This document shows, piece after piece, positions 1-64,000 of a stretch of DNA of 64,000 bases. Each line of letters opens with the position of its first letter. Position 1 is the stretch's first letter. The notes below the pieces were generated by a model. The model was not told where the DNA came from. It ran no database searches and worked only from the letters and a program-made list of their open reading frames with translations. The stretch is from a virus (lineage: Duplodnaviria; Caudoviricetes): positions 233,329 through 297,328 of IMG/VR virus record IMGVR_UViG_3300029288_000056; one strand, given 5' to 3'. The translations under genes and the position numbers were made by a program.

Positions 1-560
1 CAACTACTGTCCATCCAAATTCCCTTATAATACGAACCATGAATTCTACTTGTTCCTGATTTTGTTCTATATCCCCCTGTTTTACCTTTACAACTTCTAG
101 AAATTTTATCTTTTATTTCTTGTGTTGGTATAGGATGATAATGCGCCCCGCAAAACCCAGTTTTGTTATTACTAAGTAGTCTTTTCCCGCAAACTATACA
201 TACTTTAAGTTCCTTCTGAGTTACTACCGTTCGACTTTTGACAGCTAATGTTTTCTTTAAAGTTTCTCCAGCTTTACGCTTAGATTCCTCTGTGGGATGT
301 CTTCCGTTAGCACAAGACCTTGAGCGGTGTTTGCGATATCTACCTATATTAAATCGGTGCGGCGTTACCAGAATCTCATATTCATTACCACACTTCTCGC
401 ATTTAAGTTTATATTCTTGCCGCCGTGTGAGATTTTCTTGCACTTTCTTCATATGCGCTTTTCTATTGGGATTATAAAAGCAATTAGTCTTGTGCCCACC
501 AAATTGCTGTCCATTAGAAAATTCTAACCATTTATTACAATGCTCACAATAATACTTCAT
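1..560 (-). CDS. Putative homing endonuclease (Zn-finger/NUMOD-like N-terminus, PD-(D/E)XK-type nuclease); runs off the window
   Basis: Manual translation from ATG at 560: MKYYCEHCNKW...CEKCG...CIVCGK...KGKTGGYRTKSGTSRIHGSYYKGIWMDSSW; the GGYR..SG....G.YKG.W.DSSW pattern is typical of free-standing phage endonucleases; no stop before position 1. Confidence 0.7.
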   Translation of the reverse strand, partial: MKYYCEHCNKWLEFSNGQQFGGHKTNCFYNPNRKAHMKKVQENLTRRQEYKLKCEKCGNEYEILVTPHRFNIGRYRKHRSRSCANGRHPTEESKRKAGETLKKTLAVKSRTVVTQKELKVCIVCGKRLLSNNKTGFCGAHYHPIPTQEIKDKISRSCKGKTGGYRTKSGTSRIHGSYYKGIWMDSS

Positions 561-633
561 CAGGGTCGGAGAGAATCGAACTCTCAATACTCACCTCGAA
601 AGGGTGATGGCTTAACCGTTCGCCTACGACCCC
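561..633 (-). tRNA. tRNA-Glu(TTC)
   Basis: Cloverleaf GGGGTCG/CGACCCT, anticodon arm TCACC-CTTTCGA-GGTGA, T arm GAGAG-TTCGATT-CTCTC; no CCA. Confidence 0.95.
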
Positions 634-639
634 ACAACC

Positions 640-1146
640 CTACTTAGTTGCGCGATAAATAGAGCTTTTGTATTCTTGATGTACATTGTCGATATTGCTT
701 AGTTTAAATCCCTTGATGATCTTATCGCAAGTAGCAGCAAGAATGTCTTGCATCTTACTCCAAAGCTTCAGTGAGTGAACTATTGGAGCATAAACTTCGA
801 TCTTGCCGGGGGTGAATGTCTTTTTACGACCATTCTCGAATTCAACTTCGAATCCGTCAATCTGACCGGTGAAGATCAGTTGCGCGTCCTTACTGTTAAG
901 GGCCTCCATTGCCAAATAGCGAGAAACAGCCTTAGGAGCACCAGCGCGCTTATCGTCAGGATTCAGATAAGAGATACCTGCACGATAAAGTCCATCAGAA
1001 CCGTAAACCCACGCCACGCATGCACTGTAGTTAAACAGATCTGCGTTTGAGCCAATGTAGAAGAAACCTACACGCTCAGCACCAAACTTGTTGCGGGTGT
1101 ACTCTCTGTATGTACTTTCACCTTTTGCAACCTTTTTAGTATTCAT
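640..1146 (-). CDS. Hypothetical protein
   Basis: 168-aa ORF with AGGAG RBS. Confidence 0.7.
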   Translation of the reverse strand: MNTKKVAKGESTYREYTRNKFGAERVGFFYIGSNADLFNYSACVAWVYGSDGLYRAGISYLNPDDKRAGAPKAVSRYLAMEALNSKDAQLIFTGQIDGFEVEFENGRKKTFTPGKIEVYAPIVHSLKLWSKMQDILAATCDKIIKGFKLSNIDNVHQEYKSSIYRATK

Positions 1147-1179
1147 TTTCTCTCCTTTCTTGAGATAATTATTTTAGAA

Positions 1180-1401
1180 TTATGCCTTTGGAAAACCATA
1201 ACTTTTCATACTTAATATAATTGAAAGTGGTAAGCATGTGTCTATCTGTAATTTTCTTTTACCAGATTCGGTTTTTGCCGCTAATAGAGCCTGCTCATGA
1301 GTATAACCAGCGTTTATAAGGATGCCAGCAATTTCATCTGGAAATTCGCGAGGAAATCCATTTTTAATTTTCTTTTGTAAACTAGGTGCAAATATTTTCA
1401 T
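1180..1401 (-). CDS. Hypothetical protein (probably leaderless)
   Basis: 73-aa ORF; ATG 7 nt after the -10 box of the repeated promoter. Confidence 0.6.
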   Translation of the reverse strand: MKIFAPSLQKKIKNGFPREFPDEIAGILINAGYTHEQALLAAKTESGKRKLQIDTCLPLSIILSMKSYGFPKA

Positions 1402-1408
1402 AATTTTT

Positions 1409-1437
1409 AGCCTAACATACTTTTCTGAAAAGTCAAG
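1409..1437 (-). promoter_or_regulatory. Repeated sigma70-type phage promoter
   Basis: TTGACT-16-TAGGCT with TG extension; member of a ~20-copy CTTGACTTT family. Confidence 0.75.
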
Positions 1438-1448
1438 CGTTTTCTTTT

Positions 1449-1520
1449 AGCCCTCATCTGGACTCGAACCAGAAATAGTTGACTACCGATCAACCGTTTT
1501 GCCATTAAAACTATAAGGGC
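1449..1520 (-). tRNA. tRNA-Thr(GGT), C33 variant
   Basis: GCCCTTA/TGAGGGC acceptor, anticodon arm GTTGA-TCGGTAG-TCAAC, T arm TCTGG-TTCGAGT-CCAGA. Confidence 0.88.
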
Positions 1521-1527
1521 TTAATAC

Positions 1528-2457
1528 TTAACGATACAGGGCGCGAATCGTGCCCATTGTAGTTGTCTCAACCGTACTGTCGGTTTGAATCTTGAGGATA
1601 GTAGCATTACTCCCCACGATGAAGCCTGATGTCTCGGAGGTGAGGCTGACGCCGAACAACGAACTGAACGAAGGAAGTTGTTCATTCAACAGCCATTGCA
1701 CACCGTTGTACTCAAGAATTACGCCATCCTGACCAACACACCACCCATGTGTTGGGGTGGGGAAGCAGATGCTGTAAAGCTTTGTATAAACCGGCTGTTG
1801 CACCATGGTCCAGCTTAATCCTTCATAGTGATAAAGGTGCCCTGCATCATCGCTTGCCCAGCCATTGTTGGAGATTACGAACCACAGACCGTAAATGATG
1901 TTGCCATACTGGGCATTCTTGGTTATCCAGTTGGAACCGGTCCAATGGCGTGTTTGCCCGGCTGAACCAGAGATCCAGAAGTCGGTGTTGTTGTTAACCC
2001 AGATGGAATGCCACTCGTAATTTCCGGGATTCGGTGTCATGTTCGTCCATGAGGAACCATCGTATTTGAGCATAGCCTGATTTCCTACCGCATATCCGTG
2101 CTGGCTGTCAATCATCCAGATCCCGTGTAATGTGTGTGTAGTAGGACTTGGTGTGGTCTCCCACACACTACCGTTATAGTGAAGGATTATTCCGCCTTCG
2201 CCAACAGCCCATGCGTTGTTATTGTCAGTTGCACTAATCCCATAAAGCGGATAAAGACCCGGAACGGGTGAAAGACCCCAACTGGTTCCATTCCATTTGG
2301 CTATAGTTCCGTAGTAACCACACAGCCAACCATAGTTTTCGCCGCGCATCTCTACATCGTAATAATCAAAGAAGCTTGGCGCAGGGACCGAAGTCCAGTA
2401 GTATCCTGCCGTCGCAAAACATACAAACATTAAAATAAACACAAACAGTTTTTTCAT
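1528..2457 (-). CDS. Secreted beta-propeller (YCF48/BNR-like repeat) protein
   Basis: Start reassigned to MKKLFVFILMFVCFATA (signal peptide, AGGAG RBS); repeats such as WAVGEGGIILHYNGSVW; C-terminal VETTTMGTIRALYR. Confidence 0.8.
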   Translation of the reverse strand: MKKLFVFILMFVCFATAGYYWTSVPAPSFFDYYDVEMRGENYGWLCGYYGTIAKWNGTSWGLSPVPGLYPLYGISATDNNNAWAVGEGGIILHYNGSVWETTPSPTTHTLHGIWMIDSQHGYAVGNQAMLKYDGSSWTNMTPNPGNYEWHSIWVNNNTDFWISGSAGQTRHWTGSNWITKNAQYGNIIYGLWFVISNNGWASDDAGHLYHYEGLSWTMVQQPVYTKLYSICFPTPTHGWCVGQDGVILEYNGVQWLLNEQLPSFSSLFGVSLTSETSGFIVGSNATILKIQTDSTVETTTMGTIRALYR

Positions 2458-2479
2458 TTCACTTCTCCTTTTGAAGTTG

Positions 2480-2552
2480 CGGGGGCAACGGGATTTGAAC
2501 CCGTAGTTTTCTGGCTGACAACCAGAGGCCTTGCCAATTTGGCCATACCCCC
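2480..2552 (-). tRNA. tRNA-Asp(GTC)
   Basis: GGGGGTA/TGCCCCC, arm TCTGG-TTGTCAG-CCAGA, T arm ACGGG-TTCAAAT-CCCGT. Confidence 0.95.
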
Positions 2553-3110
2553 AATTATTAAGCTCTTCCGTGAAGCCACAAGGGGTTGAATGGGAACACC
2601 CATTTTCCCTTGAGTTTATAAGCGTACTTGCAGCAGGGCACCCCGGGAATACAATACTCACACTGTCCCATGTCTGCACAATTGCCTTTTAAGTTCAGGC
2701 ACTTCTGTTTAACTACGTCTCCATCGGCTTTCTTCATTTACACCACCCTGTCGTCTGTTATGTATGTAGCCTTCTTAATCACCGTTTCGTTGTTCCCATT
2801 TGCCTAGTTCTTCTTGGCTAATCATAGCACCGATTACTAGAAACATTCCGACCCATCCTTGCCAAGTCGCCAAGTAGTTAAAGTTGACCCCCAGCATAAC
2901 GCCGTAAAGCAGGATCGTATAATTTAAAAGATACCACCAAGTACTCATTCTTCCAACCTACTTCCTAAAAGCAGGACTAGCTCACCATCAGAAGTTATAC
3001 GAACGTCGTCCTTATAATCCATACAATGAAGGTAATGGCATGTACCTAACATGCTCTTTTCTTTATCGGTCAATTCTCTTAATGTTATTTCACTCATTTA
3101 TCCTCCTATG

Positions 3111-3184
3111 AGACCGCGACTGGAATCGAACCAGTGCATTGACAGATTTGCAGTCTGCCGCCTTCCCTGCTTGGCTACGCGGTC
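3111..3184 (-). tRNA. tRNA-Cys(GCA)
   Basis: GACCGCG/CGCGGTC, U73, arm GCAGA-CTGCAAA-TCTGT. Confidence 0.95.
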
Positions 3185-3522
3185 ACAATTTCTACTGCGG
3201 GATCTTCCGCATAAACAGATCTAATATAATACTTCTGAAGGATCTTCTTCGCTTCCTCAAACTCACCGAGCTTTAGAGACTGGCTTAGCGCGACTAGATC
3301 TTCTAGTGATGCGCCCAACTCGATCGTCAGATACATTATTCTCCAACTCAGCGCCTCACTAAAGTCGGTTGGCACGTACGGTGGTTTTACCGTATCAAAG
3401 GCAAACTCGTTGGCCTTCATCGCCTCGTAGTGTTTGCAATCTTCCTGATCCTCGTCAAAAGCACAGTACCAACCTGAGGTACCGTTCAATTTCCAGTTTT
3501 CACATATCCAACAGTTTGGCAT
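3175..3522 (-). CDS. Hypothetical Cys-rich protein
   Basis: 115-aa ORF behind a repeated promoter (-35 at 3574-3579). Confidence 0.6.
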   Translation of the reverse strand: MPNCWICENWKLNGTSGWYCAFDEDQEDCKHYEAMKANEFAFDTVKPPYVPTDFSEALSWRIMYLTIELGASLEDLVALSQSLKLGEFEEAKKILQKYYIRSVYAEDPAVEIVTA

Positions 3523-3587
3523 GTCTCTCCAATGTTAATAACTTTACTGCTATTTTATCACTGTTTTTGGAAAAGTCAAGCACTTTT

Positions 3588-4304
3588 TTAGATCAATCTC
3601 TCCACTCGGTTGTACAAAACGTGAAACCGATTATCCGTGCTAAAGTGGTGTTCTATGTGGAAGTGCCCCGCATACCACCCCGAAAAATTCAGCTTTTGGT
3701 ATACCTCATCAAGAAAGTTACTTACAGGATCGTAAGCCTTCAACTCAAAGTTAGCGGGGGTTACGTTTTCCTTCTTAAAATATTCACGAACCGAATTAGG
3801 AATCGTATGTGTTAAAACAAAATCAACCGTGGGGTTTTCCTCTATCTTGGTCAGGACGTAGTTTTCTTCTTCCTTTGACAGAAGTTCTCCACTCCACCAA
3901 GAAAGGTGTTCACGCCTAAAGACCTTATCAACTGAGAGCGCACCACCGATAGTCAGTATCTTTTTACCGCAAATGTTGTAGATCTGTCCGCGCTTCAAAT
4001 GTACGATGTTACGGCTGTATCTTCCGACCAACCCCCCGCACCATCCCTCTTCGGGAAGTGCCTCAATGCGCTCATGGTTTTCGTGATTGCCGTCAATGAA
4101 GGCGACTTCATAAGGTCTATCATCGTACCAAGCGCGCCAATGTTTTTCTTCATCATTGTTCGGATCTCCGTGCCACAAAAGGCCAAAGTCTCCAAGCACG
4201 ATTAGAAGATCGCCCTGCTTTCCTTCGTCCCACTTTAAGACCTTGCCGATGTCGTGACTAAAGTGAGTGTCACCGGTCACGAATATGCGTTTAATTTCGT
4301 TCAT
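3588..4304 (-). CDS. Calcineurin-like metallophosphoesterase
   Basis: Motifs GDTH, LGDFG, DGNHE, LTHT, GHFH; start reassigned to MNEIKRIF, overlapping the upstream stop. Confidence 0.9.
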   Translation of the reverse strand: MNEIKRIFVTGDTHFSHDIGKVLKWDEGKQGDLLIVLGDFGLLWHGDPNNDEEKHWRAWYDDRPYEVAFIDGNHENHERIEALPEEGWCGGLVGRYSRNIVHLKRGQIYNICGKKILTIGGALSVDKVFRREHLSWWSGELLSKEEENYVLTKIEENPTVDFVLTHTIPNSVREYFKKENVTPANFELKAYDPVSNFLDEVYQKLNFSGWYAGHFHIEHHFSTDNRFHVLYNRVERLI

Positions 4305-5011
4305 AGCATCCTTTGTTTTGTCACGAAGTATTCCCTCATACAGTTCCCACAATAACGACAGCTCTTCTGAAGTTTTCCGCCACAAGAGTAAACCAATAGG
4401 TTAGCCAGAAATCTGTCTTCGATCAACCTCTGACCCATCTGATTAAGAACCCAGTATTCGTTTAGGGTGCGTGTTTTCCATTCGTAGTATGACTGAAAAT
4501 AAGGACGGTCCAATTGATGTGAATACGCCATGTACGTCAGAACCACCGGGACGCCTCTAGTGGTGTAGTACTCAACCGCCGGCGTTACCACAGTATCAAG
4601 GTTCCACACGCTTACCCTCACTCTAACAAACATGAGGTTGTACGGGGCCGGGCTCACCCTATGAAAGGATTTCTCCGTCATGTCACCCGGGTTTACCGTT
4701 AAGACTACGGGCCCACTGAACTCCTCGATCTTTTCGGGTACAGCAGTGTTGAAGAAATAGTTCTCAAAAGTCCGCGCCACAGATTCAACGAGTTCCCTCT
4801 CATTCGAGCTATCGTTCCCATCATTGATCCTAACGATTCTATTTTCCGTCAATTCCAACGGGGGAATGTTGGGCAGGTTTTCCTTGAGCGGTTCTAGATA
4901 ACTGCGGCCTGAAGCGTAAAAACAATCGTCGCAGTGATTCGGGCAAGTGCTAGTCTGTGGAATACAACAAATTATCCCACTGTTCTTAGTCTTGGGGTTC
5001 TCGATGTACAT
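4301..5011 (-). CDS. Radical-SAM-like Fe-S protein
   Basis: N-terminal CPNHCDDC (CX3CX2C) plus C-terminal C..CRYCGNC cluster. Confidence 0.6.
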   Translation of the reverse strand: MYIENPKTKNSGIICCIPQTSTCPNHCDDCFYASGRSYLEPLKENLPNIPPLELTENRIVRINDGNDSSNERELVESVARTFENYFFNTAVPEKIEEFSGPVVLTVNPGDMTEKSFHRVSPAPYNLMFVRVRVSVWNLDTVVTPAVEYYTTRGVPVVLTYMAYSHQLDRPYFQSYYEWKTRTLNEYWVLNQMGQRLIEDRFLANLLVYSCGGKLQKSCRYCGNCMREYFVTKQRML

Positions 5012-5262
5012 TATCCCTCGTATTTCATGTATTTAATGATTATCTTCTGTTGTGCTGGATCAACATGATATTCCTTCTCATAGCACTCGGGACAGATTGG
5101 TGTATCTTTAATCACTTCCCACTCTTTCTTGATCAATCTGTGGCACTCTTCACACTCGAAAAACTCTTCGCCACAATGTGGACATTGCATGGTTCCTCCT
5201 TTAACAAGCGTACAGGTATAGATGCCAGCCCCGTTCTTTGATTTTATCGTTATCCGGGCCAA
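5011..5262 (-). CDS. Small zinc-finger protein
   Basis: Three CXXC pairs. Confidence 0.6.
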   Translation of the reverse strand: MARITIKSKNGAGIYTCTLVKGGTMQCPHCGEEFFECEECHRLIKKEWEVIKDTPICPECYEKEYHVDPAQQKIIIKYMKYEG

Positions 5263-5596
5263 GAAAAGCTATAGCTCTGTTTAATAAATTAATCTGTTCC
5301 TCAGTGGGTTGTGTTATTCCAACTAATTTGCACTCTGGAAAATCGTATTGATCGAAACCGACTGCCGTGGATATTATCCCGACAACTGACCCTAAATACT
5401 CTCCCGTAGCCCAATCGGTTCCATAATCATAGACCGCGACGCCAAACTCGTCCTTCAGCCGTTTTTCTAATTCGTTAGAGATCTTTAGATACTCTTTGTA
5501 ATCATCGCTAGTCTTTTTCTGATCAACCAGCCATCCCAAATTCCAATCTTCTACGCGATATCCATAAGCCAATCCACAATTAAACTGAACAGACAT
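5201..5596 (-). CDS. Hypothetical protein (family shared with 55080-55508 and 55521-55907)
   Basis: RBS, upstream promoter, MSV....L.YGY N-terminus and W.L..Y C-terminus. Confidence 0.7.
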   Translation of the reverse strand: MSVQFNCGLAYGYRVEDWNLGWLVDQKKTSDDYKEYLKISNELEKRLKDEFGVAVYDYGTDWATGEYLGSVVGIISTAVGFDQYDFPECKLVGITQPTEEQINLLNRAIAFLGPDNDKIKERGWHLYLYAC

Positions 5597-5613
5597 GTTA
5601 TCTCCTTTTTAGG

Positions 5614-5643
5614 ACTATATCATAAGTCGTTAGAAAAGTCAAG
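5614..5643 (-). promoter_or_regulatory. Repeated sigma70-type promoter
   Basis: TTGACT-17-TATAGT with extended TG. Confidence 0.85.
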
Positions 5644-5652
5644 CAAAAAAAA

Positions 5653-5737
5653 TAGAGAACAGGTTGAGGTGAGATATTGGGTTTCCCGGATTTTTGGTGG
5701 AAAATTTTATCAATGTAATCCCACAAGCATTTCTCTA
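5653..5737 (-). ncRNA. Y-RNA-like element Y1 (short central domain)
   Basis: TAGAGAA/TTCTCTA terminal stem; ATGCTTGTGGGATTACATT...ATATCTCAC..CTG motif shared with four other copies; followed by a U-run. Confidence 0.8.
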
Positions 5738-6010
5738 ATTTAAATCAAGTAAAGCTGGATTTGTATATCTAAACTTCAGTCTACTGACCACGGACTCCAC
5801 TTCACTAATGGCGCCAGAGTTTTCAGCGTTATAACCCTTACCATAAAGCTCCGCCAAAATCCTCTCCACACAATCGATGGCTTTCTTAAGCGGTTTCCAA
5901 CCCCAGTTCTCGTAAACTCCCGTCATTGCGGAATTTGCTACTCCGCGCGCTATGATCATCCACTCGTCGTAAGTGAACTCCATAGACCATTTTTCATTGA
6001 ATGTTCTCAT
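5735..6010 (-). CDS. Hypothetical protein
   Basis: 91-aa ORF between Y-like RNAs. Confidence 0.7.
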   Translation of the reverse strand: MRTFNEKWSMEFTYDEWMIIARGVANSAMTGVYENWGWKPLKKAIDCVERILAELYGKGYNAENSGAISEVESVVSRLKFRYTNPALLDLN

Positions 6011-6497
6011 TCTTTTTCGCCACCTCGGGATTTTTTGCCGCTAAGTCCACAAATCTTAATAGACTCATGATTTCATTCTCCATTACCTTACGATCATCTT
6101 CGGTTGCTTCTTGTCTCTTTTTAAATAGATTAAATATAACCTGTGCCTGCATCTCTGTACATTTACCAGCCTTCATACACGTATTTATTTTGTCTATTAA
6201 AAGCTGCCCCACTTCGTGTTGATCCGCAAAGTCATATCTCAATCTATCATAGTGAGTGTGAATCTTCGGCTCAAAGTCTGTGGTGCGGTCAAATTTCATA
6301 TTTCTGATCGTTTTTTGCTCAAAGCTTTCCTTATTTTCTTCCGCTAGTGTATCTGCGACTTTGCGTACAAAGCTTCCCAAATCGTCTATCGCACTGATAA
6401 CTTCTTTTGATATTTCGTCGCCACTTTCGATCAGTCTGTCGACACTATACTTAATCTTATCCTTAAGTTTTGCAAGTTCTTCAATAAATTCCATCAT
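5994..6497 (-). CDS. Hypothetical helical protein
   Basis: Start reassigned to MMEFIEE after GGAGG RBS. Confidence 0.7.
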   Translation of the reverse strand: MMEFIEELAKLKDKIKYSVDRLIESGDEISKEVISAIDDLGSFVRKVADTLAEENKESFEQKTIRNMKFDRTTDFEPKIHTHYDRLRYDFADQHEVGQLLIDKINTCMKAGKCTEMQAQVIFNLFKKRQEATEDDRKVMENEIMSLLRFVDLAAKNPEVAKKNENIQ

Positions 6498-6516
6498 ATT
6501 CACCTCCGAAATAAAA

Positions 6517-6639
6517 TACCAGAACAGAATCGGCGAGATTTGCACCTCATTTCTGAGGTTGCCGGTTATTAGTCGGCCGCTTTTGCAGGGTATTCCCCTG
6601 CTGCAATTGTAATGTAATCCCTAACCAGCATTTCTGGTA
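6517..6639 (-). ncRNA. Y-RNA-like element Y2 (multi-hairpin central domain)
   Basis: TACCAGAA/TTCTGGTA stem; ATGCTGGTTAGGGATTACATT...AATCTCGCC..CTG; inner hairpins GCAGGG/CCCTGC and ACCTCA/TGAGGT. Confidence 0.8.
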
Positions 6640-6644
6640 AAACT

Positions 6645-6779
6645 TTTCGGGACAGAGTTAGTGAGTCGTATTTACGCGCTCCACCAGTTGAGCTATCTCG
6701 GCATAATGAGCCGAGAGTGGGATTCGAACCCACAACCACGTGCTCCATAGGCAATGTATACCCACAAGCATTCCCGAAA
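6645..6779 (-). ncRNA. YrlA-type Y RNA Y3 with circularly permuted tRNA-like domain
   Basis: TTTCGGGA/TCCCGAAA stem; conserved motif; T arm GTGGG-TTCGAAT-CCCAC, closed acceptor TCTCGGC-loop-GCCGAGA, D arm GCTC-AACTGGTG-GAGC; 63 nt downstream of Ro60. Confidence 0.88.
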
Positions 6780-6784
6780 TATGG

Positions 6785-6839
6785 AACGGACAATTGGTGA
6801 CTAATCCGGTTGCGGTAAGATATAGCCACCAATGCCGTG
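6785..6839 (-). ncRNA. Long hairpin directly after the Ro60 stop codon
   Basis: ACGG-C-ATTGGTGGCTA...TAGTCACCAAT-TGT-CCGT. Confidence 0.45.
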
Positions 6840-6841
6840 TA

Positions 6842-8404
6842 TTACAAATCTATACTCTCTATAACCTCAACGAACTGATCCACATCGTTTCCGTATTTCA
6901 TGAACATACTTATCACGTTATATACGGAATCGCTGAACCCGCCCACGTTGAGAATTTCTTTACTGTTATGCGCTTGAGTGGACGTATTTGGCGCCAAGTC
7001 TATACAAACTAACTTTGCACCCGGATTGTGTTGCTTAAACTTCTTCCACTCATCCATCGTTGAAGTTCCTCGGTAGCTGTCCTGACTATCCACCCATGAT
7101 TCGTTGTCAGATAGATAGATGCAAAGATCGCCCTTCTTGCCGTTTTGATTCAAAAAGGCCAATGCTGTGGAGCAACTTGTGCCTCCACCGCTACTACCTC
7201 CGATTTCTCTTGCGTTTGTAGCAATAGAATCTAGAGGGTTGATCCCACTCATAAGTTGTGCTCTGGTCGCAAACTGTATAACTTCTGCAGTTGGATTCTT
7301 GCGCAAAATAGAAGCCGCAAACAGACCCGCCACGTTACAACAACTGACTTTAGAAGTAGCACTTCCTCTTTGGCCGGTCACGGGAGAACTCATAGACCCA
7401 GAGACATCAACGAACAGCCAAACCTTTCCCTCAATCTCAGGTATATTCTCCGCCGAATAGTCAAGAGCCTTTTGTAGCGCTATGGTTATCTCGCGTGGCA
7501 TTTCGCTTTGCGCGAACATGTAAGCCGTAAACAGTTGATAAGGAAATGTTCTGGACTTTTTCACAAGTTCAGCATCCATCAACTGACTAACAACGTATTG
7601 CACCATTTCTTTGTCTTCAAAGACTTTGTGACGTAGAAGCGTATTGAGATTGATTCTCAATTGGTTCCAAGTCATAGTCTTTGCGAGCGCCTTCCAATGT
7701 GCATCGGTAAGGCTCAGGGACGTTAGCATCTCAAATGGAACTTCTGGAAACGCGACAGACTCCCCGTTAGTAAGAGCTTTCTTAAACAACTCGTACGCTT
7801 TTAGGTCGTCTGGTAGTAAAACGTCGTTAAACTCGCGGCCCAACACGTAGTTGATCGTATTCTCGCGTTCTTTGTTTACGGGTTTTGGGTGAACCATCTT
7901 TATAATATCAGACATTGATGGATCACTTCCTGTGACGAAAGCCACGTAAGAATCGGTCCAACTGTTGATCAAGCCGGCAAGTTGTTTCTTGAGTGAAGTA
8001 CCAAAGGATTGGCGACCGAATTTATTCGAACGAATTGCTTGTACGAAGTTTCGTATCATCTTTCCGTTGGTTACGACCTTTGGAAACGCCTTTTTAAATT
8101 GAGCCAAAGCCTCTGGAGTCTTGCAACCCGCTAGATAAGCCAATAGCGCAACCGGCATGTCCTTCATCAAACCACGAGTCGCAGAATAGACCGCGGTCTT
8201 GGCGATAAAGGTAGGATCAACTTGAGGTAGATACTTGTAGAGATGGGCGAGTTGGTCTCCCCCACTTGCGTAGTAGGTGCCGTTAAAGCAGCCGGTTACA
8301 GCTAACTGCGCGATGGCGTGCTTTGCACTCATTGAATACGCAATTCCACCTGCGTCATTTACTGCGTCTGCAGGTTTGACACCGTTAAACACGTTCTTGT
8401 TCAT
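6842..8404 (-). CDS. rsr: Ro60/Rsr RNA-binding protein (TROVE domain + vWA domain)
   Basis: N-terminal NDAGGIAY...TGCFNGTYY, helical TROVE region (LRINLNTLLRH, FPYQLFTAY), C-terminal vWA MIDAS DVSGSM, GGGT, SDNESW. Confidence 0.93.
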   Translation of the reverse strand: MNKNVFNGVKPADAVNDAGGIAYSMSAKHAIAQLAVTGCFNGTYYASGGDQLAHLYKYLPQVDPTFIAKTAVYSATRGLMKDMPVALLAYLAGCKTPEALAQFKKAFPKVVTNGKMIRNFVQAIRSNKFGRQSFGTSLKKQLAGLINSWTDSYVAFVTGSDPSMSDIIKMVHPKPVNKERENTINYVLGREFNDVLLPDDLKAYELFKKALTNGESVAFPEVPFEMLTSLSLTDAHWKALAKTMTWNQLRINLNTLLRHKVFEDKEMVQYVVSQLMDAELVKKSRTFPYQLFTAYMFAQSEMPREITIALQKALDYSAENIPEIEGKVWLFVDVSGSMSSPVTGQRGSATSKVSCCNVAGLFAASILRKNPTAEVIQFATRAQLMSGINPLDSIATNAREIGGSSGGGTSCSTALAFLNQNGKKGDLCIYLSDNESWVDSQDSYRGTSTMDEWKKFKQHNPGAKLVCIDLAPNTSTQAHNSKEILNVGGFSDSVYNVISMFMKYGNDVDQFVEVIESIDL

Positions 8405-8443
8405 TTTTATTCTCCTTTTTAGGAAACAGTTATGAAAAGATTA

Positions 8444-8518
8444 AGATGGGACAGGGGTTTGCTGAGATACGGTTTTAATTTACAGTTTAAATGTAATCCC
8501 AAGCGAGCATTCCCATCT
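8444..8518 (-). ncRNA. Y-RNA-like element Y5 (minimal), immediately upstream of Ro60
   Basis: AGATGGGA/TCCCATCT stem; ATGCTCGCTTGGGATTACATT...TATCTCAGC..CTG. Confidence 0.8.
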
Positions 8519-8561
8519 ACAACACTAACACGGATTATGCAAAATAATCCCCTATTATTTT

Positions 8562-8632
8562 CAGGAGTTAAAGGATTTGAACCCTTACCGGATGTTTTGG
8601 AGACATCCATGCTACCATTACACCAAACTCCT
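8562..8632 (-). tRNA. tRNA-Trp(CCA)
   Basis: AGGAGTT/AACTCCT, G73, arm GATGT-CTCCAAA-ACATC. Confidence 0.95.
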
Positions 8633-8637
8633 ATGTA

Positions 8638-9546
8638 TTACAGATCTTCTCTATCTCTGAAGCCCAAAAAGATAGGCTCACGTGGAAGGTCCTTTGTACC
8701 GATTTTCTGATACTTGTATTTAATCATTTTTCCAACGTATCGATCTTGGTTATCCCATATCTCTTGTCGCAACTCATGTGTTAATCCCTGCCCGGTTCCA
8801 ATGTCAAACTGTATTCCCTCAAAGTCGCCTATACCGACGACTAGAAACTTTCCTAGTGTGTTTGCTGGAACCTTACCTTCCTTAGAGAATGAACGTTTAG
8901 TTCTACCAAACGCATCTTTCTCGGCCTCGTTCAGGTTGTGCATCATCTCTTCAAAACCAACAATTCTTCCCTCTGCATCCTCAAATGGCTTTATCTTCAG
9001 GAGAATTCTTTCCCTCAAAGATGAGCGGCCAAACTTATATTCCCCATCTATTTTACGGATCATAGTTCCCTCGTATCCAGACTCCAGATGTAAGACTATG
9101 ATTTCATTGAGGGCTTTTTCATTCATTATTAGAGTTTCCTCCACGATTTCCAGTTTAGTATGTCCGTTTTTTTCTACAAAAGCAGAATACCAATCTGTGA
9201 TGTCCTTTATTCTACTTATAAATGGCTTTGCCGGCTCGTCTTTCACATAATCAAAGATAGAATAAACAAAATCCGGTTCGCCATCCATGGACGAAATCGC
9301 GGAAGAGCAATCTTGAAATGTCTTGCCCGCGGTAAGCTCACCGTCTAAACCGTCCGGCAGTTCTAACCCCTCCAGATAGTTTCTGATGTATGCGTTTCTA
9401 ATCGGTTTGAAGGATCTACTTAAGGCTTTTCCTTGAACCATCAAGCAACGGTGTCCATCAATCTTTGGGGATGCATAAACGGGATACTGTACATCCCTCA
9501 TGTCGTGGATCGTCTCAGCTAAAAGTGGCTTTGTTATTTTTCCCAT
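8638..9546 (-). CDS. lig: ATP-dependent DNA ligase
   Basis: KIDG adenylation motif, LDGEL, YEGTMIR, LLKIK, C-terminal OB fold; start reassigned to MGKITKPLLA (leaderless). Confidence 0.93.
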   Translation of the reverse strand: MGKITKPLLAETIHDMRDVQYPVYASPKIDGHRCLMVQGKALSRSFKPIRNAYIRNYLEGLELPDGLDGELTAGKTFQDCSSAISSMDGEPDFVYSIFDYVKDEPAKPFISRIKDITDWYSAFVEKNGHTKLEIVEETLIMNEKALNEIIVLHLESGYEGTMIRKIDGEYKFGRSSLRERILLKIKPFEDAEGRIVGFEEMMHNLNEAEKDAFGRTKRSFSKEGKVPANTLGKFLVVGIGDFEGIQFDIGTGQGLTHELRQEIWDNQDRYVGKMIKYKYQKIGTKDLPREPIFLGFRDREDL

Positions 9547-9552
9547 GTTTGA

Positions 9553-9582
9553 ATTATAATACAATTTAAGAGAAAAGTCAAG
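9553..9582 (-). promoter_or_regulatory. Repeated promoter heading the ligase-tRNA-Ro60/Y RNA unit
   Basis: TTGACT-17-TATAAT. Confidence 0.85.
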
Positions 9583-9596
9583 CACTTTCTTACAAT

Positions 9597-9628
9597 AAAA
9601 AACCGCCTCTTTTCGCAAGAAGCGGTTG
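9597..9628 (-). terminator. Rho-independent terminator
   Basis: AACCGCTTCTT-GCGAA-AAGAGGCGGTT followed by a T-run. Confidence 0.75.
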
Positions 9629-9815
9629 AACTAACATTGAATACCTTAACCGTTTAACTTGCTGTTTATCCTTTGGTCTATTCCCTTATCACATTCAGAG
9701 GTTATAATCTCTAAATCCTCGCCAAATTCTAGCAATGCCTTTTCTACCTTACTTTTGGTAGTAGGGTCTGATTGCCAGTTCTCTGGAACGTATAATTTTA
9801 TTTTCATAGTTTCTC

Positions 9816-10250
9816 CTATACTAACATGTCTTCTTCCGCATCATCGAAAACGAAGATAAGATTTTTTGCCCTATCCTCAAACCACCACTCGTCTGGTTTT
9901 GGTTCGTACAAAACCCAAATATCCGCGAATATGTTTGAGCACTGCAGGTATTTAATTGACTGTATGTTTGGTACGCCAATCATCATAATACCAATCTCGT
10001 CACGTGCCCACTTGTTTACTAAAATTTGTAACGATTCAATAACCTCGTTACTCAGTTCTTCCTCTTTATTAAGAAGAACCAAAACTCCACTTAAAGTATC
10101 AATGTTAAAAGTCATCGCTGGTGTTATACGTCTTGATACGTTCGTGCTATCGTCAAATTTCCCTATAATAAAATCACTACACCCAAACTCGCTTATAAAC
10201 CCCTTAACTTGATTTAACAACTTTAAGCGCCACAAAGTTGTTTCATCCAC
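9816..10250 (-). CDS. Hypothetical protein
   Basis: 144-aa ORF in operon. Confidence 0.65.
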   Translation of the reverse strand: MDETTLWRLKLLNQVKGFISEFGCSDFIIGKFDDSTNVSRRITPAMTFNIDTLSGVLVLLNKEEELSNEVIESLQILVNKWARDEIGIMMIGVPNIQSIKYLQCSNIFADIWVLYEPKPDEWWFEDRAKNLIFVFDDAEEDMLV

Positions 10251-10271
10251 TATACCCTCTTTTTTCTGAGC

Positions 10272-10652
10272 TTACTCTGTTGCTGGTTGTTCAGTTGCGG
10301 TCGGTGCTGGTGCCGTTCCACCCTTCAGGTAGTTATTTAATCCAACGGTTATCACCGGAACTTCCTGATTAATATACTGACTGAAATCCGCCAGAGGTTT
10401 AACATAATTTTGTTGAACACTCATAAATTGGTTATTCAGGTTGTTAATAATTTGTGCTTGCTGATTAACGTCCGTCGAACTCTTGAGTTGCATTAACAGA
10501 TCGTTTATGTTTTTAATGGTCGTTGCGGATACCGCGCCAAAAGGACCAATTGACTTCTGGAACTGTGTCAGAAAGTTTTGAATATCTTGAAGAGTTTTCT
10601 GAACTTGTGGATCCACGGTTGCTGCGTTTAAAAATTCATTAAGTTTTCCCAT
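10272..10652 (-). CDS. Hypothetical Gln/Asn-rich helical protein
   Basis: Start MGKLNEF after GGAG RBS. Confidence 0.65.
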   Translation of the reverse strand: MGKLNEFLNAATVDPQVQKTLQDIQNFLTQFQKSIGPFGAVSATTIKNINDLLMQLKSSTDVNQQAQIINNLNNQFMSVQQNYVKPLADFSQYINQEVPVITVGLNNYLKGGTAPAPTATEQPATE

Positions 10653-10705
10653 TTTATCTCCCTTTGTAGCGAGTGTATCACACACTCTAAATTCGTTAAT
10701 TAGTT

Positions 10706-11221
10706 TTATTTTATCAGCAACAAGACTAGCGCGATCATGCTTAAAATAGGAATACCAAAAGCGATCATCTTGAGGTATTTGAATAACGGCTTCTTAACCG
10801 CGGTAACGATAACCTCAAACAATCTGTCGTCCTCGTTAAAATAGAAGGCCGCCTTCTTGTGGACACAGTCTACAAAGTCGTTGTGGTGGTACTCAAGAAC
10901 TACTCCGCTATCATCAATGTCTTCAACCGTCGGCTTTCCGAGAGTCCTATATATATCGCCGCTTCCACAAGGAATAAGCAGTTGAAGTTCGGGGACGTAG
11001 GTCTCAGTACCGTCCTCAACATTGACGATTAGGAAAGATACCTCGTCTTTTTCGTTAATTATAAGAAACAGGTTATTGTTTGCCTCGTACTGCCTCAGGC
11101 CCTTAAAGTCGCCACCGGCTATATCCTTTAGATGCTCTTTAATCTGCGGTAAAAACTTTAAACTGTTTCCTATACTAAAACCCCAAAAAGAAGTTGGGAC
11201 CTTTAGTTTCACAATAAACAC
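10706..11221 (-). CDS. Hypothetical protein with C-terminal TM helix
   Basis: Hydrophobic C-terminus. Confidence 0.65.
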   Translation of the reverse strand: MFIVKLKVPTSFWGFSIGNSLKFLPQIKEHLKDIAGGDFKGLRQYEANNNLFLIINEKDEVSFLIVNVEDGTETYVPELQLLIPCGSGDIYRTLGKPTVEDIDDSGVVLEYHHNDFVDCVHKKAAFYFNEDDRLFEVIVTAVKKPLFKYLKMIAFGIPILSMIALVLLLIK

Positions 11222-11691
11222 CTCATCTTGTTTTTAAAATCATACTCAAATTTTTTAGATTCTTCCACCGCTATCTTTGGTAACTGTAGTATCAAGTCCA
11301 TTAAGCGAGTGGACTTCTCGACTGAGGTCTTAACGATATAGTCCTTAACCTTCGTTAACCCGATACTTCTTTCGTCATAGACCTGCAGTTCGCATTTCGT
11401 GCCGACGATGTGAAAGCCGAAGCTTTTGTTTTCGGCGTAAATCTTTTGTAGCACACTCATTGCGGCCTGCTCACGGGTAGTGTTGATATTGTTCCCGAGG
11501 ATACTATCAATACTCACACGATAAAGCTCTGACAACTTAATAAGGTCCGCGGTCGTAGGTAGTAGAGTCCCGGCTTCATAGGGATGCAAATCAACACCGA
11601 TACTCTCGCGTACTTGCTCCACAGATAGACCTGCTTTTTCACGGAGAGCAACTAATCCCTCCGCTATTTCCTTTAAATTATATTCTTTCAT
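11209..11691 (-). CDS. XRE-family HTH regulator
   Basis: LVALREKAGLSVEQV...YEAG...P....LIKLSELYRVSIDSILG. Confidence 0.8.
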   Translation of the reverse strand: MKEYNLKEIAEGLVALREKAGLSVEQVRESIGVDLHPYEAGTLLPTTADLIKLSELYRVSIDSILGNNINTTREQAAMSVLQKIYAENKSFGFHIVGTKCELQVYDERSIGLTKVKDYIVKTSVEKSTRLMDLILQLPKIAVEESKKFEYDFKNKMRCLL

Positions 11692-11694
11692 ATT

Positions 11695-11768
11695 CACCCC
11701 CGGCAGGACTCGAACCTGCAGTGCTGGTGTAGAAGACCAGTGCCTTCAATCCATTTGGCGACGGGGGC
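11695..11768 (-). tRNA. tRNA-Arg(TCT)
   Basis: GCCCCCG/CGGGGGT, arm CTGGT-CTTCTAC-ACCAG. Confidence 0.93.
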
Positions 11769-11772
11769 ATCA

Positions 11773-11967
11773 TTATATTCTACCTCTACACGCATCAACA
11801 CCGAAAATCGGTGGATCGTGCCTCAAGCAAACACCTTTGGCGCAATTTGGGCAATCAAAGTTGTTACACGATGGCACAAAGTCCTTTTCGTGGTGTTCTT
11901 TGATTTCAAAGTCTTGATACTCTTCTTCCAAACTAGAATCATCAGCGTAATACTCGTACTCTCGCAT
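11773..11967 (-). CDS. Small Cys-rich hypothetical protein
   Basis: 64-aa ORF abutting neighbours. Confidence 0.55.
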   Translation of the reverse strand: MREYEYYADDSSLEEEYQDFEIKEHHEKDFVPSCNNFDCPNCAKGVCLRHDPPIFGVDACRGRI

Positions 11968-12192
11968 CTAATCTATACCTAAATCCTTCTCTGTTGTTAC
12001 CCCATAGCTCGGGTCCCGGTAGTCAGTTGCGTAAAATCCTGATCCCTTGAATACAAGTCCGTAACTGGACGAAAAAACCTTTTTTATGTCATTCCCACAT
12101 GTTGGGCATTTTACTAGTAATTCCTCACTAATGCTTCTGTGAAAATATTCGAAACGCCCACATTTTTCACACACATACTCGTAGACCGGCAT
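11968..12192 (-). CDS. FmdB-family zinc-ribbon protein
   Basis: MPVYEYVCEKCG...CPTCG...FKGSGFYATDY signature. Confidence 0.9.
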   Translation of the reverse strand: MPVYEYVCEKCGRFEYFHRSISEELLVKCPTCGNDIKKVFSSSYGLVFKGSGFYATDYRDPSYGVTTEKDLGID

Positions 12193-12719
12193 ATATCCTC
12201 CACCGATTTTCTATTAATAACATAATCAACAAAAGAAGTCAAGCACTTTTTATCAAACTCTTCAACGTATTTACTTGCCATACTCTTTACGTCCCAACCT
12301 CGCCTTTTGCCGTCGTATACCCAGACTTTTATTCCCTTAGTAGTCAGTAGTTTAGCCTTTTTAGACGTCGGTAAGAATATATCAATTCTGTTTGAGTACT
12401 TTTTAGCAAGTCTATCCTTAACCTCTGTCATAAAAAATCCAAACTGCGGATGCCAAACTAGAACTTTCGTATTTAACTTAACGTTATTCATCGCACAAAA
12501 ACCGTATTGCATCCGTTTTCCTCTACAATCCCAATACTCGCCTTCCCACGGTCCGTATCCTGTAACCTTTACTACACTCGGAACAAAGTTCCATCCTTCT
12601 ATTTCCGGTTCTTCTATAAAGTTAATACACTTTTGAAAATACGTACTATCAATAATATCATTCTTTGCGCCGGCGGCACACATTAAACACAATAATAAGT
12701 AAAGAGTCTTCCATAGCAA
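12114..12719 (-). CDS. Secreted 3D-domain-like (cell-wall) protein
   Basis: Signal-like N-terminus; VTGY...VKDR...NRIDIF pattern of 3D/DPBB domains. Confidence 0.6.
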   Translation of the reverse strand: MLWKTLYLLLCLMCAAGAKNDIIDSTYFQKCINFIEEPEIEGWNFVPSVVKVTGYGPWEGEYWDCRGKRMQYGFCAMNNVKLNTKVLVWHPQFGFFMTEVKDRLAKKYSNRIDIFLPTSKKAKLLTTKGIKVWVYDGKRRGWDVKSMASKYVEEFDKKCLTSFVDYVINRKSVEDICRSTSMCVKNVGVSNIFTEALVRNY

Positions 12720-12837
12720 AACTCCGCCCCCCTGAAAACGTTAAAGATAGCCTCCCTCATTATATAATAATGGTTATCAATACTTAAAAATAGAGGCTTG
12801 AAATAAATTTTCATATCAAAAATCAGTCCTAGTTTAT

Positions 12838-14049
12838 TTAACTAACTCTGTTAAATAGGATGTTTTTATCCATCAAAGTATTATTACTTTGTTGACGCTT
12901 CACAGGGGAGATTGAGACCTCTAGCCCTCCACGTCCAGCACCGGCTAACCGTCCGGCATTTAATATATTAATCGCTGCGTTTGTGTCCCTATCATGTTTT
13001 GCTCCGCAAACACAAGTCCATTCTCTATCTTTTAGGGTAAGATCGTTGTTGATATATCCACAAACAGAGCAGATCTTACTAGATGGGAACCAACGGTCTA
13101 TAAAAATAATAGAACCGTTTTTCCATCGTTCTTTATATCCTATCTGTCTTACGAATTCACGCATAGATGCATCCGCAACCGCACCGGCAAGATGATGATT
13201 TTGCATCATGCCACTTATATTAAGATCCTCCAGATATACAATATTATATTTCTTACAAATTCTTGACGTGGCCTGATTAATTGTGTCATTCCTCTTATCT
13301 GCAATGCGTTTGTAAATACGTTGGACTCTTAGTTTAGCTTTTTGTCTGCGTTTACTCCCTACCTCTTTACGAGCTAATTGTCGTTGCGCTTGTGCTAATA
13401 ATTTTTCCAAATGTTGTCCGTGTTTAGGATTCTCAAACTTACACCCATCACTTGTGGTCGCAAGCGTTTTTACACCTAAATCTATACCCACTTCCCTTAC
13501 TTGGTTATCGCAAGGGTTCTGGGTTTCAACTTCAACCGTAAACGAAGCGTACCACTTTCCCGCTTGTTCACTAATCGCAACTGTACCAACTAATTTTCCC
13601 TGAAAACGTAAAGACTGACACATACGTACCCACCCGAGTTTTGGAATACGCACTTTGTTATTATCAAGAGCTATCGTGCCGGTCTCTAAGTGAAAAACCA
13701 GCCTATCTTGTTTTCTACTCTTAAACCGCGGAAACCCCGGTTTACCAGATTTATTCTTAACTCTTCTAAAAAAGTTAGTATAAGCAAAATCAAGTTGCTG
13801 TAACGCTAAACGGGGAATACTTTTAGGCACACCAGATAACCAAGTGTGAGTTGAATATTTCATTATCGTTATTTTTGTAGCTAAAATATACGCGCCCGAT
13901 GTCTTATTTGTGTTTTTGTATTCAGTCTGTTTACTTTCTAATCCAAAATTATAGGCAAAACGGTGGGCGCCCGCATACTTAACAAACTCAACTTTTTGAG
14001 TATCATTCGGTAGTAGTTGTATCTTATGAGATTTATGTATCAGTATCAT
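12838..14049 (-). mobile_element. tnpB: Stand-alone TnpB RNA-guided endonuclease (IS607/IS605-type), no transposase
   Basis: N-terminal HTH (HKSHKIQLLP..RFAYN), RuvC GIDLG, EDL, DRDTNAAINI, Zn finger CSVCG/CVCG; right-end-like GAAGCGTCAA ending at 12892. Confidence 0.92.
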
Positions 14050-14315
14050 TTATCAAAAATGTTGGATTGACTAATCATTTTATGATCATCGATTCTGTAA
14101 CAAGAAAGTTCAGAACCTTTTATCCCTTTTCTATTTCCAATTTTTATCTCTATGTTTTTATGCATTTTTGCCCAACATAGGGCCCGTCTTGCGAGATCAA
14201 TATGTATACCCATATCAACAAGGGCGTCCTCGGCCAACTTGTCGTCGGTATAAGTAGTCCCGTCTATCGTTATATTAGTGATGTCGTCTTTACGTTCAAC
14301 ACTAATCATAAACAT
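14046..14315 (-). CDS. Hypothetical protein
   Basis: 89-aa ORF coupled to dnaB and tnpB. Confidence 0.6.
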   Translation of the reverse strand: MFMISVERKDDITNITIDGTTYTDDKLAEDALVDMGIHIDLARRALCWAKMHKNIEIKIGNRKGIKGSELSCYRIDDHKMISQSNIFDK

Positions 14316-15758
14316 TTAAAAATCACCTTCCTTAAATATATCATCTGTCAACTCATCAACGTCACCCTTATGTTCTTCTACTACTCTCGGTCTTATAGTT
14401 ACGCCTTGTTCGACGGATTCAAATCTCATAAACTTATCTACGAAGTTCATCTTTAATACACCCCTTGGGCCGTTTCTTTGCTTCGCGATATTTATAAACA
14501 CTTCCTTGGTAGACATTGACGGATCTGTGAAGGATGCGTTATCATAATAATCAGGTCTATGTATAAAGAATACAACGTCCGTGTCTTGTTCTAGACTACC
14601 AGAACCCCTTAAATGTATCAACTGAGGCATCTTATCTTCACCCTTAGCCGCATCTCTACTGAGTTGAGACAGTGCAACTAACGGCATGTCAAATTCCATA
14701 GGGATCCTCTTTAGATCCTTAGATATACTTGTGATGTCCCTAACTTGATCACCAGTATAATCATTTGGGTTGACCAATTGAATATAGTCCACAAAAGCAG
14801 CCGCTATCGGTCGTCTTGATAACTCGCGTCTAATTCTACTACGTATATTCGCTGAAGTGAGAGTGGGATCGTCCACGAAAATAAAGTTGTGGAAATGCTC
14901 CTTTATCGATGCGGCCGCAGACTTAATACTGCGCCACTCTTCGTCACTTAGCCGACCAGTCTTAACGTGCTGAAAATCAACCCTTCCCATTGTAGACAAC
15001 ATTCTCTTTAGCAACATGTCTCTTGGTGTTTCAAAAGAAAAGAATATTGTGGGTTGATTTCCTTTGATACCTATGTTTTCCATAAAATTAAGCGCAAGCG
15101 CTGTTTTACCAACAGACGGTCTTGCCGCTATAATTATAAATTCACCTTTTTGTAGCCCGCCAGTCTGTTCGTCTATATCACAAAACCAAGTGGCCAGTCC
15201 ATTAACGCAAGAGTTGTTTTCACACAACTTCTCTATATGGATAATAGCATCGTCAACCATCTCAACAGTTACATCATCGTTATTATTTACATTCCGGCAA
15301 CCAACATCTAAGATCTTCTGTTCTACATTAGATACAATTTTTTCGGTCTCGTCCCAATTATTCTTAAGCTTTAAGGCGGCTCTCTCAAATATACTGATAT
15401 AGTTTTTAGCGTCGCTACTCTTTTTTACCAACTCTGCGTAATGAGTGATATCCCCCGACATCTCAGCATCTTTGGTCAGCTTACTGAGGTATGGCGTTCC
15501 ACCGACTTCTTGCAGTTTTCCACACTGATTTAAATGTTGAGAAACACTTATTATATCAAAACCCCTCTTATTATTATACAGGTCTGATTTATTGTACAGA
15601 TCTAATATAGCCTCGTAGATAATTTGATGCTGCGATGTTGAGAAATCAGAGGGTTGTAGTATGTCAGAAATAACAGCCATGGTGTTTCGCGAATTTTCAA
15701 CTATCAACAATCCCAGAACTTGCATCTCGGCATCTATTTGTTGCGGTAAATTTGTCAT
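14316..15758 (-). CDS. dnaB: Replicative DNA helicase
   Basis: AARPSVGKT Walker A, FVDYIQL, LSQLSR, LRGSGSLEQDTD, IAKQRNGP. Confidence 0.97.
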   Translation of the reverse strand: MTNLPQQIDAEMQVLGLLIVENSRNTMAVISDILQPSDFSTSQHQIIYEAILDLYNKSDLYNNKRGFDIISVSQHLNQCGKLQEVGGTPYLSKLTKDAEMSGDITHYAELVKKSSDAKNYISIFERAALKLKNNWDETEKIVSNVEQKILDVGCRNVNNNDDVTVEMVDDAIIHIEKLCENNSCVNGLATWFCDIDEQTGGLQKGEFIIIAARPSVGKTALALNFMENIGIKGNQPTIFFSFETPRDMLLKRMLSTMGRVDFQHVKTGRLSDEEWRSIKSAAASIKEHFHNFIFVDDPTLTSANIRSRIRRELSRRPIAAAFVDYIQLVNPNDYTGDQVRDITSISKDLKRIPMEFDMPLVALSQLSRDAAKGEDKMPQLIHLRGSGSLEQDTDVVFFIHRPDYYDNASFTDPSMSTKEVFINIAKQRNGPRGVLKMNFVDKFMRFESVEQGVTIRPRVVEEHKGDVDELTDDIFKEGDF

Positions 15759-16465
15759 TCTTTTATATCTCCTTGTTGTTTTCTAACTTTGTTAACGTCT
15801 TCATTCCAAGCAGTGTTTACAAAAGTTCCATATGCATCTTTTTGATTAATAACCGGGTTTCCTTCGAGATCATACTCTGGAAAAATATAGTCCAAACCGG
15901 CTAATTGTATAGTTGCCCTTTTGCGAGGCTCATTAAAAATATCGTTATCTAATCTTTGGCATATCTGATTAAAACCATCTACGATATCACTTAGATACGT
16001 GCCCACTTGATCGGCTCCGAGTGTGATAGAAAATTGATCTTTAAAATCATCCTCGATTGACGTATTATATACGTTGATGTACTTAGAATCAAATATCACA
16101 CACCAATTCTTTGAGATTAATTCCTCAAATGATTCCCCGGTCGGCCTAATATCCTCTATAGATTTTTTAATCTTAGTTAGATTTTTTTCGTCCAAGTCTA
16201 AGGTATAGTTAACTATTGTCTTCATACTGTTTTTATAGTATTGCATTGTTGAAAGCAGTTTAGTTATAGCAATACCCATACCATCACTAATCGAAGATGA
16301 TGTGGATACCTCTATTTTATCACACCATTCTTTAGGGTGATTACATTCATTTGAAGCCCTAATGATGTAAACTCCGGTGTGAGGCGATACTTTTCTGTCT
16401 CTTTTTTTACATTTTATATTCCAGTTCCTAGCGGCTAAATCGGATAAAACTTTAATATCTCTCAT
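15755..16465 (-). CDS. Hypothetical protein
   Basis: 236-aa ORF in the replication operon. Confidence 0.65.
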   Translation of the reverse strand: MRDIKVLSDLAARNWNIKCKKRDRKVSPHTGVYIIRASNECNHPKEWCDKIEVSTSSSISDGMGIAITKLLSTMQYYKNSMKTIVNYTLDLDEKNLTKIKKSIEDIRPTGESFEELISKNWCVIFDSKYINVYNTSIEDDFKDQFSITLGADQVGTYLSDIVDGFNQICQRLDNDIFNEPRKRATIQLAGLDYIFPEYDLEGNPVINQKDAYGTFVNTAWNEDVNKVRKQQGDIKE

Positions 16466-17376
16466 TTTTTCTCCTCATGATAATCACACGGGACGGACAC
16501 GTCGTATGGCATATTCCCCATCATTTTTACCTTAATCATTAACCCAGTCCCCTTGCACTTTGGGCAATCCTTATGATTATTAACTATTTCCTCTTGTTGA
16601 GGAATGATAGATAAATACCCAAACTTCTTTAGATTCGCAAAGTTATCAAAAGAGAGGAAATGCACGAGGTCTAAGGTACTTCTTAATTTTGAATAGTAGT
16701 CGTCTTTTGTGCTATTAACACCGCGTATTGAGCTTGTGATGTGATGCAAATCAAACCCAGCTATTATAGCTTCTCTTAATATCGATTTTAACATGTTACA
16801 ATCTCTAGTTATTCTTCTATCAAACTTTATTTTTAGATTCTGTGACTCATTCCAAACTCTAGTAGTTATATCAAAGAATTCTAAAATTTTTTCATTCATA
16901 TGTATTTTATTCTTATTGTTGTTCTTCTTATTATTAGGTGTATCGCAACTACTTATTTCCCTTATAGTTACATCATCGGTTGTTTGCTGTTCGTCTGTAG
17001 TTCGCCCGTTGTTCGTATGCTGTTCGCCCTTATCGCACTCAGAACTATAACAGAATAAAAGAGTTAATATAGTATAACGTTGCTTGCTGGTCGTCTGTAT
17101 TGCGTTTGCGTATCGCTTTAGGAAGTTATCAACCTTTGATCTACTCCAGCGCCAATTTTCCGCCAACTTACCTAGGGTAGTTAACACGTCCCATCTTTTT
17201 AGTAAGACCCCATCTCTAACACGATCCTGTTTCTCGGCTTGGTGCATTAAGTCATAAGCCGCCTCTATCTCAGTAAACGGTTTACCACTTTTATCCAATT
17301 CCCGCCAAAGAACACCATCTCTAAAACCATTTGGCACCCTCAGATGCCCACCCATATTAGGGTTAGAAAGACTCAA
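16462..17376 (-). CDS. Putative replication initiator/helicase-loader-like protein
   Basis: N-terminal wHTH-like (LAENWRWSRSKVDNFLK), low-complexity linker, C-terminal CPKCKGTG..PC; upstream of dnaB. Confidence 0.6.
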   Translation of the reverse strand: MSLSNPNMGGHLRVPNGFRDGVLWRELDKSGKPFTEIEAAYDLMHQAEKQDRVRDGVLLKRWDVLTTLGKLAENWRWSRSKVDNFLKRYANAIQTTSKQRYTILTLLFCYSSECDKGEQHTNNGRTTDEQQTTDDVTIREISSCDTPNNKKNNNKNKIHMNEKILEFFDITTRVWNESQNLKIKFDRRITRDCNMLKSILREAIIAGFDLHHITSSIRGVNSTKDDYYSKLRSTLDLVHFLSFDNFANLKKFGYLSIIPQQEEIVNNHKDCPKCKGTGLMIKVKMMGNMPYDVSVPCDYHEEKK

Positions 17377-19052
17377 AACAGCTCCTCTTGTTGTTGTTTT
17401 TTACTTTTTCTTTTTTTACCACGTTGTTTATAAATCTCGACGATTTCCTCTTGGAAATTTTCGTCGCACAACAGGCTCTCGGAGCTCTCTTTCATAATCT
17501 CTCTCTTTTGGTCAACTTTATCCATAATGTATTTATCTATTGTATTATCACCCAATAAATAATAAACGGTTACGGGTTTAGTCTGGCCATCTCTGTGACA
17601 TCTATCCTCACACTGTCTTAATTCGCCGAAAGTCCACCACAACTCTGTCATTAAAATATTACTAGCGGCCTTAAGATTGTTCAACCCTAGGCCCGCTACT
17701 TTTATAGAGCATATAATCAACTGACAGTTTGGGTCTTGAAACTTTTCTGACTGTAAATACCTTTCGTCTTGACTATCTTCCTGAACTATGTGAGCTGCGT
17801 CAGGAAATGCCTTAATTAAAGCCGCTGACATCTCTTTGTGATAAGTGAAGACTACTAGCTTTTCTTCTGAATCTAAAAATTCCTTAATCCACTCTATAGC
17901 CGGCTGTATCTTACCTCTCCCAACCTCAACATACAATTTACCGACCTTTAACATTGCCGGGATAGTTTCGTCCCCATCAACATCATCGTATTCTTCAGGG
18001 TTGGTTATATCCACATAAACGTGCGCTATTTGTTTTGGAGGTAGTTCTGTTAAAACCTGATCCTTGGATCTCCTTATATATCCCCCGTAGCCCCTCAATT
18101 TTTCATTAAGCTCTCTTAGATTGGAGCTACCAGAAGTATCCCAAATCTTTTTTCTCACAGGCACAGCCATGCCTGTTTCCTCGTTCTTAACTTTCATCCA
18201 TACATCTTTTTGGTAAGCGGCACAATAACGCTTTACAAATCCAAACCAACCGCCGAACTGATCTAATTTTTTTACGATTTGTAACAAGGGAATCAGTTCT
18301 GATGGCCTATTTAAGACCGGTGTTCCTGTTAGTAACCAAACATACTGGCAGAAGTTTGAAAGGTGGAGTGAAAGCTTAGTCCTCTTGGATGACGGGGTCT
18401 TAAGCCAGTGAGCCTCGTCAAAGATAAGAGACTTTAATCCTACTTCCATAAGTGGTTTTAAATATTTATCCAACGACTCATAGTTCGTTATATACATTAA
18501 ATCTTCACGGCCAATATCTGATACACTATTTATAACACAAGGCTCAAGCTCTGATGTCCATTTTTCTATCTCATGCTGCCAATTTAGCTTAATTGTGGCT
18601 GGGCACACAACGAGTGACGGTAAAAGGTTACTAGTATATATAGCTGCTATTGCCTCTACCGTTTTACCAATCCCCATCTCGTCACCAACAATACATTTCT
18701 TATTGTCTAACATGTACTTCACGCCGGTTCGTTGATAGGGTCTCAGTGGTAAATTAAGTCCCTCAACGTTAAAAACCGGCTCAGCTATAGAATTAGACTC
18801 CTCCACTAGCTCGGAGTATCGCTGTATGTAACCCTCAATCCTATCCTTATCACTGAGTACAAATCCGTAGTTCTCAGCCATCTTCAAAATAAAGTTGGCA
18901 TTTGTGTATGTTAGTGGTGCAGTCCATACCTTGCACTTAGGGTCAAACTTTCTCCCCTCCACAGACGATTTAACGATGTCCACAAGATGCGGATCGTATG
19001 GAAACTCTATCCTTATTCCATCGTCAGATACGTCTATGTATCTAATACCCAT
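17373..19052 (-). CDS. SNF2-family (HARP/SMARCAL1-like) helicase
   Basis: N-terminal FPYDP..V..VK...GRKFDP HARP-like domain; GDEMGIGKT, DEAH, LTGTP, QCEDRCHRDGQ. Confidence 0.92.
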   Translation of the reverse strand: MGIRYIDVSDDGIRIEFPYDPHLVDIVKSSVEGRKFDPKCKVWTAPLTYTNANFILKMAENYGFVLSDKDRIEGYIQRYSELVEESNSIAEPVFNVEGLNLPLRPYQRTGVKYMLDNKKCIVGDEMGIGKTVEAIAAIYTSNLLPSLVVCPATIKLNWQHEIEKWTSELEPCVINSVSDIGREDLMYITNYESLDKYLKPLMEVGLKSLIFDEAHWLKTPSSKRTKLSLHLSNFCQYVWLLTGTPVLNRPSELIPLLQIVKKLDQFGGWFGFVKRYCAAYQKDVWMKVKNEETGMAVPVRKKIWDTSGSSNLRELNEKLRGYGGYIRRSKDQVLTELPPKQIAHVYVDITNPEEYDDVDGDETIPAMLKVGKLYVEVGRGKIQPAIEWIKEFLDSEEKLVVFTYHKEMSAALIKAFPDAAHIVQEDSQDERYLQSEKFQDPNCQLIICSIKVAGLGLNNLKAASNILMTELWWTFGELRQCEDRCHRDGQTKPVTVYYLLGDNTIDKYIMDKVDQKREIMKESSESLLCDENFQEEIVEIYKQRGKKRKSKKQQQEELF

Positions 19053-19053
19053 A

Positions 19054-19416
19054 TTATTCCTGTGCTATATCTATAGTGTCTTTTCCGGCTGATGTTCTTC
19101 CCGGTTTTAATAAAACAGTGCGTTCCGCCCATTCTGTGGGATAACTAGACTTCAAAATGTTCTTCAACGCGGTTTCTTGTGTCTTGTTCGCAATCATCGG
19201 TTTAAACTGGTATCCCTTATTAACAGAACTAAAGTGAACAACAGTTCTCCATTCTCCCGCCTTTTTTCTTTTTAAAATAGGATCCCATAATTCTAAAAAT
19301 TCAAAGTCCGCACTATCAATTTTTACAGGCACCGACTTACCTTTTAAATCACTGCATCTCAGCCATTTACCTTGATGAATATCTTCTACGGTGGTTGGTT
19401 TAGGTGGTATTTCCAT
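19054..19416 (-). CDS. Hypothetical protein, possibly SSB-like
   Basis: GKWLRCSDLKG N-terminus; replication context. Confidence 0.5.
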   Translation of the reverse strand: MEIPPKPTTVEDIHQGKWLRCSDLKGKSVPVKIDSADFEFLELWDPILKRKKAGEWRTVVHFSSVNKGYQFKPMIANKTQETALKNILKSSYPTEWAERTVLLKPGRTSAGKDTIDIAQE

Positions 19417-20044
19417 TACATTCCCCTTTCATTTTTTCTTGGATAGTATTAGTGTATTCGATACGATTTTTTATTTTTTCCATAATATCGCCTAAATAGA
19501 TACAAAGATTTGAGTAGTTTTGTTTTGCGCCGTCTATTATATCCATACACGAGTCCATATTGCATTGTTGCATAGCGAGATCTAGATCTTTTGTCAACGT
19601 ACCAAAGGACACATCCACATTGTCTAATAAACTAACGATCTCAATAACTAATGACTTTTCAAATCCAACTATATCATTTTTAATTTCGATTAAAAGCTCC
19701 TCGTAAGGCATATTAGATGAATAATTTGCCCTGATTTTAATTACTAAGTCCTCGTGATTAAACTCTTCTACCAATATACTAAGGGCCTTTTCTTTTATCG
19801 CGGCACTTATTCTATCGTAACAATCAATGGATTTTTGCAGGGTGGGTGATATACCTTTTTCTTTAAACTTCACTATCAATAGATCTGATAGTATACCATT
19901 CTTTTGCATAGAGGCGTAGTAATCCACACCGTCTATAGCAAAGCCAATAACGATACTTTCATCAGTATAGCCGTATTCTTTTCTCAGATCATTTATAAGA
20001 GAAAGAGCTATATCATCTATATCGTCTTTATACAAGTTATTCAT
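19400..20044 (-). CDS. Hypothetical protein
   Basis: 214-aa ORF in operon. Confidence 0.65.
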   Translation of the reverse strand: MNNLYKDDIDDIALSLINDLRKEYGYTDESIVIGFAIDGVDYYASMQKNGILSDLLIVKFKEKGISPTLQKSIDCYDRISAAIKEKALSILVEEFNHEDLVIKIRANYSSNMPYEELLIEIKNDIVGFEKSLVIEIVSLLDNVDVSFGTLTKDLDLAMQQCNMDSCMDIIDGAKQNYSNLCIYLGDIMEKIKNRIEYTNTIQEKMKGECNGNTT

Positions 20045-20618
20045 TATCTACAATTCTTTTTACTTCTATAAAATCACATTTAAAATATTCTACCATGTCC
20101 CCAACACTATAACCCATCGAGTTCAGCTTCTTAATTATCATATCTCTTTCACTGGTAATCTTATCTCCGTAAATTTCTCCAATGTATTTTTCAGGGACAT
20201 CGGTGATAGCCTTAATCATTCTAGATATCGGTGGCTCTATCTTCCAAACTTTTTTAAGCGCTTGCCTAACACCGTAAACCCTCATTCCAAATCTCTCTGC
20301 AATAGCCTTCGCGGTCCACCCATCTAGATACATTTCGGCGATCATTTCCCAACGCTGATAAGCGAGATACCGGTTAGATAGACAGCCGCCATATAACTCA
20401 GGAGGGCAGGAAGGTGGTGATGTTTTTTTCAAATCCTTATATTGCCCGCGGTTCCTAATGCACGTCTGAAACTCTATCTTATAATTAGTCATATTTCTTG
20501 GTGTAGCCATGTCGATATCACCAACATAGATAGATCTTGCTTTCTTATAGGAAATTTGATGTGCATATTTTACTATGCCGTCCTTTTTGAGGCGACGGTG
20601 AGACAATTCAATTATCAT
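20037..20618 (-). CDS. HTH DNA-binding protein
   Basis: MYLDGWTAKAIAERFG plus a second HTH-like repeat. Confidence 0.6.
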   Translation of the reverse strand: MIIELSHRRLKKDGIVKYAHQISYKKARSIYVGDIDMATPRNMTNYKIEFQTCIRNRGQYKDLKKTSPPSCPPELYGGCLSNRYLAYQRWEMIAEMYLDGWTAKAIAERFGMRVYGVRQALKKVWKIEPPISRMIKAITDVPEKYIGEIYGDKITSERDMIIKKLNSMGYSVGDMVEYFKCDFIEVKRIVDNE

Positions 20619-21017
20619 TTATTCCTTTTTAAAACAAATAGGACATTGTCTAAAAGTTCTTTTGCCTTCAGTATCGGTTTGTATTCCAAACTCAAGATCT
20701 ATTCCGGTACCTTTGCATTTAGGGCATATTAAAGGTTTTGGCATTTCCTTGATCGACGTATCTATCTCCTCATGTTTAAACACTTCTTGGGTCTCATCAT
20801 CTATAAGATCTATAGAGCAGACTGCACCCTTAACAGTGTTAACAACCTTAACACGATTATGTCCCCTAAAATCATCCAGAGAGATTATCTGCTTTGGAAT
20901 ACCTAGGTCCCTAAACAACCATGATAATTCCTTTTCGTTAAAGGCTTGTTCTTTTACCACGAAAGGTCTGGGCGAATCAAACTCAAGGACTATGATTGTG
21001 CTACATGATTTAAACAT
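20619..21017 (-). CDS. Hypothetical protein with C-terminal CPKCKGTG zinc finger
   Basis: CPKC...CPIC. Confidence 0.6.
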   Translation of the reverse strand: MFKSCSTIIVLEFDSPRPFVVKEQAFNEKELSWLFRDLGIPKQIISLDDFRGHNRVKVVNTVKGAVCSIDLIDDETQEVFKHEEIDTSIKEMPKPLICPKCKGTGIDLEFGIQTDTEGKRTFRQCPICFKKE

Positions 21018-21509
21018 TTATTCTCCTAAGACTATAAATTCATTTCCTTGTAACATAACTGACACTCTATTATTTGGGTCCATAGATGGCACAAATATCC
21101 ACGCTTTACAACCGCCGATTTGTGTTATTTTATCCATATCATCTGCGTGAACGTATATATCCACCCTATTAGTATGATTTTTTCTAATATGATCATTTTT
21201 TATCGTTAGAAAATACCCGAACTTTGGGTGCCACACTAATATAATCGCTCCATCAGGAACTCCGTTAAGTGCGCATTCACCAATAGACAGTCTTTTATCG
21301 CTGCACCCAACAAATTCACCCTCATCATAGCTATAGCCAGTTACCGAGTCTATGTAAGGAATCGGTTTCCAGTAATCATCAAAGCTCTTTTTAGGAGCAT
21401 GCGCAGTATGTGCACTATTCCGATGTTTAAAGGTAAACCCCTTCACACTGGAATACGCACCCAGTAAAGACAGTACCGCTAATATAATTATGAATTTTCG
21501 CATTATCAA
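21018..21509 (-). CDS. Secreted 3D-domain-like protein, paralog of 12114-12719
   Basis: Shared VTGY, LVWHP.FG.F, NR.DI motifs; signal peptide. Confidence 0.6.
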   Translation of the reverse strand: MIMRKFIIILAVLSLLGAYSSVKGFTFKHRNSAHTAHAPKKSFDDYWKPIPYIDSVTGYSYDEGEFVGCSDKRLSIGECALNGVPDGAIILVWHPKFGYFLTIKNDHIRKNHTNRVDIYVHADDMDKITQIGGCKAWIFVPSMDPNNRVSVMLQGNEFIVLGE

Positions 21510-21907
21510 TTATTAGATGATAATATACTTCTGAATTCACTCGCTGTTCCCCTAAGTTCATCAAAGAATTGCTTTGAATTAGTTACAATAGTTATGGTCT
21601 CGTATATTCTAATAATCATTTTTTTCATATATTTTAGCTTTTCAATCACGGCTGTTTTTTTATGTTCATCTTCGATAAAAGCCGCGGCCCTTTTTATAGC
21701 GTCAATTTCCCATAATAAACCGTGTGATTTATAATTTCCAAAGGGCTGTTTTATTTCAAAGCCAATTATAGTGTTTATTATATCTTCAAGATATTTACTT
21801 TCGCCGGTTAAAACCATGTGCAACGAATCAATCATTGTATTCAATTCGTTAAACACCGCCTGCCACCGATGAGACAGTCGTGCAAGTAATAATTTTTGTT
21901 TATCCAT
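21506..21907 (-). CDS. Hypothetical protein
   Basis: 133-aa ORF. Confidence 0.65.
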   Translation of the reverse strand: MDKQKLLLARLSHRWQAVFNELNTMIDSLHMVLTGESKYLEDIINTIIGFEIKQPFGNYKSHGLLWEIDAIKRAAAFIEDEHKKTAVIEKLKYMKKMIIRIYETITIVTNSKQFFDELRGTASEFRSILSSNN

Positions 21908-22264
21908 TTACCCTTCCTCAAATTCCCCAGACTGGGGTGACACTAAAGCTATAAAACCTATCTCTTCCCCATTTTTACGATAAACATTTACTTCTGTTTT
22001 ATCTGTTCGGGGGATAACACTAACACTATACATGGGTGTTATTTCAATTGAGCGGCCGAGGTGTGAATAACGTATATTTGGCTTCCAAAACGCTATTTCC
22101 ACATCCTCGTGTTGGGCCTTTAGTATGGATAAGTGTCTCTTCTTATCATAAGAAGCTGAGATTATCCAACTTCCTCCCTTTGGGTTACTAAGTGGTACGT
22201 CACCAACCATAAAGGGGTCACGAACCTCAATAATATCAACAAACTCTTCGTTTTCTATAAACAT
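21908..22264 (-). CDS. Hypothetical protein
   Basis: 118-aa ORF after a repeated promoter (-35 at 22307-22312). Confidence 0.65.
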   Translation of the reverse strand: MFIENEEFVDIIEVRDPFMVGDVPLSNPKGGSWIISASYDKKRHLSILKAQHEDVEIAFWKPNIRYSHLGRSIEITPMYSVSVIPRTDKTEVNVYRKNGEEIGFIALVSPQSGEFEEG

Positions 22265-22308
22265 TTTCTCACTCCTTGGACATATAGTAACACACTTTAT
22301 CTAAAAAG

Positions 22309-23958
22309 TCAAGCCTTTTTTCTCATCCCAACGATCTTTTTTATACCGGTTTCGAATTGGCCACTTTGCTTAGTCTCGCGAATAACAGACAAAACCTGAA
22401 CAAGCTTATTAATATTGTTCAAGGACCTTTCGTCGTTTTTGTCACTAAGAGCCTCTATAGCCTTTATTACTGCCCTATGTTTTATGTTTAGCATCAACTC
22501 GTAGGGATTGGAGCCGTTAGTTCCTATCACTGAAGATAGCTCCCGTCTGTCAAATTCTATTCCGTGTATATAGTCCCATAATGGTCTGTATTGTATATCG
22601 TCAGATCTGAAAAGCACCCCTGCGGCATCCCTTAGACCGTCGTTGTTAGACATCATAAACAATAATTTACGTTCCTCATTACTATTGGATCCTGATGATC
22701 TTTTTACAGTCGTTCTGTCAAAAACGCCCTTATTTTTAACAGAATCCTTTGACACCCCCACGGCATTACAATATACACCTAAGAGCTCATCTCTATACAC
22801 CGGATCGGGTATTGAGAGTAACACCTTTTCAATCGCTCTCCCGTAACGGCTATTACTGGCGAAATCACTATCCCTAAAATTCAAAAAGTATTCAACGGGG
22901 TTGATAGAATCCCTTATAACTTTATGGGTTTTCTTGTCACCGAATTCTCTCACAAAGTCGTCGGGATCGTATCCTTGTTTCATTACACATACCTCAACCT
23001 CAAATCCCATTTCTAATAAAATCTTAATGCTTTTACGGTTCGCTTTTATACCAGCATCATCCGCATCAAAAAGTAACTTCACCTTATCGGTAAAACGTCT
23101 TAGTAGATACGCCTGATTCTCCGTTATATTAGAACACATTATACCGACAGCCATATCCACACCAATTTGATGAAGAGATATTACATCAAAGTAACCCTCT
23201 GTGATTACCACAAACCCGTTTCTCCTGATGGATTGCTTGGCTTGATGTAGCCCAAAGACTATACCGTCCTTGTGAAAGACCTCAGTGCTTGGTGAGTTCA
23301 GATACTTAGTAGCATTATCTCTAATAGTTCTCGCCCCAAACCCAACTAGTTTTCCAATATGATCCCTGATGGGTATGATAAGACGATTAGAAAACATCTC
23401 TACAATCTTACCGTTTTCCGTTCCATCTTCCAGTTTTTTTACTAATCCAGCGTCTATGATAACTTGATTGTCTATACTATGGTTATTGAGGTGAACAATT
23501 AAGCTGGTATTACTAGGGAAATAACCTAGCTCCCATTTATCAATATCATCGGGAGTGATGGCTCTTTTCATTAAAAAGTTTATAGCATCCGATCCGACAT
23601 TTCCTGTGATTTTATTTTTAAAAAACTCATTTGCTAATTCAAGGGCCTTTGTGGTGGGTCTTTCGGGAATATCATCTTTTATTTCAATACCAGCTTTTTT
23701 TGCTAATATTACGACGGCTTCCTTAAACGTAACATTTTCAGACTCTTGGATATAACTGAAGATGTCCCCACTCTTATCACAACCAAAACAACGCCATAGA
23801 TTCTTATCTACATCTATAGATAAGGATGGTTTTGTATCTTTATGAAAAGGGCAAATACACATCATCCGCCCGTAAGACTTCTTAACGACGGTGGAAGTGG
23901 ATATAAGATCCTCTATCCTGATTTTTGAGTTTATCTCTTCTCTGAGTTTTTTATTCAT
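22309..23958 (-). CDS. dnaG: DNA primase
   Basis: CHC2 Zn finger CPFHKDTKPS..CFGC, KYLNSP, TEGYFDVI, FDADDAG TOPRIM, DPDD. Confidence 0.96.
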   Translation of the reverse strand: MNKKLREEINSKIRIEDLISTSTVVKKSYGRMMCICPFHKDTKPSLSIDVDKNLWRCFGCDKSGDIFSYIQESENVTFKEAVVILAKKAGIEIKDDIPERPTTKALELANEFFKNKITGNVGSDAINFLMKRAITPDDIDKWELGYFPSNTSLIVHLNNHSIDNQVIIDAGLVKKLEDGTENGKIVEMFSNRLIIPIRDHIGKLVGFGARTIRDNATKYLNSPSTEVFHKDGIVFGLHQAKQSIRRNGFVVITEGYFDVISLHQIGVDMAVGIMCSNITENQAYLLRRFTDKVKLLFDADDAGIKANRKSIKILLEMGFEVEVCVMKQGYDPDDFVREFGDKKTHKVIRDSINPVEYFLNFRDSDFASNSRYGRAIEKVLLSIPDPVYRDELLGVYCNAVGVSKDSVKNKGVFDRTTVKRSSGSNSNEERKLLFMMSNNDGLRDAAGVLFRSDDIQYRPLWDYIHGIEFDRRELSSVIGTNGSNPYELMLNIKHRAVIKAIEALSDKNDERSLNNINKLVQVLSVIRETKQSGQFETGIKKIVGMRKKA

Positions 23959-24298
23959 GATGTAGAATTTTGTCTAACTGAACCATTCTTCCGGGTAGTA
24001 TTTCCTCTATAAATTTTTTCTTAGCTTCGACACCTAGTAATACATGATCGTATTCAAAGTGGTGTTTCGTACACATTGGGAGAATGTTGAGTAGTTCTAG
24101 TTTCATTTCTGGATAGGCCCCTACACCCAAGAGGTGTGCTGGTGTTATATCACAGGAATTGCACCGGAAACACTTAATCATTGGTTTATCATCGTCATAA
24201 AAACCAACGTGATAAGGCTCAAGCGCTTTGTTTTTTACTTCTAGGTACTCTGGGCTTCTTCGCCAAGGTACTTTTTTTGATGAAGATTTTTTTGCCAA
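23951..24298 (-). CDS. HNH-like/NinG-like nuclease
   Basis: CFRC...AHL...NILPMCTKHH. Confidence 0.55.
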   Translation of the reverse strand: MAKKSSSKKVPWRRSPEYLEVKNKALEPYHVGFYDDDKPMIKCFRCNSCDITPAHLLGVGAYPEMKLELLNILPMCTKHHFEYDHVLLGVEAKKKFIEEILPGRMVQLDKILHHE

Positions 24299-24494
24299 AT
24301 TGACACTCCCATCCTTTATAATCTGGGTCGTTGATATCTTTTACATAAAAGAGCGGGCACCTTATATTGTAACAGCCCATCTCTTTTCTGGATGGACAAT
24401 ATATTTTACCAAAGTCTCCTTCACTTTCAATTATAACTAATTTTTCCTCTATCAAATCACAAACATCAGTCTTGATTAACCACATAATATACAC
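24219..24494 (-). CDS. Hypothetical Cys-containing protein
   Basis: 91-aa ORF. Confidence 0.5.
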   Translation of the reverse strand: MYIMWLIKTDVCDLIEEKLVIIESEGDFGKIYCPSRKEMGCYNIRCPLFYVKDINDPDYKGWECQFGKKIFIKKSTLAKKPRVPRSKKQSA

Positions 24495-25140
24495 CTTCTT
24501 GTTTAATCCTATCTAACTTTCTTTTTAAACCCCAATTTTCTCTTATCATATCTTTTTTACCCAGTAACAATAATTCCCTGTCGATGTCCCCATGACTCCA
24601 CATGCAAGCATGATTTGAAAATATCACAAACTTATACACGTCACTGGGCTTAGTAAAGTCGCCCTCAATAAAGACGACATCGTTAGTTTCCCCGCCATAG
24701 CTCAGTTTGTTTGCCGTTATAACGGTAGCGCCAGCGATCTTTCTTGGTGTTTCGGTGATCAGGGTTGTTTTATTTTTCTTTGAGATCTGTCTTATTATTT
24801 TTAACCAATCGGGTTTAGAGCACCTCAATAAGGTCCGCTGCTTTCTTAGTATGTTATTCACGGCCAACAATATTGGATCTGCTATCAAGGGCTCATTAAC
24901 CGCGAGTGTCTCGTGTATTTCCAACACTTCCCTCATATCGCGAATTTGATCGCAAACAAAACCGACGTCTTCGCATAAGATGAGAGTCTTTCTAATGTTT
25001 TCCCTTGTAGCTGGCGCATACCAAGACTTAGAATTGGGTTCGTATCTGGCGCCGCTTAACTCCTTAACCATAGCTGAAACGACCTTGTCATAGGGAAAAA
25101 CAAAGAATAAGGTGTTAGAGAGAAACTCCACCATTCTCAT
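24466..25140 (-). CDS. HARP-like-domain protein resembling the SNF2 helicase N-terminus
   Basis: FPYDKVVSAMVKELSGARYEPNSKSWYAP vs FPYDPHLVDIVKSSVEGRKFDPKCKVWTAP. Confidence 0.6.
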   Translation of the reverse strand: MRMVEFLSNTLFFVFPYDKVVSAMVKELSGARYEPNSKSWYAPATRENIRKTLILCEDVGFVCDQIRDMREVLEIHETLAVNEPLIADPILLAVNNILRKQRTLLRCSKPDWLKIIRQISKKNKTTLITETPRKIAGATVITANKLSYGGETNDVVFIEGDFTKPSDVYKFVIFSNHACMWSHGDIDRELLLLGKKDMIRENWGLKRKLDRIKQEGVYYVVNQD

Positions 25141-25517
25141 TGTAGACGGTTTTCCCGTTTGTACATGTCTAGAGAATCAAATACCACTGGGTTTTTATTG
25201 GAATCGATGGCGGCCCACTTGTTGTTCGAAAGTCTGATAGGCGGACCATACAAATGGTTACTTTGTGGCGGTGTAAAGTCTAGGGACTTGATTTCATTAA
25301 GAAGGTCTGGCTGGATCGTTCCGGCCGTCACACTCTTGAAATCGTGATCCATTCCTAACTCGGATAGGGTGAAGTTCTTCACAGCCTTAAAGACGGTATC
25401 AGGATCATCATCATCATTTAGTGCGACGCGAACTTCGAGTCTTTCTGTTTGACAGTTGCCACAATTCTTAACCGCGGTATACATTATCTCTGTTACCTTA
25501 AGATCTTTCATTCTCAA
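25137..25517 (-). CDS. Hypothetical protein
   Basis: 126-aa ORF. Confidence 0.6.
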   Translation of the reverse strand: MRMKDLKVTEIMYTAVKNCGNCQTERLEVRVALNDDDDPDTVFKAVKNFTLSELGMDHDFKSVTAGTIQPDLLNEIKSLDFTPPQSNHLYGPPIRLSNNKWAAIDSNKNPVVFDSLDMYKRENRLQ

Positions 25518-26022
25518 TCTCCTTTTTGTTTATCTTACGAAGCATTTTCTTTGCTCGGTACAACCTACTTCTCGTTGTAGCAAAACATACTCCAGTTTCA
25601 TTTGACACTTCGCCATAGCTTGACCCCTCTATGAGGATTCCACTAATGACTTTTTGGTGAATACCATTTAGTTTAGATGTCATCTTTTTGATGCGCTCTA
25701 GCATAATCTTATTTTCAACCTGACTGACTGAATCGTGAGACGTATAATCGTAATTATCAAAAAGGGGTGTCAATGTGAAGACTCTACTGACCCTTTTATT
25801 ATGATTATAGTTACCTATGTAGATAGTCTTCATGATCGTTTTTATCCAACCTATGAAGTTCGTGCCCTCTTGAAACTGCTCAGCGTATATGAAGGCGCGC
25901 ATCAGTGTGTCTTGCAACAGGTCGTCGGCTGTGTACGTATTACGGGTGAATTTACACGCGTAGCGGTGCATATCCTTTATTATTAAAGGTGTTATGAGAG
26001 ATTCAAAGCTAGACTGATCCAT
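25498..26022 (-). CDS. ECF-type RNA polymerase sigma factor
   Basis: Region 2 ADDLLQDTLMRAF..F.GWI; region 4 SYGEVS..G....TTRSRLYRAK. Confidence 0.9.
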   Translation of the reverse strand: MDQSSFESLITPLIIKDMHRYACKFTRNTYTADDLLQDTLMRAFIYAEQFQEGTNFIGWIKTIMKTIYIGNYNHNKRVSRVFTLTPLFDNYDYTSHDSVSQVENKIMLERIKKMTSKLNGIHQKVISGILIEGSSYGEVSNETGVCFATTRSRLYRAKKMLRKINKKEIENERS

Positions 26023-26030
26023 GTTTCACC

Positions 26031-26960
26031 TTATTCTGTTTTTGTTTTAAATTGACGCGGGATAGCACATGCGGTTTTTGTAAAGACTTGCCAATCTAGG
26101 TTTTGTACAATCCTGTCGCTCAACAACTCAGTAGGAACACTAAGGTCGTTGGCCATCATGTAAATTTCCTCGGGACCCAACTCTTCTAACGGAGAGACAG
26201 CGTTATTGTTAACGATCTTCAGGTTGTGAGTATGTCCCAATACGCTCATCATTGACTGACAAAGTAACTTCTTGGACAAAATAACATTAGCCAAATTCAT
26301 TTCGTGATCTGCCAGATCACAAGTGAAGGATGACCAGCTCTCTGTCATTGGAAGGTTCGAGTATACGACATTGGGATTTTGTACCAACCACTTAATCTGA
26401 AGTTCCCTAATATCCTCGTCATGCACACTAAGCTCTGTGGTCACGATTAAAACGGGGAGCTTAGTTTTTATACAAAGCAACGACAATACGATAGCCTCTA
26501 CAGATCCGTCCACTAAAACAAGAAACCCTTCACTATGAGAAGTTACTGCTATATCATTGAGCCAACCGACCAAGTAGTTAATTGTTTTTTCCGTGTTTAA
26601 CAGTTGGGGCTGTTCAATCTTTCTAATCTTCGTGATGCGCGTTAGGCCATAATCGTGCTCTTGTTTACAGACGTACCTCATAAGCTCCTTGTTGTAACCC
26701 TGAAAACCTTTCTTATATTCTACGACGTGACCGAAGAATTCAATTTTATCGCCTACACGCGGGTGAAGATCGAAAAGTGTGAGTCTACCGATCTGTAGCC
26801 AAATGTGATCAGCTAGAACTACACCGTCTTCCCCGACTAGGTTTTTTACCATCACGAACTTTTGTCCTGCGGCTTTTCCTTTTACTCCCGTCGTTATTAT
26901 CTCTATTATCCCCGTCGCTTTTATCTTCTTCCCCAACAAGGGCTCCATCTCTTTTCGCAT
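26031..26960 (-). CDS. Fusion of an unknown N-terminal domain and a degenerate NAD synthetase (NadE)-like domain
   Basis: EKTINYLVGWLND....EGFLVLVDGSVEAIVLSLLC parallels NadE N-terminus, but SGGxDS is replaced by DGSVEA. Confidence 0.5.
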   Translation of the reverse strand: MRKEMEPLLGKKIKATGIIEIITTGVKGKAAGQKFVMVKNLVGEDGVVLADHIWLQIGRLTLFDLHPRVGDKIEFFGHVVEYKKGFQGYNKELMRYVCKQEHDYGLTRITKIRKIEQPQLLNTEKTINYLVGWLNDIAVTSHSEGFLVLVDGSVEAIVLSLLCIKTKLPVLIVTTELSVHDEDIRELQIKWLVQNPNVVYSNLPMTESWSSFTCDLADHEMNLANVILSKKLLCQSMMSVLGHTHNLKIVNNNAVSPLEELGPEEIYMMANDLSVPTELLSDRIVQNLDWQVFTKTACAIPRQFKTKTE

Positions 26961-27663
26961 GTTTAACCTTCCTATGTTGTTCTATGGATGTTCTAATTGT
27001 TGCGGAGCACATCTCGTCTTCTGTTGAGCCATCATTAATACAGCCACCATCACGACACAATGAAAAGCAATACGGAATGTATTTGTCGCCCCAATTATCA
27101 AGGTGGACATCTATTCTTATACCTTGCTTTTCCGTGAGGGTTCTCGCTGGGTCACCCCTCCTATGTTTACATGTCCACGTAGGTAAGCCGTCCGCATTAG
27201 TGAGTTCTAGCGGAGCCTTTGTATGTTCCCACCAAGTCTTCCAAAAGCATTTAAATCTATCATAAATGATCTCTTTTAGAGCCTTTTCAAATTTCTGCCG
27301 AGGCTCTAAGCTTTTATGCCATTCTAAAAACATGAATCTAAGTTTATAATCACGGACATTCTCACACTCTATATCGCTAGGAACTATCTCAACATTATCA
27401 ATTCGCAATTGAGACATCTCTTTAGTCATGTAAACTTGGAAGTCTTCATAATGAGATTCGTCCAAGACCTTAGAATACATCGTAGTATTACTGTACTTCA
27501 CAATGTTTTTAGGATAAATAACCCTGACGCCAACCTTCCATTTATCAGGCAGTTCAATGATATCATCCTCAACATCTGCATTGTGGCCTACAATATTCTT
27601 TGCCAGTTTTAATACGTCATCCGATACGGTCTTTTTATTCTTGCTTCCTTTTTTACGGCCCAC
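26809..27663 (-). CDS. Hypothetical protein
   Basis: 284-aa ORF with basic N-terminus MGRKKGSKNKK. Confidence 0.65.
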   Translation of the reverse strand: MGRKKGSKNKKTVSDDVLKLAKNIVGHNADVEDDIIELPDKWKVGVRVIYPKNIVKYSNTTMYSKVLDESHYEDFQVYMTKEMSQLRIDNVEIVPSDIECENVRDYKLRFMFLEWHKSLEPRQKFEKALKEIIYDRFKCFWKTWWEHTKAPLELTNADGLPTWTCKHRRGDPARTLTEKQGIRIDVHLDNWGDKYIPYCFSLCRDGGCINDGSTEDEMCSATIRTSIEQHRKVKHAKRDGALVGEEDKSDGDNRDNNDGSKRKSRRTKVRDGKKPSRGRRCSSS

Positions 27664-27869
27664 TACTCACCACCTACAACAAAATTCATTTTCATAGCTT
27701 CTCCGCTTTCCACTTTATCAAGTTCTCCATCGTAGTTGATGAAATAAATCACACCATCAATCTCCCTCAAGAAAACATTTACCTTTTGTGTTCTTGCGAG
27801 ATTTATCATGTTTTCCTGAAGATAAAACGTCACTTTTTCCCCATTAACTATTGCATACCAAAGCTGCAT

Positions 27870-27942
27870 TTGCGAGAGTGGGATTCGAACCCACAACTTT
27901 TGGAATATGAGTCCAACGAACCACCTATTGTTCTATCTCGCT
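27870..27942 (-). tRNA. tRNA-Met(CAT), possibly initiator type
   Basis: AGCGAGA/TCTCGCA with 1:72 mismatch; arm TTGGA-CTCATAT-TCCAA. Confidence 0.9.
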
Positions 27943-27943
27943 A

Positions 27944-28183
27944 TTAGTGCCCGCGATAAGCTTCGAGAGCCCATCTACCACTGATGTCCAGTTCTACTAC
28001 ACTGTAGTGCTCCCCGAAGTCCTTGTTGTTCTGATCAAGACCGGCCTGAAGCTCATCACACCGAATCTTTGCCGCATCAAGATCGTCGAACAGTCTGTCC
28101 GCGTAGAGTGCCGCGATCTCGGGAGTGGGAGGACCACACCATCCGTCGAAACCGTCGTAAAAGTCCACAAAGTATCTCTGCAT
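27944..28183 (-). CDS. Hypothetical protein
   Basis: GGAGG RBS, promoter at 28222-28227. Confidence 0.65.
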   Translation of the reverse strand: MQRYFVDFYDGFDGWCGPPTPEIAALYADRLFDDLDAAKIRCDELQAGLDQNNKDFGEHYSVVELDISGRWALEAYRGH

Positions 28184-28230
28184 TTTAACCTCCAATGTTA
28201 TTCTAACATACCTTCTAGAAAAGTCAAGCG

Positions 28231-28413
28231 TTATTTTATAAGGTCGTTGAGAGAAATATCTGACTTAGCCCATTGTTCAGCTAGTTTGGCTTCTAACTTG
28301 GGGTTCCTATCTCTTATACCATTATAAGTATGATCTAGAATAGTAAACGCCTTACCTAATCTATGATTATACGTATCTTCCGGCATTGCTAAGATCTTCT
28401 TCTTATTCATCAT
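28231..28413 (-). CDS. Hypothetical protein
   Basis: MMNKKK start after GGGG RBS. Confidence 0.5.
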   Translation of the reverse strand: MMNKKKILAMPEDTYNHRLGKAFTILDHTYNGIRDRNPKLEAKLAEQWAKSDISLNDLIK

Positions 28414-28505
28414 ACACCCCCTATTATTTAGTCTGCATTTTCCAAGCCGCAATGATTAGGATCTGATTCCAAACAATCACCTTCTTTATTTTATCTGCTT
28501 TCGCG

Positions 28506-28883
28506 TCACCCATCCCTCTCCTCCTCATATAGCCAGTCTAGCCATGACTTATCATCATCACCATAAGTTCTATCGCCGCAAGATGGAATTTCTATACTAA
28601 AAACCTTCTTACCATCAGTTACAAACCTGTTACCAGTCCATTCGTCATCAAAGGGCCAGTATTCTTTTGTTGTGTTGCCGCACTTATCTGGTTTTTCCAG
28701 TTTGTGATATTCATTTAGTTCACAATAAGCATGATCGCATGATGTATTTACAAACTTACATCTATAACAAGCCTCTTTGCCATAATCATACCCCTTGTAA
28801 GCCAAGTGTAACATCTTACATTTAGTTGAGATGGCGTGCTTTTCTGATTCATTCAAGTACCTGTAGTCCGGTAGCTCTATCAT
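28506..28883 (-). CDS. Hypothetical Cys-rich protein
   Basis: 125-aa ORF. Confidence 0.6.
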   Translation of the reverse strand: MIELPDYRYLNESEKHAISTKCKMLHLAYKGYDYGKEACYRCKFVNTSCDHAYCELNEYHKLEKPDKCGNTTKEYWPFDDEWTGNRFVTDGKKVFSIEIPSCGDRTYGDDDKSWLDWLYEEERDG

Positions 28884-29071
28884 TATTCTCCTCTAAATAT
28901 AGTTCTTAACGTATACTCGCTGGCAGGTTCGCACCCCATCAACCCCAGCATCAGGGTTGTTTCCTTAAGGTGTAATTCTTGGCTACATTTACAGCAATAG
29001 TCTTTGCCGTCCAGCTCTTCCCAAACTTGGATCGATTCGTCGCAAACCGAACATCTCGTTCTACTTCTCAA
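28883..29071 (-). CDS. Small zinc-finger protein
   Basis: CSVC...CCKC. Confidence 0.55.
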   Translation of the reverse strand: MRSRTRCSVCDESIQVWEELDGKDYCCKCSQELHLKETTLMLGLMGCEPASEYTLRTIFRGE

Positions 29072-30360
29072 TCTCTAAAAACTCTCGCCAAAATTTCATC
29101 TACATGACAAATAAAACGGTCAAGGTTAAATATTTCCAAAACCTCATCATCACTCAATGGTAGAATATCATTTATAGTCTTTATCAAGGACTCGTTGGAT
29201 TCAAGAGCCGCAAATGCTGCTTTTTGTACAATCCGATAAGCATCTTCACGGCTAAACCCCTTTTTCAATAAGTGCATAAGAATACTTTGGCTTTGATAAA
29301 TATCATTACTAAGGTTTATATTATTTTCAATATTATCCTCATTAACAACTAGCCCATATATAAGTTGGGCGCATTGATCTATCATGTAGTCAAGCAAACA
29401 AAATGCGTCTGGGAATATAACTCGTTCTGCGCTGGAATGGCTAATATCTCTTTCGTGCCAAAGTACCTGATTCTCCATCGCAGTTTGTGCGTAACCCCGC
29501 ATCAGTCTTGAAAGACCACTGATGCGCTCACAAACAATTGGGTTGCGTTTGTGAGGCATCGCAGAACTACCTTTTTGCCCCGTATTAAACGGCTCTGCTA
29601 ACTCTCCTATTTCTGTATGTTGTAACAAACGGACCTCAGTAGTTAGTCTTTCAAAACTACCAGCAAGTACTGCCATAGCGCACAACACGGCGGCATGTCT
29701 ATCCCGAGTTACAATCTGATTCGAGATAGAAGCCATAGGTATGTTGAGTCGTTTCCCGACCGATATCTCTATTTCGGGGCTTATTTGACTGTAATTACCT
29801 ACCGCGCCACTAATCTTTCCAACTGCGGCACCTTTTATTGCGATAGCAAGTCGTTCTTTGCCACGTTTTATCTCATCCCAACAGAGTGCTAGTTTAAGAC
29901 CCAATGTTGTAGGCTCAGCGTGAACGCCGTGTGTCCTACCTATAATGGGCAGATGAGCGTATTGAACTACCTTTCGTTTAAGCACATCTAAAAATCTGCA
30001 TAAGCCGTTATTTAAAACATCTCCGGCCCGTTTAATAGTAAGGGCCAGTGCGGTGTCAAGGACGTCGGATGACGTTAACCCTAGATGAAAATAACGAGCG
30101 GGTTCCCCGGCAAGTTCTGATACATGAGTAGTAAATGCGATCACGTCGTGTTGGACTTCGCTCTCTATCTCGGTGATACGACTAACATCTAAGTGACCGT
30201 CGCACGCCGCTTGAATAGCATCAGCACAACCTTCTGGCACATTGGGCGTCAACTTCTCGTGAGTGCGCAATACCGCTAATTCAACATTCAGCCATGTGTC
30301 AAACTTGTTCTGTTCAGACCAAATCTCTTCCATTATTGGATGTGTATATCTTTTTATCAT
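29068..30360 (-). CDS. purB: Adenylosuccinate lyase
   Basis: HDVIAF, HLGLTSSD, GRTHGVHAEPTT, GSSAMPHKRNP, HERDISHSSAER. Confidence 0.97.
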   Translation of the reverse strand: MIKRYTHPIMEEIWSEQNKFDTWLNVELAVLRTHEKLTPNVPEGCADAIQAACDGHLDVSRITEIESEVQHDVIAFTTHVSELAGEPARYFHLGLTSSDVLDTALALTIKRAGDVLNNGLCRFLDVLKRKVVQYAHLPIIGRTHGVHAEPTTLGLKLALCWDEIKRGKERLAIAIKGAAVGKISGAVGNYSQISPEIEISVGKRLNIPMASISNQIVTRDRHAAVLCAMAVLAGSFERLTTEVRLLQHTEIGELAEPFNTGQKGSSAMPHKRNPIVCERISGLSRLMRGYAQTAMENQVLWHERDISHSSAERVIFPDAFCLLDYMIDQCAQLIYGLVVNEDNIENNINLSNDIYQSQSILMHLLKKGFSREDAYRIVQKAAFAALESNESLIKTINDILPLSDDEVLEIFNLDRFICHVDEILARVFRD

Positions 30361-31013
30361 ATCGTCCTTAGTTGGTTAATTTTACTTCCATCCCACGTAT
30401 GTTCGTCGAACTCAATATCGAACTGCGGGTGCTTTAACTTACCCCTCAAATAACCGTGTTTATTGTAGCGCTTCACGATTATACCTTCTGACATTCCTGA
30501 ACCGTAGTTTGAGACTTTAGGGATCAGATCAAACAATTCCTTAGGCTCGTAGTTCCCCACTGAAACAAGAGGGACCTGTTCAAGACCGTACTTGATGCAA
30601 AAAGCGTTTCGTTCATCATAATCCAAAAAGCGCTTTCCATCCCAAACATCAAAGGCTAGGAAGTAAGACGGAAGTTTATCGTAAAAGAGTGTGTGAACAC
30701 AGTACAACCACTCACCGTAAACCAAGGAGCCGATTGGAAGTTTCATAAGTTGGTTAAAATTCTCATACATGGCCCACGCTAAAAAGCGTTGGTACTGTAG
30801 ATGTTCAGACTGACCCACGAGGCTTCCGCGTTTTTGGAGGTGGAGGCCCTGTTTGTGCCGTATGATCCCGACATTCGCGCCATCCATTTTCTCCTCAACC
30901 ACAACTCGCCCAGCCAGAAGTTGAGTAACCTCTTTGCTAGACAGAGTGAATCTGCCCGCAGCAGGATACTGTGGGACAGATATGCGAAAAGTTTTATCGT
31001 AGTGTCTAAACAC
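30357..31013 (-). CDS. ATP-dependent RNA ligase (Rnl2-like nucleotidyltransferase)
   Basis: EEKMDGAN motif I, YGEW, FLAFDV, EGIIVK; no OB domain. Confidence 0.85.
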   Translation of the reverse strand: MFRHYDKTFRISVPQYPAAGRFTLSSKEVTQLLAGRVVVEEKMDGANVGIIRHKQGLHLQKRGSLVGQSEHLQYQRFLAWAMYENFNQLMKLPIGSLVYGEWLYCVHTLFYDKLPSYFLAFDVWDGKRFLDYDERNAFCIKYGLEQVPLVSVGNYEPKELFDLIPKVSNYGSGMSEGIIVKRYNKHGYLRGKLKHPQFDIEFDEHTWDGSKINQLRTI

Positions 31014-31017
31014 TAAT

Positions 31018-31305
31018 TTATTCCTCTATCAGTTCAAGTTCACTTTCATGCACGAGTTCGCCCATTCCACAAATCTTACCGTAGAATACCTCGTCTTGTC
31101 TGGGGTTATCATCCGGCAGGTTGTCAGAGACCGAGCGCATGGCATAACACAAACATGCCGGGTTACCTTGCTGCCAACCCCACCAACCGCCAAATATGCC
31201 TCTGTGCTCACCCTCAATTATTATAACCGGGTGTGCTTCACCATACTTGTTCTTGAAGTACTCAGAATCCGTTTTGATTCTATATTGCTTTCGTGGCTCT
31301 ATCAT
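31018..31305 (-). CDS. Hypothetical protein
   Basis: 95-aa ORF, GGAGG RBS. Confidence 0.65.
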   Translation of the reverse strand: MIEPRKQYRIKTDSEYFKNKYGEAHPVIIIEGEHRGIFGGWWGWQQGNPACLCYAMRSVSDNLPDDNPRQDEVFYGKICGMGELVHESELELIEE

Positions 31306-31318
31306 TGTTCCTCCGTTG

Positions 31319-31945
31319 TTAGTTTTCTAATTCTTTATAGTAGTTAACATGCCCATCGATTGCATCCCTAAAATCATAATACACCACACATCTAGGATCG
31401 CCTTGAGCGACTTGGTTGAACTTGTTTAGCCACCAATCACTTACCTCAAAAATAGCAGCCTCTTTCTTTTTACTGGTTTCTTCAATCTTAACCAAGTAGT
31501 TTTTATCGCCGCGCGATCTTAGAAATATAAGCATGGCATAATCATTGTTGTTGAACCTATCCTTTAGAAAACCCCCATCAGCTTTGGATATATCATGAGT
31601 CTTTACGGCCTCGTCATAAAGCATAGAGGCGTCTTGAACTAGTTCCTCATATACTTGCCGATCCTCAGCGGTGATGTTCCCAATTTCGTCCTTAAAACTC
31701 ATCTCAAAATCATAGTCGCGAGGATTCCACTTTTGCTTACCGATTATAACTTTTTCTATGTACGCCTTGATGTGGCTTGGGCGAACGACCACTCTTGTCC
31801 ACTCGTCGGAATCGTAGCAAATCCATCCGGCAAAATCCTCCATGTTGACCAATTCTCTTTTACCATTAGGTAGCCGAATTTTTACCCAATCCCGATAAAC
31901 TTCGTAAGGGTATTCCTGTCCTTCTATATGGACTGCTTTACTCAT
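31319..31945 (-). CDS. Hypothetical protein
   Basis: 208-aa ORF. Confidence 0.65.
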   Translation of the reverse strand: MSKAVHIEGQEYPYEVYRDWVKIRLPNGKRELVNMEDFAGWICYDSDEWTRVVVRPSHIKAYIEKVIIGKQKWNPRDYDFEMSFKDEIGNITAEDRQVYEELVQDASMLYDEAVKTHDISKADGGFLKDRFNNNDYAMLIFLRSRGDKNYLVKIEETSKKKEAAIFEVSDWWLNKFNQVAQGDPRCVVYYDFRDAIDGHVNYYKELEN

Positions 31946-32151
31946 TTTGCCCCCAGTAAATTACTATCTACTCCATAAGGGCAGAGGTTGGATAAAGCAT
32001 AGACACATTGTTCCCCGCCGAAACATGCAAAACTTGAGGCTGGGTTCTTAGGATTATCATTGTCGCGAATAATCGCACAGTTTTCCTTAGACCCTCTTGA
32101 CTTAGCATCATCAAGATATCTACGCTGACCTTTTGTCATTTTACCCTCCAT

Positions 32152-32243
32152 CAGGACCGCTAGGACTCGAACCTAGAGCCTCCAAGGGATTACTCGTCAG
32201 TAATCCGTTTAAGGAGCGGGCTTACCATTAGCCCTACAGCCCT
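32152..32243 (-). ncRNA. tRNA-like RNA with expanded anticodon arm
   Basis: AGGGCTG/CGGTCCT acceptor, D arm GGGC-TAATGGTAA-GCCC, T arm CTAGG-TTCGAGT-CCTAG; CTCC..GGAG stem encloses GGATTACT-GACG-AGTAATCC. Confidence 0.75.
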
Positions 32244-32308
32244 TTGCCTTTGAAGGATTCGAACCTTCTAGTTATATGCCGACAATGCATATAACCGCCA
32301 TTAAGGCA
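32244..32308 (-). ncRNA. D-armless tRNA-like RNA
   Basis: TGCCTT/AAGGCA, 10-bp arm GGTTATATGC-ATTGTCG-GCATATAACT, T arm GAAGG-TTCGAAT-CCTTC. Confidence 0.65.
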
Positions 32309-32327
32309 ACCGTTTTAATTTTACTAG

Positions 32328-32440
32328 GGAGATCCGGGTTGTTTACCGGGAGCTCAATTTCTGGTGATATGGCTTCAACGCCTCTTAGCTTTCGCTCCGC
32401 TCCACACATATCTCAGTTGCACCTCCGCAGTCCGTACTGC
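32328..32440 (-). ncRNA. Unidentified structured RNA
   Basis: Nested stems GGAGGT/ATCTCC, GATATG/CATATC, AGC-GAAA-GCT, CCGG/CCGG; begins just after a repeated promoter (32474-32479). Confidence 0.5.
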
Positions 32441-32644
32441 ACGCTCATACATACTATCATAAGTCGCTAGAAAAGTCAAGCGTTTTTTACGTCGAATAAG
32501 GTCGGTTGCTTCCGATTTTTCCATTGACAATCAACACATACATGACGTTTTGCGCCGTCAATAAGACTAAAGACGGTCTTTGCCATGATTGGCACGTCCC
32601 ACGTTTCAACGTGGCCACAGGTTCTTTTAACTTTTACTTTCATT

Positions 32645-32684
32645 TACCCGCCCCATCACCGATGATGGGGAGTTCCAACAGGTA
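32645..32684 (-). promoter_or_regulatory. Structured 5' leader element (copy 1)
   Basis: TACCTG-8nt-CCCCATCA-TCGG-TGATGGGG-CGGGTA directly before ATG. Confidence 0.55.
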
Positions 32685-32691
32685 GATAAAA

Positions 32692-32937
32692 CTATTGTGG
32701 CATTTGCTCTTTTGTTATTTCCATACCATCTACATAATAATTTGTGATGGTAAGCTGATGGTCAGAACAAAAAGCTAGCGCCTCTGCGAATGAATCGAAC
32801 TTTGCTAGACTTTTACCACGATACAACCTCCAAACAACATTATACTGCCAACTTGGGCAATCTAATCCTATCAACACCTCTATTTCTATCATTTCCCCTC
32901 CTTTCACCCCACTGGATTCGATCCACACCGACTTCAT
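32692..32937 (-). CDS. Hypothetical protein
   Basis: ORF with internal GGAGG RBS (start may be MIEIEV). Confidence 0.55.
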   Translation of the reverse strand: MKSVWIESSGVKGGEMIEIEVLIGLDCPSWQYNVVWRLYRGKSLAKFDSFAEALAFCSDHQLTITNYYVDGMEITKEQMPQ

Positions 32938-32949
32938 GGTGGGGTTAAA

Positions 32950-33111
32950 CTACCGAGTCTTTGTTGAGCCGCAGACTGTGCATGTGATCTTCTCACCAGC
33001 GCAGACCGTGTGGACCCTCATTCCCTTCCCGTACTTCGCATCCTGAAAAGGGTACTTACAAGTGCAGGGTCTTATCACACTTCCACTGGGCTTTTTACTT
33101 TGCTCTGCCAT
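32950..33111 (-). CDS. Small Cys-rich protein (53 aa, below ORF-track cutoff)
   Basis: MAEQSKKPSGSVIRPCTCKYPFQDAKYGKGMRVHTVC...CTVCG; AGGAGG RBS and promoter. Confidence 0.6.
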   Translation of the reverse strand: MAEQSKKPSGSVIRPCTCKYPFQDAKYGKGMRVHTVCAGEKITCTVCGSTKTR

Positions 33112-33165
33112 TTCTTATCCCTCCTTATAAATCATACTATCATAGAATACCCCGAAAGTCAAGCG

Positions 33166-34533
33166 TTATCTTTCGGGGTATTTTTGCAGCAACTCCTTCA
33201 GACGTTCGGTCGTATTAAGGCTCGGGTCCTCCAAAACCTGTTCCAAAAGCCAATCCAAAACCTTACCGACCTCTGGCCCCGGCTTCAAAAGCATCATCGT
33301 CATTACGTCAAATCCGTTAAGGGCCAAGTCTGTAATCTTAAACGCAGCCTCGGACATTTCCTGATCCTCAATTCGTCGTGCCAAGTCTGCGAGATCCTTA
33401 ATCTTTTCAACTGCCGGTTCGGTCTCAAGGGCCTGAGCATCAGCCAAAAGAATCTTCCACAAAGACCAAACTCTTTCCTTACCGACTCTGTTGATTAACC
33501 GTCTCACACTGGCGTTAGACCAGCTTCGGTCGTACTTGCTCATGTGCTCCCGAATCAACATCAAGACACTTTCTGTCAAGTCGGTAGGTTGCTTCATTCT
33601 CATCATAATATCAAGGGCCATCTTCTCGGAAGCGATTTCGTGCTCATAGAAGTGAACCGCACCTTCCTCAAAAATGTTCCCACCCTCTACCGTCCTTGTC
33701 AGCGGCTTTCCGATGTCGTGTAGCACCGCTGCCCAACGAAGGTCGAGGTCGTTGTCCACGACGTCGCAGGCAATCATCAAGTGGCCGAAAACGTCATGCT
33801 TATGCCACCTGTTTTGTGTTACACCAGCGCATCTACTCAGCTCTGGAAGCAACAGTGCCAAAAGACCCGTAGACAGAAGCAGTCTAAACCCTCTTGACGG
33901 ATCTGGCCCCACAATCATCTTGTTAAGCTCTTGAGTGATTCGCTCTTGAGCTACGTTTTCCATAACGCCAAGGCAAAGCCTCTTAATAGACTCAAGTGTC
34001 TCGGCCTCGATAGTGAATCCGAGGACCGTGGCAAACCGGCAGGCCCTTAGCATTCTAAGAGCGTCTTCTTGGAATCGCTTACCGGGATCTCCAACTGCCC
34101 GAACGATCATGTTTTGAATGTCTTCCATTCCGCCATGATTATCGAGAAACACGTCTTCGATCGGGTTGTATGCCATAGCGTTGATGGTAAAGTCTCGTCT
34201 CATCAGATCCTTCTCGATGGACTGACTAAATACCACAAAGTCAGGATGGCGCCCGTCAGAGTAATCACTATCTTCCCTAAAGGTCGTTACCTCGATCGGC
34301 CGTTGATCCGTCACTACGGTTACGGTTCCAAATGGTACACCGGTGGCCTTTACTCTATCACCGAAGATATCGAACACCTCAGACCAGCGTGCATTCGTAG
34401 CAATATCCCAATCGTGAACTGGGCGCGCCATAACAAGGTCTCGAACGGCTCCACCTACAAGCCAACTCTCAAAACCGTGTTGCCTCAGAGTCTTACAGAC
34501 CCCAAGAACGTCGTGTGGAATTCTTTCTCTCAT
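33166..34533 (-). CDS. cca: CCA-adding enzyme (class II tRNA nucleotidyltransferase) with HD domain
   Basis: LVGGAVRD, DWDIAT, EVTTFR, DLMRRDFTINAMA, RFQEDALRMLRA, LHDIGKP. Confidence 0.93.
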   Translation of the reverse strand: MRERIPHDVLGVCKTLRQHGFESWLVGGAVRDLVMARPVHDWDIATNARWSEVFDIFGDRVKATGVPFGTVTVVTDQRPIEVTTFREDSDYSDGRHPDFVVFSQSIEKDLMRRDFTINAMAYNPIEDVFLDNHGGMEDIQNMIVRAVGDPGKRFQEDALRMLRACRFATVLGFTIEAETLESIKRLCLGVMENVAQERITQELNKMIVGPDPSRGFRLLLSTGLLALLLPELSRCAGVTQNRWHKHDVFGHLMIACDVVDNDLDLRWAAVLHDIGKPLTRTVEGGNIFEEGAVHFYEHEIASEKMALDIMMRMKQPTDLTESVLMLIREHMSKYDRSWSNASVRRLINRVGKERVWSLWKILLADAQALETEPAVEKIKDLADLARRIEDQEMSEAAFKITDLALNGFDVMTMMLLKPGPEVGKVLDWLLEQVLEDPSLNTTERLKELLQKYPER

Positions 34534-34874
34534 GTTATCTTTCTACTGTCAGACCTCATGTCGACAGAAATGTAATGTCCTTTTTTGTTATAACTTGAGG
34601 TTATGATGTATGTCGTTCCCACCTCATAACCCGCATCTACTTCCCAAGGGATAAAAACCTCAAACGTAATACCCCAGTTTTTCCCTTCAACACCCCACTT
34701 GCAGATCTTGATCGGTAAGCAGTCCTTAAGACTCGTAATTGCGTCTTTCACTTGCTGCTCAATGCCGGGGTAGTCTGATACCAGTACCCCCATATCGCAA
34801 CTGTCTGGCCAAATTCTGGTTTGAAGTTTCGCTACGCCTTCAAAGACAGTGGCCTCTTCTTTAAATATTCCCAT
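34530..34874 (-). CDS. Hypothetical protein
   Basis: 114-aa ORF. Confidence 0.6.
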   Translation of the reverse strand: MGIFKEEATVFEGVAKLQTRIWPDSCDMGVLVSDYPGIEQQVKDAITSLKDCLPIKICKWGVEGKNWGITFEVFIPWEVDAGYEVGTTYIITSSYNKKGHYISVDMRSDSRKIT

Positions 34875-34878
34875 TTCG

Positions 34879-35466
34879 TCACCAGCTTATGTAAATTCTT
34901 GGCTTATATCCCTTAGCTACCAACTCGTCGGCAGCCGCTCCAAACTTCTCGTATTGTTCACGAAGCCACGAGATATCCTTAGATTCAATGTTATTTCGCT
35001 TAATTCTAAATAAACAGTTTCGTGACTTACGACATGATGCATTTTCTGGTACCACGAAGCTTTTTTCTATTAACTCATCTAACCTCTGATGAAAGAGTTT
35101 GGAGTTATAGAACGACCCCGGACCTCCGCCCAACATCAGTGTTCCGTGCTTAGTAAAGCAAGCTACAGAATCAAAGAGAAAGGTTGCATGTATGAGTACG
35201 ATCTTATCGCAATCAAATATGTCGTACCCCACCCTACTTTTATGATATAGGCTAATCCAATGACGAAATGATTTCCATACTTTGAATAATTTTTGAAAAA
35301 CATTCAAAGTGTTCCATCCTTGATTTTCCCAATCACACCAATCGAACAGGTAATGGATTATATCTGCCCTTGCATCTCCACTGTATGAACCCCGCAGATA
35401 TCCCATCTCGTCGTCATGGTTTTTCTCGTCCTTGTAAAGATATACGTCTATTCCCATTTTTATCAC
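34879..35466 (-). CDS. Hypothetical protein
   Basis: MGIDVYLY...GYLR phage-type N-terminus; promoter at 35498-35503. Confidence 0.65.
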   Translation of the reverse strand: MIKMGIDVYLYKDEKNHDDEMGYLRGSYSGDARADIIHYLFDWCDWENQGWNTLNVFQKLFKVWKSFRHWISLYHKSRVGYDIFDCDKIVLIHATFLFDSVACFTKHGTLMLGGGPGSFYNSKLFHQRLDELIEKSFVVPENASCRKSRNCLFRIKRNNIESKDISWLREQYEKFGAAADELVAKGYKPRIYISW

Positions 35467-35548
35467 CTAAAATAATTGTAACAGAAGTGGACTGAAAAGT
35501 CAAGCTCTATTTTTAGAATTAGTTATCCCCTCATCTCTTTCTGTTATA

Positions 35549-35986
35549 ATGGCCTTTCTCAGGGACTTTTTACCTCAACAATTTGTTATAATGAAAGGTG
35601 ATGGCATGGATAATGAAGAAAGATGGAAGGATATCTCCGGTCAATTAGGCGAAATAGCGCTAAATATGGATTATATCAAAGATAGTATGAAAGTAATGCA
35701 TCAAAGAGTAGATCTACAAGAGACCATAGAAAAAAGCAATATATGGATAACAAACAATAGACGTAGTTTTATTATAACATCGATTCTGAGTGGTACATCA
35801 GGTATAAGCGGCGTCGTGTTAATGCTTTTGAAATGTTTTACCGACCTATCGTACCCCATAGACATACCTATTTGGCTATTGTCGTTCGCTGGTGTGTACT
35901 TTATATTCTACAGAGTATCGGTTATGGTTAATAACTACATTGTAGCAAAATCTTTAAAGGAGCGAAATGCTGAGCCCCGAACTTAA
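35549..35986 (+). CDS. Membrane protein (two TM helices)
   Basis: Two hydrophobic segments; start probably MDNEERW. Confidence 0.6.
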   Translation: MAFLRDFLPQQFVIMKGDGMDNEERWKDISGQLGEIALNMDYIKDSMKVMHQRVDLQETIEKSNIWITNNRRSFIITSILSGTSGISGVVLMLLKCFTDLSYPIDIPIWLLSFAGVYFIFYRVSVMVNNYIVAKSLKERNAEPRT

Positions 35987-36362
35987 AGAGCAAGTTGATA
36001 AACTGAAGCCTCTCTTGGAGTTTGAATGGTCAGATGATCAGGTGGCGGCGATCATACTATTGTCTTCCCCTTGGTCAAGCCCAAAGACGGTTTCGGAACT
36101 ACTCGATATAGACTACGAGGAAGTTAGTGAGTGGAAAAAACAAAGCGCCTTCAGCGCTGACCTCAACCGAGTCGCTTCAATCGTACAAATTGCATATACG
36201 GTCTATATTGATCAAGCCGTCTTTAGGGACGCGCAAAGATCTGCATCTCTTGGAACTTCTAAGCATGAGGCGGAAGCAATTAACAGTGCCCGCGACATGT
36301 TCTATCGCAGGCACGGCCTATACAAAGAAAATCGCGATGATATTGCAAAGATAGTACAGTGA
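35967..36362 (+). CDS. HTH protein, possibly terminase small subunit-like
   Basis: Q..A..LL......KTVSELLDID...VSEWKK pattern; AAGGAG RBS. Confidence 0.5.
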   Translation: MLSPELKEQVDKLKPLLEFEWSDDQVAAIILLSSPWSSPKTVSELLDIDYEEVSEWKKQSAFSADLNRVASIVQIAYTVYIDQAVFRDAQRSASLGTSKHEAEAINSARDMFYRRHGLYKENRDDIAKIVQ

Positions 36363-36382
36363 CTTCCTAATATTTAAAGTTC

Positions 36383-37504
36383 TCAAGCTACGCTCATCCC
36401 AACGGATCGCGTTAACGCTTGAAGGGCCTGCCCGGCCCTAAGAATATTTAACGCCGCATTTGCGTCTCGGTTCAGCACTAGTCCGCAGTTCGGGCACTCA
36501 AAAGTTCGCGTGGAAAGCGAAATCTGATACCGCGTTCCACAGACCGAACATGTCTGACTAGTGTTGTGGGGGCGCACTTTGATCAGTTGCCTACCAGCCT
36601 CTTCCGCTTTGTAGCCAAGAAAACCAAAGAATTGTCCCCAAGATGCATCCGCAATGCTTTTTGATAAATGTTTGTTTCGTACCATGTTTTTGATCTGCAA
36701 ATCCTCGACGTAAATCCGTTGATACCGCTCAACATATCGCCGTGAGGTCTTGTGTGTGAAGTCTTTGCGCTGATTTGCTATGCGTTCGTGTGTCTTCGCA
36801 ACTTGAACTCGCGCCTTGTTTCTGCGTTTACTGCCTTTCTTCCGCCGCGAGAGGGTCCGTTGCTGCTTTTTCAGCCTCCGTGCCGACTGCTTTAGGAATC
36901 GGTTGTTTTCAACAACATTCCCATCACTATCATAAATGAAGTTTTCGATCCCAACATCTAAGCCAACTTCACGGTCGGTGGCTGGGTACTGTCTGGGTGG
37001 AACGTTGTCGCACGAAAAAGTAACGTACCATTTTCCAGCCGCACTCTTTCTAACGGTTACGGTCTTGATCTCGCCCAAAATCGGTCGGTGAAGTTTTAAC
37101 TTAAAGGTTCCCAAACGGCTTATGATGAGTTTGTTGCCCTCTAGTTTCCAGCCGGATTGAGTTAAAGTGAGACTATCGTATCTTCCGTAACCTTTAAAAC
37201 GTGGAAAACCAGCACCTCCGATTTTGATACGCCTGAAAAAGCTTTGGTAGGCCAAGTCCACTCTACCAACTACATCTTGTAAAGTTTGAGCTGGGATCAC
37301 CGTAAATTCTGAAAATACTTTTTTAAACAAGGGAAGCTCGTTCTGCTGGTCAAAACGACTTAAAGACTTACGCACACTTTTCCAGACCTTATTTCGTTGT
37401 TCGAGACAGAGATTATACAACTGACGGCAAAGTTCTAACCATCCCAATGCTTTTTCATTGGTTTCTTTAGTGCAAATCGCATAGTATTTATAAGTAAGTC
37501 TCAT
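36383..37504 (-). mobile_element. tnpB: Stand-alone TnpB (IS605-type), no transposase
   Basis: TYKY..CRQLYN, GLDVG, EDL, TSQTCSVCG, CPNCG, NRDANAALNI. Confidence 0.93.
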
Positions 37505-37509
37505 ATCAT

Positions 37510-37551
37510 TTGCCCGCCCTATCGCCGATGATAGAGATAACCTACGGGCAA
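37510..37551 (-). promoter_or_regulatory. Structured 5' leader element (copy 2)
   Basis: TTGCCCG-8nt-CTCTATC-ATCGGC-GATAGGG-CGGGCAA before ATG; covaries with copy 1. Confidence 0.55.
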
Positions 37552-37563
37552 TACTTTACTGGT

Positions 37564-37698
37564 CTAAATATGGTATTTGGCTTCCAAATAGTCCATTTGT
37601 TTCATAAATTTATCATGTTCTATTTGGGCTTGAATGCGTCCAGCAATCATAAAGGTTGCCAATGCCACTAACAACACAACCGCAACAATCTTCCACAT
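37564..37698 (-). CDS. Small membrane-anchored protein
   Basis: MWKIVAVVLLVALATF after AGGAG. Confidence 0.55.
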   Translation of the reverse strand: MWKIVAVVLLVALATFMIAGRIQAQIEHDKFMKQMDYLEAKYHI

Positions 37699-37732
37699 TT
37701 TATTCTCCTTTGTTATGGGATTATACCCCAAT

Positions 37733-38002
37733 TTATTCTTGATTGGCATTATAATGCCCGTTGTCGTCATCTGTATCAACGGAAAATTTTATCTCACAAC
37801 CGCCAACTAAAACAATGATGATTTTATGAGAAATATTTGCATTACAAGTTAGTTTATAATAATAGCCAGAATTGTAAAAGCCATACTTCTCTAATTCTTT
37901 TAACTGGGATTCTGTTTTATCGGTATGTCGTTCAATTGAAATATCAATTTGCTCATCCTCCAATAATTCATTGTTCCCTATTTTAATAATCTTGCCAACC
38001 AT
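37733..38002 (-). CDS. Hypothetical protein
   Basis: 89-aa ORF. Confidence 0.55.
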   Translation of the reverse strand: MVGKIIKIGNNELLEDEQIDISIERHTDKTESQLKELEKYGFYNSGYYYKLTCNANISHKIIIVLVGGCEIKFSVDTDDDNGHYNANQE

Positions 38003-38060
38003 GACTCATATCTCCTTATTGTTTGTTGTTTTTATTTATCTATTTTTTCTGGCAACAAAT

Positions 38061-38435
38061 CTATTCTTGTGGAAAGTGATATAATAAGTTCCCTCGTTTG
38101 GGGAAGTCCCATGATTCTATTTTTAAGCATTCATAATAAAAACCAGTTGTCATTGTATCTCCGCCTAACATTAATGACTCTGATTTATGATACTTTCCAA
38201 CAAATTCAATGTCAATATTCTCTCCTTTTGTAAATTCTTCAGGAAAATGAGTCGCACTTTTTATAATTATAGTGTTGTTTAATTCAAGATATGATTTGCC
38301 CCAATCAAGACTTGTTGATGGGTATTCTCCAATTGAAGTAATAGAACCTTCTAACTTAATTTTTTTAACATCAGAATTGCATCCGCCTAGCATAAACACC
38401 ACCACTAACAACACTGCTATGATTACTTTCCACAT
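38061..38435 (-). CDS. Putative lipoprotein
   Basis: Signal peptide with lipobox LGGC. Confidence 0.6.
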   Translation of the reverse strand: MWKVIIAVLLVVVFMLGGCNSDVKKIKLEGSITSIGEYPSTSLDWGKSYLELNNTIIIKSATHFPEEFTKGENIDIEFVGKYHKSESLMLGGDTMTTGFYYECLKIESWDFPKRGNLLYHFPQE

Positions 38436-38482
38436 CTCAATTCCTTTCTGTTATTGAGCGTTATTGCTCAAAATTGATTCTC

Positions 38483-38854
38483 CTATTCTTGCCAGTTTGC
38501 CAAAGGTTTGTACACTTCAACGACTTCAGGTATAGTAACGACGGATTTGATCCATTCCCAAAGGTGCCTAAATACGATCGGTCTCAAGGCTTTGAGTTTA
38601 CTGTTAAAACCGTCGCCGCGTTTGCCAATTATAATGAGGGTCGGTATGTAGTTATTATGGACATCGTGGTCAATATGCAATTCAAAGGACTCGTCCTTTA
38701 GGCCAGTGGTAAATAGTCCTTGGATGTCCTTATCAATTTTGTCGCGATGTTCGTCAAAATCGGCGAAATTAAAGATCTTAGGAAGACGCATCATAATGTC
38801 GGTAGTCGCGTCCCCACTCACGTTCCATCCTAAATTCTTGGCAATCTGTGTCAA
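38483..38854 (-). CDS. Hypothetical protein
   Basis: 123-aa ORF. Confidence 0.6.
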   Translation of the reverse strand: MTQIAKNLGWNVSGDATTDIMMRLPKIFNFADFDEHRDKIDKDIQGLFTTGLKDESFELHIDHDVHNNYIPTLIIIGKRGDGFNSKLKALRPIVFRHLWEWIKSVVTIPEVVEVYKPLANWQE

Positions 38855-39369
38855 TTTTTCTCCCTTGGTATTTGTGCATATTCCTTAGCGTCGCATGTTG
38901 AACAAGTTCCAGGCAGCCCTTGACATAACCCAGTTTTAGGCCAAGACATTCTAGGTGCGTAATCTATCCACTCTTCACAGTTGGGGCACCACCAGATACT
39001 TCTCGACTCGTTTATGGTCCTCTTCAGTGCCTCAAGTTCACGTTCCAACTTCACTGCCTTTTTACCGTATTCGAATCCACTTTGGTAATCATATTCTAAA
39101 TACGCAAGGCATCTGTCGGGATTACGAAAGTACTCGGAACCCTGTGGCGTCAGTAGTTCAAGGCGATAACAAATATTATCATATTCGCGCGACAGGTCTT
39201 TGGGGTAGGTCTTTTCGTACAAACGATCAACTTGCTCATATACATGAATCGTATGTAAGGCTCTACCGAGATGCTCCGCTTGAGCTTCAACCTGCTCCTC
39301 TAACTTGAGGATCTTCTGATTAGCCGCAGCAAGCTCTAGTAGGGTCTCTGCTAATTTGTCGTCAGCCAT
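38851..39369 (-). CDS. Coiled-coil protein with C-terminal Zn finger
   Basis: 172-aa ORF, CPNC...CSTC. Confidence 0.6.
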   Translation of the reverse strand: MADDKLAETLLELAAANQKILKLEEQVEAQAEHLGRALHTIHVYEQVDRLYEKTYPKDLSREYDNICYRLELLTPQGSEYFRNPDRCLAYLEYDYQSGFEYGKKAVKLERELEALKRTINESRSIWWCPNCEEWIDYAPRMSWPKTGLCQGLPGTCSTCDAKEYAQIPREKN

Positions 39370-39890
39370 ATCTATCCTTTCAAATGGGCAATGCCTTGTG
39401 GCTGTTTCATAAACAGGGCGTGATGCTCGTCACAATATGACTCGTTTCCACAATGCCAACACCACCATTTATTCTGGGTGTTCATTTCTTTTCCTTAGAC
39501 CAAGAGTGCGGCGCGAAATTCGCCCGCATCTTATCTCTGTTTTCGGGGCAATGGCAGTAGGGATTGTCGCCCACATAGGTGACCGGGACCAAGTACCCGC
39601 CGCACTTAGGACAACGTGTGCTATCCCCGTGCCTATCCTTCTTTACAATCTTATCATACAATTCCTGAGCTACCTTTTCATCGAACCCCTCGTGATCACA
39701 TTTCGAGCACATTATCTCTCCTCTATCCAAAAGAAAATAGTGAACACCAGTACCATAAAGGTACCGGCGCTAATGAAAAATCCAAGTGGAGTTACCTGAA
39801 CATACAGACAAAGCAGCGTTGCCAAGGTGATGACGAGAGCACTCGCTACCACAAAGGCCAACGCCTTCAGAAAAGATCTGGTTAAACGTT

Positions 39891-40385
39891 TCATTTATCC
39901 TCCGCATCCTTCTCTCTTATGACGTTAATTTCCAAAACAATCTTGTCATCTTTTCTGTCCTTATCCTTGCCGGAAATTATCAGCTCAAGTGGTCCAAAGA
40001 GTAACCATCCGTATTTCTTCTGCCATCTAAAATTTTTGAATGAAAATCTATCAACGTTACTTAAGTAACTGGTGGCACTATGACTACGATAAACCTTTCG
40101 AAGTATTATCCTCTCCGCTTCTCCGTCATTTAAATAAATTCTTTCATCTTTGTTTATTCTTCCTTTAGACTCTATTTCCTTTTCTTTATCTATTCTTTCT
40201 TGTATCAATTTATAGAGCAGTCCTATCGCTCTTATAGTATCACTAACTGAACCATTTTTTAATCCCAGAGTAACGTCGCAGTATTTTTTATCAGAACACA
40301 CAGAACAGTGATCCTTACAATAGCGTTCTATGTCTAGTAATATATACACTAGCTGCACCCGCATCTTATCCCAAGTTATGTCCAT
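39891..40385 (-). CDS. Hypothetical protein
   Basis: 164-aa ORF. Confidence 0.6.
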   Translation of the reverse strand: MDITWDKMRVQLVYILLDIERYCKDHCSVCSDKKYCDVTLGLKNGSVSDTIRAIGLLYKLIQERIDKEKEIESKGRINKDERIYLNDGEAERIILRKVYRSHSATSYLSNVDRFSFKNFRWQKKYGWLLFGPLELIISGKDKDRKDDKIVLEINVIREKDAEDK

Positions 40386-40614
40386 TTTTCCCCTTTTGTT
40401 CAGCGATATTTATCTCTAAATATTTTGTAAAGCAAACTGTTGACATTGAGAGATTAAAAGTATCCGTCGCTATAAATCTAGCGTATGGCCGCAGTCTCTC
40501 TGGAAGAGTCATAATAGCCTCCAAGACTTTTGCGGCACATTCGTCAAGAATCGGGCTAATTGCTCTACTAATTTCACACCAATCTTCAAATGGTGGATTC
40601 CAAGGTGCGTCCAT
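40366..40614 (-). CDS. Hypothetical protein
   Basis: 82-aa ORF, GGAGG RBS. Confidence 0.6.
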   Translation of the reverse strand: MDAPWNPPFEDWCEISRAISPILDECAAKVLEAIMTLPERLRPYARFIATDTFNLSMSTVCFTKYLEINIAEQKGKNGHNLG

Positions 40615-40905
40615 TTATCCTCCGTTTGCAATTTCAGCTAACTGTCTCCAATATTTCCTAATCTTTTTGTGCACTAAAGGTATTTGAGTCTCGGTAAGCT
40701 TACCGTATCTCATTAAACCTTTGGCACAGGACGTTAGGAACTCGGCGTCAAAAGCTGAGAATCCAACCGTGTTTCTCTCCTCAGTCCTCTCACAACTCTG
40801 TTCCGCGAAGGTTTGTCGGCTGTAAATCACCAATAAAGCCCGCTCAACAGCTTTGTTGCTGTTATCAAGCAGGTTTTGAATTGACTCTTTATCCCATTTT
40901 CTCAT
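40615..40905 (-). CDS. Hypothetical protein
   Basis: MRKWDKE start, GGAGG RBS, promoter 40945-40950. Confidence 0.7.
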   Translation of the reverse strand: MRKWDKESIQNLLDNSNKAVERALLVIYSRQTFAEQSCERTEERNTVGFSAFDAEFLTSCAKGLMRYGKLTETQIPLVHKKIRKYWRQLAEIANGG

Positions 40906-41321
40906 CTCAACCTCCAACAACATTCTATCACACTTCACCTAAAAAGTCAAGCAAAAAATTAACCACCCTACTCAGAGCGGTTTTTTGAATCAATTTCCAA
41001 CTTCTGCAAGATCCCGATAAACTCTTCAAGACTAGTGTTAGCCGCGTAGGTTAACTCCATCCCTTGCATCTTGATCTTTAGCTGACCACTAACGTGTATG
41101 GGTTCTTTCGTGGTGTCGATCTTCACTGCGTCTCCTTGGTATAAGCAACGATATGCCCGCTAGTATTTCCACAAGTTACATACCTGTCTTCCAAGTCGTG
41201 TCCCATTAACGCGCACTGTGTTCCACAAAGAAACATTGTGGGTGAAAACGGGCAGCGCTTAGCTATTCCGGTTGCGGGATCAACGACAAATTCTCCGTGC
41301 AAAATATTTTCCATACTCCCC

Positions 41322-41777
41322 CTATTGAATGTTAATGTAGTCCACCGACGGATCTGGGGTGTTCCAAATACCCCATGTCCATGGTGAAGAATTCCAAAAG
41401 CGGTTTCCCCTCAACTCTTCATTATATCGGTTAATCTCGTCAATGTATCGCGAGATCAGCTCTGACGCCTTCTTAGACTGCTCCACGCGGGTTAGGTCTA
41501 TAAAACCTACCGGTGCCAAGTCCTTAGTGGCTTGCGCATTGTAGGTTTCTATAAACTTAACGTAGTTTGGCGCAGTGTTGTTGTAAAAAGCCGTCAGATG
41601 TATGGTGCTGTTGTAGCTACCGACGGCGTTGAACAGAACAACTACTAGCAGGATCGCAAATAGGAAAAAGAAAAACATAGCGACGCCTCCGCCGTCTTGA
41701 TTCCACCCTTCTTGCATAGCGGCTACAGCTATCATAATGAAAAACACGAAAAACAAAATCGTTCCAATTAAAAGCAT
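41322..41777 (-). CDS. Membrane protein
   Basis: Two N-terminal TM helices. Confidence 0.65.
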   Translation of the reverse strand: MLLIGTILFFVFFIMIAVAAMQEGWNQDGGGVAMFFFFLFAILLVVVLFNAVGSYNSTIHLTAFYNNTAPNYVKFIETYNAQATKDLAPVGFIDLTRVEQSKKASELISRYIDEINRYNEELRGNRFWNSSPWTWGIWNTPDPSVDYINIQ

Positions 41778-41796
41778 GTTATCTCCTTTGATGCGC

Positions 41797-41928
41797 AGGG
41801 GGAGGATTCGAACCGCGGGCTACGAACCCCGTTATATCCTTCTCCGATACTTGGCTATGCTTTCTTCTATCGTAGTTTAGAAGTCCATATAGCTGCTACC
41901 GGTGTTTTACCTAATAAACTACTCTCCC
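41797..41928 (-). ncRNA. tRNA-like RNA with expanded anticodon and T arms
   Basis: GGGAGAG-TA-GTTT-ATTAGGTA-AAAC D arm; CCGGTA/TATCGG stem enclosing nested GCTAT/ATAGC and CTTCTA/TAGAAG; GGTTCGAATCC before CTCCCCC. Confidence 0.6.
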
Positions 41929-41934
41929 ACGTAT

Positions 41935-42017
41935 TGGGCCGGGGAGGATTTGAACCTCCGTACCCGGAAGGGATCAGATTTACAGTCTGACGCCTTTAAC
42001 CACTCGGCCACCGACCC
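41935..42017 (-). tRNA. tRNA-Tyr(GTA)
   Basis: GGGTCGG/CCGGCCC, arm TCAGA-CTGTAAA-TCTGA, long variable arm. Confidence 0.96.
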
Positions 42018-42032
42018 ATTTTAAAACAATAC

Positions 42033-42159
42033 TAGAGAACAGAAATTGTGAGTACGTTTATGCGTTCTATCTGTTGAACTACCGCCCTTGTGGGGCGGGG
42101 GAGATTCGCACTCCCAGCTCATCCTTGAAATGGAATGTAAACCCACGAGCATTTCTCTA
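42033..42159 (-). ncRNA. YrlA-type Y RNA Y6 with permuted tRNA-like domain (orphan copy)
   Basis: TAGAGAA/TTCTCTA; ATGCTCGTGGGTTTACATT; T arm GGGAG-TGCGAAT-CTCCC, acceptor CCGCCC/GGGCGG, D arm GTTC-AACAGATA-GAAC. Confidence 0.85.
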
Positions 42160-42199
42160 ATACTTACCCTCGGCCACCTAGGACTACCTAGGATTTTAG

Positions 42200-42345
42200 A
42201 ATATCTGGCAAGGATTCAAACCTTGCATGTGGCCTCGTTTTATGGAATTACGCTTTGCTTGTGCACTCATAAAGCGGTCCCTCCAATGGATACTAGTTCC
42301 ACATCATCCTCGTCGATCGCGTCTACTCTTTCCGCCACAGACATT
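42200..42345 (-). ncRNA. tRNA-scaffold RNA A (long acceptor stem, 6-bp T stem, large insert)
   Basis: AATGTCTG/CAGATATT; TG-GCG-GAAAGAGTAGA-CGC; GCAAGG-TTTGAAT-CCTTGC. Confidence 0.75.
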
Positions 42346-42346
42346 C

Positions 42347-42583
42347 TAAGAACAGGATAGGATTTACACCTATCATGGTTTATCCTTTTTCCGATATTTC
42401 CGCACTGGCTTTATAACGAAGCTCTCACCTCTTGCCGTGCCACTTTAGGGACTTTATTGGTTGTCATCCAACTGCACCCTCGACGGTCTCTTGCCTTGGT
42501 TTAACTGTCGCCAAAGCTCAGGACATAACCTTCAACCACTGATGTAAGTTTTCTAGCGTCTACATATTCCGCCACTGCTCTTA
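42347..42583 (-). ncRNA. tRNA-scaffold RNA B
   Basis: TAAGAGCAG/CTGTTCTTA; TG-GCG-GAATATGTAGA-CGC; GATAGG-TGTAAAT-CCTATC. Confidence 0.75.
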
Positions 42584-42584
42584 A

Positions 42585-42675
42585 TTGTTGGGTAGATTGA
42601 GACCACGCGGATTGCTAAGCCGCAACTTATCTCAATTTTTAGGCTTAGCATGCCTTATGGCAATCTGCCCAATAA
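42585..42675. ncRNA. Structured element with 15-bp closing stem
   Basis: TTGTTGGGTAGATTG/CAATCTGCCCAATAA; inner hairpins with complementary segments. Confidence 0.45.
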
Positions 42676-42736
42676 GTTCTATAATCGCGTGGTACTGACC
42701 AGTCAGACGGGCTTTACCCATAACCACGCGTTTATC

Positions 42737-42890
42737 TCTGTTTGGTAAGGATTCAAACCTTACACGCTACCTCTCCAAGTACACGCATTGTCGGAAACCA
42801 TTGGAGCAACTTTGGGGTTGACTTGATAGCGCTCTTAGTGTAGCCTCAACCATCTACACCAGCTGCATTACTCTTTCTGCCACAAACAGA
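42737..42890 (-). ncRNA. tRNA-scaffold RNA C
   Basis: TCTGTTTG/CAAACAGA; TG-GCA-GAAAGAGTAA-TGC; GTAAGG-TTTGAAT-CCTTAC. Confidence 0.75.
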
Positions 42891-42902
42891 TGTCAAAGAA
42901 CT
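42891..42902 (-). promoter_or_regulatory. boxA-like antitermination element
   Basis: AGTTCTTTGACA between promoter (42932-42937) and first RNA. Confidence 0.6.
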
Positions 42903-42947
42903 GATTATATCCTAACACACTTTCCGTAGAAAGTCAAGCGAAAAATT

Positions 42948-43274
42948 GAGAGAAGGAAGGAATCGAACCTTCGTTTAGCTTTTATTGATTAGCAGGGTTA
43001 CAATTTCAATTGGCTAATCAACTTCCAATGAGGACTAGCTGTTTCCCCTTTATTGTTCGTCTAATATGTGGCATCTCCCGAAGAAAGAACTGTTTCGTGA
43101 ATCTCTGCAGAGATCCCTATCGTCCCGCTGTCCACACTTTCAGATCTTGTAGACCCCATGCAATCCGTCCGTGATTCCAGATCGAAGGAGCGACCTTCCT
43201 TGCCAGATCGATTTTCCCCCTTAGGTGCCCCAACCCACATTAGATATAGCGGCTTCCATTTCGCCACATCTCTC
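42948..43274 (-). ncRNA. tRNA-scaffold RNA D (327 nt)
   Basis: GAGAGATG/CTTCTCTC; TG-GCG-AAATGGAAGC-CGC; GAAGG-TTCGATT-CCTTC; structured ~280-nt insert. Confidence 0.65.
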
Positions 43275-43332
43275 TTATAACGGTGACATAACTTTATACA
43301 TGATCAGTCTTTATACTCTATGCCACCGTTTA

Positions 43333-43344
43333 TTTCAAAGAACG
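43333..43344 (-). promoter_or_regulatory. boxA-like antitermination element
   Basis: CGTTCTTTGAAA just downstream of promoter 43377-43382. Confidence 0.55.
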
Positions 43345-43395
43345 ATTTTATACATCGTAACATACTTCTGTGGAAAAGTCAAGCGTTATTTCATG

Positions 43396-43475
43396 TGGTC
43401 GGGAGGGGCTTCGAACCCTCATTTCATTTCCCCTATGATATTGGAAATGCGTTCTGCCAATTGAACTACCCTCTC
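43396..43475 (-). pseudogene. Degenerate tRNA-like element
   Basis: Good D arm GTTC-AATTGGCA-GAAC and GGTTCGAA T loop; 7-bp anticodon stem with 11-nt loop; poorly paired acceptor. Confidence 0.5.
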
Positions 43476-43480
43476 GTGTT

Positions 43481-43681
43481 TTAAATCTCTAAATCTTCGT
43501 CATCTAGATCGTCTTGGATCTTAAAGCCCAAACTGTTCAGGTATTCACACAATGCGTTAAGCTTAACGGAACACTGCCCACATTCGGAGATACCTTTGCA
43601 ATATGTTGCGCGGAACTTTCTACAACCGAGAATTACTGATTCTAATTCTTCAGCAGAAAGCACATCTTCATGAATCGCCAT
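43481..43681 (-). CDS. Small Cys-rich protein (similar to 46180-46440)
   Basis: C..C...C.....LC..L..LGF pattern; promoter upstream. Confidence 0.6.
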   Translation of the reverse strand: MAIHEDVLSAEELESVILGCRKFRATYCKGISECGQCSVKLNALCEYLNSLGFKIQDDLDDEDLEI

Positions 43682-43878
43682 TTTTATCCTCCTACTAATA
43701 CCGTAACATAGCTCAATCTAAAAGTCAAGCGTTTTTTCTCAACCTTCTCCGTATCAAAATACTGTTGACCCTCTGTATGATTTTCAATACAATCATCCCG
43801 CCTATGATCAACCAGCACAGCACTACAGGAAGGTCTGGTCTCATTTCTTGTCCCATTTCCCGAGTACGGCTTCCCAAA

Positions 43879-44193
43879 TCAATGTAGTCTCTCCCATTCC
43901 TTAGCTGCGTAGATCCATTTTAAACCGTCCGTAAAGTAGGCAATATCGGAATAGATTTCCGCGTCCTCATCGGTGCAAATGTCTATCTTCTCAAACAACG
44001 ACCCTTGGTTGATGAGCTTAACTTCCCACACACCCATTCCCGCCTTGCCGTACTTTACTTCTAGGAGAGTACCGTCGGAACACATCAAAAGAGCGCCCTG
44101 CTCCTTGTCGTCGGTTCCAATGTAATCCATCTCTCCGCTGACGTCGCCTTCAGATTCAATAAGGTCGTCGGAGCATCCGTAAATCTTTGTCAT
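43879..44193 (-). CDS. Hypothetical protein
   Basis: MTKIYGCSDDLIE phage-type N-terminus. Confidence 0.65.
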   Translation of the reverse strand: MTKIYGCSDDLIESEGDVSGEMDYIGTDDKEQGALLMCSDGTLLEVKYGKAGMGVWEVKLINQGSLFEKIDICTDEDAEIYSDIAYFTDGLKWIYAAKEWERLH

Positions 44194-44632
44194 GATCTTC
44201 CCTTTCTGGTTTACCCATCGTGTCTAGACTAATAACTCTCACTATTGCTCTAAAAATCTTTCTTAATGTGTGTTTCTTGGGTTTTGGCGGCTCGTACTCA
44301 GCATCATTAGTGTAGGTATGGCCCCAGCCATATCCCCACTGATAACCTATCTGACTATAATAGAATTCCGACCACACCTCAGATTCGCCTATAATAAATC
44401 CGCCAAATACACTCTCAAACATCGGTTTAACTTCCTTAACATCTTCAACCCTGTTAATCCTTAACGGGTTGAAAAACAGGTCGTATCTCGGCAGTATAAC
44501 TTCCCGTCGCTTCATGTTCCAAAATGGCGGATGCTCCGAGACCTTAACGTACTCAAAGTCTTTGCCGGGAGGATTGTCAAAAACAAACCGTACTCCGTAG
44601 ATGATCTGACCATCCTTATACTCTATTAGCAT
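44156..44632 (-). CDS. Hypothetical protein
   Basis: 158-aa ORF. Confidence 0.6.
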   Translation of the reverse strand: MLIEYKDGQIIYGVRFVFDNPPGKDFEYVKVSEHPPFWNMKRREVILPRYDLFFNPLRINRVEDVKEVKPMFESVFGGFIIGESEVWSEFYYSQIGYQWGYGWGHTYTNDAEYEPPKPKKHTLRKIFRAIVRVISLDTMGKPEREDHDKDLRMLRRPY

Positions 44633-44936
44633 CTTCCCTGTCTAATTCTCCCCCGATTTTTGTGGGAATTGATTTTCTCTGCACAAAGCACTCACAGACT
44701 CCGTGCTTACCAGAGAGACTCGTTGTTGGACAGTCCTCTATGTCGTGAAAAACTACGCAAACATAGAAGTCTAGCGATTCGCTGCAAACACATGTACCCG
44801 TTACTGGCGAATGGCAACAATGCTTATTCACTTGTAGGTGATGAGCGCACTGACAGCAGCAGCCCCAGCCCTTTAATTCTGGGTTTTCAAGGCAACATTC
44901 ATCATCTTCGTGTAGGTATTCAAATTCTATTTTCAT
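44616..44936 (-). CDS. Cys-rich hypothetical protein
   Basis: 106 aa, many Cys/His. Confidence 0.6.
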   Translation of the reverse strand: MKIEFEYLHEDDECCLENPELKGWGCCCQCAHHLQVNKHCCHSPVTGTCVCSESLDFYVCVVFHDIEDCPTTSLSGKHGVCECFVQRKSIPTKIGGELDREDANRV

Positions 44937-44946
44937 TTATCCTCCT

Positions 44947-45019
44947 CAGGGACGGCAGGACTCGAACCCGCATATAACTGCTTCGAAGGCAGCCACCTGA
45001 TCCATTAGGCTACGTCCCC
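44947..45019 (-). tRNA. tRNA-Arg(TCG)
   Basis: GGGGACG/CGTCCCT, arm GCTGC-CTTCGAA-GCAGT. Confidence 0.94.
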
Positions 45020-45630
45020 ATATTACAAACGAAGTTACTCACAACGACGCTAAATCGCTTAACTACTTCATTAAACTGTTCTTTACTCTCAGGGGTGACC
45101 TCAAACATCCATTCATAATAGAGCCCATCAACCGATGTCTTTTGCCACTCGTCGTGTATTCCGTCAAATATCTGGTACACTTTTTTCCACCAAATATAAG
45201 GGATACTATCTTCTTGATTGCGATGATAAAGATTGTTTTCCACATAATAGATGAATTGTTCCATCAAACAGTCGTCAGTTGCCACACCCGTTATTAATAT
45301 TCTACCGGTAAATCCGTTAGCCCCTGAGCTTTCGTTGGTACTAAAAAACGGAAGCTTGTTTAGAATCTTCACCAACTCTATTACTGCTGGGTCCAAAGCT
45401 TCGTCGGTACAATAATCTAAACCTAAGTCGGCAGGATAGACGTTTTTATCGTCCTCTTCTTCGTAGAAGTCTATTAACCCCTTGAGGTGGTTGTACATCG
45501 TTTCACTAAGCGCATATCTGTGTTGTACGCCATCAGATTCAATCTGAAGTAACCAATATTTTTCATCTAGACTATTTTGTTGCTCAATAAGATACAATCC
45601 ATCTACATATTCCCTCATTGTTTCTCCCAC
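45010..45630 (-). CDS. Hypothetical protein
   Basis: 206-aa ORF. Confidence 0.6.
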   Translation of the reverse strand: MGETMREYVDGLYLIEQQNSLDEKYWLLQIESDGVQHRYALSETMYNHLKGLIDFYEEEDDKNVYPADLGLDYCTDEALDPAVIELVKILNKLPFFSTNESSGANGFTGRILITGVATDDCLMEQFIYYVENNLYHRNQEDSIPYIWWKKVYQIFDGIHDEWQKTSVDGLYYEWMFEVTPESKEQFNEVVKRFSVVVSNFVCNMGT

Positions 45631-45980
45631 TTTTGGATAACCTTAACGAACGACTTACCCTCGGTGTCGGGAGCGTAAAGCTTCAGTAACATCACTGGCT
45701 TGTTAAGAGCGAACGCCATTCCTAAATCGAAGTGAGACCCAGTGCTATTAGAGTCCCAAAAAATGTCCACCCTGTCACAATCCCTCATCGCCTCGGCGTG
45801 TTCAGAGCAAATCCTAAACCCAATCGGATCAACTTGATCCACGTCCCTTGGTGGAAAGTGAACCTCAAATCCTATATCCTCTAAATTCTTTACATATTGT
45901 TCGATCTCCACAGACTGTTCATCGGTAAGTCGTCTCACCGGGCAAATGATATAGATCTTGTTTCGTTTTCTATCTACCAC
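45615..45980 (-). CDS. Nucleoside 2-deoxyribosyltransferase-like protein
   Basis: KIYIICPVR..FPPRD..STGSHFDLGMAFALNKPV. Confidence 0.75.
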   Translation of the reverse strand: MVDRKRNKIYIICPVRRLTDEQSVEIEQYVKNLEDIGFEVHFPPRDVDQVDPIGFRICSEHAEAMRDCDRVDIFWDSNSTGSHFDLGMAFALNKPVMLLKLYAPDTEGKSFVKVIQKWEKQ

Positions 45981-46183
45981 TAGTCCCCTTTCCTCGACGC
46001 TTTCCCACCGCTAAACATAACAAGAGTGATGATTCCCCAACCCAACATCTGCTTCAAAGACTCGTCCCCGCCTGCTAGGAACACCCAGTTCCACGCGCCA
46101 ACCACGAAGTAAATGAACGCAATGAGCGCAGCAAGCCAAAGACCAAGTCCGACAATAGCCAACAATCCGATTAATGCCTTCAT
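45980..46183 (-). CDS. Small membrane protein
   Basis: Two TM segments. Confidence 0.6.
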   Translation of the reverse strand: MKALIGLLAIVGLGLWLAALIAFIYFVVGAWNWVFLAGGDESLKQMLGWGIITLVMFSGGKASRKGD

Positions 46184-46440
46184 ATCGTCTCCCCGTTTAG
46201 AAGTTTGAATATCTGGAACAGCGTATCCATATCGTCGACAACATCTACGGCCTCAAGATCATATATCCCATTGTACTCACTGAGATAACGAAAACCTATC
46301 TTGCATAGTAGATCACAAAGCTGCAGTTTTTCTCCCTCACAATGGTCGCCACATGGCTCATTCTTTTTGCCACACTCTATCGCGCAGGCATGGCATTCAT
46401 CCATCAGTGCGTGAAACTTGTCTTTCATAGCGTCACTCAT
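46180..46440 (-). CDS. Small Cys-rich protein
   Basis: RBS and promoter 46481-46486. Confidence 0.6.
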   Translation of the reverse strand: MSDAMKDKFHALMDECHACAIECGKKNEPCGDHCEGEKLQLCDLLCKIGFRYLSEYNGIYDLEAVDVVDDMDTLFQIFKLLNGETI

Positions 46441-46489
46441 GTATCCTCCTTTGCACTACCTTAACACAAGTCGTCAGAAAAGTCAAGCG

Positions 46490-46966
46490 TTATTTTCTAC
46501 ACCTATAACGCTCTACTAGTTCCTTAATCACACTGCGATAAATGTTCCAGTCGCCGTAGGTTACATTGATCGTTTCCCCAATGTCCAACAACAGCTTGGT
46601 GGCATTAGGATCACCGAGTGGCGGCTTTACGAGAGGCCGAGTATTCCATGCTTCCCGAGAGGGGGCGGCGCAGCCACATGTATGGCAAATTACTCCACCA
46701 GTGGTAACTTCCACATGATGATTATGTGTGATACCGTCTTTTGACCAACCGTGAGATCTGTTTAGGATCTCACTAACGTCGTCGCTACCGCAGAGCGGAC
46801 AGTTGTTTAGTTTAGGGTTCAATAACTGTTGAAGTTCAATCAACGTCACTAGTGGTGTAGTGTAACCGCAGATACATTGAGCAACATAGAGTGGGCAATG
46901 TTCTACAAACAAAGCCTTAGCCTCTGTTAGCTTAGTGTGACAGTTTGGGCACTCGTATCGTTCCAT
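46490..46966 (-). CDS. Lar-family (restriction alleviation)-like Zn-finger protein
   Basis: LNNCPLCGS...VICHTCG...AWNTR. Confidence 0.6.
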   Translation of the reverse strand: MERYECPNCHTKLTEAKALFVEHCPLYVAQCICGYTTPLVTLIELQQLLNPKLNNCPLCGSDDVSEILNRSHGWSKDGITHNHHVEVTTGGVICHTCGCAAPSREAWNTRPLVKPPLGDPNATKLLLDIGETINVTYGDWNIYRSVIKELVERYRCRK

Positions 46967-47490
46967 TAGTCCTCCGTTATCCGGTACTTTTTAAGGTCGC
47001 AAGGTTCATCATCGAGACTACAGTCTCCACCGATGATGTTTTCATCTTCGTCGCATTCAACGTTATAGTTCTCACACCATTCCGGATTGCGGTCGTCACT
47101 AAGCATACCAACCAGATCGGGGCACTCCGATGAATAGCGACAGAGGCAAATCGGCTGATTTGCCCACGTGAATATAAGGCCTCGTTCTTTTAACCACGCC
47201 TCCAGCTTGTCGCGGGTTTTTGTGAATTTATCCAATAACTTCGTCTCGTCGCAAACTGGCACCCAAACACAGATACTAAGCACTTGCGCCTGAAAGTAGC
47301 GCAATACTATGTAACTGAGCGCACAACATACGTCGTCTTCGTTTACCTCTGAAAAGGTCTCTAGAATCTCAGCCGTTTCTTCTTCGGTTAAGACCCTATT
47401 GATTGCTATGTCGTTGTACAAACCCTTCCTAAAAGCGAATGGCATGATTCCTCCTATTATTTTGAGGCCCTTATTTCGTCGATCTCCCAA
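46966..47490 (-). CDS. Hypothetical protein
   Basis: 174-aa ORF. Confidence 0.6.
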   Translation of the reverse strand: MGDRRNKGLKIIGGIMPFAFRKGLYNDIAINRVLTEEETAEILETFSEVNEDDVCCALSYIVLRYFQAQVLSICVWVPVCDETKLLDKFTKTRDKLEAWLKERGLIFTWANQPICLCRYSSECPDLVGMLSDDRNPEWCENYNVECDEDENIIGGDCSLDDEPCDLKKYRITED

Positions 47491-47702
47491 CAGCGGCCAC
47501 CGTTCTTTTTTAGTCTAACACTGTCGCCGGTCTTCACTAGACCAAGCTTAGTGTCATGAATATGATCCCATATTTTTCCATTTGTGCCCAAGACACAGTC
47601 CTCTTCGTCATCCACTCTCTCAACATTGACCCACACGTATTCCGTTTTAGGGGTGGAACAACCTAATGCTATCAGTATCATAAATGCAATGATCTTTTTC
47701 AT
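47457..47702 (-). CDS. Putative lipoprotein
   Basis: MKKIIAFMILIALGC lipobox. Confidence 0.6.
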   Translation of the reverse strand: MKKIIAFMILIALGCSTPKTEYVWVNVERVDDEEDCVLGTNGKIWDHIHDTKLGLVKTGDSVRLKKNGGRCWEIDEIRASK

Positions 47703-48268
47703 TCCTTCGCCTTAACCTTTACTTCTGCATACGCCCCAACACCGGGGTCTCGTTGATCTCCAGTCTCATCAACCGAGATATCTATCGCGCCAAAATAGTC
47801 GTCTTTCACCAGCTCATACCCACGCTTTTCAAGGTACTCGGTGATTGCTGTTTCTAATTCCTTTTCATTAAGAGTTAGTGTTATGTCCATTTTATCTCCC
47901 TCTATTATGTCCTGTAATATTGTTGAAAATTGTTTTAACCTGCTAATTTGCCCTAAAAAATCAGGATAGCACTTCTGTGTTATTCGAAGATCTTCTTTTA
48001 TACTTTCATAGAATTGTTTGATCTTTAAGTTTTTACGATCCTCTTTTTCTAACAACTTGCGGTAGCCTTCCATCGTTTCCAACTGTACGGTAAACCTGTT
48101 GTGCCACTGATCGCGTTCGGCAGTCAGGCGGTCTATCTCGGCATAGCATTTGTAAACATGGTCTTTTACGAGGACGGGAGTGACGTCGTCCGTTCCATCC
48201 CCAACAAAAACGTGATCACAATGGTAAAGTACATATTCTGGCATTAGCTCAAACATTTTTCTCCTCAT
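47699..48268 (-). CDS. Hypothetical protein; C-terminal part paralogous to 54867-55070
   Basis: Internal GGAG RBS before MDITLTLNEKEL. Confidence 0.55.
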   Translation of the reverse strand: MRRKMFELMPEYVLYHCDHVFVGDGTDDVTPVLVKDHVYKCYAEIDRLTAERDQWHNRFTVQLETMEGYRKLLEKEDRKNLKIKQFYESIKEDLRITQKCYPDFLGQISRLKQFSTILQDIIEGDKMDITLTLNEKELETAITEYLEKRGYELVKDDYFGAIDISVDETGDQRDPGVGAYAEVKVKAKE

Positions 48269-48584
48269 AGTTTTGCGGTATCAGGTCTATCTCTGCGATG
48301 CCCGACAACCCAACTAACTTCTTAATCAAGGATCCTTTACAGTGGACTCTCAAAAGCATAAGCCCAGAAAACTGTCCTTCAAGAAAACAAGTATCCGACA
48401 CTCTACCGCCGCTGTCTTTGATGATTTTTTGCATCTTGGCTAAGTTCTCGGCGTTCTTGTTGTTTTTGCGCAGATTGTAGCGCATCTCAACGTCAAGACT
48501 GTAGTCTTGATCGTCAACAATGTCGTCGATGGTATTCACGCCTTGAGATTGAAATCGTCTACCTATTTTATTAACAACACCCAT
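48249..48584 (-). CDS. Hypothetical protein
   Basis: 111-aa ORF. Confidence 0.6.
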   Translation of the reverse strand: MGVVNKIGRRFQSQGVNTIDDIVDDQDYSLDVEMRYNLRKNNKNAENLAKMQKIIKDSGGRVSDTCFLEGQFSGLMLLRVHCKGSLIKKLVGLSGIAEIDLIPQNYEEKNV

Positions 48585-48597
48585 GATAGCTCGTCCC

Positions 48598-49104
48598 TTA
48601 TTCTCCTTTGTTTGATTCTTCGGCTAATTCCCAGCGCCGTTGTTCTTTCCAAAGCTGCCCGTAGCGGTGGTACATGTCTGCCCCATCATTATGTTTCCAA
48701 GTTACAGTATTGGGAATACCATAGAGGTCTTCAGCGGAGCACCGCGGGCAAGTACAACAAATTTGAACGCAATCTCCGCAATGCTCTTCCGCCAAATACT
48801 CGGTCCAATTTTTCTTAAACTCTTCATAGTCCCATTCGGCTTCCCAAATGTCTTTATTTCCATTATCTTCCCAGCGCTTAAATATATCATCGAGCATGGC
48901 TAGTCTTTGTTCTATTTTTTCTTCGCGCCATTTTTTATCTGTATGAGCGAGCCACTCACCCTCTCTACACATATGAATACCGAGTAAGACATCATGGAAG
49001 ATGTAGTTAAGAGTGTGCTTCTGGTAAGCAATCATATGCTCTTGTTCCGTCGGCTTGTAGGCCGGCGGCTGTAGTATACTCTTTAGTCTCTCTAGTTCAT
49101 CCAT
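48598..49104 (-). CDS. Hypothetical protein
   Basis: HCGDC...CTCPRC motif. Confidence 0.65.
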   Translation of the reverse strand: MDELERLKSILQPPAYKPTEQEHMIAYQKHTLNYIFHDVLLGIHMCREGEWLAHTDKKWREEKIEQRLAMLDDIFKRWEDNGNKDIWEAEWDYEEFKKNWTEYLAEEHCGDCVQICCTCPRCSAEDLYGIPNTVTWKHNDGADMYHRYGQLWKEQRRWELAEESNKGE

Positions 49105-49451
49105 TTTGTTCTTTCGGTTGATTAATTTCTCTTATCAAGTCCATCAGTTTATTTACAACCGGTACTACGTACTTTTCACTAGCCTCTGTTTTAATGGTTA
49201 GGCCGGGCCGTAGTAGCGGGTGTTCAGCGGTTATAATGTATTTATTATTCATTATCCTCCAGTTCTTTTATCCTCTTCTCAACACTCATGAAGATCTTTA
49301 CTCCCGACCAGACTACCGTTGAGATCAACGACACTAGAACCATTATGTCCCCAACCCACCAAAGATCTGGGTTGTTTTTTACTATAGTGATGGCGAAAAA
49401 GGCCAAGAAAAAGCCGCCCCAACCCCACAAGTCTATTAAAAATGTTTTCAT

Positions 49452-49850
49452 TTAATCCCTTTCTGGAAACAAGATGTCTACTCCGTCTGCCAAAAACTTG
49501 TCCAGTTTGTCAAATTTTTCGCGGAGATCTTTGTTTTCTTTTTCTAACTTGTCCATGTGTTCCATCATGCGGTTTATTTCCTCAATCTTTTGAATCGCAA
49601 CGATTCTTGGATATTTCGTGCTGGCCGTCTTTATGACTTTCTCGATAGCGTCTTCTAAAACCGCCTCTAAGTCGTACCCGTGACTAAAAGAACTATAGTC
49701 AGCATCGTCAAAGAATTTACTCGCCGGTGGGACTGTGATATGTAGGGCAACGGCGTACTCCCCGGGAAATATCCCATCCCCTGTATTAACCTTAGGCCTC
49801 TCACTCATTACACTCCAATGGTTTAAATTTTTCTTGCAGATAGTTTTCAT
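49452..49850 (-). CDS. Hypothetical protein
   Basis: ORF in operon. Confidence 0.55.
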   Translation of the reverse strand: MKTICKKNLNHWSVMSERPKVNTGDGIFPGEYAVALHITVPPASKFFDDADYSSFSHGYDLEAVLEDAIEKVIKTASTKYPRIVAIQKIEEINRMMEHMDKLEKENKDLREKFDKLDKFLADGVDILFPERD

Positions 49851-50259
49851 TCAGGGCGTCAAGATCTAAGAGGTACTTAGTCCAGTTTCCGTTGTGAAAC
49901 TCCACGATCTTCAAATCCTCCCAACCCGTCACTTCCGTGCTCTTAATAGTCACGGGTTTACGGAGGAATCTCTTTTCTGTAGTTTCGACAGTTTTAAAGA
50001 TTGGTTCACGAACTGACTTTAAAACCAATTTATCGCCGTAATACACATAGATTTCGTCGATAGACTTGTCTTTGTAAATACCCACCACAACCTCGCATGA
50101 CGGGTTTTTGATATAGCCAGTAAAATACATATCGTACGCGGTTAAGTTAATTATACAGAAGTACGGTATGTAGCAATAGTGAAATCCCTTCTTGTAGTAT
50201 TCCTTGATCTTCTCCACGATCTTTAAGGCAAGTTCTTTTTGTTCCTCAATATCTACCAT
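49801..50259 (-). CDS. Hypothetical protein
   Basis: 152-aa ORF, GAGGAG RBS. Confidence 0.6.
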   Translation of the reverse strand: MVDIEEQKELALKIVEKIKEYYKKGFHYCYIPYFCIINLTAYDMYFTGYIKNPSCEVVVGIYKDKSIDEIYVYYGDKLVLKSVREPIFKTVETTEKRFLRKPVTIKSTEVTGWEDLKIVEFHNGNWTKYLLDLDALNENYLQEKFKPLECNE

Positions 50260-50473
50260 TATATCTCCTCATGTTCCCCAATGTGAGCAAATTATTTTCC
50301 AACCCTCATCAATATTGTAGTTTAAGTCGAGAATTTCTGTGTCTTTAACTAGACACATACCTTCAAATTCATGGCCGCAGTTTCTACAGAAGCCTACAAC
50401 CCAGTGGTACCCGCAGTCTTTACAGTCGCAGGAGAAGTCTTCTTTCCCGTTACATACTTTCGTACTGCCGCAT

Positions 50474-51127
50474 TTAGGACAAGGTGCGTTCATCTTTCCA
50501 TCCTATCAATTCTAGTATAACGTTTCTTTTTTCTAATGAGAACTTTATGATAGCACCGTTTAACAATACGGCCTGATCTCCCATGATCACCGCGTTTGGG
50601 AAAGTCATCTTTACATACTCTTCCGCGCTAATATCTGTAGTGAACCAATAAAGCTTTTTCCCAATCACTTCTTCAAGGAACATGTCTTCGGATCTAACTT
50701 CTTTCTCGAGTGTCTCAAGTTCCATTTTAAGCTTCCAAACTTTATTAGTGAGGGTCCTTATCCTTTTTAGCCGCGTTTGGTTTACGGGGAAGTCTATACT
50801 CTCATCTTCCCCGGGTGGCTCAAGAATAGCACCACAGAAAGGGCACTCGGGTGGTGCCGCGGTAAAGAAGCTACCGCCTCTTCCAACTAACCACTTGTCC
50901 CACATTCCTTTATCTCTGCGGCTAAATTCACTTTTCTTTTTTTCTTCTGTACCACGAAAGTATAAGTATTCGCCTTTTTCAAATGGGAGTTGAGGAAAGC
51001 ACAAACTGATACCGTTTAGACCGTCCTCATGTCTTATGGGGCGCTGTTTATCCATAGAAATTATATTATCACGTTTGTAGTGATAGGTCTTATTGAACTC
51101 GCAGTCTGGGTTTGGGCAACCGTTCAT
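50474..51127 (-). CDS. Hypothetical protein
   Basis: 217-aa ORF. Confidence 0.6.
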   Translation of the reverse strand: MNGCPNPDCEFNKTYHYKRDNIISMDKQRPIRHEDGLNGISLCFPQLPFEKGEYLYFRGTEEKKKSEFSRRDKGMWDKWLVGRGGSFFTAAPPECPFCGAILEPPGEDESIDFPVNQTRLKRIRTLTNKVWKLKMELETLEKEVRSEDMFLEEVIGKKLYWFTTDISAEEYVKMTFPNAVIMGDQAVLLNGAIIKFSLEKRNVILELIGWKDERTLS

Positions 51128-51534
51128 TAATGCACGTCCATCGGGTAGCCTATCCAGTTATCTAAATGCAGTCCAACTGCCCACAGTACAGCAACAAGTC
51201 CGTAAGTTAACCAGAATAGTGCAGTAAAGTATATAGGATCAAATATCAGAATGTGGAACAGGATCTTAAGGGGGCGCCACCAGTTCTTCCAGAAATACAG
51301 TTTACTTACAACCTTCTCGCACCATTCAGGGAAATCTCTTATGGGGGCGGGACAATCTTCTACAGGTGATTCAAGATATCCATCTATAGAATATGGAAGT
51401 AAAGTAATTAATGCTAAAACGGCACCAAAGATAACTATGCCTCCCGCCACTAGAAAAGCGAGTTTAACGGCGATTAAAAGAAGCGCGCCGATAATTGCGG
51501 CAAAAAACACGAAGGGTTGTAACCAAACAGGCAT
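51127..51534 (-). CDS. Membrane protein
   Basis: Several TM segments. Confidence 0.6.
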   Translation of the reverse strand: MPVWLQPFVFFAAIIGALLLIAVKLAFLVAGGIVIFGAVLALITLLPYSIDGYLESPVEDCPAPIRDFPEWCEKVVSKLYFWKNWWRPLKILFHILIFDPIYFTALFWLTYGLVAVLWAVGLHLDNWIGYPMDVH

Positions 51535-52016
51535 TAGGACTTCATCCTTTCCCCTATCATTTCTTCTATCCTTTCAACGCGCCTCTTATTCTGCATGAAA
51601 ACGTTGTTTTGTATCACACTATCGACACCTGCGTTCTTCAACATTCTGGCGCAGAGTTTGCAGGGTTTACAATCAGCCTCATCGTCCGTTTCGAGATCCC
51701 AACCCCAAATGTAAATCGTCCCACCGTACATCTCGTCACGAGACGCGGAGATTATGGCGTTCTGTTCCGCGTGAACTGCCTCACAAAGCTCGTATCGTTC
51801 GCCGGCGGGAATTTCCATCTCTTGCCGTCTACAAACGCCAGTATCGCAGCAGTTTGTTGTCCCTCGCGGGCTACCGTTATATCCCGTAGAAACGATTTGG
51901 TCGTTATTTACAATGACAGCGCCAAATTGTCGGCGCAGGCAGGTTGATCGTTGAGCAACGGCTTTCGCTATGCCCAAGTAGTACTCTGTTTTATCTGGTC
52001 TCATCCTTTTCCTCAA
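51534..52016 (-). CDS. dCMP deaminase (ComEB-like)
   Basis: RSTCLRR..GAVIV..TGYNG, HAEQNA, PCKLC. Confidence 0.92.
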   Translation of the reverse strand: MRKRMRPDKTEYYLGIAKAVAQRSTCLRRQFGAVIVNNDQIVSTGYNGSPRGTTNCCDTGVCRRQEMEIPAGERYELCEAVHAEQNAIISASRDEMYGGTIYIWGWDLETDDEADCKPCKLCARMLKNAGVDSVIQNNVFMQNKRRVERIEEMIGERMKS

Positions 52017-52272
52017 ATCCGTTACAGTTTTCTAGCCAAATAGGATCGAAGTTGTACGGCCAATTAAACCAACCATTTCGAATCCCGTGTGGATCTCCTT
52101 TGATCTCTAATGCATTATTGCCGGTAGGTATCACAATTCCTCTAGGGTTGCCAAGCGCCGCTATAAGCTGACCCAAGTTGTCGCCGGAACCGCTTAAAGG
52201 GTGGTCACAACGCGAATGTGCGCTACCTTGCACCTCACCGCGGTGTTTACACTTATAACAATTGTGGTCCAT
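51991..52272 (-). CDS. Hypothetical protein
   Basis: CYKC..GWFNWPYNFDP; promoter 52313-52318. Confidence 0.65.
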   Translation of the reverse strand: MDHNCYKCKHRGEVQGSAHSRCDHPLSGSGDNLGQLIAALGNPRGIVIPTGNNALEIKGDPHGIRNGWFNWPYNFDPIWLENCNGFEEKDETR

Positions 52273-52321
52273 TTATCCTCCTTATTAAAACACTAACATA
52301 GCTCTTGAGAAAAGTCAAGCG

Positions 52322-52723
52322 TTATTTTTCGATCAAGGGATTACTTTTGTAAAATTCCACATCAGCTTTAAATTCTAAAAACTTAATGTGTTCTTCTTTT
52401 GTTATTTCCTTACCATCTAGCCACATTTTACCGTCTTCTGGTGAGGTGTTTTCGAACTGTATGAGATGGAATCCATAATATCTGTCATCCTGTTTTGCAA
52501 CGGCGTGAAGTTTTTTGAACTGCTGAATTTGGGCGTAAGTCATAGTTGACTTATACCGCTTTTCTTCTATTAACATCCATCTACCGGTTTTGTAATTACT
52601 CCAAATATAGTCTAGGTTAGTAGTAACAAATCCTTTAGAGCTGTCAAGCTGCGGTTCGTTTCTCAACCATTTACTATATTCAGTTGAGGATCCTTCGCGT
52701 AAATCGTTCTGCTGTCTTGTCAT
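52322..52723 (-). CDS. Putative PD-(D/E)XK nuclease-fold protein
   Basis: NLDY...MLIEEK..Q pattern. Confidence 0.45.
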   Translation of the reverse strand: MTRQQNDLREGSSTEYSKWLRNEPQLDSSKGFVTTNLDYIWSNYKTGRWMLIEEKRYKSTMTYAQIQQFKKLHAVAKQDDRYYGFHLIQFENTSPEDGKMWLDGKEITKEEHIKFLEFKADVEFYKSNPLIEK

Positions 52724-53118
52724 TATGTTCCATTCTCAAAAGTGAATTCTTGTTTACAGAAAGGGCAGTACCATGTCTCTTCCCAATCTAATACTCCGTC
52801 CAATGATTGTCTAATTGGTCCAAATTTAGGGTACATCGGCTGATCCGGGTAAAGAGGTGTAAACTCGGCCTTTTTAGTCTCCTCATTCCACTTGCCGGGA
52901 ACCGTTATATAATCGCCGTCTTCGTCTATTTGGAAATAACCGCCGTCGTATTCTGGGGTAGGCCATCCACAAGTTGGGCAAGAGTAACCAAGATCGGCCC
53001 ATGTCATTCCTTCACAATCACCGCAAATATAATGATAACGGTCCTCCATCACCCCGATAGTGACGTCGTCGCAGTCCTCGCAATAGTGTTGTACTTTATC
53101 AGTCATGGAAAACCACAA
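52723..53118 (-). CDS. Multi-CXXC protein
   Basis: Four CXXC pairs. Confidence 0.55.
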   Translation of the reverse strand: MWFSMTDKVQHYCEDCDDVTIGVMEDRYHYICGDCEGMTWADLGYSCPTCGWPTPEYDGGYFQIDEDGDYITVPGKWNEETKKAEFTPLYPDQPMYPKFGPIRQSLDGVLDWEETWYCPFCKQEFTFENGT

Positions 53119-53392
53119 CCCTCTTTTCTTCGGGGATCAGGTTAACAATGTCTTTGAAGGTAGGTTTCGGCTTAAGTCCGAGGTATTCCGCAATGAGCTC
53201 TTTGGTATAAGCAAACTCGTGAGTCCAAACCGAACGGCCCAAGACCTTTTCAATAGCACGGTGAAAGACATCAAAAGGCATTGCGAGCCTGCGTTGGAAG
53301 AGCTGAAACAGCACAACCTGTTCGTCAGTCCAGTCTTTCCAGATCTCACTCTCTGCAATTGCGATGGCTTGTTCTTTAGTTATCTGTTTCAT
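53099..53392 (-). CDS. Hypothetical protein
   Basis: 97-aa ORF, GAGG RBS. Confidence 0.65.
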   Translation of the reverse strand: MKQITKEQAIAIAESEIWKDWTDEQVVLFQLFQRRLAMPFDVFHRAIEKVLGRSVWTHEFAYTKELIAEYLGLKPKPTFKDIVNLIPEEKRVVVFHD

Positions 53393-53540
53393 TTTTCCTC
53401 ACAAAATAAGGACAGTTTTTGTCCGGTTTTTGTCCGCTCATACATCTGGGCAGATCCTCTTTAGTAAAGATATCGTGCCACACATAAGAGCGTGCACACT
53501 TTCTGCACATTTCTACCATATTTTCGTCTGAGAACATCAT

Positions 53541-53589
53541 TTGCGGCGGAGCGGATCGAACGCCCCAATTAATCTCTCCACTACCGCAA
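53541..53589 (-). ncRNA. Minihelix-like element (acceptor + T arm only)
   Basis: TTGCGGT...GGGCG-TTCGATC-CGCTC-CGCCGCAA. Confidence 0.4.
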
Positions 53590-53595
53590 CTAAAA

Positions 53596-54543
53596 CTACT
53601 TCTTCATCATTTCGTTCATGTTGAACAGGAAGTTACTTCCCGCTGGAACCATGATAACTTGAACGTTAGGGTTAAGCTTTTGAATTGCTTCCCATTGGAT
53701 TACACTAGTGGACTCTTTGAGGGCGGCGTTCTTAATGCGAATAGCGTCTGCCTCTCCTTGAGCCTCGGTAACCTTTTGCTCTGCGGTGTACTTCGCTTGG
53801 TCTGCGCGGTTCTTTGCAGTAACGACCTTTTCAAACTCAATCTGTTTCGCTTCAATAGTATCACGATAGGCCTGTGTGAACTCTATCTGGCGAATGTTAA
53901 ACTCGTCGAGTATGATGTGGTTAGCTTCAAAGCGTTCCTTTAATTCGGTGTAAATCATTTGCTGTGCGTCGTAAGATGCCTTTGTGTAGAGCTCAGCTGC
54001 GGTAAACTTATTAGGTACTCGTCTTACGATAGTTCTGGTCTCTGGCTTTACGATGGTCTCTACGTAATTCTTTTCAGTACCAAGGTTTGCCAAAATCCAT
54101 GGAGCTTCTTGTGGATCAATTCGGAACCGAACTGTAACGTCCAATGCGATCCTCTGCCCATCTGAGGTGTTTGCAAAGTCTTCGTTGTCTGTATACTCAG
54201 CTTGGCTTTCCTCTACATTAGAGGTTGTCTCAAAGGTCTTTTTAATTGTCGAAAACTGTACTACCTCGTCAACAAACGGTGCCTTTGTGTGAATACCCGG
54301 TTCATAGATGGCTTCGGTAACGGCGCCGAAGTGCTTAACTACTCCAACATGTCCGGTTTCTACGGTGAAGATCATATCGTTGATTGTGAAGGCTAACAAA
54401 AGGCCGACCACAAAAGTAACGATTGACCAGAAGATTGGCTTTCCGAACGAACTAGCCTCGTCCCAATCCTCTACCCTTTTTAAAAGCTGCCATATTACGA
54501 TCCCTATGACCAGTAACATGACGGGAAAAATAAACCATCCCAT
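53596..54543 (-). CDS. SPFH/prohibitin (band 7) membrane protein
   Basis: TM helices, VETGHVGVVKHFG, IEAKQ, EAQGEADA. Confidence 0.9.
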   Translation of the reverse strand: MGWFIFPVMLLVIGIVIWQLLKRVEDWDEASSFGKPIFWSIVTFVVGLLLAFTINDMIFTVETGHVGVVKHFGAVTEAIYEPGIHTKAPFVDEVVQFSTIKKTFETTSNVEESQAEYTDNEDFANTSDGQRIALDVTVRFRIDPQEAPWILANLGTEKNYVETIVKPETRTIVRRVPNKFTAAELYTKASYDAQQMIYTELKERFEANHIILDEFNIRQIEFTQAYRDTIEAKQIEFEKVVTAKNRADQAKYTAEQKVTEAQGEADAIRIKNAALKESTSVIQWEAIQKLNPNVQVIMVPAGSNFLFNMNEMMKK

Positions 54544-54558
54544 TTTAATTCCTCCTTG

Positions 54559-54849
54559 TTATTTTTTCTCAATCCAACTAACTACGTATAGTGTCTGCTT
54601 TTCTGTCTCAACTCTCTGAATACCAGAGTTTACGACTAGAGGATTTGATTGTAACTTAGCGTCAAAACTCAGGGCCGCGGATTCAAGTTCAAATACTTGA
54701 ACCATAGACTTGAGGTTTTCAGTAGTGACGCCTTTGTGGGCAATCGTTACATCAGCCTTACTCGCGTCTTGACTACAGTTAGTAGCTAGATAAACCACAG
54801 AAATCAGCGCGATAATCACGGCTAACACTGTCGCTTTTAATGATCTCAT
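54559..54849 (-). CDS. Hypothetical exported protein
   Basis: Hydrophobic N-terminus. Confidence 0.55.
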   Translation of the reverse strand: MRSLKATVLAVIIALISVVYLATNCSQDASKADVTIAHKGVTTENLKSMVQVFELESAALSFDAKLQSNPLVVNSGIQRVETEKQTLYVVSWIEKK

Positions 54850-54866
54850 AACTTACCCCCTTCCAT

Positions 54867-55070
54867 TTATTTCTCCTTCGGCTTTACGCGGCACTCAATA
54901 CTATAAGTAGTGCGCTCACGTGGGTCCCGCGAATCACCCTCGGAATAGTGCAGCTTAATGAGATTTCCAAAGGTCTGTGGAACGACCTCGTATCCCTGTT
55001 CCTTGAGGAAAGCCACGACCGCGGCCTCAATATCTTTTTCCTTCAAGGTTATTGTCATTTCTAGTTCCAT
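54867..55070 (-). CDS. Hypothetical protein
   Basis: 67 aa, AGGAG RBS. Confidence 0.6.
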   Translation of the reverse strand: MELEMTITLKEKDIEAAVVAFLKEQGYEVVPQTFGNLIKLHYSEGDSRDPRERTTYSIECRVKPKEK

Positions 55071-55079
55071 TTTATCTCC

Positions 55080-55508
55080 TTAATAAGAGCAGTATTGCAT
55101 AAGCCAGAACTTCGGCTCACCCAACTCAAGATTGAATTGGGAAAGGTTATCGTTAACATATTCTTGGATCTTAGCCTTGAACTCTTCGGTGTTTTCGGTG
55201 CAGATCTTTACGAGGTCAGAAACATCAGCCCAATCATTGCGACCTAGGGTCCCTATGCAGCCGATAAATAACGGTTCGCCATCTGTTCCCGTGATCCACC
55301 CTATGCCCTTTTTCCAAGGAATATGAAAATCACAATCCTCAAATAATTCACTTAGACAAACAGAGTCCTCAACCCACATCGCTTTGCCGCACTCAGGGCA
55401 GCACTTGGTGTTTGTCTCTGGGTGTTCACAGCCGCGTTCTCGGTTAACGACTTTTGCGTCGTCTAGCTTATAACCGAAAATCAGATACGAATAATAATCT
55501 ACTGACAT
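55080..55508 (-). CDS. Hypothetical protein
   Basis: Paralog family with 5201-5596. Confidence 0.65.
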   Translation of the reverse strand: MSVDYYSYLIFGYKLDDAKVVNRERGCEHPETNTKCCPECGKAMWVEDSVCLSELFEDCDFHIPWKKGIGWITGTDGEPLFIGCIGTLGRNDWADVSDLVKICTENTEEFKAKIQEYVNDNLSQFNLELGEPKFWLMQYCSY

Positions 55509-55520
55509 TTTACTCTCCTT

Positions 55521-55907
55521 TTAACCGTAGTAGGCTACCAGCCACCAGCCGTAATTTCTTTTATCGACTGGAACATGAAGTATATCTAGAGCTTTATTCA
55601 ATTTGATCATTTCTTCCTGTGTAGGCTCTTCCATTATCGCTGTCTTGGGACTACCCCATTCGGAGTAGATGCATGTCCTATTTATTGCCACTAGCCACAT
55701 CGTTTGTTCACTACAACAATGATGATATACATAGATTCCGTATTCTTTTGCCATTTCCTCTTGCTTTTTCCAATCCATACTATCCCACAAATCAATCCAA
55801 CGCCTAATTCCGTTTTCTCTGTCTATAAGTTCTTCTGGCAATTCCCAGTCATGTTCTTCCATTTCGCAAATACCATAGAACAGTTTTGCATCAGCATCCA
55901 TACCCAT
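55521..55907 (-). CDS. Hypothetical protein
   Basis: Paralog family with 5201-5596. Confidence 0.65.
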   Translation of the reverse strand: MGMDADAKLFYGICEMEEHDWELPEELIDRENGIRRWIDLWDSMDWKKQEEMAKEYGIYVYHHCCSEQTMWLVAINRTCIYSEWGSPKTAIMEEPTQEEMIKLNKALDILHVPVDKRNYGWWLVAYYG

Positions 55908-55916
55908 TTTATCCTC

Positions 55917-57176
55917 CTATGGATAAATTCTACTCATTGTGCGCGCGAAAGGCGCAGCCTCTCTAATATGAGGTAGGCCGCAAATCCAAGCGACCAGTCG
56001 TTCGATTCCAACACCAAAGCCCCCGTGGGGCACACTTCCGTATCGTCTTAGGTCTTGGTACCAATCCAACCCGCTAAGACCGTATTCCTCTATTTTCTTT
56101 TCCAATAACAACGGATCGTGTATTCTCATCCCACCACCGATAATCTCCCCAAAACCTTCGGGTGCAAGACAGTCTAATGAGAGAGTTAACCCCTCTCCGA
56201 ATGGCTGCATGTAGAAGGCCTTGCAGGCGGCGGGAAAACTATGAACGAATACCGGCTGTCCGTCAAAGGACGATGATAGAATAGTCTCGTGTTCCGCACC
56301 TAAGTCTTGGCCGAAAGTAATACCCAGTAGCTTACACGCTTCAGAGTAACTGATTCTAGGAAACGGTTTTTGAATTAACCATAACGCAGAAGTATCGCGC
56401 TCAAGAATCTTTAGTTCTGGGCTGCACTTTGCCCAAATCATTCTCAGCACGAAATGAATCAAATCTTCCTCGAAAGTGAACAAATCTTCGAAACTGCAGA
56501 AGGCTATCTCAGGCTCAACCATCCAGAACTCAGTTAAGTGGCGTCTTGTCTTAGATTTCTCTGCACGGAAAGTCGGGCCAAAACAGTAGACTTCGCCCAA
56601 AGCCGCAACCGCGGCTTCCATATAGAGTTGACCAGTTTGACTTAGGAAGGCCTGATCCCCAAAGTAGTCTAAACCGAACAGAGTCGAGGTGCCTTCCGCT
56701 GAAGACGGCGTCAAGATAGGCGCGTCAACCCGCGTAAATCCACTCTCATCCAAGAATAGCATAATCGCATGCTCAACTTGGGCGCGGACCTTCATGATGG
56801 CCGTCTGTCTTGGACTACGAAGCCACAAGTGGCGATGTTCCATAAGGAAGTCTGTGCCATGCTCTTTGGGTGAGATGGGATAATCGGGTGAAGACATTCC
56901 TATGATCTTAATGCCCGAAACTTGAATCTCATAAACGCCCGGTTGTTTTGGATGCTCTGAGACCTTCCCTCTTATCTCCAATGAGCTTTCTTGGAACAAT
57001 TGCGTATAGTCCACACCAGAAGACTTCAGAACGTCGTCAGTTACGACGGCCTGAATTGTGCCGGTTCCATCTCGCATCAGCAAAAAGTGGACAAACTTGC
57101 CGTCCCGTCTGCCATAAAGCCATCCTTGGATGGAGATCTCTGTGCCTACATAGTCTTTTAGTTGGGCTATTTTCAT
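55917..57176 (-). CDS. asnS: Asparagine--tRNA ligase
   Basis: OB fold LRDGTG..Q-like, HRHLWLRS, FLSQTGQLY, GPTFRAEKSKTRRHLTEFWMVEPE, GEIIGG, YGSVPHGGFGVGIER. Confidence 0.95.
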   Translation of the reverse strand: MKIAQLKDYVGTEISIQGWLYGRRDGKFVHFLLMRDGTGTIQAVVTDDVLKSSGVDYTQLFQESSLEIRGKVSEHPKQPGVYEIQVSGIKIIGMSSPDYPISPKEHGTDFLMEHRHLWLRSPRQTAIMKVRAQVEHAIMLFLDESGFTRVDAPILTPSSAEGTSTLFGLDYFGDQAFLSQTGQLYMEAAVAALGEVYCFGPTFRAEKSKTRRHLTEFWMVEPEIAFCSFEDLFTFEEDLIHFVLRMIWAKCSPELKILERDTSALWLIQKPFPRISYSEACKLLGITFGQDLGAEHETILSSSFDGQPVFVHSFPAACKAFYMQPFGEGLTLSLDCLAPEGFGEIIGGGMRIHDPLLLEKKIEEYGLSGLDWYQDLRRYGSVPHGGFGVGIERLVAWICGLPHIREAAPFARTMSRIYP

Positions 57177-57215
57177 ATTTTATATTCTGACATAGATCGT
57201 ATCAAAAGTCAAGCA

Positions 57216-57713
57216 CTATTTATCGATTCTGGCTTCTTTAGGAATCCACCCCGGTAGATACCATTCTGGCAAGTCTAGACTCTTTGGGTTAACACGCTTT
57301 GACTCAATTAGCCACACCAACTTCTCAATGGCCTGCTTGTGAGTTAAATTCGGCTCTCGAGTTATCTCTTCGCCAAGACGGTAGTGGGTCCAAGCGCGTC
57401 CTCGCCCGTCACCACCTGTTCCTGATTTTTCGGCATAGCATACGAGTGTTTCGTTAATACGGGAACTGCGCGAAATAAAATAAGGATAACTCTTATATTC
57501 AATCAACCACTTGTTGCCGTCTTTTTGAACAACTTTCGCGCCGCGCACTCTAATGTGATTCCATTTCCCGCACGAGCATACGACGTCGTTGAGTTCTTTG
57601 CCGCATTTTCGGCATACGGTAGGGAGTGCCTTACCCTTCCTTATTCTGTGGATTAGTCCGGGAATACCTTTCATTCCGAACCTCGGAGGGACATTTGGAA
57701 GAGACCGCCCCAA
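57216..57713 (-). CDS. Hypothetical Zn-ribbon protein
   Basis: CRKCG..CSCG. Confidence 0.55.
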   Translation of the reverse strand: MGRSLPNVPPRFGMKGIPGLIHRIRKGKALPTVCRKCGKELNDVVCSCGKWNHIRVRGAKVVQKDGNKWLIEYKSYPYFISRSSRINETLVCYAEKSGTGGDGRGRAWTHYRLGEEITREPNLTHKQAIEKLVWLIESKRVNPKSLDLPEWYLPGWIPKEARIDK

Positions 57714-57838
57714 AAGAAGGCGTTAGCAATAATTAAGGCTTGAGTTGTGGCGCCGCCAAGCAATAGGAACGCCGCAAACAAAGCTATGGAGCCCGCGAGC
57801 TGTATTAGTACCTTTTCTAGACCACTCATTTCTTCTCC

Positions 57839-60091
57839 TTATAACGACTTGATGTTAAGCACAGGCTTAACCCTATCCACTATAGTTACAGTAGGCTCGA
57901 TTAAACTCTCGATCAGCGCTGCAGACTTGTAGGCGGAAGGCGCTTCGTCAAGAGTGCCTTCGCAGACAGAACTCGAAACTATTCCACCCATTTGTTCGGT
58001 AAACTCTTGCATATCCAGTTTCCTCTTAGCTTCTCCACGCCCCATTAACCTTCCTGCACCATGAGGAGCAGAGAAGTTCCAGTCAGGGTTATCCTTGCCC
58101 TTACAAATCAAGAGACCATCCCTCATGTTGAAAGGAATAATCATTAAGTACTCTGACTTAATCGCGCCCTTGCGAATTATCATGTCATGGAAGTCGATGT
58201 AGTTATGCACAGACTCAATTCTACCCATTAGTTTGTAGGTATTCCAAACGTTAATGTCGTCGTTGTATTCGAAGCCGAGAGCCCTCTTCATGGCCAACAG
58301 GATCCAGTTTCGGTTTTCTGCGGCGTATTGTTGAGCGAAAAGCATATCGATCAAGTAACCGTGCATACGCTCACCGGTAAGGAACATGAGCTCCTTATCG
58401 CCGTTGTAGTCGGCTTTGATCCATTCAATCCTTTGCTCAATCTCAGTTTTGTCTCGAGTCTCTCTAAGGACTGTAGCAATCCGCTCTTTGTGCTCTTGCT
58501 CAGTGACGTTAACGGCTTTATCTTGCCAGTACTTAGCAACCTTCAAACCGAGATTTCGCGAACCGGTGTGGATTGTAAGCCAGTAGCCTGTATTCTCCGA
58601 GACTCCGATCTCGATGAAGTGGTTTCCACCGCCCAAAGTGCCGAGCGAGTTACAAGCGGTATGAACTTCAATCCCTATCCGTTTACAGAAGCCTTTAAAC
58701 CATTCGTAGTCGTAGTGTGGAAAAGGAACTTCAGGCATCTTTTGCTTAGCCGTAGTGGAGTTCCAGTTAAGTCTATTCCAGAAAGTGTTAGTGCCGAGAA
58801 CCCTATTTTCAGGGCTGTCTATGCGCTCAAGATTATCGAACGGCTTTGAACGGATCGAGAAGCCCATCGGGACCGCGGCACGAATTATCTGGTCCACTTC
58901 CTCAAGACTTTGAGTAGGCTTTTGAATGTTGAGTGAAAGCATGCCACAGTTATGAACAAACACACCCGCAGCTAAAGCAAAATTGTGATAAGTCTCAACT
59001 TGTAGGCAATAAACGTCTTCCTTATAATCAAGTATTCGTGTGTATAATACTTTATGGTTCAAGGATTCACTATTGCGTTTATGCCAATTTGTATGTCTAA
59101 CAAAACCACCTTTACCTAAAATTTTTCTACCACATACTTCGCATGTAAAAGTAGTGCTGTTATTGACAGCATTAAATTTCCTAAAGAACTCGGCGCCTCT
59201 TTTGCCGTTATCCTTGATTTTTTCTTTCCATTCCGCATGGTGGTCTCGCATGTATGTTGTGATATTTTCTATACCAACCGCCACTTTCTTTTCATGTAAT
59301 TCTGGCCGATATTGCCATCCTCTCTTTTTAATAGTTGTGTTTTTCTTCTCTTGAAAGTTATCGTCTGAAAAACTCGTATGTATTTTTCTATGAAGTTTAG
59401 AATGTTCAGAGGGTGTAAGATATTCAAGGTTAGAAGGGTCGTTATTATACCAAACCACATTCTTGTGATGCACCACCTTATTTTGCTTACCAAAAATACA
59501 TCTAGCTACCATTAAGTGAGTTCGTATGGCTCTTTGTTTTGCGGAAAAAACATACTCCAATCCATCGCGGCTTGTATATGTTCTATAAAAAGGCATCAAG
59601 CTATCCATAACACTTAAGTCTTTAGCTTCTTTATATGTCCCATCAGACATCATAAAAAGATGGTCCGGAGTGCATCTTAGTCTTTCTCCGCCACTAACAA
59701 CTACTTCCATCAGTTCGGCGTTAACTCTAGTTTTTAAAGCTTTAGCTCTTCCCGGCACAATTTGTAAATTTTCATCCATAGAATACACATAGAACTCGCC
59801 CATATGAGTTAATTCATCTAAAGAGTATTGTACCCCGTTAAGCAATGGAATTTTTGTATCACTAGTAAAACATCCGATATCCACACCCACAACATTAGGA
59901 ACGATTCTGTCAGTTATAGGCATTGTGAACCCGATAACCGATCCTGTCCCCTTGTGGCAGTCGGGCATGATGACGACCTTATTAGTAAACGCGGGATGAT
60001 TCACCATCTTATATATCTGAGCCATGGTAGCCTCGTCCACGCCGTCTATCATAACGTCGGCTGAAGTGTATTTTCCGTTAATTGTAAACAT
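57839..60091 (-). CDS. rtcB: RtcB RNA ligase interrupted by an intein
   Basis: MPDCHKG..SVIG, GVDIG|C, LGTLGGGNHFIE, IHTGSR, HNYID, RKGA, SAPHGAGR, LDEAPSAYK. Confidence 0.95.
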   Translation of the reverse strand: MFTINGKYTSADVMIDGVDEATMAQIYKMVNHPAFTNKVVIMPDCHKGTGSVIGFTMPITDRIVPNVVGVDIGCFTSDTKIPLLNGVQYSLDELTHMGEFYVYSMDENLQIVPGRAKALKTRVNAELMEVVVSGGERLRCTPDHLFMMSDGTYKEAKDLSVMDSLMPFYRTYTSRDGLEYVFSAKQRAIRTHLMVARCIFGKQNKVVHHKNVVWYNNDPSNLEYLTPSEHSKLHRKIHTSFSDDNFQEKKNTTIKKRGWQYRPELHEKKVAVGIENITTYMRDHHAEWKEKIKDNGKRGAEFFRKFNAVNNSTTFTCEVCGRKILGKGGFVRHTNWHKRNSESLNHKVLYTRILDYKEDVYCLQVETYHNFALAAGVFVHNCGMLSLNIQKPTQSLEEVDQIIRAAVPMGFSIRSKPFDNLERIDSPENRVLGTNTFWNRLNWNSTTAKQKMPEVPFPHYDYEWFKGFCKRIGIEVHTACNSLGTLGGGNHFIEIGVSENTGYWLTIHTGSRNLGLKVAKYWQDKAVNVTEQEHKERIATVLRETRDKTEIEQRIEWIKADYNGDKELMFLTGERMHGYLIDMLFAQQYAAENRNWILLAMKRALGFEYNDDINVWNTYKLMGRIESVHNYIDFHDMIIRKGAIKSEYLMIIPFNMRDGLLICKGKDNPDWNFSAPHGAGRLMGRGEAKRKLDMQEFTEQMGGIVSSSVCEGTLDEAPSAYKSAALIESLIEPTVTIVDRVKPVLNIKSL
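58949..59872 (-). mobile_element. Intein (308 aa) with HNH-type homing endonuclease in RtcB
   Basis: Starts CFTSDT, block B CTPDH, VHHKN..NNDPSNL..H HNH motif, ends HNFAL..VFVHN before Cys+1. Confidence 0.93.
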
Positions 60092-60379
60092 CTATATCCT
60101 TCCCATAACTACGCGTGGATCCGCGTTTGGATGAATCGAAAATTTTATAGGGTCCTTCTCTTTACAGCGAACACCCCATCTGTCGCCCCACTTATCACCA
60201 AATATTACGATGTCGTGAATTATGGGTTGGTGCTTCCTTTTGCTAGGGTGTATCTTGGGAATGTGCTGTTTACAAAAGACCTCCACCTTTTCAGGTTCAA
60301 CACAATAGCCCCCAATATGCATCTGAATTTTCTTGGTGCACTTAGGACCGCTGCATTTTATGTCAATTATATTGCACAT
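60092..60379 (-). CDS. Hypothetical protein
   Basis: MCNIID start after AGGAG; promoter 60422-60427. Confidence 0.6.
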   Translation of the reverse strand: MCNIIDIKCSGPKCTKKIQMHIGGYCVEPEKVEVFCKQHIPKIHPSKRKHQPIIHDIVIFGDKWGDRWGVRCKEKDPIKFSIHPNADPRVVMGRI

Positions 60380-60423
60380 TTCCTCTCCTTCTACCAACAA
60401 TGTAACACAAGTCGTTAGAAAAG

Positions 60424-60918
60424 TCAAGCTTTTTCGGCGACCATTAATATTGTCTTTTCGTCGGAAGGCTTACCATAATAAGCCCATGTGTGCGCTTTAT
60501 TGTCGTACCCGGGCTCTCTCAACATGTAGATAGAGGGAAATTCGTTTTCCTCGTAGGTGACCATGGCGTAGACTTCACATTCCCCACTTCCACTTTCCAC
60601 ATAAGGATAGATCCAGTCTAAGAACTTTTTAATCTCACCATCGTAGTCTTTGAGGTTTGAACGAGTTGATACGATCCACTTATGGTTGTACTCGTCCTGC
60701 CACATCTTATTTACAGGCGCTTTTACACCAAAATACGAAGAGCCCATTGTAAAGAGGCAATCCCATCTCGTGCACTTAAAGAACGGGTGCTCCGGAAGAA
60801 GCTCGGGTTCTATACCGCGAGGAACACCCTCAACGAGCAGTTGTAACATAGCAATAACTTCGGGCGGAGTTTCAAGCTTCAACTCCGCACCGAAGATAAG
60901 TTCAGTATACATTCCCAT
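60424..60918 (-). CDS. Hypothetical protein
   Basis: MGMYTEL...NLKDYD.EI..FLDWI phage-type pattern. Confidence 0.7.
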   Translation of the reverse strand: MGMYTELIFGAELKLETPPEVIAMLQLLVEGVPRGIEPELLPEHPFFKCTRWDCLFTMGSSYFGVKAPVNKMWQDEYNHKWIVSTRSNLKDYDGEIKKFLDWIYPYVESGSGECEVYAMVTYEENEFPSIYMLREPGYDNKAHTWAYYGKPSDEKTILMVAEKA

Positions 60919-61101
60919 TAGTCATCACCCTCTATTTCTTTGATGATGGTTTGTAGGGCCCTTTTCTCATCAGTTAACAACTCAACCTGATCGCGCAGGA
61001 GCGCGATCTTTTTATACAGGCCATCGAGGTCGGAGATTTTAACAATTCTGTAAGTGCCCAGTAGCTCGACGTGATAGTTGATAGTCTCAATCTCGTCGGG
61101 G

Positions 61102-61749
61102 TTATTCGGGTTCGTCTTCATTTTCGGTTCTTTCGTCAGGGTATCTTGGGCGCATTTGATCTATGCCCGGCATAAACTGAGACATCATATTAAACTCGGC
61201 TTCCATCTTTTTGCGGGACTCGTCATACGCTTCCAACATCTTGTCTGAGTCGCGATGATCCCAATAGCCGGTATCGTCTTTCACGTAAAAGACAAGGCCC
61301 ATTCCATTAAGGACGTCCAGTATTGCGGTGATAGCCTTGTGTGCAGCTACGCGGTTAGCTGAGAACTCGGTCGTACAGAAGCAGCGACTTCCCCACTCGT
61401 CATCGAAGTGCTTGCTCTTGCCAAACATAACGCTCATTCCCTCAGTCCCGCGTCCGTAGGCGAGGAACAGATACAAGAGCGTCTCAGGGTTCTCAGTCCA
61501 AGGCTGAGAGCCGTCAAACATCGGGATACGACCCTTAACGAGTGCGAAAAGTCGGTCGCGGGAGATATCCCCGTTCTTACACATTTCGACCCATTCCTCT
61601 TCGGTCTTGTTCATGTAGTCGGTAAGATTGACGATATTACCGAGCTTAGCGAACTGCAATTCTTCGGCCTTTGCCCGCACAGCCTCTAATGCGGCTTGTG
61701 CTTGGTCTTGATCTTTGGCGCGAAGTTCCCAGTGAATAGTGATTGCCAT
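61102..61749 (-). CDS. Hypothetical protein
   Basis: 215-aa ORF. Confidence 0.7.
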   Translation of the reverse strand: MAITIHWELRAKDQDQAQAALEAVRAKAEELQFAKLGNIVNLTDYMNKTEEEWVEMCKNGDISRDRLFALVKGRIPMFDGSQPWTENPETLLYLFLAYGRGTEGMSVMFGKSKHFDDEWGSRCFCTTEFSANRVAAHKAITAILDVLNGMGLVFYVKDDTGYWDHRDSDKMLEAYDESRKKMEAEFNMMSQFMPGIDQMRPRYPDERTENEDEPE

Positions 61750-61751
61750 TT

Positions 61752-62024
61752 CTACCCCTTTAGTTTTGGTGTTATTGTTAGTTTTAATTCAATCTCAACT
61801 TCAAGCTCGTGTTCACAATCTTGACAACGTAGCCGGCAAGTAACGTCACCGTCTAAGCTTGGATAACGAGGCAAACAACCATCTGTTGTTAGTTCATGTT
61901 TTTGTTTATAACCACATTTTGGACATTCCCACTCCAATGAGTATGGTAGGTACAGTCGCTTCGTTACCAACGTACTGTCCATTGCGGGCTGTTTGTATTG
62001 CGATGTGTCTCTAACTATCTTCAT
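61752..62024 (-). CDS. Zn-ribbon protein
   Basis: CPKC..CQDC; start reassigned to MKIVRD. Confidence 0.55.
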   Translation of the reverse strand: MKIVRDTSQYKQPAMDSTLVTKRLYLPYSLEWECPKCGYKQKHELTTDGCLPRYPSLDGDVTCRLRCQDCEHELEVEIELKLTITPKLKG

Positions 62025-62218
62025 CTCATTCCCTTTCTCATGAACATCCAAAAGACGTCTATAGCCGTAGCAACCCATAGAACTAATGTCGCTATAGCCC
62101 AAAATATGATAGGCTTCCAATCTGCGTCCGCAAAGGCCCATTGGTACACATTGATCAGGGCGTTTCCGAGCGAGAAAAGTAAGGCTGCACCTAACACAAT
62201 TAGAATTACGATTTTCAT
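62021..62218 (-). CDS. Small membrane protein
   Basis: Two TM segments, AGGAG RBS. Confidence 0.6.
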   Translation of the reverse strand: MKIVILIVLGAALLFSLGNALINVYQWAFADADWKPIIFWAIATLVLWVATAIDVFWMFMRKGMR

Positions 62219-62235
62219 TTTTGCTCCTTTTTTAA

Positions 62236-62440
62236 AACATAACATAGGTCGTTTAAAAAGTCAAGCACTTTTTAAGAAAAGATAGACTATTTATTTTGGA
62301 ATATCAATATTATCTTGCAATGGACTGCATCCAGAGCATTTTTTTGCATATAGTAGAGGTAAGGTTACTGGAGCTGGATTGGATTTGGATTAGTTTTAAT
62401 TTTAATGCTTGACTTTTTGATTAAGTTATGATAATATAAT
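62236..62440. promoter_or_regulatory. Divergent promoter region / strand switch
   Basis: TTGACT on the minus strand at 62259-62264 and on the plus strand at 62409-62414. Confidence 0.75.
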
Positions 62441-62468
62441 GAAGAATTAAAAAACAAAGGAGAATAAA

Positions 62469-62654
62469 ATGGACAAAATGAAGTATGCAAAGCTCATAGT
62501 ACTAAATGAAGAGCTTAAAACCACCAAGGATCCGATTCTTGGCATGTTGGGCGTTATTACTGACGCCCTAGTGGAACTGGTCGGTGACGTATTAGATACA
62601 CGTCTCAATCTCGCTATCGAGAAACAAAAAGAGGTGAACGATGGAAACTGCTAA
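62469..62654 (+). CDS. Hypothetical protein
   Basis: AGGAG RBS after plus-strand promoter. Confidence 0.65.
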   Translation: MDKMKYAKLIVLNEELKTTKDPILGMLGVITDALVELVGDVLDTRLNLAIEKQKEVNDGNC

Positions 62655-63051
62655 TATCAAAGAGGGGATAAAACTCTATCGTATGTTAGAGGCAAAAGCT
62701 TGGGAACTCTCCAAACGGTATATTGCTCAAGCTCATGAGGATGGCTATATTAATCTAACAGAGTGGCGGAGAACGGGGCATCTATACCCCGAGACTGAGC
62801 TAACAGAGAGTGGTATAGAACTTAAGCTTTTCGACGATAGCGATTATGAGGGATCCATCTTTATGCCTCTTGAATGGCTCTTAGCTGAGGACCCAACTGC
62901 GCTCCATGCAGAAATGAAGGAACACTACCTCAAATGGGCGGCTGAGTGGAAAGCCAAGAGAGAAGCAGAAGATCTCGCTGATGCACAGAAAAGAGAGAAA
63001 AAAGAACGCGAAAAGCTTGAAGAACTCAAAAAGAAATACGAGACTCAATAG
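62641..63051 (+). CDS. Hypothetical protein
   Basis: GAGG RBS, 136 aa. Confidence 0.7.
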   Translation: METANIKEGIKLYRMLEAKAWELSKRYIAQAHEDGYINLTEWRRTGHLYPETELTESGIELKLFDDSDYEGSIFMPLEWLLAEDPTALHAEMKEHYLKWAAEWKAKREAEDLADAQKREKKEREKLEELKKKYETQ

Positions 63052-63069
63052 GCGCCGAGATAGATTGAT

Positions 63070-63143
63070 GGTGATGTAGCTCAGTTCGGTAGAGCAGGGG
63101 ACTGAAAATCCCCGTGTCGAGGGTTCAATTCCCTCTGTCACCA
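63070..63143 (+). tRNA. tRNA-Phe(GAA)
   Basis: GGTGATG/TGTCACC, arm GGGGA-CTGAAAA-TCCCC. Confidence 0.96.
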
Positions 63144-63489
63144 ATAGGAGGAAAGATGAGTATTATAACAAAGACGTTCAAGATCAACTTCTGGTGTACT
63201 TTACATGCTTGGGGATTTTTCTTCAGTGTATATTTCCCAACCAAAGCGTCAGAAACCAGACTATCAATCACTGTGCACCTATTGTGCTTTGAGGTTAGTA
63301 TCTTCTTCGGAAAGGGCCACAATGATAAACCTATTTAACATAAAGTTTGAGTTCTGGTTCCACCCGCGAGATTGGCAATTTGGAATATTCGCGGATAAGA
63401 TCAAGAACTTCATTATATCGATATCATTCTTCTGTTTTAGTATTGATATCGTTTTTGACAGAAAAAAGCAACCAAAAGGTGATGAGTAA

Positions 63490-63801
63490 ATGCCTAAATT
63501 TATTCCAAGTAGAATCATCGGTCACTGTGGAACTTGTGACCGCATAGTGGAAATGCACGGTCGTTCCAGCTTCGGCTGCAACTTTACCGAGCTGATGTGT
63601 TCCGCGCTGATGATTATTGTTCCCGACGTATACTACATGGGGTACAATCATAAGGACGAATACAACGGAGTCTTCTTTGATGAAAACGGTAACTTCATTT
63701 TTCCTGAAGGCTGTCCTTACAAAGACTGCGAATTTGAAGACGTCCCTGAATGGCTGGAGAAGACGTTGAGGGAAGCAAACCAAGAGTCTTGCGGAGAATA
63801 G
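63490..63801 (+). CDS. Cys-rich hypothetical protein
   Basis: 103-aa ORF. Confidence 0.6.
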   Translation: MPKFIPSRIIGHCGTCDRIVEMHGRSSFGCNFTELMCSALMIIVPDVYYMGYNHKDEYNGVFFDENGNFIFPEGCPYKDCEFEDVPEWLEKTLREANQESCGE

Positions 63802-63806
63802 GATAA

Positions 63807-63880
63807 GGGCCCATAGCTCAATTGGCAGAGCACCCGGCTCATAACCGGGCACTGTGACTGTTCGACGCAGTCTGGGCCCA
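63807..63880 (+). tRNA. tRNA with CAT anticodon (likely Ile2/lysidine type, or Met)
   Basis: GGGCCCA/TGGGCCC, arm CCCGG-CTCATAA-CCGGG. Confidence 0.92.
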
Positions 63881-64000
63881 CATAAAAGGAGAATATATGA
63901 GCGATATTATTAAAGCACCGTGGACTCCAGAACAGATCACCAAGCTCGAGTCTTTTCAAAAGGACCATCGCGTTCACCCCTACACTTGTACTGCCGGCCA

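What the first reader, a model, noticed from the sequence alone, without database searches (positions are those of the whole stretch)
5653..8518. Phage Ro60 with a modular family of Y-RNA-like RNAs: one docking module, different central domains
Seen: four elements around the Ro60/TROVE gene (5653-5737, 6517-6639, 6645-6779, 8444-8518) and a fifth at 42033-42159 share one minus-strand architecture: [7-8-bp terminal stem]-AUGCU(N2-4)GGG(A/U)(U/A)UACAUU-[variable domain]-(A/U)CUC(A/G)..CUG-[stem']. The terminal stems differ in sequence but all pair (TAGAGAA/TTCTCTA, TACCAGAA/TTCTGGTA, TTTCGGGA/TCCCGAAA, AGATGGGA/TCCCATCT), and GUGGGAU can pair with AUCUCAC. The middles are unrelated: two permuted tRNA mimics, one multi-hairpin domain and two short domains. 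Established: bacterial Ro60 (Rsr) binds Y RNAs through the 5'/3' stem, and the other end tethers effectors (PNPase in Deinococcus) or mimics tRNA (YrlA). The conserved motif here does not match the GNCGAAN(0-1)G Ro-binding consensus as I recall it. Inference: a phage-encoded Ro60 RNP platform with its own Y RNA subclass, where swapping the RNA retargets Ro60 to different host machines (nucleases, ligases, anticodon-nuclease defences).
Basis: partly seen in the sequence, partly recalled or inferred. Interest (0 to 1): 0.92.

Follow-up and report, generated by a model that had tools for sequence, protein, structure and literature searches.

The report
Phage Ro60 with seven Y RNAs
A 297-kb phage encodes a Ro60 RNA-binding ring protein and seven small partner RNAs that share one docking handle but differ in the middle; this is a multi-copy version of the known bacterial and phage Ro60/Y-RNA system, and it recurs in related large phages, often packed between tRNA genes.

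Summary
All five elements lie on the minus strand at the stated coordinates. The 297-kb phage genome holds two more outside the window, seven in all.

A covariance model built from short copies finds exactly these seven. It also finds 2-10 copies in each of ten other large IMG/VR phage records, plus one to four weak matches in an eleventh. Over 68 distinct sequences both helices covary strongly: 95.5% of cells are paired, against 33-54% in slid controls.

Every record at least 90% complete that carries the handle also encodes a Ro60 homolog (40-53% identity).

The claim that the handle is a new docking motif is not supported. The Rfam YrlA consensus already contains AUGCu, the GGG helix, UAc and cUuG. 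E2 and E5 match YrlA over its full length, but below its gathering score. The family consensus is CGAAUG, which fits the published GNCGAAN0-1G motif.

I found four features undescribed in the papers I could search:
- the high copy number;
- dispersal across the genome and head-to-tail packing with tRNA genes;
- a recurring extra hairpin;
- one copy (E7) whose core is a non-permuted tRNA lacking a full anticodon loop.

Expression and Ro60 binding are untested. This scan has already reported similar phage Ro60/Y-RNA arrays on other DNA. Verdict: a new variant of a known kind.

The parts
8561..8633 (-). tRNA-Trp (CCA), 43 nt upstream of E1; likely the first gene of the transcription unit
   Evidence: ARAGORN and Rfam tRNA, 61.5 bits
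8444..8518 (-). E1: short Y RNA. Handle plus one small hairpin (5 bp, 8-nt loop ACUGUAAA) and AAAACCGU. The same middle type occurs in other phages (L043, L148, L159).
   Evidence: R1 48.3 bits, E = 7e-10; fold; middle sequences compared
6842..8404 (-). Ro60/Rsr-type TROVE + vWA protein, 520 aa
   Evidence: Pfam vWA_Ro60 1e-16 and TROVE 23.7 bits (cut-off 23). PDB 2NVO Rsr E = 3.9e-19 and phage phiLo Ro60 9KOP E = 1e-15, both nearly full length
6645..6779 (-). E2: YrlA-type Y RNA. Handle plus a permuted tRNA mimic (T arm, then a hairpin, then a D arm).
   Evidence: Rfam YrlA 52.8 bits, E = 2.4e-10, model 1-114, below the gathering score of 69; R1 26.4 bits
6517..6639 (-). E3: Y RNA with three hairpins and no T arm, 5 nt downstream of E2
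   Evidence: R1 27.3 bits, E = 2e-4; fold z = -4.4
5994..6497 (-). ORF of about 167 aa (ATG at 6497 after GGAGG), no family found, not conserved next to Ro60 in other phages
5735..6010 (-). ORF of 91 aa, no family found; its TAG stop codon is the first three bases of E4
5653..5737 (-). E4: short Y RNA, followed by a run of eight U and then a TTGACT-17-TATAGT promoter for the next gene; probably the end of the unit
   Evidence: R1 64.5 bits (one of the model's seed sequences); promoter scan; sequence
42033..42159 (-). E5: YrlA-type Y RNA 34 kb from Ro60, 14 nt upstream of tRNA-Tyr
   Evidence: Rfam YrlA 43.6 bits, E = 1.4e-6, full length; R1 31.8 bits; distance to tRNA
41934..42018 (-). tRNA-Tyr (GTA), immediately downstream of E5
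57839..60091 (-). Context: RtcB RNA ligase interrupted by an intein with an HNH endonuclease
33166..34533 (-). Context: CCA-adding tRNA nucleotidyltransferase with an HD domain
8638..9618 (-). Context: ATP-dependent DNA-ligase-like gene upstream of tRNA-Trp
   Evidence: Pfam DNA_ligase_OB_2 7.5e-11, DNA_ligase_A_M 1.8e-5

Best explanation
These are phage-encoded Y RNAs of the YrlA/YrlB kind, the partner RNAs of the phage's own Ro60 ring protein.

Structure (shown). Each RNA closes its 5' and 3' ends in a 7-8-bp stem (H1). This is followed by an asymmetric internal loop (A-AUGC-U on the 5' side, about 8 nt ending in YUG on the 3' side) and a second helix (H2, GGGAU/AUCUC, with a conserved G.U pair). 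An invariant UACA follows.

Docking (inferred). This handle is the Ro60 docking site. The inference rests on homology with YrlA and on co-occurrence with Ro60.

Middles (shown) and their role (inferred). The middles differ. E2 and E5 are permuted tRNA mimics. E7 is a non-permuted tRNA body with a shortened anticodon loop. E3 has several hairpins. E1, E4 and E6 carry small hairpins. Each middle is inferred to present a different surface: to tRNA-handling enzymes, to an exonuclease such as host PNPase, or simply to gate the Ro60 cavity.

Maturation (inferred). The RNAs are made as parts of longer transcripts (tRNA-Trp, E1, Ro60, E2, E3, two ORFs, E4; others lie beside tRNAs). They are probably released by tRNA-processing enzymes, because copies lie 0-10 nt from tRNA genes or from each other.

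Biological role (inferred, least certain). RNA surveillance or repair during infection, or countering a host defence. The phage also carries many tRNA genes, an RtcB ligase and a CCA-adding enzyme.
For: - Ro60 identity.
- YrlA homology: E2 and E5 match Rfam YrlA over the whole model, and the YrlA consensus shows the same handle.
- Copy number: model R1 finds exactly 7 copies in this genome, all on the strand of the Ro60 gene. It finds 2-10 copies in each of ten other phage records, plus weak matches in G011.
- Structure: over 68 distinct sequences, 95.5% of cells are paired, all 15 pairs show changes on both sides, and slid controls give 33-54%.
- RNA, not DNA: a G.U pair is kept in 63 of 68 sequences. 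It would be a C-A mismatch on the other strand, so the element is an RNA read from this strand.
- Invariant unpaired bases: A-AUGC, UACA, and the G before the 3' stem.
- Co-occurrence: a Ro60 homolog is present in every record at least 90% complete that has the handle, and in three fragments as well. The copies usually lie directly beside it.
- Packing: 27 of 68 copies lie within 10 nt of a tRNA gene on the same strand, and 41 of 68 within 10 nt of a tRNA or another copy.
- Transcription signals: a TTGACT-17-TAATAT promoter-like site ends 7 nt before E7. E4 is followed by a U run.
- Published precedent: bacterial and phage Ro60 proteins bind such RNAs (PMC4201824). Phage phiLo Ro60 binds two of them and forms a ternary complex with host PNPase (PMC12135203). 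A Ro60-like phage protein counters the ppl defence system (PMC11482910).
- Genome context: RtcB and a CCA-adding enzyme are encoded in the same genome.
Against: - No expression, RNA-end or binding data exist for this phage.
- All YrlA matches fall below Rfam's gathering score (36-56 bits against 69). The four copies without a tRNA-like part (E1, E3, E4, E6) gave no Rfam YrlA match in the stretches scanned; E1, E3 and E4 were scanned up to E = 10, E6 only up to E = 0.01.
- Three of the seven copies lie 34-210 kb from the Ro60 gene.
- Four records with the handle show no Ro60, although all four are fragments (2-52% complete).
- Myxococcus phage Mx1 has the closest Ro60 among cultured phages (43%) but gives no R1 match, only a divergent candidate.
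- The covariation counts were made on an alignment fitted to the model, which favours the modelled structure.
Confidence: 0.8

Rival explanations
1. The elements are structured spacers or processing signals of tRNA and ncRNA arrays. They would act as folding insulators or RNase entry sites with no Ro60 partner, and the link to Ro60 would come only from sharing the same gene neighbourhood.
For: Many copies lie 0-10 nt from tRNA genes or from each other. Three copies in this genome lie far from Ro60. G007 has ten copies and no Ro60 in the 52% of the genome that is held.
Against: The handle is homologous to the Ro60-binding end of YrlA. Unpaired bases are invariant across very different phages, which points to a sequence-specific partner. 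Every near-complete genome with the handle encodes Ro60. E2, E3 and E4 are not next to any tRNA.
Confidence: 0.07
2. The RNAs act mainly as free tRNA decoys that soak up host tRNA-targeting nucleases or modification enzymes. Ro60 would only stabilise them, or would be irrelevant.
For: E2, E5 and E7 have tRNA-like T and D arms. 19 of 68 middles have a hairpin with a 7-nt loop of the form YU-NNN-RN, against 2.7 +/- 1.5 in shuffles. The phage invests heavily in tRNA supply and repair.
Against: This does not explain the invariant handle or its co-occurrence with Ro60. About 39 of 68 copies have no T arm. The loop motif is mostly one conserved sequence (CUGYUAA), not a range of anticodons. This rival overlaps the main explanation rather than excluding it.
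Confidence: 0.08
3. The repeats are DNA-level signals (protein-binding sites, recombination sites, promoter or terminator cassettes) or chance similarities, not RNA genes.
For: E4 is followed by a U run and a promoter, so it could be read as a terminator cassette.
Against: Compensatory changes preserve pairing while the stem sequences differ completely. G.U pairs are kept on one strand only. All seven copies lie on one strand. E-values reach 1e-13 to 1e-18. Full-length YrlA matches exist.
Confidence: 0.02

Closest known systems
YrlA (Rfam RF02553): bacterial and mycobacteriophage Y RNA bound by Rsr/Ro60 (Chen et al. 2014, PMC4201824)
   Same: Terminal stem, AUGC internal loop, GGG helix, UAC, and a 3' loop ending in UG. 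A permuted tRNA-like domain (T arm, hairpin, D arm) in E2 and E5. Encoded beside the Ro60 gene and on its strand. More than one Y RNA per genome.
   Different: All matches fall below the gathering score (36-56 bits against 69). There is a 15-nt insertion after UAC, a small hairpin, in E2. UACAU is invariant. This genome has 7 copies and relatives have up to 10. Copies are dispersed and interleaved with tRNA genes. This phage's copies have G or A at the C of GNCGAA.
YrlB / Yrn2: the short second Y RNAs of Salmonella, M. smegmatis and D. radiodurans (PMC4201824)
   Same: They share the Ro60-binding end but lack a full tRNA-like domain; the middle is a simple hairpin. E1, E4 and E6 fit this description.
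   Different: No sequence similarity could be tested, because there is no Rfam model for these RNAs. Here the short class has subtypes conserved between phages, such as a hairpin with a CUGYUAA loop followed by AAAACCG.
D. radiodurans Yrn1
   Same: The paper describes Yrn1 as having its D and T arms in the opposite order to YrlA relative to the RNA ends (PMC4201824). E7 likewise has the D arm before the T arm.
   Different: The core of E7 scores as a tRNA (41.4 bits, model positions 5-66) with canonical D and T arms and only a 5-nt anticodon loop. No direct comparison with the Yrn1 sequence was made.
Thermus phage phiLo Ro60 with Yrl1 and Yrl2 (NAR 2025, PMC12135203; PDB 9KOP, 9L5Y)
   Same: A phage-encoded Ro60 with Y-like RNAs next to the gene. 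Binding was shown there, along with a ternary complex with host PNPase. This phage, like phiLo, has no PNPase gene.
   Different: The two Ro60 proteins are only distantly related (E = 1e-15). phiLo has two RNAs, against seven here. The paper does not report tRNA-array packing.
Bas63 gp130, a Ro60-like protein that counters the ppl defence system (PhageMaP preprint, PMC11482910)
   Same: A phage Ro60-like gene beside a tRNA array. The authors guessed that some of the annotated tRNAs are Y RNAs.
   Different: It is a structural look-alike only. No RNAs were defined there, and no relation to this Ro60 subfamily was tested here.

Membership tests
Ro60 / Rsr (TROVE + vWA ring protein) | TROVE HEAT-repeat ring followed by a vWA domain, with full-length homology to solved Ro60 or Rsr structures | tested here: met
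   Pfam vWA_Ro60 61.7 bits (cut-off 27.7) and TROVE 23.7 bits (cut-off 23). 2NVO Rsr E = 3.9e-19 over residues 15-502; 9KOP phage Ro60 E = 1e-15.
YrlA (Rfam RF02553) | Score at or above the curated gathering threshold (69 bits) | tested here: not met
   E2 52.8 bits, E5 43.6 bits, E7 17.1 bits. Relatives in other phages score 36-56 bits. E1, E3, E4 and E6 give no match.
YrlA (Rfam RF02553) | Terminal 5'/3' stem with the GNCGAAN0-1G motif at its inner end | tested here: inconclusive
   The family consensus CGAAUG fits the motif (C in 38, G in 52, A in 67 and A in 68 of 68 sequences). The seven copies of this phage read GGGAAUG or AGAAAUG, so the C is replaced.
YrlA (Rfam RF02553) | Permuted tRNA-like domain: T arm, then a stem-loop, then a D arm | tested here: met
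   Met for E2 and E5 only. E7 has the arms in normal tRNA order. E1, E3, E4 and E6 lack the domain.
YrlA (Rfam RF02553) | Encoded within about 4 kb of the Ro60 gene and on the same strand | tested here: met
   E1-E4 lie within 1.2 kb of the Ro60 gene on the same strand. E5, E6 and E7 are on the same strand but 34 kb, about 210 kb and about 100 kb away.
Y RNA (functional definition) | Stable small RNA bound by Ro60 in vivo | not testable with these tools
   No sequencing runs could be obtained. This needs RIP or EMSA and small-RNA sequencing.

The most novel reading that the evidence does not exclude
A clade of large phages has expanded Y RNAs into sets of 4-10 or more paralogs, matured by the tRNA-processing machinery. 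Each paralog would couple the single phage Ro60 ring to a different tRNA-handling or RNA-degrading enzyme (host PNPase, the phage's RtcB or CCA-adding enzyme, or host tRNA-targeting defence nucleases). The set would then work as a programmable adaptor kit for RNA repair or counter-defence during infection. The short class would present an anticodon-stem-loop-like hairpin, and the long class a tRNA elbow.
Probability: 0.2. Interest if true: 0.8.

Novelty: new variant of a known kind. Interest (0 to 1): 0.55.

Why it matters
Why Ro60 needs several different Y RNAs is still an open question, in bacteria and in human cells alike. This phage clade offers an extreme case. One Ro60 gene goes with up to ten handle-sharing RNAs whose middles fall into subtypes conserved between phages. 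The RNAs sit inside tRNA operons, in genomes that also carry RtcB and a CCA-adding enzyme. The 68 aligned sequences define a handle with strong covariation and a few invariant unpaired bases, so binding and partner pull-down experiments can be designed directly. Most of these RNAs are invisible to current annotation: the YrlA-type copies score below Rfam's threshold and the short copies gave no Rfam YrlA match. Phage genome annotation would therefore gain a new model.

Tried and rejected
All counts therefore rest on R1, which was built from 7 short copies.
- blastn of the locus against GenBank phages found nothing.
- The exact-pattern scan of IMG/VR returned 108 or more stretches. About 2e-9 chance matches per base are expected for this pattern, and only about 20 stretches had a matching 3' half, so most are chance.
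- Myxococcus phage Mx1 has the closest cultured Ro60 (43%). It gave no R1 or YrlA match, only a divergent candidate (GAAUGC..GGGAC-GUAC) just upstream of tRNA-Gly, which I did not verify.
- The two ORFs between E3 and E4, and the neighbouring ligase, are not conserved next to Ro60 in the other phages, so I dropped them as candidate partners.
- I considered UACAUU pairing with the A-rich stretch before the 3' strand of H2. It is not consistent across copies, so I rejected it.
- I considered the 7-nt CUNNNAA loop as a varied set of anticodon mimics. The loop is mostly one conserved sequence, so this stays only as a low-odds idea.
- The supplements of Chen et al. 2014 and the 2020 Annual Review were not available. 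I could not check how many copies per phage were already listed there.
Full report
**Where the window lies.** The window is bases 233329-297328 of a 297,328-bp IMG/VR virus record that CheckV rates 94% complete. It has 42% G+C and carries 11-12 tRNA genes in the window alone. It is therefore part of a jumbo phage genome.

**The observation.**
- E1: 8518-8444
- E2: 6779-6645
- E3: 6639-6517
- E4: 5737-5653
- E5: 42159-42033

Each has this layout: a 7-8-bp terminal stem (H1); AAUGCU; 2-4 nt; a helix strand GGG(A/U)(U/A); UACAUU; a variable middle; (A/U)CUC with 1-3 more pairing bases (H2); about 8-10 unpaired bases ending in CUG; and the 3' strand of H1.

The evidence against chance is as follows.
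- The 11-nt core matches exactly five times in the window. With one mismatch allowed there are 18 hits against 4.9 +/- 2.2 in shuffles.
- The full 5' pattern occurs seven times in the genome, always on the minus strand, and never when the pattern is read backwards.
- The two extra copies are E6 (genome 29558-29646) and E7 (genome 140116-140244).

**Protein.** The 520-aa ORF at 6842-8404 is a genuine Ro60.
- Pfam vWA_Ro60 scores 1e-16 and TROVE scores just over its cut-off.
- It is homologous over nearly its full length to D. radiodurans Rsr (2NVO, E = 3.9e-19) and to the Thermus phage phiLo Ro60 (9KOP/9L5Y, E = 1e-15).

**The handle is the YrlA handle.** With a relaxed threshold, Rfam YrlA (RF02553) aligns to E2 over the whole model (52.8 bits, E = 2.4e-10) and to E5 (43.6 bits, E = 1.4e-6). 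The printed YrlA consensus is cgaAUGCuuggGgaaCUAc ... uucCccaaAaAcUuGucG. It has the same order of parts: terminal stem, AUGC loop, GGG helix, UAC, and a 3' loop ending in UG.

Chen et al. 2014 define the likely Rsr-binding motif as GNCGAAN0-1G at the inner end of the terminal stem. In the 68-sequence family alignment the corresponding consensus is C-G-A-A-U-G-C, which fits that motif. The claim of a new docking motif is therefore not supported. What is specific to this phage clade is the invariant UACA(U), in 67-68 of 68 sequences.

**A family across large phages.** I built covariance model R1 from seven short copies: E4, E6 and five from other phages (alignment A2). The structure given to it was H1 plus H2 only.
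- R1 recovers all seven copies in this genome and nothing else at E <= 1.
- With filters off, the five window copies score 26-64 bits and the next hit scores 10.9 bits.
- Copy numbers in other IMG/VR records that share the pattern are G007 10, G001 8, G003 7, G012 6, G009 4, G010 4, G004 3, G005 2 and G008 2. G011 has 1-4 weak matches.
- Scanning the loci directly with R1 found one more copy in the G009 array, five in a row, and two copies each in the G002 and G006 loci.

**Covariation.** On the 68 distinct sequences (alignment A3):
- 95.5% of cells form standard pairs, against 64.9% in shuffles and 33-54% when the 3' partners are slid by 1-3 columns.
- All 15 pairs show changes on both sides.
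- Several H1 positions use all four Watson-Crick pair types.
- A G.U pair in H2 is kept in 63 of 68 sequences. On the opposite strand it would be a C-A mismatch, so the element is an RNA read from this strand.

One caveat: the alignment was fitted to the model, which favours the structure. The size of the effect makes this unimportant.

**Link to Ro60.** A homolog of the window's Ro60 (40-53% identity) is present in:
- every record at least 90% complete that carries the handle (G000, G003, G008, G009, G010, G011);
- the fragments G001, G005 and G012.

It is missing only from G002, G004, G006 and G007, which are 12%, 24%, 2% and 52% complete. In most records the RNAs lie directly up- or downstream of the gene. 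G009, for example, has five in tandem starting 67 nt after the stop codon.

The closest Ro60 in a cultured phage is that of Myxococcus phage Mx1 (43%). All actinophage Ro60 proteins are 25% identical or less. Mx1 gave no R1 or YrlA match, only an unverified divergent candidate next to tRNA-Gly.

**The middles.**
- 28 of the 68 have a T-arm hairpin. Most of these follow the YrlA order of T arm, hairpin, D arm.
- 39 of the 68 are short or otherwise structured.
- E7 is different. Its core scores 41.4 bits against Rfam tRNA (above that family's threshold) over model positions 5-66. It has canonical D and T arms in normal order, a 3-bp remnant of the acceptor stem that joins H2, and an anticodon loop of only 5 nt. 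It is thus a non-permuted tRNA mimic attached through the acceptor end. The paper describes this orientation for D. radiodurans Yrn1, not for YrlA.
- The middles are not free to vary. A hairpin directly after UACAU (4-6 bp with covarying stems, 7-nt loop CUGYUAA or similar) recurs in short and long copies of many phages. In E2 it corresponds to the 15-nt insertion relative to the YrlA model.
- The middle of E1 (hairpin plus AAAACCGU) has close counterparts in G001, G002 and G007. Subtypes conserved between phages whose Ro60 proteins are only 40-53% identical argue that the middles are functional.

**Genomic packing.**
- 27 of the 68 copies lie within 10 nt of an ARAGORN tRNA on the same strand.
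- 41 of the 68 lie within 10 nt of a tRNA or another copy.
- In G012, Y RNAs and tRNAs alternate with gaps of 0-5 nt.
- In this genome E5 ends 14 nt before tRNA-Tyr, E7 ends 5 nt before a tRNA, E1 starts 43 nt after tRNA-Trp, and E2 and E3 are 5 nt apart.

The likely unit is tRNA-Trp, E1, Ro60, E2, E3, two small ORFs, E4.
- The stop codon of the last ORF forms the first three bases of E4.
- E4 is followed by eight U and then a TTGACT-17-TATAGT promoter for the next gene.
- A similar TTGACT-17-TAATAT site ends 7 nt before E7.

That the RNA ends are made by RNase P and by tRNA 3' processing is an inference from this spacing. It is consistent with the report that M. smegmatis YrlA and YrlB are cut from one precursor.

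**Context and likely role.** The phage also encodes an RtcB ligase interrupted by an intein with an HNH endonuclease (57839-60091) and a CCA-adding enzyme with an HD domain (33166-34533). It has no RNase PH/PNPase domain.

Published work bears on the role.
- In Salmonella, rsr, the yrl genes and rtcBA form one operon (PMC7790460, listed; I know the operon structure from the literature).
- Ro60, Y RNA and PNPase form a degradation machine in D. radiodurans.
- Phage phiLo Ro60 with its Yrl RNAs binds host PNPase.
- A Ro60-like protein of phage Bas63 counters the ppl defence system, and its authors guessed that neighbouring "tRNAs" are Y RNAs.

The best-supported reading is a phage Ro60 RNP set for RNA surveillance, RNA repair or counter-defence, with the middles as adaptors. 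Which partners they bind is unknown.

**Novelty.** Already published:
- Ro60 with Y RNAs;
- several Y RNAs per organism;
- tRNA mimicry by Y RNAs;
- phage-encoded versions of the system.

Not found in the papers I could search:
- copy numbers of 7-10 per phage;
- dispersal over the genome;
- systematic head-to-tail packing with tRNA genes;
- the UACAU and hairpin extension of the handle;
- the non-permuted tRNA form.

Earlier reports of this same scan describe comparable phage Ro60 and Y-like RNA arrays on other DNA, some with other handles. One describes a "normal tRNA" form like E7. Within the scan, then, this is a recurrent theme. I rate it a new variant of a known kind, with moderate interest.

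Noticed in passing
window 57839-60091 (-): The RtcB RNA ligase gene is interrupted by an intein carrying an HNH homing endonuclease, all in one 750-aa open frame (RtcB residues 1-50 and 46-425 flank Intein_splicing + HNH_3).
   Followed up: partly
window 33166-34533 (-): A class II CCA-adding tRNA nucleotidyltransferase with an HD domain (PolyA_pol, PolyA_pol_RNAbd, HD, tRNA_NucTran2_2). Together with RtcB and many tRNA genes it forms a tRNA maintenance kit. The genome has no PNPase or RNase PH domain.
   Followed up: partly
G000:C1:140116-140244 (-), outside the window (L127:1501-1629): E7 is a Y RNA whose core is a non-permuted tRNA body (Rfam tRNA 41.4 bits, model positions 5-66) with a 5-nt anticodon loop. 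A promoter-like site ends 7 nt upstream, and a real tRNA follows 5 nt downstream.
   Followed up: yes
window about 41800-41930 (-) and up to 43476: Downstream of tRNA-Tyr lies a tRNA-like gene with a long insertion between the D-arm region and the T arm. Another reader (e1-5665834) flagged this whole ORF-free stretch as 'tRNA-shell' RNAs. R1 finds only E5 there. Three TTGACT-17 promoter-like sites lie on the minus strand.
   Followed up: no
window 32152-32243 (-): ARAGORN calls a 92-nt tRNA of undetermined type with a two-base 'anticodon'. Rfam tRNA does not call it at the gathering threshold.
   Followed up: no
L151 (G012:C1:2784-5853) and L148/L163 (G007:C1:90561-96418): These are dense arrays in which Y RNAs and tRNAs alternate with gaps of 0-5 nt. 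G007 has ten Y RNAs within 4.3 kb.
   Followed up: partly
L177:7170-7277 (Myxococcus phage Mx1, OR576727.2, about 59090-59197): An unannotated candidate divergent Y RNA (GAAUGC-GGUGGGAC-GUAC ... CUCCCACC) lies between the Ro60 region and tRNA-Gly in a cultured phage. Neither R1 nor Rfam YrlA detects it.
   Followed up: partly
window 5614-5642, 42909-42937, 43354-43382 (-); L127:1637-1665 (-): A recurrent phage promoter-like motif: TTGACT, a 17-nt spacer with TG before the second hexamer, then TAnnAT.
   Followed up: no
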